Shown here: positions 1 through 36,409 of the stretch, in pieces | Layout: every line of letters starts with the position of its first letter | How positions within the stretch are numbered: the stretch's first letter is position 1 | Notes under the pieces: generated by a model | The model's database searches: none | Seen by the model: only the letters and a program-made list of their open reading frames with translations | Told to the model about the DNA's origin: nothing | Made by a program: the position numbers and the translations under genes | Source: Welwitschia mirabilis | Lineage: Eukaryota | DNA: 36,409 nt | NCBI GenBank assembly: GCA_051453625.1 | Contig: JBOZIK010000001.1 | Span: 35,928,984-35,965,392, forward strand | Direction of reading: 5' to 3'

Positions 1-334
1 TTTACCAAGGTAAAACATTCCATCTATTTGATTCTATAATTTGATCTTACATAATGACATTTCTGAATTTAATTTACATATCCCCAGTTAGTGTTTTATT
101 TTAGCCAATTTGGCTTGTAAGTATAGTTATTTACCAACTTTTTTTTGGACTGACAAGTTTAAGTGGGGGCTATGTTGCGATGCTAAATTATATGTTTTTG
201 ATGGGGTATTTTGAGTAGTTTTACAAGACATTTAGACAGGTTTATGTGGAAAACAATAATTTNNNNNNNNNNATAGACATGTGCTAATACTAGTACATTT
301 AAAGGTATTTTGGATCAATTCTAATACCTTATGT

Positions 335-969
335 TTTGAGGAGGAAGTAATGTTCTACAAAGACAATTTGACTTCATGAAAGAGCATTAAAAAGGCTATC
401 ATACCCTCCATCATCTGGATGAAACTGCTAGATGACAATACTTATAAGATGATTAGAACATTAACTGGATTAAAATGCATGCTGATGTGAACCTTTATTG
501 ATGTGGCATCATCTTCTACATCGTCTAGATGACATGCAGGACAATCATCTAATTTATTCAATGTACCAAACTCCATCAAACATTTGCAATATGTCATGCA
601 CCCTCTTGCACATTTATTAGGATTTCACAACATCTATTAGGATTTGCTATTTTTGAGTCTATAGTGGTAAATAAATATCACCTTAACCCTAGACTCCAAC
701 TTCATCTTATTTGGTATCTAAAATTCTTGTGATAGGAGATCAAAGGATAGAAAGTCCATCTGTTAGTTGTAGAGATAGGTCTTCCTTAGTGTTAGGCTCT
801 GTCTCCTTTATTAAGGTGTTACTACTTTGTAACAAGATGGTGGTTTGACTTTAATAAAAATATTGCTTTAGTTTTATTCATTCATGTGCATGTCCCTTAT
901 GGTTTATGTTAGTTATAGTTTCATGACAGTTTCATAATTGATATAGGTTATTTAGGGCAACCTTTGTCA
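335..969 (+). mobile_element. Decayed LTR-like repeat, copy A (probable Gypsy LTR preceded by a polypurine tract)
   Basis: Aligns by eye with 1080-1715, mostly transition differences. Purine tract GAGGAGGAAG lies just before TG at ~351. Ends at an N gap. Confidence 0.5.
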
Positions 970-1079
970 NNNNNNNNNNNNNNNNNNNNNNNNNNNNNNN
1001 NNNNNNNNNNNNNNNNNNNNNNNNNNNNNNNNNNNNNNNNNNNNNNNNNNNNNNNNNNNNNNNNNNNNNATACTTCATA

Positions 1080-2028
1080 TTTTAAGGAGAAATTAATGAT
1101 CTTGAAGGCCAATTTAACTTGATAAAGAGCTTTAAGAAGGCTGTCATCTCCTCCATCATCCTGATGACATACCATAATGACAACACTTGCATGCTAAGTA
1201 AGATGCTTACTAGACTGACATGGAGGATAAACATAGAACTCCTTTAACATGGCATCATCTTGACCATTTTCTGGATAACACATAAGACAACCACCTAATT
1301 TTAGTCAATTTATCAAACTCCACCAAACTCTATAATGTGTCATGTGCCTTATTACACATTTGTTAGGGTTTTACCATTTTTTTAGATTTACTAGTTTTGA
1401 GTATATTCTTGTCAATAAATACAACATTTATCCTTAACTTCTATCATCTTCGTTGGTATTAAAAATTCTCATGATATATATTAAAGGGCAAGAGGTCCAT
1501 CCTTTATTATTACAGTGAGACGTCTTACTTAGTATTAGGCTGTATATCCTTTATTTAGATGTTGTTGCTTTGTAACATAGATGTTGGTTTGACTTTTAAT
1601 GGAAATATTCTTTTAGTTTATTTATATTCATTTGCATGTCCCTTATATTTTATGTTACTTTTGATGGATTAACAACTTCATTTGTGATATTGATCATGAG
1701 GGCAACCTTTGTTAAGGTTGGAATACTTAGTTTAGAATCTTTATTTTATGTTTCTTACATTAATCATTTCATATTTTTCATATTCTATTTGGCATACTTG
1801 AGAGCTTAGGTTGGTTAGGATTCATGATAGTTTCGTTGATTGATCTAGGTTATGCAGGGCCAATATTGGTGACAGATATTTGGTAGTTAGACAGATGTTG
1901 CATTTATAGTAGATTGCATTTACATTGTGTGTTTACTTTTCTTGCATTGTTGATTTTTATTTTAAGCCTTTACTTCATAAAAAGAAATTCTCTTTATTCT
2001 CATCTAGTCCCTTCGATGGATTACAACA
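1080..2028 (+). mobile_element. Decayed LTR-like repeat, copy B
   Basis: Diverged direct repeat of 335-969. Purine tract then TGAT at ~1098. Possible ...ACAACA end at ~2028 followed by TTCTGG. Boundaries approximate. Confidence 0.45.
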
Positions 2029-2701
2029 TTCTGGTTCACTCCCATCTATATTAGTATGTCGTATCTATGCATATATTTGTGATTGACATGATTTGATAAA
2101 GGATGTAACATTTGCATAAATATGCATGGCAATAATAAGCTCCTTAATTTTTTGGGTATTGCACTATGTAGATGAAAAATTGATTATCAATGAGAAATAT
2201 TCCATTCGATAGAAAATTGAAATATAGTTCTTTGACACTTAGCTCATTAAGACAAAGATGATGTTCTTAAGAATATGATATATCCTAATGTCAACAATGA
2301 CTTTTTTGAGCTTCTAGAAAAGTGAAAATAATAATATGCCTTAAGATTAATAGAGAGTTCCTCTTATAGGTAATTCCTAAAATATTTTTAAATGTTGAAT
2401 ATCTTAGTACTCTTATTATAGCATTTAAGTGATTTACACTTATTACATGAAGATATTGTAATGGAACTTTAACAACATAAGAAATATCATGTTTATTATT
2501 GTTTAAATAAATTAGATTACTAATAATTCAATTAGGTTTTACTTCATTAGTTGATTTTAGATCTTCACTAATGGATAATTTTTTAGTTTGTTCTAGAGAA
2601 CTTACAACTTATTTAGTATTCTTCAAATGAAATTTCTAAGTTATATCTTAAATGTACTTATTTTAAGTTAAAAATATTTTATTATTTTTCAACATAACTT
2701 C

Positions 2702-3178
2702 TATATTATTTAAACTAAGTTTTATATTATTTAACCTAAGTTAGTTTTATATTATTTTTTAACCTAAGTTAGTTTTATATTATTTAAACTAAGTTAGTTT
2801 TTTATATTATTTAAACTAAGTTAGTTTTATATTATTTAAACTAAGTTTTATATTCTTTAAACTAAGTTAGTTTTATATTATTTAAACTAAGTTAGTTTTA
2901 TTTATTATTTAAACTAAGTTAGTTTTATATTATTTAAACTAAGTTAGTTTTTTATATTATTTAAACTAAGTTAGTTTTTTATATTATTTAAACTAAGTTA
3001 GTTTTATATTATTTAAACTAAGTTACTTTTTTATATTATTTAAACTAAGTTAGTTTTATATTATTTAAACTAAGTTAGTTTTTTATATATTTAAACTAAG
3101 ATTTATATTATTTAAACTAAGTTAGTTTTTTATATTATTTAAACTAAGTTAGTTTTTTATATTATTTAAACTAAGTTA
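2702..3178. repeat. Minisatellite A, ~26-28 bp unit TATATTATTTAAACTAAGTTAGTTTT(TT)
   Basis: Tandem units visible directly, varying mainly in T-run length. Each unit contains the inverted repeat AAACTAA-G-TTAGTTT. Runs into an N gap. Confidence 0.95.
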
Positions 3179-3278
3179 NNNNNNNNNNNNNNNNNNNNNN
3201 NNNNNNNNNNNNNNNNNNNNNNNNNNNNNNNNNNNNNNNNNNNNNNNNNNNNNNNNNNNNNNNNNNNNNNNNNNNNNN

Positions 3279-3603
3279 TAAAATTTATATTTTTTTTATA
3301 TTATTAAACTTTATAGTTTTTTTAATATTATTAAACTTTATAGTTTTTTTAATATTATTAAACTTTATATTATTAAACTTTATAGTTTTTTTATATTATT
3401 AAACTTTATAGTTTTTTTTGATATTATTAAACTTTATAGTTTTTTTTATATCATTAAAGTTTATAGTTTTTTTTAATATTATTAAACTTTATAGTTTTTT
3501 ATATTATTAAACTTTATAGTTTTTTTAATATTATTAAACTTTATAATTTTTTTATATTATTAAACTTTATATTTTTTTATATTATTAAACTTTATAGTTT
3601 TTT
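3279..3603. repeat. Minisatellite B, ~26-28 bp unit ATATTATTAAACTTTATAGTTTTTT(T)
   Basis: Tandem units visible directly, each with AAACT-TTAT-AGTTT. The last unit abuts the ribozyme module. A single unit recurs at ~5930-5956. Confidence 0.95.
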
Positions 3604-3637
3604 CTATATAAAGATGGGCCTTTAGACTGCTTAAAGC

Positions 3638-3676
3638 AGACCTTTTTGGGTTGCTTCGGCAGCCCTTTTGGGATCT
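3638..3676 (+). ncRNA. ENE-like stem-loop (U-rich internal loop, cUUCGg apical loop), copy 1
   Basis: AGACC-UUUUU-GGGUUGC-UUCG-GCAGCCC-UUUU-GGGAUCU. 7-bp upper stem with one G-U pair, U5/U4 internal loop, short lower stem. Confidence 0.5.
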
Positions 3677-3679
3677 CGA

Positions 3680-3721
3680 GGCACACTGATGACAGGTGAT
3701 TCCTAGAAAGCGCTCCGTGCC
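3680..3721 (+). ncRNA. Minimal type I hammerhead ribozyme, copy 1
   Basis: GGCACA-CUGAUGA-CAGG-UGAUU-CCUA-GAAA-GCGC-UC-CGUGCC. Complete core, stem I GGCAC/GUGCC, stem II AGG/CCU, palindromic AGCGCU stem III. Predicted cleavage after C3715. Two A-C mismatches next to the core. Confidence 0.8.
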
Positions 3722-4344
3722 ATTTGTATTGCTGCTCTGTAAGTTAATAGATTTTATGCAATACTTATGTTCCAATTGAATCTACTTTGCAGCTTTCTAA
3801 ATGAATCTGTCTTATAGTTTTTAAAGGCTATGTGTTTTCTAAGAACTTGTTTTTGAAGGCATTGAACTTCTTTCAAGTTTCTACCATTATTGTATACATA
3901 GCAATTTCTTTTTGGAAAAGCTTTTCGTGTTCCTGGAATTCTTAACGCCTGCTCCACCGAATGTTACTCTCATTTAACTTTGAAGAAACCCTGAACTCTA
4001 GAGCTTCTATTAGCTGGAGTTATGGCCTGCACTGCAAGCCAAGGCATAAATTAGCCATGATGAAAAGAAGCTAGCACCCGATTTCGAAGGATGGCTTTCC
4101 TCCATTTTCTCTCAGCTTTCTTGTGCAAAACGAACACGTTTGCTGTTGTTCTTGCTCCACCGTTTATACTAGGCAAATCTTCGCTTGACGATTTTCTCCG
4201 ATGGATTTTAGCTCTTATGGCCATCGCAAGTCTTTAGATTTTTCATTAGCAACTAAAGCCAGCAATCCAAAAACGCTACAGACATCTCAATCTGTCGCGT
4301 CTCTTCCTTTCAATGGAACAGTGAAGCGAATCGTATGCGCCACT

Positions 4345-4740
4345 CTAAAATGCATGCGACCACCAAAACCTCGCTTGTTCCAGGTCTCGTTTGATACCAC
4401 GCCATCCTTTTTCAACGCTTCTCGTCTGTGTGTCGATTCTGATGCTTCTTGACCACGCGTCGTCCTTCATGCACCTCGTGCCTCAAGCCTTTTTCCGGTG
4501 ATGCATACTTTTGTGTGCCTTTCACGCTGTGTCTATAGACGCCTCTATCATCCCTGTGGACGCGCTTCTCTAGCGTGTCCCTTCGTGCCCAAAGCCGCCG
4601 CTAGCTGCCTGGCTTTTGTGCATCTCCTCATTGGTTTTAGGCTCTTAGTCGGTTGCAGCCTCATTCACGCAGCAAGCTTCGGTGGCAGCTTCACTCAGGC
4701 AGTAAGCTTCGGTGGCAGCATTATTTTCGTAGCAATCTTC
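4345..4740 (-). pseudogene. Decayed ORF of unknown function with 3x10-aa repeat (EDCYENNAAT/EAYCLSEAAT/EACCVNEAAT)
   Basis: My translation gives a long frame broken by isolated stops. A 30-bp repeat at 4649-4740 preserves the frame. No family recognised. Confidence 0.35.
4649..4740. repeat. 30-bp tandem repeat, 3 copies
   Basis: TCGGT(T/G)GCAGC... units start at 4649, 4679 and 4709. Confidence 0.85.
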
Positions 4741-5123
4741 ACGTGCCACCGCACTTCACATGTTGCCACTACGCTCCTCATGTCGTCATCGACTCATTTT
4801 TTGCTGCGTCTGGATTCTCTGCCGCTAACTCTTTGGCTTCTCAGCTGTACTTGGCTTCTATGCCGCCAAATCGCGCCTTCTCTGCTGTCAATTCTTCTGA
4901 CACTGGTTAACACCAGCGTTTCTTGACGCCAACTGCCAGATTTATATCCTGACAGCAGCTGACCAGCACTTCACATTTCTTAGCGCTTCGCATTTCCAGC
5001 ATTTCACATTATCAGATTTCTCCATGGAGTCTCACTGCAGTCGTCTGATAACACGCATAAATCAAACTGCAGTCATCGAACCACAAAAAAGATCTGTCGG
5101 AAATCAATTCGCCTCCAAGCTGG

Positions 5124-5360
5124 TCATTATTTCTTTTAGCTGCACTTCCTCTAGTTTCTGACACTATCTGCCATGCCGCTGACAGCGTATGCCGGCCTCT
5201 GACCAGCGCAATCCATAGGACATGAGACACATCTATGAACTTCATTATTTCTTTTAGCTGCACTTCCTCCTGTTTCTGACAACGTCTGCCATGCCGCTGA
5301 TAGCATATGCCAGCCTCTGACCAGTGCAATCCACAGGACATAAGACACGTCTATGAACTT
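5124..5360. repeat. 118-bp tandem duplication, with a more diverged partial third copy at ~5467-5545
   Basis: TCATTATTTCTTTTAGCTGCACTTCCTC... starts at 5124 and again at 5242. Confidence 0.9.
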
Positions 5361-5752
5361 CCTTAAATTTAACTCTATGACACGCCTTATTTTCTCCATC
5401 GACTTTATTCTCTCCATTGGCTGCCTTAATTTTCTCCATCGGCTGCGTTTTGATTACCTACTAAAAACGTCTGCCATCTGCAACAGCATTTGCCAGCCTT
5501 ACATAGCACAGCACTGTGGACCCAATACGTCTTTGATACTTCATCTCCCCTCCAGCCGTCATCTCATTTTCAAATGTTAAGCTGTTTGGGGATGCATGTA
5601 TTCTTATGGAAAAAAGCTCACAAATTTAACTTTTGGCCTCTTCCTCTCTGTCGCAGCCGTTTTTCCGGTCACCCAATATTATTTGTCTTTGCTACAATGC
5701 TTCATTTCTGAAGTGGGACCCCTCTTGTTCTCATCCAAAACAGGAGGGCATT

Positions 5753-5770
5753 CCTAAACCCTAAACCCTA
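5753..5770 (+). repeat. Short plant telomeric tract or telo-box (CCTAAACCCTAAACCCTA)
   Basis: About 2.5 copies of the Arabidopsis-type C-strand repeat CCCTAAA. Confidence 0.7.
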
Positions 5771-5892
5771 TACTCTCTTTCTTAAGATCCCATGCTATCT
5801 TTTCACTTGGCAAAGACATATTTTTATTTGTTGGTGACTTGGATTGTATGGAGCATCTAAAATCATTGGAACATTTAGATCCCATGTGCTCA

Positions 5893-5923
5893 CTCCCATG
5901 CTTCCTCTCTTAAAGCATGGGAG
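5893..5923. other. Perfect 11-bp inverted repeat (hairpin)
   Basis: CTCCCATGCTT-9 nt-AAGCATGGGAG, ending just before the second ribozyme module. Confidence 0.8.
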
Positions 5924-5990
5924 AATGTTTTATATTATTAAAATTTATAGTTTTTTCTATATAAAGATGGGCCTTTAGACTACTTAAAGC

Positions 5991-6029
5991 AGACCTTTTT
6001 GGATTACTTCGGCAGCCCTTTTGGGATCT
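5991..6029 (+). ncRNA. ENE-like stem-loop, copy 2 (decayed)
   Basis: Same as 3638-3676, with G>A differences at 6003 and 6006 that weaken the upper stem. Confidence 0.4.
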
Positions 6030-6032
6030 CCA

Positions 6033-6074
6033 GGCATGCTGATGATGGGTGATTCCCAGAAAACGCTCCGTACC
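6033..6074 (+). ncRNA. Minimal type I hammerhead ribozyme, copy 2
   Basis: GGCAUG-CUGAUGA-UGGG-UGAUU-CCCA-GAAA-ACGC-UC-CGUACC. Intact core, perfect 4-bp stem II, stem I with one G-U pair and one mismatch. Predicted cleavage after C6068. Confidence 0.78.
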
Positions 6075-7079
6075 ATGTAACATGCAACCTGTTTTCAATG
6101 TAAGAAATCTATTTAGTGCATGTTGCTCTCTGTGTTTTATGAATCTGTTTTTTCAAGCTTTTAAGCTCTCAGCATTTTCAAGCTTTTCAGTTTCAAGCTC
6201 TGTAATTTCAATGTTTGAAAACCTACTGTTAAGTCTTTTGAAAAACTGTTTTAATTTTAATTTAGCCACCTCCACCGATGCAAGCTCCTTATCTACTTTT
6301 AAAGAAACCCTATATTTGAGCCTTTGCTAGCTAGAGTTCAGCTTGTATCTGCAAGCTTTGGCACCCTGGGCTCTAATTCGATGAAGCCAGTGATCTTATT
6401 TTCCTGGCTTTTCAAAACAATCCTTTCAGCCCATTATCTTCAAGCATAGTTTTTTTACTCATCGGCCCGCAATTTTCTGAGGCAACTCCTTGTGTACAAA
6501 AGCGGAGTCTTCACAGTAAACATAGGATCTATGTAATCTTAAATTATAAATNNNNNNNNNNNNNNNNNNNNNNNNNNNNNNNNNNNNNNNNNNNNNNNNN
6601 NNNNNNNNNNNNNNNNNNNNNNNNNNNNNNNNNNNNNNNNNNNNNNNNNNNNNNNNNNNNNNNNNNNNNNNNNNNNNNNNNNNNNNNNNNNNNNNNNNNN
6701 NNNNNNNNNNNNNNNNNNNNNNNNNNNNNNNNNNNNNNNNNNNNNNNNNNNNNNNNNNNNNNNNNNNNNNNNNNNNNNNNNNNNNNNNNNNNNNNNNNNN
6801 NNNNNNNNNNNNNNNNNNNNNNNNNNNNNNNNNNNNNNNNNNNNNNNNNNNNNNNNNNNNNNNNNNNNNNNNNNNNNNNNNNNNNNNNNNNNNNNNNNNN
6901 NNNNNNNNNNNNNNNNNNNNNNNNNNNNNNNNNNNNNNNNNNNNNNNNNNNNNNNNNNNNNNNNNNNNNNNNNNNNNNNNNNNNNNNNNNNNNNNNNNNN
7001 NNNNNNNNNNNNNNNNNNNNNNNNNNNNNNNNNNNNNNNNNNNAGTTACCTAAGCATTCCAATTATAATTTTACTCATG

Positions 7080-7600
7080 AATTGAAATCAAAGGAAAACA
7101 ACTTTTGCATTACAAAAAGGAACAACTTTATAACAAAGAAATGAAAAAGCATGAAGAACTCCTCAGCAATCCTCGAAGATTAGCTCACTCCCTCAAAGAG
7201 TCGCCTAGAAAGCCATCACAAGTTGATGCTCCAAAGTGCTACAATTTTCCAAGCTAAAAGATGATAGAAGGAAGGGTTCGAGGTCCTTTTATAGTGAGAT
7301 ATGGGTAATAGTGGTGGTTACAAACCCTTGGCTTGTAGTATTAGTTGGAAGATTACATGTTTACATTAGGTAGGACATTTTGTCTTCTCTTCGATTTGAT
7401 GAAGATGCTTATGATGACATTATCACTTGGCTTCAGAGTACTGTAGCTATTATTAACCACTAACTACACCATATGCCTCCATTATCATTCTAATTAGTCC
7501 TATCAAATGTTGCTCTGCGAATCCTTATCATCACTACCACATGTCGATAAGAATGCAATTAATTTCTAATTTGGAATCTGAGTAAGCCCGTAACTGCATT
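7080..7600 (-). mobile_element. Probable LTR remnant related to 17900-18130
   Basis: Shares GAGGTC..TTTATAG and ACATGTT(T)ACATTAGGTA motifs with the 17.9-18.1 kb segment. TATA-like TATAAAA on the minus strand. Confidence 0.35.
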
Positions 7601-10099
7601 CTATATAATTTTCCATAAAATGTCAAGAACATAAGTTTGAAGGTATTTTAAGCATATAGGTTGGTGTCACCGATGTATTAAGCTGATTAATAATAAAACT
7701 AAGGCATGTCCTCCAATTGAGAATAATACACTTGAAAATGTTATGGGAGATGATTAAGTTTATAATTAATATGAAAACCAATAGAAGACATGTTTTTATG
7801 ATAAAATCAATGATATTAATATCTTGTATTAAGGTTAATTAGTTATTTAACTTAATCATAATGTCAATTTTTATATGTTAACAACAATATTATGCTATTT
7901 ACATTTACATTATTAATACCGATTATTAGCATGTCATCTACATACGTCATTATATATGTAGCTTTACTTCCATTAGATTTCATAAAAGTGTATCTTATAT
8001 ATCTTAATAGTTATATAATATAAATACAATGGTGCTTAAGTAATAAGTAACTTTTATTTACCAAGATCTGAAAGCTTGTTTTATCCTATATAATGATGTT
8101 TTTGATCTACAAAACTTTATTCTTTGATTTTCACTTCAACACACTTGGGTTGCATTATGTATATTTTTCTTTTAAATCTTAATTTATAAAGGTAGTTTTT
8201 ATATTTATTGGTGTAATTTAAATTCCTTCTAATCTACTAACATAATCAAAATTCTAATGTTGTATGATTTTTATGATGTTATGAAGGCTTCATTGTAATT
8301 CTTCTATTTCTTTAGGCATAGACCTACAAAAAGAAGCTAAACTTTATGTATTTCAAGGTATTATTTGCATTAATTTTGTTATAGAGCATTACTTTGTTTA
8401 AAAAGAGTAGTATTATCTAATGAAAGACTAATTAATTTACAAGTACTATTTTCAATAAGAGCATCATATTCTTTTTTCATAGCTTGCACCCAATAATCAT
8501 GTTATTTGACATCTTTGGTAGAGGTGAGTTCATCATTAAAAGATTAGATCTAACTCATTATCATCATCATGAAATCATTTAAACTAATGTTTACTTCCAG
8601 TTTTTTTTTTCTTTTTCATCATCATGAACATCTTCTAAAGTAGATATTAATTAACTACATTATTTTATTCTAGCACAGAGAAAAGCTTAGATCCAAGAGT
8701 GCAGGAGGAGAGGGGGAAAAAAGGAGAGAAAGTAAAACATGATGGAGTAAAATAGGTACACAACTTAAAAAACCGTAAAAAAGTTTCTTGTGAGATAGTT
8801 GCATATCAAAGGAAATAAGTAATGAAAGGAAATGAGTACCCAGATAAAATCATCTAAATTACCTACCAAACTAAGGAAAGCATGAGGCAATGCCATTCCA
8901 TTAAGATTCACTGTAATTTATGGTAATGTTTTAATAATAGCATATTAAATCTAAATATGATTTATTTACCTCTCTTAGAATCTTATATGAATTCTATAAC
9001 TTCTATATTCTCAAAAAATCATATCATTCATAAAATTAGAAGTTATCTTACATTAAATGTTTTTTCTAAAATTCAATGTATTCTTAAGCTAAGGCTAATG
9101 CTAAAGACATTGCATTTTTGAACTTATTTATCTACATATTATTAGATTTTATCTATATTTTCTATGTTGAGGGAAAAATTAACTCTTCTGTGATGGTATT
9201 ACCATCTGATTTTCAATACAAGTTATCATGATTTTCTATTATCCATCTTGTACAACCTGAAATGGATCTTCATCATGTCTTCCATGTGATCTATAGTGGT
9301 CTTTTATCATGCTTATTTTATAATCTTTGGTGGTTCTTAATAATGTATCTTACATAATAAAAGATTTATTGGCTTTTTTTTTATATAACCATTTCCTACT
9401 AACTTCACTCTAAAGCGTTCATGACTTTAAATCCCCTTTGAGATTCTTTGACATAATGAAAAGTGTAAATGTGGCACATTAATCAAAAAAAATAAAACAA
9501 AGTAAAACTAAACATATAACTAAAGAAACCATGAATGAAGTTTTAGTATGATAATCATAAATCAAAGATCATTAATGATGAAAGGAAATGGATACATACT
9601 AAAGTGGATTTCAATCCTTTGCTAAACCAAGACAAACATTTAGTGAATTCCATTCCCTTAAAATTAATCATAATTGACAAAACTCTTTTAATAATTATAC
9701 ATTAAATCTATCTATGGTTTCTTTATGAATTCTAGAGTCTTATAGTAATCATAAAATTTGTAGAAATTATACTATGAAGATTCTCTAGAAAATCATAGCA
9801 TTCCTAAATCTAGTAATGCTTTTTCATTAAAAAAGACTTTATATCTAATAATAAATAGGAAAATGCACAGTATGGATTTGAAATAGGTGAAGAATCACAA
9901 GATAAAGTCATAGATTTTCAAATACTTGTTCATAACTCATGAAGGAAGAATTTACAATGTTGTAAACATGTCAACTTTTGATGGAATGTAAAAAAAAGCC
10001 TTAGAAAGTTATATTAGGAAAATGAAGACTTACTTCAACTTATAAAGAGTTAAATATCATATAACAAGCATAAAGATTGTAACATGTAAGATATGGGAT

Positions 10100-11080
10100 T
10101 TGAAAAATTAATGGTGGGATAATCTACAACAAGATAGACTTATTCACGGAAAGGAACACAGAGAGATTTAGATTGAGATTTAAGTTACTTTATTCTTTCA
10201 ATACACATGGGGAATTTATTCTAAAGCCAAAAAAATCTATGACAGAAAGATAGAAGTATGGATGATTACACTTGAAAGACCCTTGTATTGTGCATTTAGA
10301 TAAATTACATGAAGACATGTGATTGGATTATAACTTCTTTATGGCTTACATAATAAATTTTCTTATTTCTTGATAAGTCAGTTTTAGTCTTTCTCTATTT
10401 GCTATATTATTTCTTTGAGTTTCATGCTTTTTGGCTATATTATTTAATATCAAAGCTAAATGCAAGTCTAATTTAAGAGAAGCTTAAGGATGATGGTACA
10501 TGTTGCTAGAGATGACACATAGGAAAGTTCTTCCTAAGAGATAATGAAGAGGCTTTAAAGATTAGGGATGATTATGAAATTTTTGATGAACAAATGTTAT
10601 GAAGAACCTTTATTAACTAGGTTTGTATTTGATAATAAAAAGAAAATATTATTAAATGGATTTGAAGTAAGCAAATTTACAAATATTTTCATAAGATTCA
10701 TTAAGGAAGAAGTGTCAAAGGTTGTAAATATAACAATGTTTTCTAGAAAATTTGTAGAATTAATAATGGATTGCATTAGATAAATGGATTTTTTCCTTCA
10801 ACTTGAAGGTTTAAAGATGATAAGGGAAAAAGTAAGGATTTCAATAGCTACGTTATAGGGCTTAACAGTGCAATGGTGGGATAACCTCTACAATAAGATA
10901 GGATTTTACACAAAAGAAGTGCATAAATACCTAGAATACCATGGTAAAATTTTTTTTAGAGATTTTTTAAAATAAATCATATGAGAAATTTATTCCAAAG
11001 ATAATAGAATCCATGGTAAAGACATAAAAGTGTGAATGAATATACTTTAGAGTTGCTAGCATCATGCATTAGTGCAATGG
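10100..11080 (+). mobile_element. Two decayed Gypsy gag (retrotrans_gag-like) fragments
   Basis: WWDNLQQDR at 10112 and EKVRISIATL*GLTVQWWDNL at ~10826-10888 match the Gypsy gag K-V-x(5)-L-x-G-x-A-x-x-W-W pattern. Many stops. Confidence 0.55.
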
Positions 11081-14000
11081 AGACAATAAATATAAGATTC
11101 TTTAAGGAATTGTGCTTCCTCATCCATGGTTTAGGTACTAAATTTTGTTAGTTATTATTGAGTTCCTTTGATTGTACTCTCTTTTCTTTTTTATTTATTA
11201 GTGTTACAGGCTTTTGTGCCATATCATCTTCATTGAGCATAATCAAAATTCCCACTCCCACAATTTAATAATTTACTACTAGAGCTATGTTTATATGTGT
11301 TATGTACATAATATTACTCAACTAATCCAAGTTGCATAATAGATGAATCATTTTAAGTAAAAGGAATTAAAGAGTTCAAAATGATAGTAAACTCTTCCAT
11401 ATGTAATTTTGATATAGAAAACTCAAATTGCAAGTAAAGATAATGTCATTCTTCCACAAGGATTACATAAATGATACTAATGTTATGAGGTTAGTTGCTA
11501 AATAAATATTTGAAAAACAAAATGTTTAACATAAAGTTTAATACTATGGAAGTGGCAAGGGTTTCATTTAATGATAAAATAAAGTGTTAAGAATATCTTA
11601 TCAAGTCATTATTTAATTCCATGTGTTATAGATGATCATGATTCTACTTATGTCCAGAAGATTATAACAATTATGTAATGTTCAAAAGATAAGATAGCTT
11701 ATAAAATATCAAATGCATCAATAACAAAGAAACAAAATATAGAATTATGTAGACTGGCATTGATATTAAGTAAAAAAAAATCAAGAGTAGAAATCACCAT
11801 TAAAGGTCAATCTCCTATTACAAATGAATTTTAATAATATCTAATATAAGATCAATACATCTTTATCTTTATATATTAATGATTATCTCCTTCCTTGTAA
11901 GGCCTTAAGAATCTATGTAGGTTTATAGTATAAATATAGAATATGTTGAATGAATTCAGATGATCTTCTTTTCATGATAAGGACATACGTATGTATAGCT
12001 CTAGAGTGTAGGCATACCACCACCCAAGGGTATATGTGAACATATTTTTTCTTATTAAGAAGCATTCCTTATGACATTAATATTATATTATACATTTTTA
12101 GTTTGATAAAATATATTCTTAAATTGTCTCATATATAATTGTGACTAATAAGTTAATAAGAATTATTTCTCAAAAGTTCAACTCCTAGCTATAATACATC
12201 ACCACATTACTAAACTAAATCATCATGTCGTGATTGTAAATATTCCTAGTATGATCTAAAGTGGGCTTTAAAAGTCCTAATTTTGGACATTTATTAATAC
12301 ATCCAAGTTTAGAAATTTAGGATCTAGCATAATTTGATAGGTAAAGTATACTAAACATTAATACTAAAATGATAAAATAAAAATAATTAAAGGGTTAAAA
12401 TATGTAAAATATATGTTTCAACACATCCTTAAACCATCTTATTACAAGTAACTTATTAATACAAGTGAAAAATAAAACATTTAAATTATATATGCACTAC
12501 TAAGAATAGGTCACAAATATAAAAAACATTATCATGAACATGTAAAAATATGACAATGTGCTATATGAATGAAGTGTAAAATGGTTAAAAATGATTGTGA
12601 TATATCACATAATCAATCACATATGAAAAAGTAGAAATAAGTAGATGATTCATTTCATAAAATCACATAAATTCATGTGCAAATAATTATCAAGAGTCTA
12701 AAGTTATACAAAATAAATGTCATATGAAAACATCCATTTTTTATATTTTTTATTTTAATATATAAAATGTACGCAATTGAAATAGATCCTTTACAAAGCT
12801 TATAACCCTTTAACTAGTGGTTTAATAGGGACCCATGAATCCTGTTATTTAAACAATAAATACTATCTTTTAAAAAATTTTAGTATTAGATGTGAAGAAA
12901 ATTAAATTTTTTTCTACTTAAAAATTTTGTGACTTGACATCCCTAACCAAACATGAGTAATTTCATTTTGTGAAACAAATAAGAGATATCTAAAAATGAT
13001 GTGATAAAATGATACTTAAAGAAGAAGGTTGGATGAAGTTACTTATTATATCATATAATAGCCTCCAAAATAGACAAATGATACATTTAAGCATTTTCGA
13101 TTCCTATCATGATAAAAAGAGAGCTAAATGAAATATTTGCATAAGAAGCCTACATGCATATGGGAAATTAAATAAGATAATTATCCAAATAGATAGACTA
13201 AACGTGTAAAAAGTGAATATAGAGGCCTATGAAAGCAACATGATCTATGAGACTATTAAAATTCTATGCTATCTTTCTCTTGGTCTTTTATTATTATTTT
13301 CATTCCACTTTGTAACTTCTTCACTCATGATTTATGTTGCCATGATATCTCTTATAACAATATTTTCTCTCTAAAGTATGGATCTTTTAGTGATGAAACA
13401 AACTCCTTAAACTCCTAATAAGTTAAGCATGGAGAGGAAGAAGGAATTAATTGATAATGTGTAGACAACTTATAGGAAGTGGCTCTATCAAAAGGAGGAA
13501 ACATTATTCATTAATATTAGGTTGTTAATTAGATCTTAGGCATCATCTTATTTTTCTAATATGTCTCTTTGTAACCTAACATCTAAAGGTATAGTCATAT
13601 GTTAAAGGGTCTACACTTAATTCTTTTACCTTTATAAGAATAGCATCTGTGATTAGATAAGACAAGGGTAAAGTATTGGTATTTTCTATGAACTTCATTA
13701 GCTCTATGAAAATAAATACATATTATGATAAGTTCTAACTAATGTAGTTAAGGTAAGTAGAGATTGCTTGTGACTTTGTTACTATTATTAATTATAAATA
13801 TAAATAATGATAATTTATTCTTTCCCATACCATTAGCTTTAATAATAGATCCATCAGAAGGTACTATTATATCACTATTCATAGTACCTGTATCATCATT
13901 TTAAAAATAAATATATAAGATATTAGAAACACTAGTGATAGAGGAGATGAAATCGAAATCTAATGGAAAACTAATACTTCATTTATACTTTTGGTAATGA

Positions 14001-17000
14001 AAAACAATATTTTATCACTAGTATTAAATTAAACTACTAAATTAATTTAGACAAATAAAAATTTTTCTTAGCATCTATTTCAAATAGATGTCTTAACCCA
14101 CAAATAACTACAATACCTAGTAGAAGACTACATGCACCACTAAGAATAATTCTCATGTTCCTTGGGCAAGATTATTAATTAATTTTAATATTATTTAAAA
14201 CTAGGTTTTTAAAAAGAAATGGCATAAAAAATAGAAAATATTTTTCTAACTTCACATTCTGTGTTAAAAAGATTAACATGTCATGCTACAGTGGGACAAC
14301 TAGTTAGCATAGTAATTTAGAGGATGGTAAAGTTGGACTTACTTGGATGACTTGGTAAGACTCTAGACCACTTAAAAATTAGCATAGAAATTATAAAATC
14401 AAGAAAACAAGTAAATTTTATTTTGCATGAAATGAAAATTCAAATCAAAAGATCACTTTTTAAATAGTTTAATTTTCATCTAAAGTTTAAATACATTTTT
14501 ATAAATTCATTAATAAGATATTATTCACTTAAATGACTAGAGACTATGCAAAAATATTCAAAAACTTCTTAAATCTAGTCTTAATTATTAAATAAAGATG
14601 CTATTAAGTAGAGTAAGGTATGATATTCGTAATGCATAAAAATAAAAATAAAGAAAAAGGAATATAAAATTTATTATCTTAATAAGCTTAACTTTACATC
14701 GTAGAAGCCTGTCATGGCCAAGAGTTATAACTAGTTATAATAAGATTTAATCATGATTCCTAATATATATTATCATTGTTTAGTTGCATTACACCTCTAA
14801 ATCCATCACGAACACAAAAGACTAGATTTTTCAAGGGGAAAAAGGATATCCAACTTGCATTAAAGTTTACATTTGTACTAATAAAGCATTTTGTATATAC
14901 ATAAAAAGACATTATGTCTTTGACATAATGCATTAGTCCCTCCTAAATAGAGTGAGGCTACTAAATATTTTATCACTTTTTCCTTAATAGATAATATGAA
15001 TATAATCTCTCAAAGTTTAGTAGCCTTTATTGACTAGACTTAACAAATGATGGTCATTTATACATTAAGCTATATAATATTACTCATCTTTTCACTTAAG
15101 CATGAATTTTTCAAATTAGGAACTAGCTTTTGAATTTAAGACCCTTGGATTTTATTATTNNNNNNNNNNNNNNNNNNNNNNNNNNNNNNNNNNNNNNNNN
15201 NNNNNNNNNNNNNNNNNNNNNNNNNNNNNNNNNNNNNNNNNNNNNNNNNNNNNNNNNNNNTATATATATATATGTATATATAATTAAAAGGGTCAATGTT
15301 CTTATTTATTTAATATCTAGATTCTAAAATTGATATATATCTCCTCTTTCTCTTCCTTCTCTTGTTCTCTCTTTATCTCTTTAATAACACATAACAGATG
15401 TAGTAAGAGGCTTAACCCATAATAAGATAAATACATAACATAAAAAATGGAATTTTATATAAAGCTAGTACGCGAGTAGAGAAAAAGCCAAAAATCCAAC
15501 CTAATTAGTCCAAAGTCTATCAAGCGAGGGTTGGAACCTAAGAGATTGATGTCTTATGAATGAACTAAGTGAACCATGTACCTATTATAACTCTAAGTCT
15601 TAACCCAAATAAATCATATGAATTTACATCATCCAAATGCATTTCTTATATAATAACGAACATACAATCCAGGCCGTAACAGTTTAGAATAGAAAAAAGA
15701 AAATGTTTAAGTCTTTATCCATTGATGCTAAATGAATGTGAATGAAGGAAATACTCAATTTTCAAAACGAGAATATCATGCTCCAAGCCTTTACAAAAAT
15801 AAATGTGTACTTAACATGATAATTTAAATTAGGGAAAGAAAATCAAGTATAAAATTTCAAATTAAAGAATAAAGAAATCTACTAGGGCGACGTGTATATA
15901 TAGTGGAAGTACATGAGTATCAAACCGATGAAACACTTGACATGAATTCATATGAAAATATTCCTTATGAAACTATCACTTTACATGATAAAACAACTAT
16001 TTCTTTTATATGGCATACAAGTAACTACAACACATGACTTATAATTATTGTAAAGAACCGCATATGTAAAATGTAATTTCACAAGATGTGAAAAAAGGGA
16101 AAATATGATAAAATCAAAGGAAATAGCTTTTATAAACATTCACTATCATTCTATTGATCATTTTTAGCTCATACAAACAAGCAAGAAAATTTAAACAGTC
16201 AAATCTACTAAAGTCATTTTCATACAAAACTAATTGTCCTTGAAACATTTACTACTTGAAATCATATGATGTAACTAAGTAATTTAAACATCTCACTTCA
16301 TTCTCAATAAAATGTATGACAACCTAGAATAAAAATATAACACTTGAAAAGCTAGATTCTTCAAATCGACATAGTAAACTGTTTGACTTTAACAAAATTT
16401 TCAGTAAATTTTGATATAACTAACTTGAAAGATAACTCTTTACTTATCATGAAATGAGTCATAAAATAAGCAAAAGCATATATATTAGGTTCTAAATTAA
16501 TAAGTAATTGATAAAAACTATCATAGAAATGTTTAGTAAATCAAAGTAACACTTAGGTAATTAAGTTATTTTGACTGATTGAAATTGGCAAAAAGAGAAG
16601 AGACAAAAAAAGGAGAGAGAAAATTTAGAAAATGGAGTTAGAAATTATCAGAACCTTTAAAATATTCATAAAATTCCCTAAAACAAGTTTATAGTACCAC
16701 TATTCAATATTTAGTAGAATTGATTGGAACCGATAAAAACAGTTCATCTAGAAAAAAACTACAAAAATTATAATCAACCTTTCTTTAACCAAAAATATTA
16801 AGCAAAATATAAAAATTGAGAAAACATAGATTTTATATTTATAAAGTACTTAAAAAATAATGCAAAATAATATCTTGAATGTCTAAAAACACATTACTAA
16901 TGATAGAAAAATGCATTACACCAAATCAAGAAAATTAAGAATTGACAGATCAAATATTTCTCTTGGTAAAACTATAACTGTAACTGTAAATATCTGAAAA

Positions 17001-17649
17001 AGGGGTTTTAAAGGCCAAATGTGATTTAAAATAATTGAGGATAAAGGTTTCTAAATCATGAGAGGAAGATATTAACAAAATTCTATAACCATTTGAGTTG
17101 AAGAAAAAGAGTCATGGTCAAAACAAGTATTGAAATTTACCTGTCTACTTTGAATTTGCAAAGGGAAGAAAGAATAGAGAAGAATTTATGCAAAAATAAA
17201 TAATTTTAATCTCAAACAAAGATAAAGAACATATCTACAAACCAATCTACTACTATTATAAATGAAAAAATTAGAAATTCATCGTTGTCTAACTTAGAAA
17301 AAAGGTGGAATTTTGAGAAAATGTATCAGAAAAATGAAAAGAGTGGAGGAAAGAAGAAAGAAGAGGAATAAATACATGATTTATTTGATATAGAGTGATC
17401 AACCATACAAAATTACTTTATTCTATAATAGGTAATCCATTTATAACAATTTAATTAGCACTAATTATGTACATGCTATAAAAAGTTTAATTAAATTAAA
17501 AGAAAAGCATGATAAAAATGCAAAAAACCAAGTAATAAAAAGCACATAAACATAAGGAAAATAACATTTATTAGTTTTAGATAAAATAAAATCCCTTTTT
17601 ATTAGTCTTTAATCCAATTTCTTACAATATTTGATGCCTTCTTCTTTTC

Positions 17650-18645
17650 TTACACCGCCCGATCACATTCACTTTACCACCCCTACAATGCCCTTCGGAA
17701 GGGTGAAAATGGAAGAAAAGATAATGACAAATGGAATGTAAAAGGGTTTAAGAGGCTAAAAATGAATTTATGTGACAATAAAATATGTGAATAAAGAATG
17801 TAAAAGGTTTGCGAAGTCAATATAGAGATGAGATCAACTTGGAAGTGAAGAAACGTAAGAGAAATGTGGTAGAAAATCTCTTTCTAATACTTGATAATGG
17901 CTTGAATCACATCAAAATGGCATAAAAATTATAGTATAACCTCATGATCTAAGTTTGGACACTAAGGGAGGTCTTTATAGGTGTACTTGGGTTACTTGTA
18001 GGCTACACAGTTGTTAAAACCACTACATTTCTGCATTTATCACATGTTACATTAGGTAAAACTGTTACATGATAATACAGCGTCATTTTACTCTTGGAAG
18101 TAGCACCATAGCACTACCGGCAGTTTGACATATAACTACCTAAACTCTTAAATATGAATTTAATATAATTTTATCTCTTAAGGCTTACAATACATGAAAT
18201 CATCAAATTTGATTAAAAAACAACTAGAAATGTATATATAGCTTCTTGAATATAATTTTCCAAGGTACTGATGTTGTGAAAGGCTCTGATGTCATATAAT
18301 GTCATGCATTTAGAGTCAAAATGAGTCAAAATCATCACCTCAGCAAGTGGATGAAATATGATAATGGAAAAGGGACTATGAATCACCTATAGAGTTACCA
18401 ATTTGAAGTAGTCCTCCATGATCCATATTTTCATCATCGATCTTGATCTCCTAATTGTAATCATCACGAAGAGCCTCAAACTGTATCGTAATGCCTTGTT
18501 TTAAGCTTCTTTAGTGTCCAAGATCCCTATCACCCAGAAGATGCAAAACTACCTCTAAATAGAATATTAAAGTTCAAAATGTAATGGAAAATAATGACTA
18601 TTAATGCTTTATTTTATCAAAAATTTAGGCTTCATCACCTTCCCA
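17650..18645 (-). mobile_element. Probable LTR with adjacent polypurine tract
   Basis: Minus strand reads GGGAAGG then TGATG at 18644-18633, with a TATA-like motif at ~17975-17981. Partly similar to 7.2-7.4 kb. Left boundary approximate. Confidence 0.35.
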
Positions 18646-20554
18646 ACTAGTCTCCTTATATGTCTTGTCCAAGTGATGATGATAAGAGGAATGAGGCCTA
18701 CTGAAAATCAAGATGTTCATCTATAGGATGTGGTATCAAACCTATTGTTAGAGTATCGAATGACATTTGTTATTCACATGATGATGAGGAATTACATCAT
18801 TTACCAAACCCTGTAGATTAATAATCGATATTTTTGTAGCTTAACTGGATGATTGTGGATATGAATGCTGGTTTTGTAAATAATAACATATATAAAGCAA
18901 TCGTACCAATAATCATGAAAGCATGATAATATATATAAGCTAAAGGATATAGTAAGTAAAATGTAGAGACATCAAAAACTTCAACATTATATTCACTAAT
19001 CTAAAGTTAAATTTTTATTATGTTTTATTCATTTTGCAAAAAGAAAATAAAATTATGGACATAATATAAATAAAATAAAACACATCCAGACTATCATATT
19101 ATACTACAATGTTACATAAGAAAGTAAATCACACAAATTTCAAACATGAAATACATACATTATCAAATAGAAACTGATCAAGCATTAAATACATACAACA
19201 CACTAATAAATATAGAAGTGAAGAATAAGCAAGCTTTCAATCTAAAAAAACATCAAAGATCTAAGGACTATAATAATAAGTAAGACAAGAAGGTCCACTG
19301 CCATCTTCGTCGTGATACTCATGCTCAGCTGTGGTGTCTGAATACTAAAGAGCATGTTGAGCTACATCTTGATCTCACCTTTATCCATGTTTATGAGAGA
19401 AGAATCAAGTCATAGAATGAAATGAAAATGTCAAGCTATGAATAAACTAAGACTACCCCTATATCTCATTCTCTATCCTATCAAAGTGCTGATCAATTGT
19501 AGCTAGAGGGGTATCATGTTGTTCAGGCAAAGGTCTAGGATATTGTTGCTACTTATACTTAAAAAATCTCTCTGCCTTCTAAAGTTATCTAAAATTAGTA
19601 GGGGGATGGAAAAGGTATCTAATATGACCAATCCTATGAAACTCAGGGTATTAATGGATAATTACTTTTTAAATAGTAAATGGTAAAGGAATAACAACAG
19701 AACGCTGAGAAGAATATGCATGACAAACATGGACAAACATAAGATATGGAACATAAGAAGCATGTTCCTACCCAAATAGATGAAGGTTTATTAAGACATT
19801 AGGAAATGCATGATATGTATAAGAAGTACTTAGGATGTTAGACATAATGCAACTTGTAAGAGCTACATTAGATGGGCTAAAATGATTAATAAGAAAACCA
19901 TTAGCGTGCTAGAATTGAGATTAAAATCATCTATAATAGGTAATACCATATCCAAAAAATCAATCAGTAAGGTATCTCTAATGCATCAGCTATAGCTCTA
20001 CGAGACCACTGAATGGTAAGATTATCCACATTAGACTTCCCTATATTTTCTTCTTCATCAAACCAAAGGTTTTAGAAAAAACATGATTATGGTATCACTA
20101 GGGTACAAAGCATCATTTAAATTAGCTAACCAATTCCTTGCCCAAGACCTAACTAATTCATTATCTTTAGAAGCAAAGTCTTTAAACCAAAAAATAAAAA
20201 TCAGAATAGGATGCCAACTTGTGAATTTTTGATGATGCATTAAGAGAAGACCCCATGAGAATATGTTGTATGAAATTAAACAAGCTTTCAAAAATGGTAT
20301 ATATTATGAGATTTTTTTTTGTAGATTTTCTAAAGTTAGAGGTGACATACATGCATAAAAAAATACTTTTTGACAAAAATGGCCAAAAATTTGTAACAAA
20401 AATGAAACTAAGCACTTGTAGAACAGAGGATAGATAGTAAAAATAATAAATGACTAAATTACATTAAAATGAATTACAAAAACAAAGTAGAGAGAATTGG
20501 AAATCTATTTAGTAGCATTCTATTTTTTAATGAAAAATACATAAAGAGGAGAGA

Positions 20555-20795
20555 AATGGATAGGAAATTCAAAAATTTTCAACATTTATATATAATTACT
20601 CTAATCCTATTTCAAATAATCTAAATATAAACCATAACTTTACAAAAAATAATCCAACCTTAGCATGTACTCTTATTTCAATGCTAAAAACTTGATAAGA
20701 AAGCATAAAATTTTCGAAAAATGTTGTAGAAGTTAAGAACAAACTTGAAAGCATACAAATAAAGTGCTAGATAAGGAAGATGTGAACTTATTGAA
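20555..20795. repeat. Dispersed decayed repeat, homologous to 34530-34760 and more weakly to ~17400-17580
   Basis: Collinear shared motifs CTCTAATC.TA.TT.AAATAAT, TAAAAACTT.ATA and GATGTGAA. Probably TE-derived. Confidence 0.55.
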
Positions 20796-21419
20796 TTAAT
20801 ATCCAAATGCTTACAAGCTAATGCTTAGTCCCAAAAATTTCTTCGAAATTAGTGAAATTAACCCATCTCAAACCTTCTAAAACATCTTATTGAGTGGAAA
20901 TGATATGAAAGTGGATTAGGGTAGTGGAGAATGATGTGAACAAGTGATATAGTGGAGGGAAAGTGAAATTGGGCTCATCGCTTAAAATATTCAACTTATG
21001 TATCGTTTTAGAGCTTCAAGAGTTACTTAAAATGTTTAAGCGAGAGAAATTTAAGGTCTTATTAACATGCCTTACCTTTCCCCTTTCTTTTCTTATTTAA
21101 TTGTTAAAATATAGCATTTTCTATCACAATACCAAACAAAGGAAACAGGGAATAGTAAACTAAAATAAAACATCAATTAAACATCTATCCATTGATGCCT
21201 TAAGCTTAAGCTTGACCAGGATGCCCATACACACAAGATGTTGCACTAACCCTTTGTCATTCCCACTATAAGCTCACATTGTCAATTTTATACATCAAAT
21301 AAACATAAATACTTTATAATAAAACTTACATGTCAAATACCTTGCTTTTTTTATATATATTTTTAACCTTAGAGTGTAGCGTCTTATACAGCACAATTCC
21401 CGGCGAGGGACAAGAGAGA

Positions 21420-21762
21420 AGATATTTTGAAACCAAAGGGCTTTGATTGGACATGGTTGTTGATAACTACGTATTAACCAACGGAAACGATGATTATGAA
21501 TTAAGAAGAAGATATTGTACTTTGAAATATCTGCGATAATCAAATATCTGCGCCAGCACGATGCTGACATGGAAAAAAGCGCCAGAGATGCCAGTGGTGC
21601 CAGGCATCCTTAAATTATTCGTCCAGTCGTTGTGTGTCCGTTGTTGTCGCTCGGGGGAGCGATTCGTTTCGTATTTTCCTTTTCTTCAATTGCATTTCAA
21701 AGAACCAAGAAAAATCCGCGTCTGTTGATTTTTCTCTTATTAATATCTTAAACGGAGATATT
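21420..21762 (+). promoter_or_regulatory. Cluster of evening elements (EE) and EE-like motifs in the promoter and 5' leader of the COR27/28-like gene
   Basis: Perfect EE AAAATATCT on the minus strand at 21420-21428. AATATCT cores at 21510-21516(-), 21526-21532, 21543-21549, 21742-21748 and 21756-21762(-). GATTCG (LUX-type site) at 21661. Region is CpG-rich. Confidence 0.7.
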
Positions 21763-21907
21763 GTAGGCCGAGGATTTTTCTTCTTGCTCCGCGGCTTCTG
21801 GTCATTCATTTGCAGCGCCATGGATTTCTTGTAGAAGAGCATTCATTCGCTTTTCAAGATGTTATGTGTCACATATTTGATTGAATGTAAGTAGGTTTGC
21901 TGTTGTC

Positions 21908-22063
21908 ATGGCGACGGGACCTTATGCTAGGGTTTTGTACGGCAATCCATCCCTCGTTGATCAGCAGGAAGGTGTTGGAGAAAACGAAGAATGTTGTCCA
22001 GATTCTGCCGATTTTGTTAGCCCCGGCTCTTCGATTGCTTCCAACCTTTCTAACGGCGATTCC
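21908..22063 (+). CDS. COR27: Coding exon 1 of COR27/COR28-like gene (MATGPYARVLYGNPSLVDQQ...SNGDS)
   Basis: ATG in good context (gtcATGGCG), 52 codons, followed by a GTAAGT donor at 22064. Phase 0 matches the acceptor TTTTATTCAG ending at 22871. Confidence 0.7.
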
Positions 22064-22871
22064 GTAAGTATTTAGGTTAAATTCCAGTGGCCGTTTTGCC
22101 TGCAATCTTAGTCACCACTTTGAGAGTATCTGAATCAATCTGATTTACGTTTTTGTCTCGTTTTCGAGTCTAATTTGTCCGTAGTTTTGATTTGCCGTTC
22201 CTTAGCTATTGTCTTTCTATTTTCGGTGTCTAATTTGATATGTATAAGTTTGCTATTTCCGGTCTAGAAGATTTTAGCAGGAAATGTGTAGCTTTTAGCT
22301 CCTCGGAAGCATGAAATAGAAAATAGACATAATTTAACGATCTTTATGAGCGTGAGCGTTGCACAGAATCCTTACGCATTTTTCTTTTCGTAGTTTATGT
22401 AAACTCCTTCTGTGCAAGCAAACAGTTATTCAGTTTTGTAAGATTTTTACGTACGTGTTGCCTCTCGCTCTTTCGGTTATTTTTAAGATACGATTTAGCA
22501 TAGAATGGAGAAGGAATCAGATGAAATGGAGAATTATGCCTGCGATCGCTGACTCTCATTTCAGCTTGCAGCCAAAGGGTTGCTAAGTATGAATCATATA
22601 ATCACAGTTAAGTTCACGTTCATTTTAATAATCCATTGGGGGAGGTACTGTTTTTGAGTATCGTAGGAACAAATGCCCTGTAAAGCAACCGCTTCACGTT
22701 AGAGATTTTTTCTTATCTGTTTTGCCATCTGTTTGTGTTTGAGCAAGACCTGTTTACTTAATTGTATGCTCTGTGGCATGCATTTGTGAAAAGAGGTTTC
22801 ATTATATCTTGCCGTTTACCTGTGTACCATATGAAATGATATTAATGATGGTGTTTTTCCATTTTATTCAG

Positions 22872-23431
22872 CTCCCAAGGATAGTGGATTCAGTAGATAC
22901 AGGATGGACAGATGAGATGCATTCTTTATATCTAAACACAATGGAAGCAACGTTTGCCAGGAAATTGTATGATAAGGAGTATTGTGCCATGGATTTGTGT
23001 GGACAGTCAGCTATTGAGCATGAGGATCAAGATCCAGAATCTGCAGAGTCGAAGCTTAGTTGTCCTTCACCTTTTGGGTTTAAGATTTGGCAGAAAGGAA
23101 ACTATCAGAGGTCACCAGATTTTAAGATGACTCAGAAAAAACCTCCAGTAACATTTTACAGAGCCCATGGGTGCAACATTTCAGAGGCCTTACAGACAAG
23201 TCTATAATGATTGAAGATGTAAAGCAATCTTCGATGTTTAAAACCCAAGCTGTTGACAACGCTGTAAAAAAAAACTCATTTGCAATTGAAGATCATGGAG
23301 TTTAGCCTTGTAGATTGCAATCAAATTATGATATCAATTATCGAAATATGGAGCTGGATCTTGTTGAAAAGAAGTGCACTTGGGCTGTAGCACACCCTGA
23401 AGGGAATGGTAATGATAAATCTTTGACAGAA
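22872..23431 (+). pseudogene. COR27: COR27/COR28-like (cold-regulated protein 27/28 family) coding region, disrupted
   Basis: Family motifs TGWTDEMHSLYLNTMEATFARKLY and FGFKIWQKG. After a frameshift near the A6 run at 23136-23141 comes ILQSPWVQHFR. In-frame TAG at 23303-23305. Homology to the downstream copy stops at 23431. Confidence 0.8.
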
Positions 23432-23594
23432 TCGTGTTTGCTCCGTAATCTGAAACAGCAATTCCATGAAGTCCCAAAGATGAACCCTCCGCCAGAGTCT
23501 TCAAAGAGCCAAAACAACGATGCCAGTGGTAATAAAGGACATGTTTATCATTACAAAGGGTAATAAAGGACATGTTTCACAATTCCTGTGTGAT

Positions 23595-23771
23595 CTTTAT
23601 GAATCACCTGGTTCTGCGGTAGCAATCCATAGTCGTAATGATGTGGCCACCCCCGGTCGGAACCAATGCCAGCATATTAGCTACGGTGGCATACATACCG
23701 GACGCCAGTAGTAACGTTGTCTCTGCTCCTTTCAAGGCGCTGATTTTATCTTCAGCAACTAGCGCAGTAGG
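23595..23771 (-). pseudogene. CGS1: Cystathionine gamma-synthase gene fragment
   Basis: My translation PTALVAEDKISALKGAETTLLLASGMYATVANMLALVPTGGGHIITTMDCYRRTR*FIK matches plant CGS (as recalled: NPTTVVLEDKISALEGAESTLVMASGM...LVPAGGHIVTTTDCYRKTRIF). Stop at 23606-23604. No flanking CGS sequence. Confidence 0.9.
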
Positions 23772-23879
23772 GATACTCCATTGAATTCTTGTTGGTGTTG
23801 AAAGCAGTCCAGATCAAATTGACGATCACATCTTTGCATTGTGCATCCGCCTTCAGCAGATATAGTTTCCAGGGAGAGG

Positions 23880-24160
23880 GGACGTATCAGAGCACAAACA
23901 GAGATAGCGAGCAGACGGTGAACCAAAATCACAACAAACAAGACCAAAACGAAAGCAAGTCACAGCGCTCTCACATCAGAAGCAAGAACGGCGCGTCACA
24001 GAGAGAACGCAGGGACGACCCAACGCCATCACAACGGCGCACAACAGTGAACGACGAACGGCGAGCAGGCAGACCACATCAGAACGCACGCAGGTCAAAC
24101 GCAGAAGGCAAGAACAGCACCGCACAGCAGCGCACGGTAGCAAAAGCACGCCATTAGACA
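23880..24160 (-). other. 5'-UTR-like, CpG-rich, pyrimidine-skewed segment oriented on the minus strand
   Basis: The + strand is strongly A-rich and T-poor, so the minus strand is T-rich like plant leaders. It lies upstream of the CGS fragment in the same orientation. Confidence 0.4.
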
Positions 24161-25617
24161 CCAGGTTCTATTGAAAATTTTCTTTGTATTATCTACAATC
24201 GGTTGTCATTGTAGAAACATTTTTTTCTGGGTTTTATTTTATAGTTTTTAAAATAAAATGTCTCCTTTTAATGTTAGCACATTAAAATAAAAACAGCAAA
24301 ACAATTCCTTATTTTGTACCTAAAATTTTCTTAGAAACTCGAATAGAATTTTCATACTTTACATTTCGGGAATTAAAATAAATACTCCTTTAAAAGATTT
24401 AGAGATATAGAGAATTTTAGATTTTTTTTTAAAGTAAAGTAATTAAAAAAAAATTTTCTTTTATCCTATTGTTATCGCATTCTCTCCCCTAGATTTTATT
24501 TTATATATAACCTTTCAAAGACCCTAACGTTGCGTCTTAGAAGGACTTTTGAACATATCTTGGTAATTTAATTCAAAGAGATTTGATTTTCAAAGTTAGT
24601 CTTTATTTTTCCAAGAGTATTTATAAATACCAGGAATTAAATTTTAATTCATCTTTTATCTTAACTCAATTGTATGCGTCTTAAATCCACATTAAATTTT
24701 GAAGAATTTTGAAATTCCCAAAAATGTCATCCATCTTAGTTAGAAGTGAATTGTATTAATGTATTAGTCAATGCTAATATTCATGTCAAGGGCTTAATAT
24801 TAAACAACATATAACATTGCATAAAAAATTGTCGTAATAATCATATGTGTGCCTTACAGTTTTATGAAATTTCTCAGTTGATACATTGAGCATTGTATAG
24901 TGAATATCTTCATTGAAAAATACTTTGCGATGAAATATGAAAATTTTAGTACATATTCTTTATAATTTTCTTGAGGAGCCTTATTGAGAAACTTGAATCT
25001 TTAGTTATGTAAATTACCTCGAAAATGCATTGAATGATAATTTGTGAATATAATTTACTTGAATTATTTTTGGTGGATAGGTATGAATTGGTAATTTATT
25101 TTCATGCATTAGTTGTAAATTTTTTTTGGAGATTAATAATTTATTTGTGAATATAAGATATTGGTAATATGCCTTAAATTTAATATTAATATCCATTTAT
25201 TAATAATGGAAATCTCAAGAAAAGGCCATGTGTTTCCCTCCTCCTCTTAAAATTTTTTAAAAACTAAGGCTTGATAAAGGGCATTAATAATTGTTTAAAT
25301 ACTATAAAATTTATATTTGTGAAGGGAATTAGTCAAAGGTCTAAACTTGGAAAATTTTAATAAAATTTAAATGGTTTGATGCACACAGTGTGACTTGAGC
25401 CACTGACCACTCGAATTACATTAACAGTGTTACAATTATATCATCAATTAATTAATGGTAATAAACTCATATGTTGAGCTGTGTTGCATAGATTTGATCA
25501 GCAGACCATGCACATGAAATGGGAACCGTTTAGCATTGTCAGACAAGGTGGTAATGTTTTTGGATAATTATAATTGAACGTATGCTTGGCTGAAGATTGA
25601 ACTAACATTCGAAAATG

Positions 25618-26218
25618 TTAGACAAGCTGGGCTGAACTGCATCCTGCGTGGAGGGAGGCCGACGCGTTCTTAAACGGATGCGTTATGAAATGGATTGCAT
25701 CCCCTTGCCTGCTCAGCCTGTCTCCTGCTGAATCCTGCCGCTGCTTGTTAGTTGAGGAAACCACACTGCTGGCTGGCTGCCTTGTCTGCAATCCAATGGC
25801 ACCTCTGGTGACCTCCCAAGGCCTGACCCGGCTCAAAAACCTTGAGGCATATCGAGCACTGATGGCCTAATTTGGTGCCCTCATTCTTGTCCTTTTTCTG
25901 GCTCTCATATCATCTCCATAGTCGTTGCCTTCATCATCATAATAATGAGATTCATAGTTTCCATGATTGAGCTTGCCAGAAAGCATGAGCAGCAAATTTG
26001 CAGTAGCTCTGTCATCGCCGACCATGGCGTTGGCCTCGGATGGGTGACCGAATTTCCGCTTTCTGCGATTTTTCAAGCTTCGGTTTCGAGTCACAGACCA
26101 GTTGTCAAAGAGAGGGCTCTTGGGCCTGGCCTCAACAGTGGCAATCAAGGGCACATGCCCGTTTCCAGTTGCAGTTGCAGCAGCAGTAGAGTCGGCTTTC
26201 GAGACGATGAAGGAGGAT
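25618..26218 (-). pseudogene. Q-type C2H2 zinc-finger (ZAT-like) gene, 3' part, frameshifted
   Basis: [24 protein letters not shown] at 25864-25793. Upstream L-box-like DDRATANLLLMLSG and basic RRKRK are in another frame. Frameshifts near 25895 and at a 4-bp GGCT duplication (25771-25778). No DLN EAR motif seen. 5' part lost in the N gap. Confidence 0.85.
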
Positions 26219-26318
26219 NNNNNNNNNNNNNNNNNNNNNNNNNNNNNNNNNNNNNNNNNNNNNNNNNNNNNNNNNNNNNNNNNNNNNNNNNNNNNNNNNN
26301 NNNNNNNNNNNNNNNNNN

Positions 26319-26922
26319 TATCGATTATCGAAATATGGAGCTGGATCTTGTTGAAAAGAAGTGCACTTGGGCTGTAGCACACCCTGGTACGCTCCTATAT
26401 TTTAACCAAAGGCAATCTGAATCTCTCTTCTTGAGAAATATCACTTTATTGCATCCTCATAGTCTTGTCCTCAATGCAGAAGGGAATGGTGATGATAAAT
26501 CTTTGACAGAAAAAGCGCTTGCCCAGAATCTATCAAGGTCCCATGACGTTTTTGAAGAAATTTCAAATAGAAAAAGGATAATAAAAAAGAGGAAAGCACA
26601 TCTTCGACTTCGCAGTAGTTCACCCAAGAATCAGGTATATGTTTTCATGGCAAGTGATGTCTCCTGCTAGTAATACACAGCTAAAAGTGTCTCAACTAAA
26701 CCTTGCATCTGACATAGGCTTTATATGTGGAAATTATTTCACCGTTTATCGAGGAAACAGAGTGCGAGAGAGGCAAGAGTTCCCAATTCCATCTGCGGAG
26801 TTGATTCCTCACATGGCTGTTTGCTGGATTCGAACAATTCTATCGATTGCTTTCATGAAACCAATGGAACTCATTTAGCAACTGCCAAGGGTAACAGACT
26901 CTCAGTGAAAGGTTTGTGGTAA
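26319..26922 (+). pseudogene. COR27: Intron-containing 3' part of the COR27/28-like gene (exons ..26386, 26480-26634, probably 26761-26922)
   Basis: Matches 23332-23431 with 2 mismatches but has a GT..CAG intron at 26387-26479. Continues EKALAQNL...SSSPKNQ to a donor GTATAT at 26635. A possible last exon SAREARVPN...KGLW* has a weak acceptor. Confidence 0.65.
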
Positions 26923-27424
26923 TTGGCCGTTGTGAAGAATTTCTGTACTAATTGTCAACAAGCTGTGAGGCAGTAAAGGTTCATAATGAATCAAATTCAA
27001 AGGCAAGATTGTTCAAATTACAGGACGTTGTTACTTCTTTACTCGGCCGCGGAAGGAGGGTTCCTTCCAATACCTCTCGCGCACTGTAAATCGCCGTGTT
27101 TTCTTTTTTATTTTTGCTTTTAGCAATGAAATCCATGTAGTATATCCCTTCTATCAGCATTACGCATCAGCAACTGAACGTGAGTCAATAGTTTTTCACA
27201 CTGGGTTTACTTTGAATGCATTCTCATGGTTGCTTCTTCCTTTCAATTGTTGTTATTTATTGGAACTCTGAGTGATAATGTATGCTTCCCAATTATGTGT
27301 GGATGTGATCCCTTGAGTTTCTAGTTTTAGGAATTGCCATTTTCAGATGTCTACAGGTTACTTACTGTTGTTTTGTCAATTGCTTCTACCAATAATGAGT
27401 TCCATGCAGTACGTTTATAAACAG

Positions 27425-27533
27425 CTTTTACAGCTATCAAATTCCATACTTATGTTTAGAAAGAACTTTTGCAGCTATCAAATTCCATACGTTATGTTCA
27501 GAAATAACTTTTGCAACTATCAAATTTTACATA
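27425..27533. repeat. 41-42 bp tandem repeat, ~2.6 copies
   Basis: CTTTT(A/G)CA(G/A)CTATCAAATT... at 27425, 27466 and 27508. Confidence 0.85.
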
Positions 27534-27672
27534 AGTGGGAAGTAACAGGTGTGATCTTTTTTCAACTAAATGTTTCTACCCTCTTATATTTTTCTAACGC
27601 AAGGCCAGCAATGGAAATGTATAAAAACGATCTCATGCATGAAAGAACACTGAACCGGTGGGAAAAAAGAAC

Positions 27673-28104
27673 TGTCTAGAAAAGGGAATTAGAAGAAATA
27701 AGAACACAACATGATTTTATTATGGTTTAGCCCCTCTCTTGACCTCTATGACCCAGGTTCTTGTTATACAAGCAACAAATTAAAATGAAAAACAACATAG
27801 CAACATGTTTTCTCTCAAATATTAATCAAAGCTTGTCTCGAAATCAAAGGTCTTACTTTTTTACGCCTCTAGAATTGACCCACCAAATTAAAGTTTATGA
27901 AATGCCATAGATGTTAATAAATGCTGAAGATCACCTTTATTAATAGATGCTAAAAACACCAAATATCACGAAATTAACTCTCAATCAAATGGAAGTTAAT
28001 CACAATCCATTGAAATCCTGACAAATATCACCATTATATTCCAAACACATCTTGCAAGGGCAAGTATCTCTTATTAAAAGGATGCCCTTGTGTCATTCCT
28101 CCTG
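27673..28104 (-). mobile_element. Probable 3' LTR (27673-28095) with polypurine tract
   Basis: TG...CA termini at 27673 and 28095. Minus strand CAGGAGGAA directly precedes TGACAC. Marks the abrupt end of the genic island. Confidence 0.4.
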
Positions 28105-28949
28105 ACGTGGAAAGAAAAGTATAATTCTAAATCAAATTTTGGGATTTCATCTTCCATAAAAATTAACTCCTATTTTGTAATACACCTCTCTTGGACGTTA
28201 TATCCATTATAAAATTTAGCAAGAAACTCAAAATACTAATCTCTTTGAGTCTTTATTTCCCTAATGTTAAGCACATCAACCAAATTTCCTTATTATCTCT
28301 TATCTACTATAAACATAATATTTAAAATATTTCCATGATATGGGACAGATCCACAACAATTAAAAAACAAAGAATTGTCACCCTTAAATCTTTGATACTC
28401 TCCTGCTATCTGCATTAGCTGAAATCTTTTTGGTTATCTCCAATAGACCAACTTTTGTATGTTTCAATTCTAAATAAACCTGTTTTGGGGCTCTCTGGTT
28501 TACCGTGGCTAAATTAAAAGGATGCCCTTATGTCATTCCTTCCAACTTGGAAAGAAAATTGTTTGTTCTAAATCAAAATTTGGGATTTCGTTCTCCAAAA
28601 AAATAAACTCCTATTTTGTAATACACCTCTTATGGACGTTATCTTCATTATAAAATTTAACAAAAAAACTCACAATCCTAATCTCTTTGAGTCTTTGTTT
28701 CCCTGACATTAAGCACATCAACACAATATCCTCATTATCTGTTATCTACTATAACTATAATATCTCAAATACCTCCATGATATAAGGATAGATCTATAAT
28801 AATTATTAAAAAAAAATGGTCATCCTTAAATCTTTGATACTCTCACACCATGTGCATTAGTTGAAATCTCTTTAGTTATCTTTAATAGACTGACTTTTAA
28901 ATGTTTCAATTTTAAATAAACCTATTTTGGAGCTCTCTTATTTACCATG
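28073..28949 (-). repeat. 440-bp tandem duplication of a retrotransposon 3' end (PPT and LTR start duplicated)
   Basis: ATTAAAAGGATGCCCTT.TGTCATTCCT starts at 28073 and 28513, and the copies are collinear throughout. Minus-strand FQVGRND resembles the FQEGGND end of CRM-type Gypsy pol. Confidence 0.8.
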
Positions 28950-29833
28950 CCACATTACCAATATGAAATTTCTTACTTTACCTCTTGTCACTTATGCTAC
29001 TTTATATGTTTCATTGCTTTTCTTGCTGCTTAGCAACAATGCAAATCTATTATCTAACATGTATAATCATTTGCCAATGATGAAGGCTTCCCAACTTTAC
29101 AACAATATCATGTGTATGTGGTACAAAAACATAACATGTTTCAAATGGAGAATTCTTATGATTTTATTAACTACATTATTGTAAGCACACTTGGTATGCA
29201 CTAATTTCTTATTCCATTGTTTAGGATCTCCATCACATTAAAAACCAAATAAGCTTCCCAAGCTATAATATACAACCTATGCCCACTCATCTTNNNNNNN
29301 NNNNNNNNNNNNNNNNNNNNNNNNNNNNNNNNNNNNNNNNNNNNNNNNNNNNNNNNNNNNNNNNNNNNNNNNNNNNNNNNNNNNNNNNNNNNNNNNNNNN
29401 NNNNNNNNNNNNNNNNNNNNNNNNNNNNNNNNNNNNNNNNNNNNNNNNNNNNNNNNNNNNNNNNNNNNNNNNNNNNNNNNNNNNNNNNNNNNNNNNNNNN
29501 NNNNNNNNNNNNNNNNNNNNNNNNNNNNNNNNNNNNNNNNNNNNNNNNNNNNNNNNNNNNNNNNNNNNNNNNNNNNNNNNNNNNNNNNNNNTTGACAAAA
29601 TATACAAAGTTGCATGCAGAATCATCTTTTTCTCTTTGACAAACATAAGTTTTTTTCCTCTCTCTCTCTCTTTTTTTTTTGTTTTTAAAATTTTCATATC
29701 CCTTTCCATGTGAGGCCAATAATAATGTCTTTGTAGTAATTCATAAGTTTTTTTATTAGAGCCACGGTGCCCTCTTCAATCTCCCTAATGTTACTTCTAG
29801 ACAAGATTTAACTACAAGAGTCCACCTTGAACC

Positions 29834-30045
29834 AAACAACTATCATGTACCTAATAATTCATAGCCAGAAGATACTTAATGGCTTATGATATCAACCCAA
29901 AATCAATATTGTCTTTATGGGCATCTTTTAAATTATCAAAAAACAATTGTCATGTACCTAATAATTCATAGCTAGAAGATACTTAACGTCTTATCAAATC
30001 AACCCCAAATCATCTTCATGTGTATCTTGTAAGTTATCAAAAATA
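29834..30045. repeat. 107-bp tandem duplication
   Basis: TCATGTACCTAATAATTCATAGC.AGAAGATACTTAA at 29843 and 29950. Confidence 0.85.
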
Positions 30046-30672
30046 AATTTATGTTGTTGGCTTTCCCAATTTTACTAACAATGTTTATCACATATCCAAG
30101 GTCTTGCTCATGATATTTATCACATATCCAAGATCTTTCTAGTGAAATATGCAATTCATCCATGAGAAGAACATCACAAATAGCATACTCAAAATAATCG
30201 CATATTTTGATATAAACCCAATATTGTCTTTTACTTGTAACATACTAACCTTCTTATCATCATGAAAGAGTATAATGGTTTAGATACAAAAATGTCTTAA
30301 AATTTAACCTAACAACCGTAAATTACAAAATCAAATTATTAATGCTACCACTAATCATTAATAATATCAAATATCTTGTCTTTGCCATCTAAATTTTTAG
30401 CTATAGTCTAAAACAACCTATTTCACTACATACTATCCTATTTGTATGAGTTTTAGAGTAAATAATGGTAAACAATTTAATTTGAAGTACCTTCATCATT
30501 ATGTGATGAGAATTACCTTGGTCTCCTTAACCATCTCAATTATTTTGCGAAGATCTATGTTCTTCCTATTCTTGAAACCTGTGTTAGAAAAGTTGCTTCT
30601 CTTACCATGTCTTCACTAAAAATTTATGGCCTTTACCTAGATAATTTCTTCTCTACTCATAACACTAAGGCT

Positions 30673-30985
30673 TTGAGAATGAACATCACCATTTCATTCT
30701 ACATTATTCATTGTAAACCCTAGATAAATTTATAATGTCTTCCTTATTTATACTTAACATACCTATTTTAGCATTAGATTGTAAAAATTCATTCATATAA
30801 TCTTATATTGCTCCTTTTTATTTTTTTCAAACAGGACTTGAGAATGAACATCATCATTTTATTCTACATTGTTCATTGTAAAGCTTAGATAAAATTCACA
30901 GTATCTTCCTTCTTCATACTTGAAATACCTATTTCAGGATTACATTACAGAAATTCATTTATATAATATTATATTGATCCTTGCT
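30673..30985. repeat. 165-bp-period tandem duplication within decayed TE sequence
   Basis: TTGAGAATGAACATCA.CATTT.ATTCTACATT at 30673 and 30838. Confidence 0.85.
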
Positions 30986-31942
30986 ATTGCTTCAAACCAT
31001 GTGGCTTCTAAATCACATCCAGTTTGTATGAAGGCAATAAAAGCTTCTTCACCAACTTCTTTCTTATTATATACCATAAGGATATGGGACAAAACCCTTA
31101 CATGGCTCTATTAGGTGTCTCCTTTTGACATCAAATAGCATTCATCCTTTCCAACTAAAGAGGCAATGTTAATTGTTTTTTTTTTTTTTTTGAATCTTCC
31201 TCATTTAGAAATATTTCTTTAATAATTTCTACTAATCTTGAAACTACTTGAGATCCAAGCCTCCTCAATGAATTAGAACATTAAATCTTTGTTTTCTTAA
31301 GGCCTCTCGCATGCATTAAAAAAACTCATCCTTGTTTAGATCTCCATTGCTATTCATTAAATTACGCAAGATTTCTTGTTGCCATATTCTTAAAAACCTA
31401 TTTTGAAGACCTTTTCTTCTTTATCTTGCTTGCTTAAATCATCTTATGAAACCTCATTACTAGGTATTTCATAAAACTATTTTGTTTCTTCAATCTCTTG
31501 TATAAGAATGTATCATTATTTTGTTAATATCAAAATTGACAATTTTTAAGATCATGTCCTTGAGTTTGATATAATTTGTAGAAAACAAGTGAATGGTTTA
31601 AAATGTTGAGCTGTTCTACTTTGATCATAACTAAGTCTAATTTCTTATTTTGATTATATTGGTTTTGACTACTTTTAATTAAGTTAGCAAAATTGATTTG
31701 ATTTCTATTTTGTTCATAATTATTTTTCCTTTAATCTCTTGGTTAATTCAAATAACAGATTCTTAAGTTGTTTGACTGCTATATTAACAGTGAATTTGAA
31801 AAGTTATCCTCTTGTTAAATTTTTCATAAGGTTTCCTATTTTAAGATTGAAACCATATGAAAAGAATGAAAGCCATCAATAATTTTTAAAACCATGAGTT
31901 GGATTTTTAACCTTAATCTTTTAAATCATTCATGGGTTTGAT

Positions 31943-31963
31943 TATATATATATATATATATAT
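31943..31963. repeat. (TA)n microsatellite
   Basis: About 10 TA units. A similar imperfect tract flanks the gap at 15261-15281. Confidence 0.9.
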
Positions 31964-32089
31964 CTTATGATTCTTGTTTAAGTCCTAAAATTAATTTGAG
32001 TATTTGATTAATTTTATATGCTTGATGAGATTTTTGTATAAATCCTTTTTTAGTTTATTATAATACAATTTTTTTACTTATCCTTAATT

Positions 32090-32236
32090 ATCTGAATCAT
32101 ATTTTACTTTGATCTTTTAGTAAGAGAGGAAAACAACTATTTTAGCAGCATTAAAGTTTGGGTAACGAGCAAAAGCACTAATCATCTCAAACTCTTTCAT
32201 GAATTCATAGGGATCCTCCTTAGCTAACCCATAAAG
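32090..32236 (-). mobile_element. Decayed Gypsy (Athila/Tat-like) gag fragment
   Basis: LYGLAKEDPYEFMKEFEMI followed by FPLLLKDQSKI*F, matching the F-x-G-L-x-x-E-D-P...F-P-F-S-L-x-D-x-A-x-x-W gag pattern. Confidence 0.65.
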
Positions 32237-34529
32237 TCAAGAAAAACATTGGGGGTTGTTAATTTACATATGACATTAATATTAAAAGATATAGATGTTT
32301 CAACTGCTTAGGAATCTAAGTACTTTGTAAAAGCTTTCTTATGCTTATAAAAAGGTATGTTAAAAAAATCATCATAATTATTACTATGTTGGTTACTAAA
32401 CATGGTTCTTAATGATGTAAAAGCAAACAAACAAGAAAATTCTTCAATAAGGATTTTAAACCTTTCTTCAAGTGGAGATGAAAAGTCATGATTTATGATA
32501 GTTAGAGATCCCTTTGACTTTTGAAGATTTCATGTGAAGAGTTTAAGGAGAAGATATATGAAGATTTACATGAGACTCTTTCAATTGAGAAGAAATTAAA
32601 GTTCTAGAAGCATGCTTAAGTGAATGTCAAGAGTAAGATGGAGAATCTTCTAGTTGCTTAACATATTTAGATGTTTGAGCACTAGATTTAATCATAAAAT
32701 TCTATGAACATCCTAAACATTTACATAGACGTAAAGAAGAAATAAGATTTAAGTTAAAGCATTTGCATCTAGGGAGTTCACAAGAGATTTAAGCAAGTTT
32801 CAATCTACTCTTTAGAGTCAAGACTATTGAATCCTTGTCAAAAACCATAAAAGTTTATCATTGGCAATTAACAAGCATTAATTTATGCATTTAGTCCTCA
32901 ATAATAGAGTAAAAAACTACTTGTAATCTATTTTTTGGTATGTTTAAATAGAAAATCATATGAAAGACTTTAAAACTCATATACTATAGATATAAATGTA
33001 GATATACTTATCAATTTGACAAAAATCTTTTAAACAATTATGAATAGTGGTATATACATGAGTAGCAAATTGTCAAGACTAAGTACATGCTATAAAATAA
33101 AAGTCATTTCATGAATAATATCACTTTTAATATTACAAAATAATTTCCTTTTTAACTAACATAAACAAGCATTGTGATAAGGAGAAAGAATAAAAGAATT
33201 TTATCTATAAAAAATATATTTACAAATGCACTTGGTTAAAACTCATTAAGAACATCATAGTAGAGAGTGAATCACATAAGTATGAATAGGACTACACATC
33301 AAAAATTATTTACAAAACCTTTAAGATATTTCACAATACTTAAACACTCAAAATAATTCATAAAGACCCTTAAATACAAGATTTATCCAAATAGGCTTGG
33401 ACAAACTAATAAGTCAAAATTATGAATTTTAATTTCTCCCATATGAAATGGTATGACAATTCTGCAAAATTTGAATTCTTAATATAAAGTAGATGTTAAA
33501 TATGATTTATTATATTACAAACAGTGGATACAAATTAAGGAAATCCTCTAACCTAACCGCATGTTCTAAAATGAACCAGAAACATATTATAGTTTTGTAA
33601 ACATTAACTTACAATTCATTAAAATACAAGATATAAACTTAAGCATTTAATCATAAAACTAGGTAATAATCAACAAATTATTTAAAGATATAGCTATTAG
33701 GTTTAATAAGTGTAAAATCAATCCAAAAAATTTCATTTTAAAGTATTCTATTTAGATACATGTATTTAGTATATAATTAAAAAAAAGAGAGATGAAAAGG
33801 AAGATAGAAAGTATGAAATATATTGGCATCATTGAAGTTATGAAAACATGATAAATAGTTTTAACATATAATATTTTACAAATTGAATTTAAAAAAAATA
33901 CTACTCAACTGAATGGAGAGAAAACACATATAGTGATACACACAAAAGCAATAACAAGAGGTCTATTTTAGCCTTGAATATTAAGAAATGGATAGACATC
34001 CACGAAAAGATGGTTATATATTATGAAAATGAACATAAATAAATAAAACATAAAGTACTTACTTACAAAAAATACTCTAATTTGATCAGGTTATGAGGCC
34101 TCAAATATTCTATTTTAATGAAGACTACAAGTAAGAAAATTGTCTAAGTAAACTGTAAAATCAAGAAGGATGTCAAATATTAAATTTTTAATGAGAAACT
34201 TGGAAACTAACTTTCTAACACAAAGTTTTTATAAGTTAAAGACTTTTCAAAAATGTTATATTTTATAGGGAGTCTCCAATGAATTTTCTACTATTACCAC
34301 TAAACATACATGCTTTGGAAATAATAATTGTTCATGAAAATTGCTAAAATGACTAATTAAAAAAATATGAACATCTTCAAAGAAAAAAATAAAAGGAAAA
34401 AAATATTGGAAATGTAAAGTTAAATGAGTTGAGAAGAAAAATGTACGGGCTTTGTACTTAATGTAGTAGCATTTTCAGAAGAAATAATGGCAGATTTTGG
34501 CAGAACATGGATTAAAGNNNNNNNNNNAT

Positions 34530-34760
34530 AACATATCTAATAATTTCAAATATTTATACCAAGTTTTCTCTAATCTTAATTTAAATAATTTAATATAAGT
34601 TAAAATTTCATGAAAAACTATCAAATCCTAACATCTTCTCCTGATTTAGTGTTAAAAACTTAATAGATAGTATAAAATTTTTATAAAATGGTAAAAATTG
34701 TGATAAAAAATTGAAAACATTGAAATCAACATAAATATAAGGGATGTGAATTATTATCTA
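34530..34760. repeat. Dispersed decayed repeat, homologous to 20555-20795
   Basis: Collinear shared motifs as listed for 20555-20795. Confidence 0.55.
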
Positions 34761-36409
34761 ATTCATAAGAACACCCCTCCTAAATTGAGTGAAAGAGCAT
34801 AAAATAGACCCATGATAAACCTTGATGAGCCCTTTCCTTATGGAAGTGTAGTTGCAAGTGGAGAGGAATATGGAAAATAATAAGAAAAATTTTGAAAATA
34901 CTACAATAATGCTAAAAAATGGCTGAAATTCTCTAGAATTACTTCAAAACTAAAGAAAATGATGGAAATTTGATCAAATTTGAATATAAAAATGGATTCA
35001 ATGTATGTATACATATTCAAGGAGGTTTGGGCTCTTTCATTGAGTCCAAGAAGGAGCTGTGAGATTGAGAAATACTAGGAAGAGTTGAAAGCCATTTATT
35101 TTTGCACATTTTTAACACATTTTAGAAAGAGCATCTAAAGAGAAATACTACTCACATATTATTTATTTAAAATTTGAGACTTAATCTTATAATAATGTAA
35201 TTCATTCTCCCACATTAATTTAACACCTTTTTCAACAAAATACATTAACCATAACAATTATCATATCTAATCTATCTGTTTTACTATGATTTCAATTAGC
35301 TATATAACTAATTGATTCAATGAGACGTTAATAATTATAATAAGAGTCTAATTTGTAACCTGGGAGTGAATTCAAATGTAGCCAAGTTAAAGGTTTTTAG
35401 GTAGTAAGTTAAATGGTATGTTGTTAACTGAATTTTAGCTATAAAATAATGTTAATGAAAAAGTTATTTATTATGTACACCTTAATTTGTTAAAGGAATT
35501 AACTTACAAAAAGTAGGTTTGATTCAAATGATATGATTCTTGTTAGAAAAGAGATGACCTGTAATTTACTTCATTTAGTCGACAAGATAAGGAATTTTTT
35601 GTTGAGATGTAGGATAAAACAATATTCTTGAAGCCATTCACAAACCTAGTTTGATGAGAGAACATTTGTAGAGAGAAGGCCTTCAAGACTCACTACCTCT
35701 CTAAACCATCAACCTAGGTCATTAGCCATGTTGTGGGTCATGTTATGATTGAATATTTTTGTTAATGATGATTTAACAAGTATGATAACTTATTTACAAC
35801 AATGTTGCTTTTTTATTTGTTAATTTTTTTGTCTCTTTTAATTCAATGTTTTCAGATGAGAATAACTCCTTCATTTGTTACTTTAGTAATGGCATATTGT
35901 TACAACAATGCCAGAAGGAAAAAATTATTATCACAAAATGTATTTGATAAGGTGAATTTGTGTCAATATCATTAAATCATTACTAGATCTTATCAAAAGC
36001 CAAATAAGCATTGAAATGTTTATTTATCCTAATGAATAATTATGAGCTTTGAAGTTTCTTTGTAACCCTTATGGAAGAATGGTAATTAGGATTTTTGGGA
36101 CTACAACTGATAACTATATTTTTTTATTTTAGGATTGCTATCCTTTGTCTCAAGAATGCTAACGCATAAGAAGTCATACACTGTGGTTCTATCCTCTAGG
36201 TTAGAATAGTGTGGTTTGATGTAGGTATTTGATCTTTCTTTGTCTTATCTAATGCCATTGTGACCAACTCATAACCCTATAATATGAATCCAAATGTAAT
36301 ACTAAAGAGTCCATAAAACATAGCAATGGATACAAACAAGTACCAAGCATGACGAATGGATGAAAATCAGTATGAAACCTACCAAAAAAAATATAACATC
36401 GAGAAGCAT

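Follow-up and report, generated by a model that had tools for sequence, protein, structure and literature searches.

Two decayed type I hammerhead-like motifs in Welwitschia mirabilis as probable representatives of a non-coding, multi-copy repeat family of the Penelope/retrozyme type

According to the literature, the hammerhead ribozymes found in plant genomes are almost all of type III and reside in LTR retrozymes, and type I examples are few. The LTR retrozymes of plants are described as carrying self-folding type III hammerheads, LTRs of ~350 bp and a tRNA-Met primer site, and as measuring 600-1000 nt in total (Cervera et al. 2016, PMC4918200). Plant type I hammerheads have been tied to the Penelope-like elements of Selaginella (PMC4209133), and for type I hammerheads that work as dimers the same source gives a helix I of 6 bp, a helix II of 4 bp and a helix III of 1 bp closed by a palindromic loop of 4 nt (Cervera and de la Pena 2014, PMC4209133). 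In the telomere-attaching Penelope-like elements that lack the endonuclease (Athena, Coprina, Terminons), reverse-complement telomere repeats are reported to come directly after the hammerhead (PMC6431247, PMC8557442). Type I hammerheads are also described from metazoan non-LTR retrozymes, which form tandem units of 150-400 nt in animal genomes (PMC7229834, PMC7761336, bioRxiv 10.64898/2026.07.22.740005). Every such unit contains a single hammerhead, and the units are expressed as circular RNA. Among seed plants, Penelope-like elements have been reported from conifers only and are said to be absent from other gymnosperms (PMC10473749 citing Lin 2016). No earlier report of a hammerhead or a Penelope-like element in Welwitschia or other gnetophytes was found in the literature, and the available part of PMC10473749 reports none in Welwitschia.

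The window analyzed here, a stretch of 36,409 nucleotides, contains a pair of hammerhead-like motifs, both on the + strand and 2353 nt apart (3680-3721 and 6033-6074). The initial annotation had assigned the DNA to a plant genome, and the product of a neighbouring gene indeed matches a Welwitschia mirabilis transcript protein. Copy 1 reads GGCACA / CTGATGA / CAGG-TGATT-CCTA / GAAA / GCGC / TC / CGTGCC and copy 2 reads GGCATG / CTGATGA / TGGG-TGATT-CCCA / GAAA / ACGC / TC / CGTACC. The full hammerhead core that had been claimed is present in both copies: CUGANGA and GAA, A15.1 paired with U16.1, and H17 where the cut is predicted. The open helix is helix I in both motifs, which makes them type I, and the predicted cuts fall between 3715 and 3716 and between 6068 and 6069, enclosing an interval of 2353 nt.

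In motif 1, helix I forms 5 of 6 pairs, with an A.C mismatch adjoining the cut site; helix II comprises 3 bp (A-U, G-C, G-C) and a C.A mismatch; and helix III is the single A-U pair closing the palindromic loop GCGC that had been described at this copy. In motif 2, helix I likewise forms 5 of 6 pairs (one C.A mismatch, and one U-G among the pairs), helix II has 4 bp, and the loop of helix III is ACGC, so that the palindrome is lost. The stem II annotated as paired is thus complete in copy 2 and reduced in copy 1. The stems are GC-rich against 30% GC in the window, and neither a distal helix I nor a loop-loop contact is visible at either motif. The helix lengths agree with the published description of dimer-type hammerheads, as far as it is given in PMC4209133, and the initial classification as minimal type I motifs of this architecture therefore stands.

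A type I descriptor, the use of which had been suggested earlier, gave two matches in the window, which are these two motif sites. The bare core pattern also matched twice, against 0.26 matches expected in the window. The full descriptor gave the two window matches against 0 in 9.2 Mb of Markov-simulated sequence, and in 320 Mb of i.i.d. sequence it gave 8 relaxed matches and 1 strict match. The number expected by chance per window is ~0.0018 for the relaxed form and ~0.0002 for the strict form with a palindromic loop, the two copies being counted as one event since they are duplicates of each other. At ~50 chance matches per Gb for the relaxed descriptor (both strands), a single chance match is unremarkable in a multi-gigabase genome, and the weight of the argument rests on the genomic DNA contigs. 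The Rfam search that had also been suggested matched no hammerhead family, whether at the gathering score, at E <= 10 on 3 kb or on 71-nt stretches for each copy, with models that may not recognise 1-bp helix III variants. A metagenome scan with a 30-nt degenerate pattern covering both copies returned 0 contigs.

Each motif forms the 3' end of a direct repeat of 149 nt (copy 1, 3575-3723; copy 2, 5928-6076). The two repeats are co-oriented on the + strand, with a spacing of 2353 nt and 91.9% identity, and high identity between them ends at 3723/6076, 2 nt past helix I, where the initial annotation had placed the drop. Within the repeat, conservation is lowest in the motif region, with 8 differences in 48 nt compared to 4 in the 101 nt upstream; transitions account for 7 of these 8. 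The observed/expected CpG ratio of the window is 0.44, and the Welwitschia genome is known for long-term deamination (according to PMC8275611). Long-term deamination, with its transition-type changes, accounts for the CpG-rich motif having suffered more damage than any other part of the repeat. Repeat copy 1 carries a UUCG-capped hairpin at 3648-3665, and the upstream hairpins of copy 2 are weakened by G-to-A changes.

The surroundings of the repeats are composite. Upstream of copy 1 lies an AT-rich minisatellite (2662-3574; 25-27-nt units of two subtypes, interrupted by an N gap at 3179-3278), the last unit of which runs into the 5' end of the repeat, and copy 2 has one such unit only. Motif 1 is followed on the same strand by an AT-rich stretch that is moderately repeated in the genome (3724-4050) and is an old homologue, at about 55-61% identity, of 6077-6363. 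The latter belongs to the start of a second diverged unit (6077-6551, + strand), which is cut off by an N gap (6552-7043). Between the repeats, a GC-richer block of low copy number (4051-5750, + strand; 47% GC, observed/expected CpG 0.87) includes a tandemly duplicated 118-nt segment (5124-5359); it lacks long ORFs and matches no Pfam family. An organelle-derived insert was considered as the source of this block and rejected, its depth of ~5 being the single-copy level. The block is followed by a telomere-like tract of ~2.4 CCCTAAA units (5752-5772, + strand; reverse complement of the plant telomere repeat), located 261 nt upstream of motif 2. Because the regions downstream of the two copies are homologous to each other, the locus looks like a tandem of diverged units rather than a single clean element. 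Their ages are uneven, with 92% identity in the module and about 55-60% after it, and no simple insertion model accounts for this difference along the units. The 2.35-kb interval as a whole does not look like a defined mobile RNA, but like a tandem of diverged units that includes a low-copy insert.

Other copies were studied in DNA contigs of two runs, X1 and X2 (k-mer depths are given as X1/X2; they are not copy numbers, and the contigs are short). The depth peaks inside motif 1, reaching 384/1654 at 3704 compared to 32/47 at 3678 and 5/20 at 3726. At motif 2 it is 135/159 at 6072, compared to 12.5/6.4 at 6077 and 3.6 at 5982 (X2). Away from the motif of ~45 nt, the depth collapses over the rest of the repeat, and the GC-rich interior of 1.7 kb is low-copy, in contrast to the high-copy motif. 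In some contigs, one of 1031 nt among them, similarity to the window is confined to 6020-6079, and the motif is therefore the part common to otherwise diverged copies.

At four stem positions that are mispaired or deviant in the window copies, the majority letter in the other copies restores pairing: 3685 A>G (22 of a depth of 37 in X1, 588 of 607 in X2), 3694 A>G (220 of 233 and 608 of 639), 3704 T>C (355 of 384 and 1633 of 1655) and 6072 A>G (133 of 136 and 153 of 159). The changes of copy 1 at 3694 and 3704 affect helix II partners, and amount to a two-sided replacement of G-C by A-U. At the core positions, no variant reached 10% or more in the genomic copies from the two runs, within-family variation being too low for a comparison of core and non-core positions. 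With G at 3685 and 6072, helix I forms 6 of 6 pairs; the perfect stem I proposed in the initial annotation is thus backed as the ancestral state, each window copy having one mismatch. The ancestral helix II proposed there, CGGG/CCCG, fared less well. The majority form has the CGGG 5' strand, but its 3' strand is CCCA: C at 3693 and A at 3705 are kept, giving a C.A mismatch at the helix base (10.1-11.1) and then three G-C pairs. Copy 1 shares the arrangement of C.A followed by three pairs, while copy 2 has U-A at this position. Natural hammerheads usually carry a G10.1-C11.1 pair here.

Single contigs also contain joints that offer a weak lead to the layout of other units. In one type, the 3' end of the motif is joined to the CCCTAAA tract (3725>5754; depth 4.7, with a 21-nt side), and in another the tract is joined to 5'-truncated modules (5772>6029, 5763>3600). 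These joints, which have sides of 20-47 nt and come from one or two contigs each at depths below 7, hint faintly at shorter units elsewhere, of about 0.4-0.55 kb.

The explanation we favour, with moderate confidence, is that both sites belong, as decayed copies, to a multi-copy, non-coding family of hammerhead repeats of the Penelope/retrozyme type that is new to gnetophytes. The conserved heart of this family would be a hammerhead of type I in which a palindrome closes a helix III of 1 bp. A lone motif of this kind is not expected to fold, but two copies could pair through AGCGCU into a 6-bp helix III, swapping their helix I strands, and each RNA of the dimer would then be cut after the C of GCGCUC. 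Predicted folds are consistent with this scheme for copy 1: the minimum-energy structure of its homodimer is a double hammerhead at -24.7 kcal/mol, compared to 2 x -7.7 kcal/mol for the monomers, with a 6-bp AGCGCU helix, two trans helix I duplexes of 5 bp and two helix II hairpins. For copy 2 (AACGCU), neither the predicted homodimer nor the heterodimer with copy 1 contains a hammerhead fold. Intact family members may serve a retroelement that relies on reverse transcriptase made elsewhere, by processing its multimeric or tandem transcripts. In this scheme catalysis, the transcript, the reverse-transcription step and any link to a Penelope-like reverse transcriptase are inferred. The two local motifs are both damaged by decay of the C-to-T type and are probably inactive, as the initial annotation had allowed. 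The absence of Penelope-like elements from non-conifer gymnosperms, as stated in PMC10473749, counts against a Penelope-type reading. Weighing against the favoured explanation as well are the lack of an Rfam hammerhead match, the C.A mismatch in helix II of the majority form, the lack of a visible distal helix I or loop-loop contact, the uneven ages of the two units, and the absence of reverse transcriptase or endonuclease matches in the ORFs scanned.

The main competing explanation, which we regard as rather unlikely, is that the motif is a chance hammerhead look-alike, that the 149-nt repeats are the termini of an ordinary non-autonomous element of the LTR or another type, and that the abundance of the motif reflects amplification only. 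Welwitschia contains 10,589 copies of non-autonomous LTR elements (according to PMC8275611), and with tens of chance descriptor matches per Gb, a family may have gained the motif by accident and then been amplified. The repeats have some features of such termini: a TATA-like box, TATATAAA, at 3605-3612 in copy 1 and at 5958-5965 in copy 2; CA at the end of both copies (3721-3722 and 6074-6075); and TG at the start of copy 2 (5926-5927), after a purine-rich stretch. This stretch (5912-5925) was the sole LTR-like sign in a test for a primer site, a polypurine tract and a target duplication, in which a target-site duplication was unreadable at the 5' boundary because of the minisatellite and the N gap. 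The missing Rfam match and the C.A mismatch with which helix II starts in the majority form also speak for a look-alike. Against it, a depth peak confined to the motif with a collapse in the rest of the repeat is unexpected for a neutral LTR; helix III is palindromic, and the copy 1 dimer is predicted to form a double hammerhead; the stems are GC-rich in an AT-rich window; and the sequence after copy 2, being homologous to that after copy 1, is not simple flanking DNA. Furthermore, no primer site of the tRNA-iMet type was found after 3723 (no match to a 12-mer with up to 3 mismatches near 3720-3745). In all, this 12-mer had 18 matches with 3 or fewer mismatches, 19.25 being expected. No tRNA genes were found.

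It is very improbable that the locus itself is a live retrozyme, in which a transcript started at the TATA-like box would be cut at 3715 and 6068, and the resulting 2353-nt RNA would circularise or be reverse-transcribed. The initial annotation had raised this possibility, and two co-oriented motifs do flank a non-coding interval. The RNA is also predicted to fold somewhat better than shuffled sequences, although the z value of -2.74, obtained with 13 shuffles only, is inflated by the uneven GC content and is uninformative. Both motifs, however, depart from the majority form at helix positions, copy 2 has lost the palindrome and takes part in no predicted dimer with a hammerhead fold, a dimer would have to form across 2.35 kb, and the interior block is low-copy, so the unit has not amplified. 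No reverse transcriptase or endonuclease was identified between the repeats: no Pfam family scored above the curated cut-off in 15 of the 22 internal ORFs (those of at least 50 aa lying wholly between the repeats), and no ORF in this interval exceeds 157 aa. Likewise, no Pfam family exceeded the cut-off in 24 further ORFs beyond these 15, and all 32 X-free window ORFs of at least 75 aa were covered. With a CpG-rich, low-copy core of 1.7 kb, damaged motifs and neither a reverse transcriptase nor a primer site found, the release and circularisation of a 2353-nt RNA from this locus are unsupported. One read pair of run X17 matches 5966-6163 with 90-95% likeness and none of ~12.5 million reads of run X14 matches, which says nothing either way on expression. 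Least probable of all is another small RNA, a C/D-box snoRNA-like or k-turn element with CUGAUGA as its box C and GGCAC/GUGCC as its closing stem, since the only Rfam matches of this kind (snoU105B at 10.2 bits with a cut-off of 49, sR2 at 8.9 bits and sR47 at 7.2 bits) are weak and all far below the gathering cut-off, no box D (CUGA) precedes the closing stem, and the 42-nt unit is too short.

The two worn copies in the window matter only as pointers to the family. If the hammerhead family is real, its high copy number and its type I, dimer-type architecture in a gnetophyte would bear on the timing of the entry of Penelope-like elements into seed plants, and on whether gnetophytes share these elements with conifers. 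The family would also provide a plant system for asking what weak dimer ribozymes do. A bolder, speculative extension, which we hold to be doubtful, is that Welwitschia and perhaps other gnetophytes harbour dimer-type type I hammerhead elements in a large family that may still be active, and that its intact copies would cut themselves and make circular RNAs. This family might correspond, in plants, to the non-LTR retrozymes of animals, or else it might be the tail module of a telomere-attaching Penelope-like element that is as yet undescribed. Either way, such elements would then occur among seed plants beyond the conifers, from which they are said to be missing.

Compared to known systems, the motifs resemble the hammerheads of Penelope-like elements, which are likewise of type I, with a helix I of 6 bp, a helix II of 4 bp and a 1-bp helix III with a small palindromic loop, and need to dimerise. 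In these elements, too, the hammerhead lies in co-oriented flanking repeats 2-3 kb apart (here 149 nt long and 92% identical), and many dispersed single motifs occur. The differences are that no ORF for a telomerase-like reverse transcriptase or a GIY-YIG endonuclease was found between the repeats, that the host is a gnetophyte, and that the base of helix II, which is a one-sided bulge in the hammerheads of Penelope-like elements, is a two-sided C.A mismatch in the ribozyme predicted here. With the Athena/Terminon type the locus shares a hammerhead and a CCCTAAA tract on one strand of one unit, as well as head-to-tail units with low-copy DNA between them, and the contig joints from motif to tract and from tract to 5'-truncated module match the layout described in PMC6431247, as far as this weak lead goes. 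In the window, however, the tract is upstream of motif 2, none follows either motif, and no reverse transcriptase was found. The plant LTR retrozymes are also non-coding; both of their direct repeats contain a hammerhead and a promoter-like box, and a cycle of cutting and circularisation has been proposed for them. The locus departs from them in its type I, dimer-type motif, its short 149-nt repeat, its spacing of 2353 nt and the lack of such a primer site. Finally, the metazoan non-LTR retrozymes differ in unit size (2353 nt here) and in host, which is a plant here, but they too are non-coding and organized in tandem, with a hammerhead of type I in which helix III is weak; the sources cited above propose that they derive from Penelope-like elements and depend on them.

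Two hammerhead-like sites lie on the forward strand at 3680-3721 (copy 1) and 6033-6074 (copy 2). Both read, from 5' to 3', as the 5' strand of helix I (6 nt), CTGATGA, the helix II hairpin (4+5+4 nt), GAAA, a loop of 4 nt, TC and the 3' strand of helix I (6 nt). The motifs occupy the 3' ends of the two copies of a 149-nt direct repeat (3575-3723 and 5928-6076; 91.9% identity, spacing 2353), and high identity stops at 3723/6076, 2 nt past helix I. The sequence observation of the initial annotation, namely two sites with a full core in each and strong repeat identity ending 2 nt after helix I, was therefore confirmed. The perfect helix I that it described for the two-copy consensus was found in the majority form (the letters most common among other genomic copies), each window copy carrying one mismatch, and the paired helix II does not hold for copy 1, where the base of the helix is a C.A mismatch. 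A C.A at 10.1/11.1 is unusual for hammerheads. Within the repeat, conservation is lowest in the motif, with 8 differences in 48 nt versus 4 in the 101 nt upstream; seven of the eight differences between motifs are transitions.

Two further features lie in or next to the motif 1 module. At 3648-3665, 14 nt upstream of the motif, is a UUCG-capped 7-bp hairpin; G-C/G-U and U-G/C-G changes preserve a hairpin at this place in loose ends from other copies in the genome, and its counterpart in copy 2 has lost two pairs. A minisatellite of at least 0.9 kb (2662-3600; 25-27-nt AT-rich units of two subtypes) emerges from the initial 35 nt of the module; copy 2 has one such unit only.

Other genomic copies were surveyed by aligning Logan contigs of two DNA sequencing runs, X1 and X2, to 3590-6540, with k-mer depth, which does not equal copy number, as the measure. 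In both runs the depth maximum falls inside the motif: X1/X2 depth was 32/47 at 3678, 384/1654 at 3704 (inside motif 1) and 5/20 at 3726, and 0/3.6 at 5982, 135/159 at 6072 (inside motif 2) and 12.5/6.4 at 6077. Certain contigs match the window over 6020-6079 only. The motif is clearly the segment shared by many loci that otherwise differ. Of the raw reads of two RNA runs aligned to the same stretch, a single pair matched (5966-6163, 90-95% likeness), too little to bear on expression in either direction.

Where the window copies mispair or deviate, the pairing letter is present in most other copies. The window A is replaced by G at 3685 (depth of the other letter over all depth 22/37 in X1, 588/607 in X2), 3694 (220/233, 608/639) and 6072 (133/136, 153/159), and the window T by C at 3704 (355/384, 1633/1655). 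With these four letters, all 6 bp of helix I are paired in the majority form and helix II becomes GGG/CCC; the C at 3693 and the A at 3705, which make up the C.A mismatch at the helix II base, are retained. In copy 1, the pairing partners 3694 and 3704 have changed jointly from G-C to A-U, a two-sided change, although both are deamination-type transitions. No variant reached 10% at the core positions, but the same is true of most other positions, which leaves no basis for comparing core with non-core.

We consider it probable that the window copies belong, in decayed form, to a non-coding, high-copy family of repeats centred on a dimer-dependent type I hammerhead of the Penelope/retrozyme type, in a gnetophyte. 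The main rival explanation, a chance hammerhead look-alike inside an ordinary non-autonomous repeat, appears rather unlikely. The bare core pattern occurs twice in the window versus 0.26 expected. A fuller type I descriptor, a search suggested in the initial annotation, recovered both sites and no others in the window, with no matches among 9.2 Mb simulated by a Markov model. Across 320 Mb of random sequence with the composition of the window, the same descriptor gave eight matches, or one when a palindromic helix III loop was required, corresponding to chance rates per window of ∼0.002 and ∼0.0002, respectively. However, the relaxed descriptor would yield tens of chance matches per Gb and the two window copies are duplicates of one another, so the motif alone proves little and its context must carry the case.

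The Rfam search, also suggested earlier, gave no hammerhead match at gathering score, nor any hammerhead family at E ≤ 10 with 3 kb and 71-nt stretches; these models may not recognise variants with a 1-bp helix III. Neither copy preferred the hammerhead when folded as a monomer. For copy 1, the minimum-energy homodimer fold is a double hammerhead (-24.7 kcal/mol versus 2 × -7.7 for monomers), in which the two AGCGCU palindromes form a 6-bp duplex, helix I is built in trans from strands of both molecules and each molecule forms its own helix II hairpin. This fold is not adopted by copy 2, whose palindrome is lost. The motifs show no visible distal helix I or loop-loop contact. This, the lack of an Rfam match and the C.A mismatch count against the ribozyme reading. 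The two window copies are relics.

The predicted cuts (3715/3716 and 6068/6069) bound 2353 nt with no ORF longer than 157 aa. Among 22 internal ORFs of at least 50 aa, 15 were scanned against Pfam and none scored above cut-off, and the other 24 window ORFs of at least 75 aa likewise had no match. The interval is a mosaic of an AT-rich, moderately repeated segment (3724-4050), an old homologue of 6077-6363 (61% over 244 nt, E 1e-5); a GC-richer low-copy block (4051-5750; 47% GC, versus 30% for the window); and a CCCTAAA-type tract (5752-5772). The locus thus looks like two diverged tandem units whose shared module is either young or homogenised; the first unit contains a low-copy insert, and the second is cut off by an N gap at 6552. 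The block, possibly captured DNA lying between two units of the repeat, is CpG-island-like (CpG observed/expected 0.87, versus 0.17-0.45 in its flanks and 0.44 for the window), strongly pyrimidine-rich on the + strand and without a Pfam match. The excised or circular 2353-nt RNA proposed earlier is unsupported; it would also need two damaged motifs to cooperate across 2.35 kb.

Elsewhere in the window, a multi-exon gene (22743-26670, +) encodes a product without a Pfam domain. Its exon 22863-23207 matches, at 92% identity, a 291-aa protein whose EukProt record names Welwitschia mirabilis (transcriptome), and its last exons are, by eye, nearly identical to it. The host is accordingly taken to be Welwitschia or a very close relative, which bears out the assignment to a plant genome, here of a gnetophyte rather than an angiosperm. 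The next relatives of the protein are ∼40% identical, one under the name Pinus taeda, and the ESM Atlas, with weak recognition, puts it nearest to clusters of streptophyte hypothetical proteins. Next to an N gap, a 68-nt stretch occurs twice with 99% identity (23332-23399 and 26319-26386), perhaps through duplication in the assembly. An Integrase_H2C2 fragment (Pfam, retrotransposon integrase zinc-binding domain; 29596-29775, -, 27.1 bits, E 4.6e-6), adjoining an N gap, is an LTR retrotransposon relic. The repeat table also lists local duplications at 28073-28949 (∼441-nt units, 83-89% identity) and 504-1697 (stretches 746 nt apart, 70-75%).

Membership of the plant LTR retrozymes (PMC4918200) was ruled out, because the motif is type I and no tRNA-Met type primer site (searched as a 12-mer) follows 3723; an autonomous Penelope-like element was ruled out by the lack of a reverse transcriptase among the ORFs scanned between the repeats. 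In telomere-attaching Penelope-like elements, as described in excerpts of PMC6431247, the hammerhead is followed directly by reverse-complement telomere repeats, and 5'-truncated copies with captured DNA form head-to-tail arrays. The CCCTAAA tract in the window adjoins neither motif. In single contigs from elsewhere the end of the motif is fused to the tract (3725>5754), and the tract to modules that are truncated (5772>6029, 5763>3600); a further joint, from 6289 to 5752 across 16 intervening letters, suggests units of ∼0.4-0.55 kb. Given their short sides and low depth, all these joints are leads only.

Among seed plants, the excerpts of PMC10473749 and PMC9033089 report Penelope-like elements from conifers only. 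Few plant hammerheads are type I (PMC4918200, in part), and hammerheads also occur in some Chara and spike-moss elements (PMC8557442, in part). Our literature search found no report tying hammerheads to Welwitschia or gymnosperms, and the repeat family would extend a known kind to the gnetophytes. The dimensions of the motif, with a helix I of 6 bp, a helix II of 4 bp and a 1-bp helix III with a 4-nt palindromic loop, are those given for metazoan type I hammerheads acting as dimers (PMC4209133). According to the same source, Selaginella Penelope-like elements carry canonical type I hammerheads, and the repeats that flank Penelope-like elements contain related minimal hammerheads, in some cases ∼3 kb apart.

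Follow-up and report, generated by a model that had tools for sequence, protein, structure and literature searches.

An intron-free COR27-like segment in a Welwitschia mirabilis scaffold is most likely a processed pseudogene mis-joined to its parent gene

The stretch of DNA analysed here (the window, 36,409 nucleotides) carries one COR27-like segment twice, once with an intron and once without it. The intron-free copy is most likely an ordinary processed pseudogene that was mis-joined to its parent, and not a case of intron loss caught in the act. We consider it probable that this copy belongs to a small family of chimeric processed pseudogenes, one member of which was threaded by the assembler into the true gene through 80 identical bases. 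The main value of the case is one of caution: a "semi-processed gene" or an "intron loss mid-way" in a gapped draft can be an assembly artefact, which arises if a single-copy gene has in common with its higher-copy processed pseudogenes a sequence that exceeds the word size of the assembler.

Results

Four runs were compared with the window: DNA contigs from two samples other than the assembled individual, one of them labelled as another organism (X1 and X5), and RNA data in the form of contigs (X14) and raw reads (X21). The designation of X1, X5 and X14 as DNA or RNA was a tool's guess, with which the coverage patterns agree. Of X1 and X5, about 57 in 100 of the data were covered, and the contigs drop minor variants.

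Direct comparison of positions 23332-23431 with 26319-26386 plus 26480-26511 gave 98 identical bases out of 100, the upstream copy having A and the downstream copy G at both mismatches (23336 and 23411). A 93-nt GT..AG intron, intron 2 of the gene (26387-26479, + strand), is exactly absent from the upstream copy at 23399/23400, where the first 32 nt of exon 3 (23400-23431, +) are joined straight to exon 2. An independent repeat search recovered the same two pieces as families D11 (68 nt, 99%) and D16 (33 nt, 97%). A duplicate with so exact an absence of the intron is far beyond chance, and the intron-free piece is of RNA-derived, spliced origin. The observation of an earlier note on this DNA, that one segment occurs twice with two mismatches and with the intron cleanly gone from one copy, is thus confirmed. 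In DNA, a single X5 contig (record 18, 334 nt) crosses 23399/23400 as well as 23431; in RNA, 22 X21 reads show the splice of 26387-26479, as does X14 record 11.

The downstream copy belongs to an expressed gene, of which the 5' part lies upstream of the intron-free segment. The name COR27-like was given to this gene in the earlier note and is kept here as a provisional label. Homologue searches, an atlas look-up and Pfam produced no named COR27 relative, the hits being unnamed transcriptome and Logan proteins; the atlas clusters of the protein are annotated as "hypothetical protein" and assigned to Streptophyta, and the Pfam scan placed the protein in no family. No motif sequence for the COR27/COR28 family was found in the part of PMC12943921 that was available. 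The coding part of exon 1 (21908-22063, +) begins with an ATG at 21908 and was matched over 51 of 53 residues in a tblastn search with the protein P0001; 21899-22063 recurs without a difference in X14 record 9, which is an RNA-like contig. It is followed by intron 1 (22064-22871, +; 808 nt, GT..AG), spliced in 43 X21 RNA reads and in an X14 contig, and present at single-copy depth in an X5 DNA contig (record 16, 875 nt, 6.6x) that agrees with 22027-22901 without a difference. At four sites of the 5'UTR (21811, 21819, 21856 and 21862) all X21 RNA reads differ from the window, and the X1 and X5 DNA has the window's letters; no X14 contig lies on 21787-21898. In this 5' region the window may thus represent an allele or locus not quite identical to the expressed one.

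The rest of the gene starts at 26319 with the expressed version of exon 2, of which the final 68 nt are present (26319-26386, +); these match P0001 and are the first bases of a contig. At the position that corresponds to 23336 this copy has the G found in 50 of 50 X21 reads. Intron 2 is present in DNA (X1 record 7, 152 nt, 4x, identical to 26357-26508) and spliced in RNA, and exon 3 (26480-26634, +) was recovered by tblastn of P0001 and by X14 record 11, which shows 0 differences over 26479-26635. Intron 3 (26635-26760, +) has two acceptors, exon 4 starting at 26718 or 26761, and is partly retained: 83 nt are skipped in 6 X21 reads and 126 nt in 10, both joints also occur in X14, and the intron is unspliced in X14 record 13 and read into by the C-terminus of P0001. 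Against the downstream contig the mRNA (P0001; X14 record 11, 685 nt) shows 0 differences.

The exon 2 that stands upstream (22872-23399, +), which we call the A-version, is decayed. Compared with the RNA contig X14 record 11 it carries 23 substitutions and one inserted A in 527 nt (4.4%); its reading frame shifts near 23130-23139 and meets a TAG stop at 23303-23305. All 23 substitutions fall within 22952-23336, and the first 80 nt (22872-22951) equal the expressed mRNA exactly. The changes are biased from GC to AT. Non-synonymous changes affect 19 of the 21 altered codons and turn one of these into a stop; against an expected fraction of 0.76 this excess is not significant (p 0.09), and hence we make no claim about selection. 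The A-version is also silent. At the 22 listed sites of exon 2 that differ, nearly all X21 reads have the letter that the window lacks (35/35, 54/54 and 51/51, for example); the window letter was met in 14 of 56 reads at 23085 and in single reads at 3 sites. The two RNA data sets essentially lack the A-version letters. High-depth X1 contigs contain neither the frameshift nor the stop, and therefore not every member of the family is visibly dead.

Homology between the two copies ends sharply at 23431. When 23432-23527 was aligned to 26512-26631 the z score was 0.05, and 174 of 300 shuffles scored as high. What follows instead is a set of fragments of a MAM33-family (PF02330) mRNA (23432-23600, +) in the frame of the COR27-like part. 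Three pieces of the protein P0008, itself matching PF02330 with an E value of 3.5e-21, align collinearly to 23429-23600 (residues 48-68, 108-121 and 129-149) and look spliced, residues 70-107 being skipped at 23493/23494. At the switch lies the motif AGAA (23428-23431, +), which is common to both parental mRNAs: the COR27-like match extends to 23431, and X21 reads of the MAM33-type mRNA fit from 23428 onward with a loose end before it. The chance of at least 4 shared letters at the switch is about 0.016 with equal base frequencies and higher in A-rich sequence. The fusion is present in genomic DNA. X5 record 18 (19.4x, over 23362-23600) holds the intronless junction and the MAM33 switch in one contig, and X1 record 4 (14.1x) spans the switch over 23412-23579. 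Past 23600 X5 record 18 no longer matches the window; the other family members therefore differ from it beyond that point. That 23432-23527 might be exon 3 of a COR27-like paralogue, as hinted by a faint similarity to P0002 in tblastn and by a matching exon phase, was rejected, the nucleotide alignment to the downstream exon 3 being no better than shuffles and the stretch matching P0008. The earlier note had taken the sequence after the intron-free segment as an inserted block. Since the MAM33 fragments are fused on at 23431, that block starts as part of the same chimeric retro-copy.

Read depth in DNA sets this copy apart from the gene. The joint of exon 1 to exon 2 without intron 1 was covered at 28.6x in X5 and 17.8x in X1, and the A-version of exon 2 at 27.2x and 16.4x. 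The contigs of the promoter, of intron 1 and of the downstream copy had 5.96-6.6x in X5 and 3.8-4.2x in X1, which gives a ratio of multi-copy to single-copy depth of 4.1-4.6. The depth of the A-version is thus that of the spliced joint; spliced and intron-linked versions together would have summed to 35.2x (X5) and 21.8x (X1). The same MAM33 junction was crossed in both samples at about 3-3.5 times single-copy depth, all copies taken together. Contigs break off in the 80 bases, common to both versions, with which exon 2 opens, and none of the independent contigs links intron 1 to A-version letters. The statement of the earlier note that the upstream copy keeps its promoter and intron 1 therefore reflects the order in the draft contig and is matched by no independent contig. 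Among the DNA contigs listed for X1 and X5, from the roughly 57 in 100 of each run that was read, none carries the expressed version of exon 2 (22952-23331). An X1 joint from 24910 to 26930 was dismissed as unreliable, one of its sides being 24 letters long and lying in a repeat. Because of its 23 substitutions and one indel, its frameshift and stop, the near-absence of its letters from RNA reads, its switch to MAM33 and its depth of about 4-4.6 times the single-copy value, the upstream copy is something other than an exon of the gene itself.

Six unassigned bases (23601-23606) after the MAM33-like piece there is an antisense fragment of a cystathionine gamma-synthase-type (CGS; Cys/Met PLP enzyme) gene (23607-23813, -; PF01053, E 1.9e-8). 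X21 mRNA reads fit 23607-23759 and hang loose at either border, 91 reads at one and 150 at the other; the DNA depth is about 4x. The idea that these ends are CGS exon borders and prove a cDNA origin was dropped: by eye, a weaker similarity goes on past 23759, and the GT beside 23607 sits in the reverse complement of the MAM33-like piece. A T-poor stretch of low complexity (23850-24150; A 115, C 85, G 79, T 22) then leads up to an AT-rich, unclassified high-copy repeat (24031-25339) with a depth of 42-478x in X1 and X5. Farther on lies the C-terminal part of a C2H2 zinc-finger gene (25748-26218, -; zf-C2H2_6 at 25751-25909, E 8e-10), in two ORFs of different frames. This fragment, from which the best-fitting X14 contig departs by 11 differences and 4 gaps, has a frame break and is cut by a 100-N scaffold gap (26219-26318). 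The downstream COR27-like copy begins right after this gap. No contig listed in the 4 runs bridges it, and the doubt about this join expressed in the earlier note was justified. The window contains 8 N runs. Since another 100-N gap (3179-3278) lies inside a tandem-repeat array, RNA-guided scaffolding was dropped as the source of the gap, and 100 N is a generic placeholder in this scaffold.

Discussion

In the reading that we prefer, the true gene is single-copy and expressed, with its promoter, exon 1 and intron 1 at about 21.6-22.9 kb and its remainder from 26319 onward. Beside it there would be a pseudogene family of about four chimeric RNA-derived copies, each combining the last part of exon 1 with exon 2 and the opening 32 nt of exon 3, intronless and fused through AGAA to MAM33-family fragments in the orientation and frame of the COR27-like part. 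Such copies may have arisen by template switching of a reverse transcriptase between co-packaged mRNAs, in an LTR-retrotransposon-mediated retroposition like that of Bs1, followed by secondary copying; the copy in the window has decayed by frameshift, stop and GC-to-AT-biased changes and is silent. The draft short-read assembly would have passed from gene to pseudogene within 22872-22951 and continued into the pseudogene's surroundings, that is, the CGS fragment, the repeats and the zinc-finger gene fragment, and the scaffolder would have put the gene's real 3' contig behind the 100-N gap. Template switch and mis-join are both the most likely course of events, as judged from read sets of individuals other than the assembled one. 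The antisense CGS fragment counts against this account, since a simple template switch does not give it.

Should the scaffold be essentially right, a retro-copy would, in the assembled genotype, have taken the place of the parental gene's exon 2 and of the first part of its exon 3 through ectopic recombination or gene conversion, leaving a semi-processed, disrupted allele with intron 1 kept, intron 2 lost and foreign sequence ahead of the original 3' half. We regard this as unlikely, even though the window itself shows that order and the X1 and X5 DNA contigs did not reveal the expressed exon 2. Exon 1 and intron 1 are almost the same as in the RNA and DNA of the other samples, next to an exon 2 that is 4.4% off, and such a mosaic is expected from recombination as readily as from a mis-join. 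However, the agreement between A-version and spliced joint (27.2x against 28.6x in X5, 16.4x against 17.8x in X1) leaves no depth for an A-version linked to intron 1, and a crossover with a copy elsewhere would put the 5' half and the 3' half on different products, not at a distance of 2.9 kb from each other. Moreover, the N-terminal part that the zinc-finger gene lacks would have to fit into the gap, so that its 100 N can only be a placeholder, and the crossing zone of 80 identical bases is the classic setting of a k-mer assembler error. That the scaffold order is real in the narrower sense of a natural semi-processed allele, produced by recombination of retro-copy and parent within exon 2 and segregating against an intact allele expressed in other genotypes, seems to us distinctly unlikely. 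Were this minority reading true, the window would hold a rare natural intermediate of RNA-mediated intron loss, the semi-processed allele being the physical intermediate of retrocopy- or cDNA-mediated loss.

The earlier note had proposed that a fresh cDNA of the same gene was recombined into its own locus and caught mid-way, by reverse transcriptase (RT)-mediated intron loss or RNA-templated break repair. The spliced RNA origin of the segment stands, and both the removal of the intron exactly at the splice sites and the retention of an intron 5' of the lost one speak for that proposal. The own-locus event does not stand and has become extremely improbable, given a copy that is 23 substitutions and one indel away from the mRNA in 527 nt, is broken by frameshift and stop, runs on into MAM33-type mRNA fragments, occurs at about four times single-copy depth and is common to two other samples, one of them labelled as another organism. 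A DNA-level paralogue that lost intron 2 independently, as a tandem pair or as two haplotypes placed side by side, would account for only 2 mismatches in 100 bases and for the intron 1 seen in the window; it is very unlikely in the face of the end of homology at 23431 (z 0.05) with MAM33-type sequence beyond, of DNA contigs without intron 1 at the same raised depth, and of an intron 1 whose depth (6.6x against about 6x in the flanks) is not that of two intron-bearing copies. Contamination of the assembly input with cDNA or RNA-seq reads could produce spliced junctions and exon-sized mosaics in a draft contig. We find it scarcely credible, as A-version letters are essentially missing from both RNA sets and abundant in two independent genomic-type sets which also cover promoter, intron and repeats.

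If, as we prefer to think, the scaffold joins a pseudogene to its parent, gene models on it would be wrong, with a frameshifted exon 2 and a false 2.9-kb "intron". A by-product of the analysis is a small family of multi-gene chimeric retro-copies in a plant, COR27-like and MAM33-like in frame, in about four copies. The family is common to two labelled organisms and fits the template-switch model of maize Bs1 and of animals.

Comparison with known systems

In the Fink model, RT-mediated intron loss proceeds by recombination of a cDNA with the parental locus. Derr et al. (1991) are cited in PMC5131818. The window resembles such semi-processed retrogenes in that a precisely intron-free segment adjoins a retained 5' intron. 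It differs in that the segment is not the locus's own (4.4% off and chimeric), that the parental intron persists at 26387-26479 and that the link to intron 1 comes from a draft contig. Collapsed paralogues are known to give chimeric contigs in short-read draft assemblies. Compared with these, the mis-join in the window is an inferred one. The likeness lies in a path switch within sequence that a single-copy gene has in common, letter for letter, with a relative of higher copy number, and in a contig break at a repeat with the true continuation behind an N gap of nominal size.

Chimeric retrogenes of plants were reportedly surveyed in rice by Wang et al. in 2006, a study cited in PMC5131818. 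With the ordinary plant processed pseudogenes and chimeric retrogenes of the rice surveys (among them PMC6881317) the window copy shares decay, silence and the exact absence of introns, of intron 2 at 23399/23400 and of intron 1 in DNA contigs of X1 (17.8x) and X5 (28.6x); we ascribe the presence of intron 1 in the window to the join with the true gene. It also shares an expressed, intron-bearing parent (X1 record 7, 4x; 22 X21 junction reads; X14 record 11). What sets it apart is truncation at either end, fusion with a second mRNA and a copy number of about four. Signs of the LINE type were absent: there is no A-tract at either end of the block (the COR27-like part ends 32 nt into exon 3, the MAM33-like part at 23600), and no direct repeats flank it.

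The remaining comparison is with LTR-mediated chimeric retrocopies, represented in plants by maize Bs1. Beside the block, the searches revealed no poly(A) tail and no target-site duplication, nor any sequence of an LTR, a reverse transcriptase or an integrase; long direct repeats of the LTR type were not found either. A Pfam scan of 28 of the 40 listed ORFs, all 28 of at least 70 aa and outside the locus, gave no match; the other 12 lie within 21.5-25.9 kb, where 3 overlapping stretches had been scanned separately. Within this scope no LTR or retrotransposon sequence of the kind that would flank an LTR-mediated retrocopy came to light, although an unclassified high-copy repeat lies at 24031-25339 and the join to the gene hides where the block begins on its left. 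Bs1 differs in being expressed, whereas no transcription of the window copy was seen and an antisense CGS fragment follows its block. According to the available part of PMC5131818, the hallmarks of LTR-mediated retroposition are partial mRNAs, multi-gene chimeras, microsimilarity at the switch points and secondary copies, and Bs1 itself occurs in 1-5 copies with the same switch points. In these respects the window copy is alike, to judge from the parts seen of PMC5131818 and PMC13317346: it consists of spliced partial mRNAs, at least two of them, fused in one orientation (COR27-like to 23431 and then MAM33-like, + strand), with microsimilarity at the switch (AGAA, 23428-23431) and probably a few copies that have this switch point in common.

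A spliced duplicate of a COR27-like gene

Comparing the window with itself, we found that 23332-23431 matches 26319-26386 joined to 26480-26511 at 98 of 100 bases, the only mismatches being at 23336 and 23411. The 93 nt absent from the upstream copy (26387-26479) begin with GT and end with AG, and both pieces of the duplicate were also recovered independently by a repeat finder (families D11 and D16). The duplicate lacking a 93-nt GT-AG intron in one copy is therefore as the earlier note described it. Intron 1 of the locus lies at 22064-22871 (808 nt, GT..AG). A run of exactly 100 Ns (26219-26318) directly precedes the downstream copy, which consequently starts at the first base of its contig; with 8 N runs in the window, the sequence is clearly a gapped draft. 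Elsewhere, a tandem array of units of about 25-27 nt (2662-3627) surrounds a 100-N gap (3179-3278), and doublets of 118 nt and about 441 nt occupy 5124-5359 and 28073-28949. A GC-rich island at 4000-6000 (0.41-0.49 versus about 0.2-0.3 around it) shows a strongly negative GC skew, and its ORFs had no Pfam match.

A homologue search with the 110-residue translation of upstream exon 2 returned 2 proteins among 21 candidates, both unnamed transcriptome ORFs. The COR27-like match, P0001 (291 aa), aligned collinearly along the window. It agreed with exon 1 at 51 of 53 residues and with upstream exon 2 in two blocks, at 82 of 89 and at 90 of 111 residues, the second block spanning a frame change, holding a stop codon and taking in an unrelated tail beyond 23431. 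On the downstream contig all 84 aligned residues matched, with a 31-residue gap that corresponds to intron 2. By a hand tally from the alignments rather than a program count, P0001 mismatches numbered 18/153 upstream versus 1/85 downstream (Fisher p = 0.002). The label 'COR27-like' came from the earlier note and presumably fits. Pfam, a second homologue search (7 matches, none named) and the atlas ('hypothetical protein', Streptophyta) gave no family name, so the label remains that note's own. The accessible part of PMC12943921 was of no help toward naming the family.

Transcripts derive from the downstream contig, not from upstream exon 2

Four sequencing runs of other samples were aligned to the window at a likeness of at least 90%. 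X1 and X5 carry the tool label 'DNA?', X5 with a different organism label, and X14 carries 'RNA?'. Together, X1 and X5 cover the promoter, intron 1 and intergenic repeats in contigs of up to 25 kb and thus behave as genomic DNA; X14, with both introns spliced out at about 155x and almost no cover between genes, behaves as RNA. The fourth run, X21, consists of raw oligo-dT RNA-seq reads, and about 25% of it was covered.

The mRNA contig of X14 (record 11; 685 nt, 158.8x) differs from 22872-23398 by 23 substitutions and one inserted A, which abolishes the frameshift of the window. Past 23398 the contig skips to 26479-26635, where it shows 0 differences. The intron-2 jump to the downstream contig also occurs in 22 X21 reads, and intron 1 is spliced out in 43. 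The junction-read check that the earlier note had proposed across 26387-26479 thus yielded spliced molecules in both runs. All 23 substitutions fall within 22952-23336; the window and the mRNA agree fully over 80 nt at the start of exon 2 and 62 nt at its end. At 22 listed exon 2 sites essentially every X21 read carries the non-window letter, apart from 14 of the 56 at 23085 and one each at 23062, 23205 and 23227. These reads indicate that the transcribed sequence is the downstream contig and not upstream exon 2. Fourteen X21 reads show a 73-nt non-canonical skip (AC..TT) inside exon 2 (23002-23076); one side of it is only 28 letters long, and the mapping of a related transcript probably accounts for it. 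In the expressed gene, intron 3 (26635-26760) has two acceptors, exon 4 starting at 26718 or 26761, and only the latter leads into a long open frame; this intron is partly retained, and the C-terminus of P0001 comes from the retained form.

Between mRNA and window, 19 of the 21 changed codons alter the residue, one of them to a stop, a non-synonymous excess that is not significant (p 0.09). Seventeen of the 23 substitutions (hand count) run from GC to AT in the direction from mRNA version to window version and, where the weaker relative P0002 was usable as outgroup, the window copy has the derived state at 6 of 7 residue differences, as read by eye from the alignments. Judged from the sequences, these changes of base, residue and codon are the decay expected of a pseudogene. 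High-depth X1 contigs with neither frameshift nor stop suggest that some related copies may keep an open frame, and the letters of such copies occurred in no RNA read. The RNA origin of upstream exon 2 makes the window uninformative on a further intron inside 'exon 2' of the real gene.

The spliced copy is fused in frame to a MAM33-family sequence

A search with the 85-residue ORF that crosses the junction retained 2 of 15 candidates, P0001 and P0008, the latter a MAM33-family protein (PF02330, E 3.5e-21). P0008 matches the + strand in the reading frame of the COR27-like ORF, and its match falls into three parts, residues 48-68 (23429-23491), 108-121 (23492-23533) and 129-149 (23541-23600). 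At 23493/23494, residues 70-107 (114 nt) are absent. The real MAM33-type mRNA is represented in X21 by reads that align to 23428-23493 and run loose at either end (12 and 20 reads), and AGAA is common to both parental mRNAs at the switch point (chance about 0.016). The sequence from 23432 onward had also been considered as a paralogous COR27-like exon; its alignment to downstream exon 3 was at shuffle level (z 0.05), P0008 matches there, and this candidate was rejected. The MAM33-like piece contains two copies of a 19-nt string, at 23528 and 23559, offset by 31 nt. The X1 and X5 DNA contigs hold 14 extra letters at 23528-23577, at this repeat, which points to a local rearrangement or an assembly stutter in the window copy.

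After the MAM33 piece and six unassigned bases comes part of a Cys/Met PLP enzyme, of cystathionine gamma-synthase (CGS) type, in antisense orientation (23607-23813; PF01053, E 1.9e-8). It is followed by a T-poor low-complexity stretch (23850-24150; A 115, C 85, G 79, T 22), multi-copy in the DNA runs and containing a 42-nt T-free run at 24096-24137, and by an unclassified AT-rich high-copy repeat (24031-25339; 42-478x in X1 and X5) that has numerous loose ends and internal joints. On the - strand, 25748-26218 holds a fragment of a C2H2 zinc-finger gene (zf-C2H2_6, E 8e-10) that is split between two frames and truncated at the N gap; X14 contains an expressed relative, with 11 differences and 4 gaps. 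The earlier note had placed an inserted block after 23431. Foreign sequence does follow there, but the MAM33 pieces continue in the COR27-like frame, so that the block begins as part of one chimeric spliced copy.

The junction and the fusion are repeated about four-fold in genomic DNA

Contigs of the promoter, intron 1 and downstream sequence had depths of 5.96x, 6.6x and 6.15x in X5; in X1 the promoter stood at 3.82x and downstream contigs at 4-4.24x, intron 1 being without cover. Junction-specific contigs joining exon 1 to exon 2 without intron 1 reached 28.6x in X5 and 17.8x in X1, and window-version exon 2 reached 27.2x (X5 record 17, 0 differences over 23140-23274) and 16.4x (X1 record 3, 2 differences over 22872-23043); the ratio of both to their flanks is 4.1-4.6. 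Contigs over the MAM33 switch stood at 19.4x (X5 record 18, 23362-23600) and 14.1x (X1 record 4, 23412-23579). The intronless junction at 23399/23400 is likewise spanned by X5 record 18. In both runs the window version has the depth of the spliced joint; spliced and intron-linked copies together would give 35.2x in X5 and 21.8x in X1. The total X5 depth at 23132-23139 is 34.7x, as expected of four spliced copies plus one intron-bearing gene. X1 additionally holds a third, more diverged copy free of intron 1 (record 2; 4.1x, 16 differences in 198 nt) and a contig of intron 2 with both flanks (record 7, 4x).

These contigs and depths establish the intronless junction and the fusion as real genomic DNA, repeated about four-fold, normally free of intron 1 as well, and common to two samples with different organism labels. 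The spliced junctions and the chimeric mRNA fusion bear out that the intron-free piece is RNA-derived. The further proposal, that a cDNA had recombined into its own locus and been caught mid-way, is not supported; the intron-free stretch is a multi-copy chimeric processed pseudogene.

An assembly mis-join or a semi-processed allele

Among the independent contigs of the runs examined, none links intron 1 to window-version letters. Intron-1 contigs (X5 record 16, X14 record 10) end at 22901, and X1 record 3, the exon 2 contig, begins at 22872, as expected where exon 2 copies share sequence; gene and pseudogenes are identical over 80 nt from the start of exon 2. With a word size below 80 nt, an assembler could cross from gene to pseudogene there, and the path would then continue through the flank of the pseudogene until it broke off in repeats. 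The gene's true 3' contig, beginning within exon 2, would be set after a gap of nominal length, and this gap would need to hold the missing zinc-finger part and probably much of expressed-version exon 2. The depth arithmetic and the single-copy depth of intron 1 favor such a mis-join over a real semi-processed allele in the assembled genotype, which we regard as rather unlikely; the reads that speak for the mis-join come from samples other than the assembled individual, and its combination with a pseudogene family is the reading we hold probable, with some reserve.

Expressed-version exon 2 (22952-23331) is absent among the listed X1 and X5 DNA contigs (about 57% of each run read), but contigs drop minority variants, and this is a hole rather than evidence. 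At four 5'UTR sites (21811, 21819, 21856 and 21862) no X21 RNA read (of 10 to 23 per site) matches the window, and the DNA of X1 and X5 does; X14 has no contig over 21787-21898, its exon 1 contig starting at 21899. These differences could be variation between genotypes, and they lower our confidence that the 5' end of the window is exactly the expressed allele.

Comparison with known chimeric retrocopies

The intron-free stretch is a member of a small family of chimeric processed pseudogenes, a known kind of structure. Hallmarks of template switching in LTR-retrotransposon-mediated retroposition are listed in the accessible parts of PMC5131818 and of a review, PMC13317346; the former gives maize Bs1 as a plant case, with 1-5 copies sharing common switch points. 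Our repeat search of the window found no LTR-like repeats. Pfam matched none of 28 scanned ORFs of at least 70 aa outside the locus, out of 40 listed; the other 12 all lie inside 21.5-25.9 kb, where a separate Pfam scan covered three stretches overlapping them. Agreement between X5 record 18 and the window stops at 23600, indicating that the window's member is cut off or rearranged there. Unlike the product of a simple template switch, the CGS piece is antisense. Like retrocopies with the listed hallmarks, the family consists of partial mRNAs from two parental genes in one orientation, with microsimilarity at the switch and, as in Bs1, several copies that appear to share one switch point.
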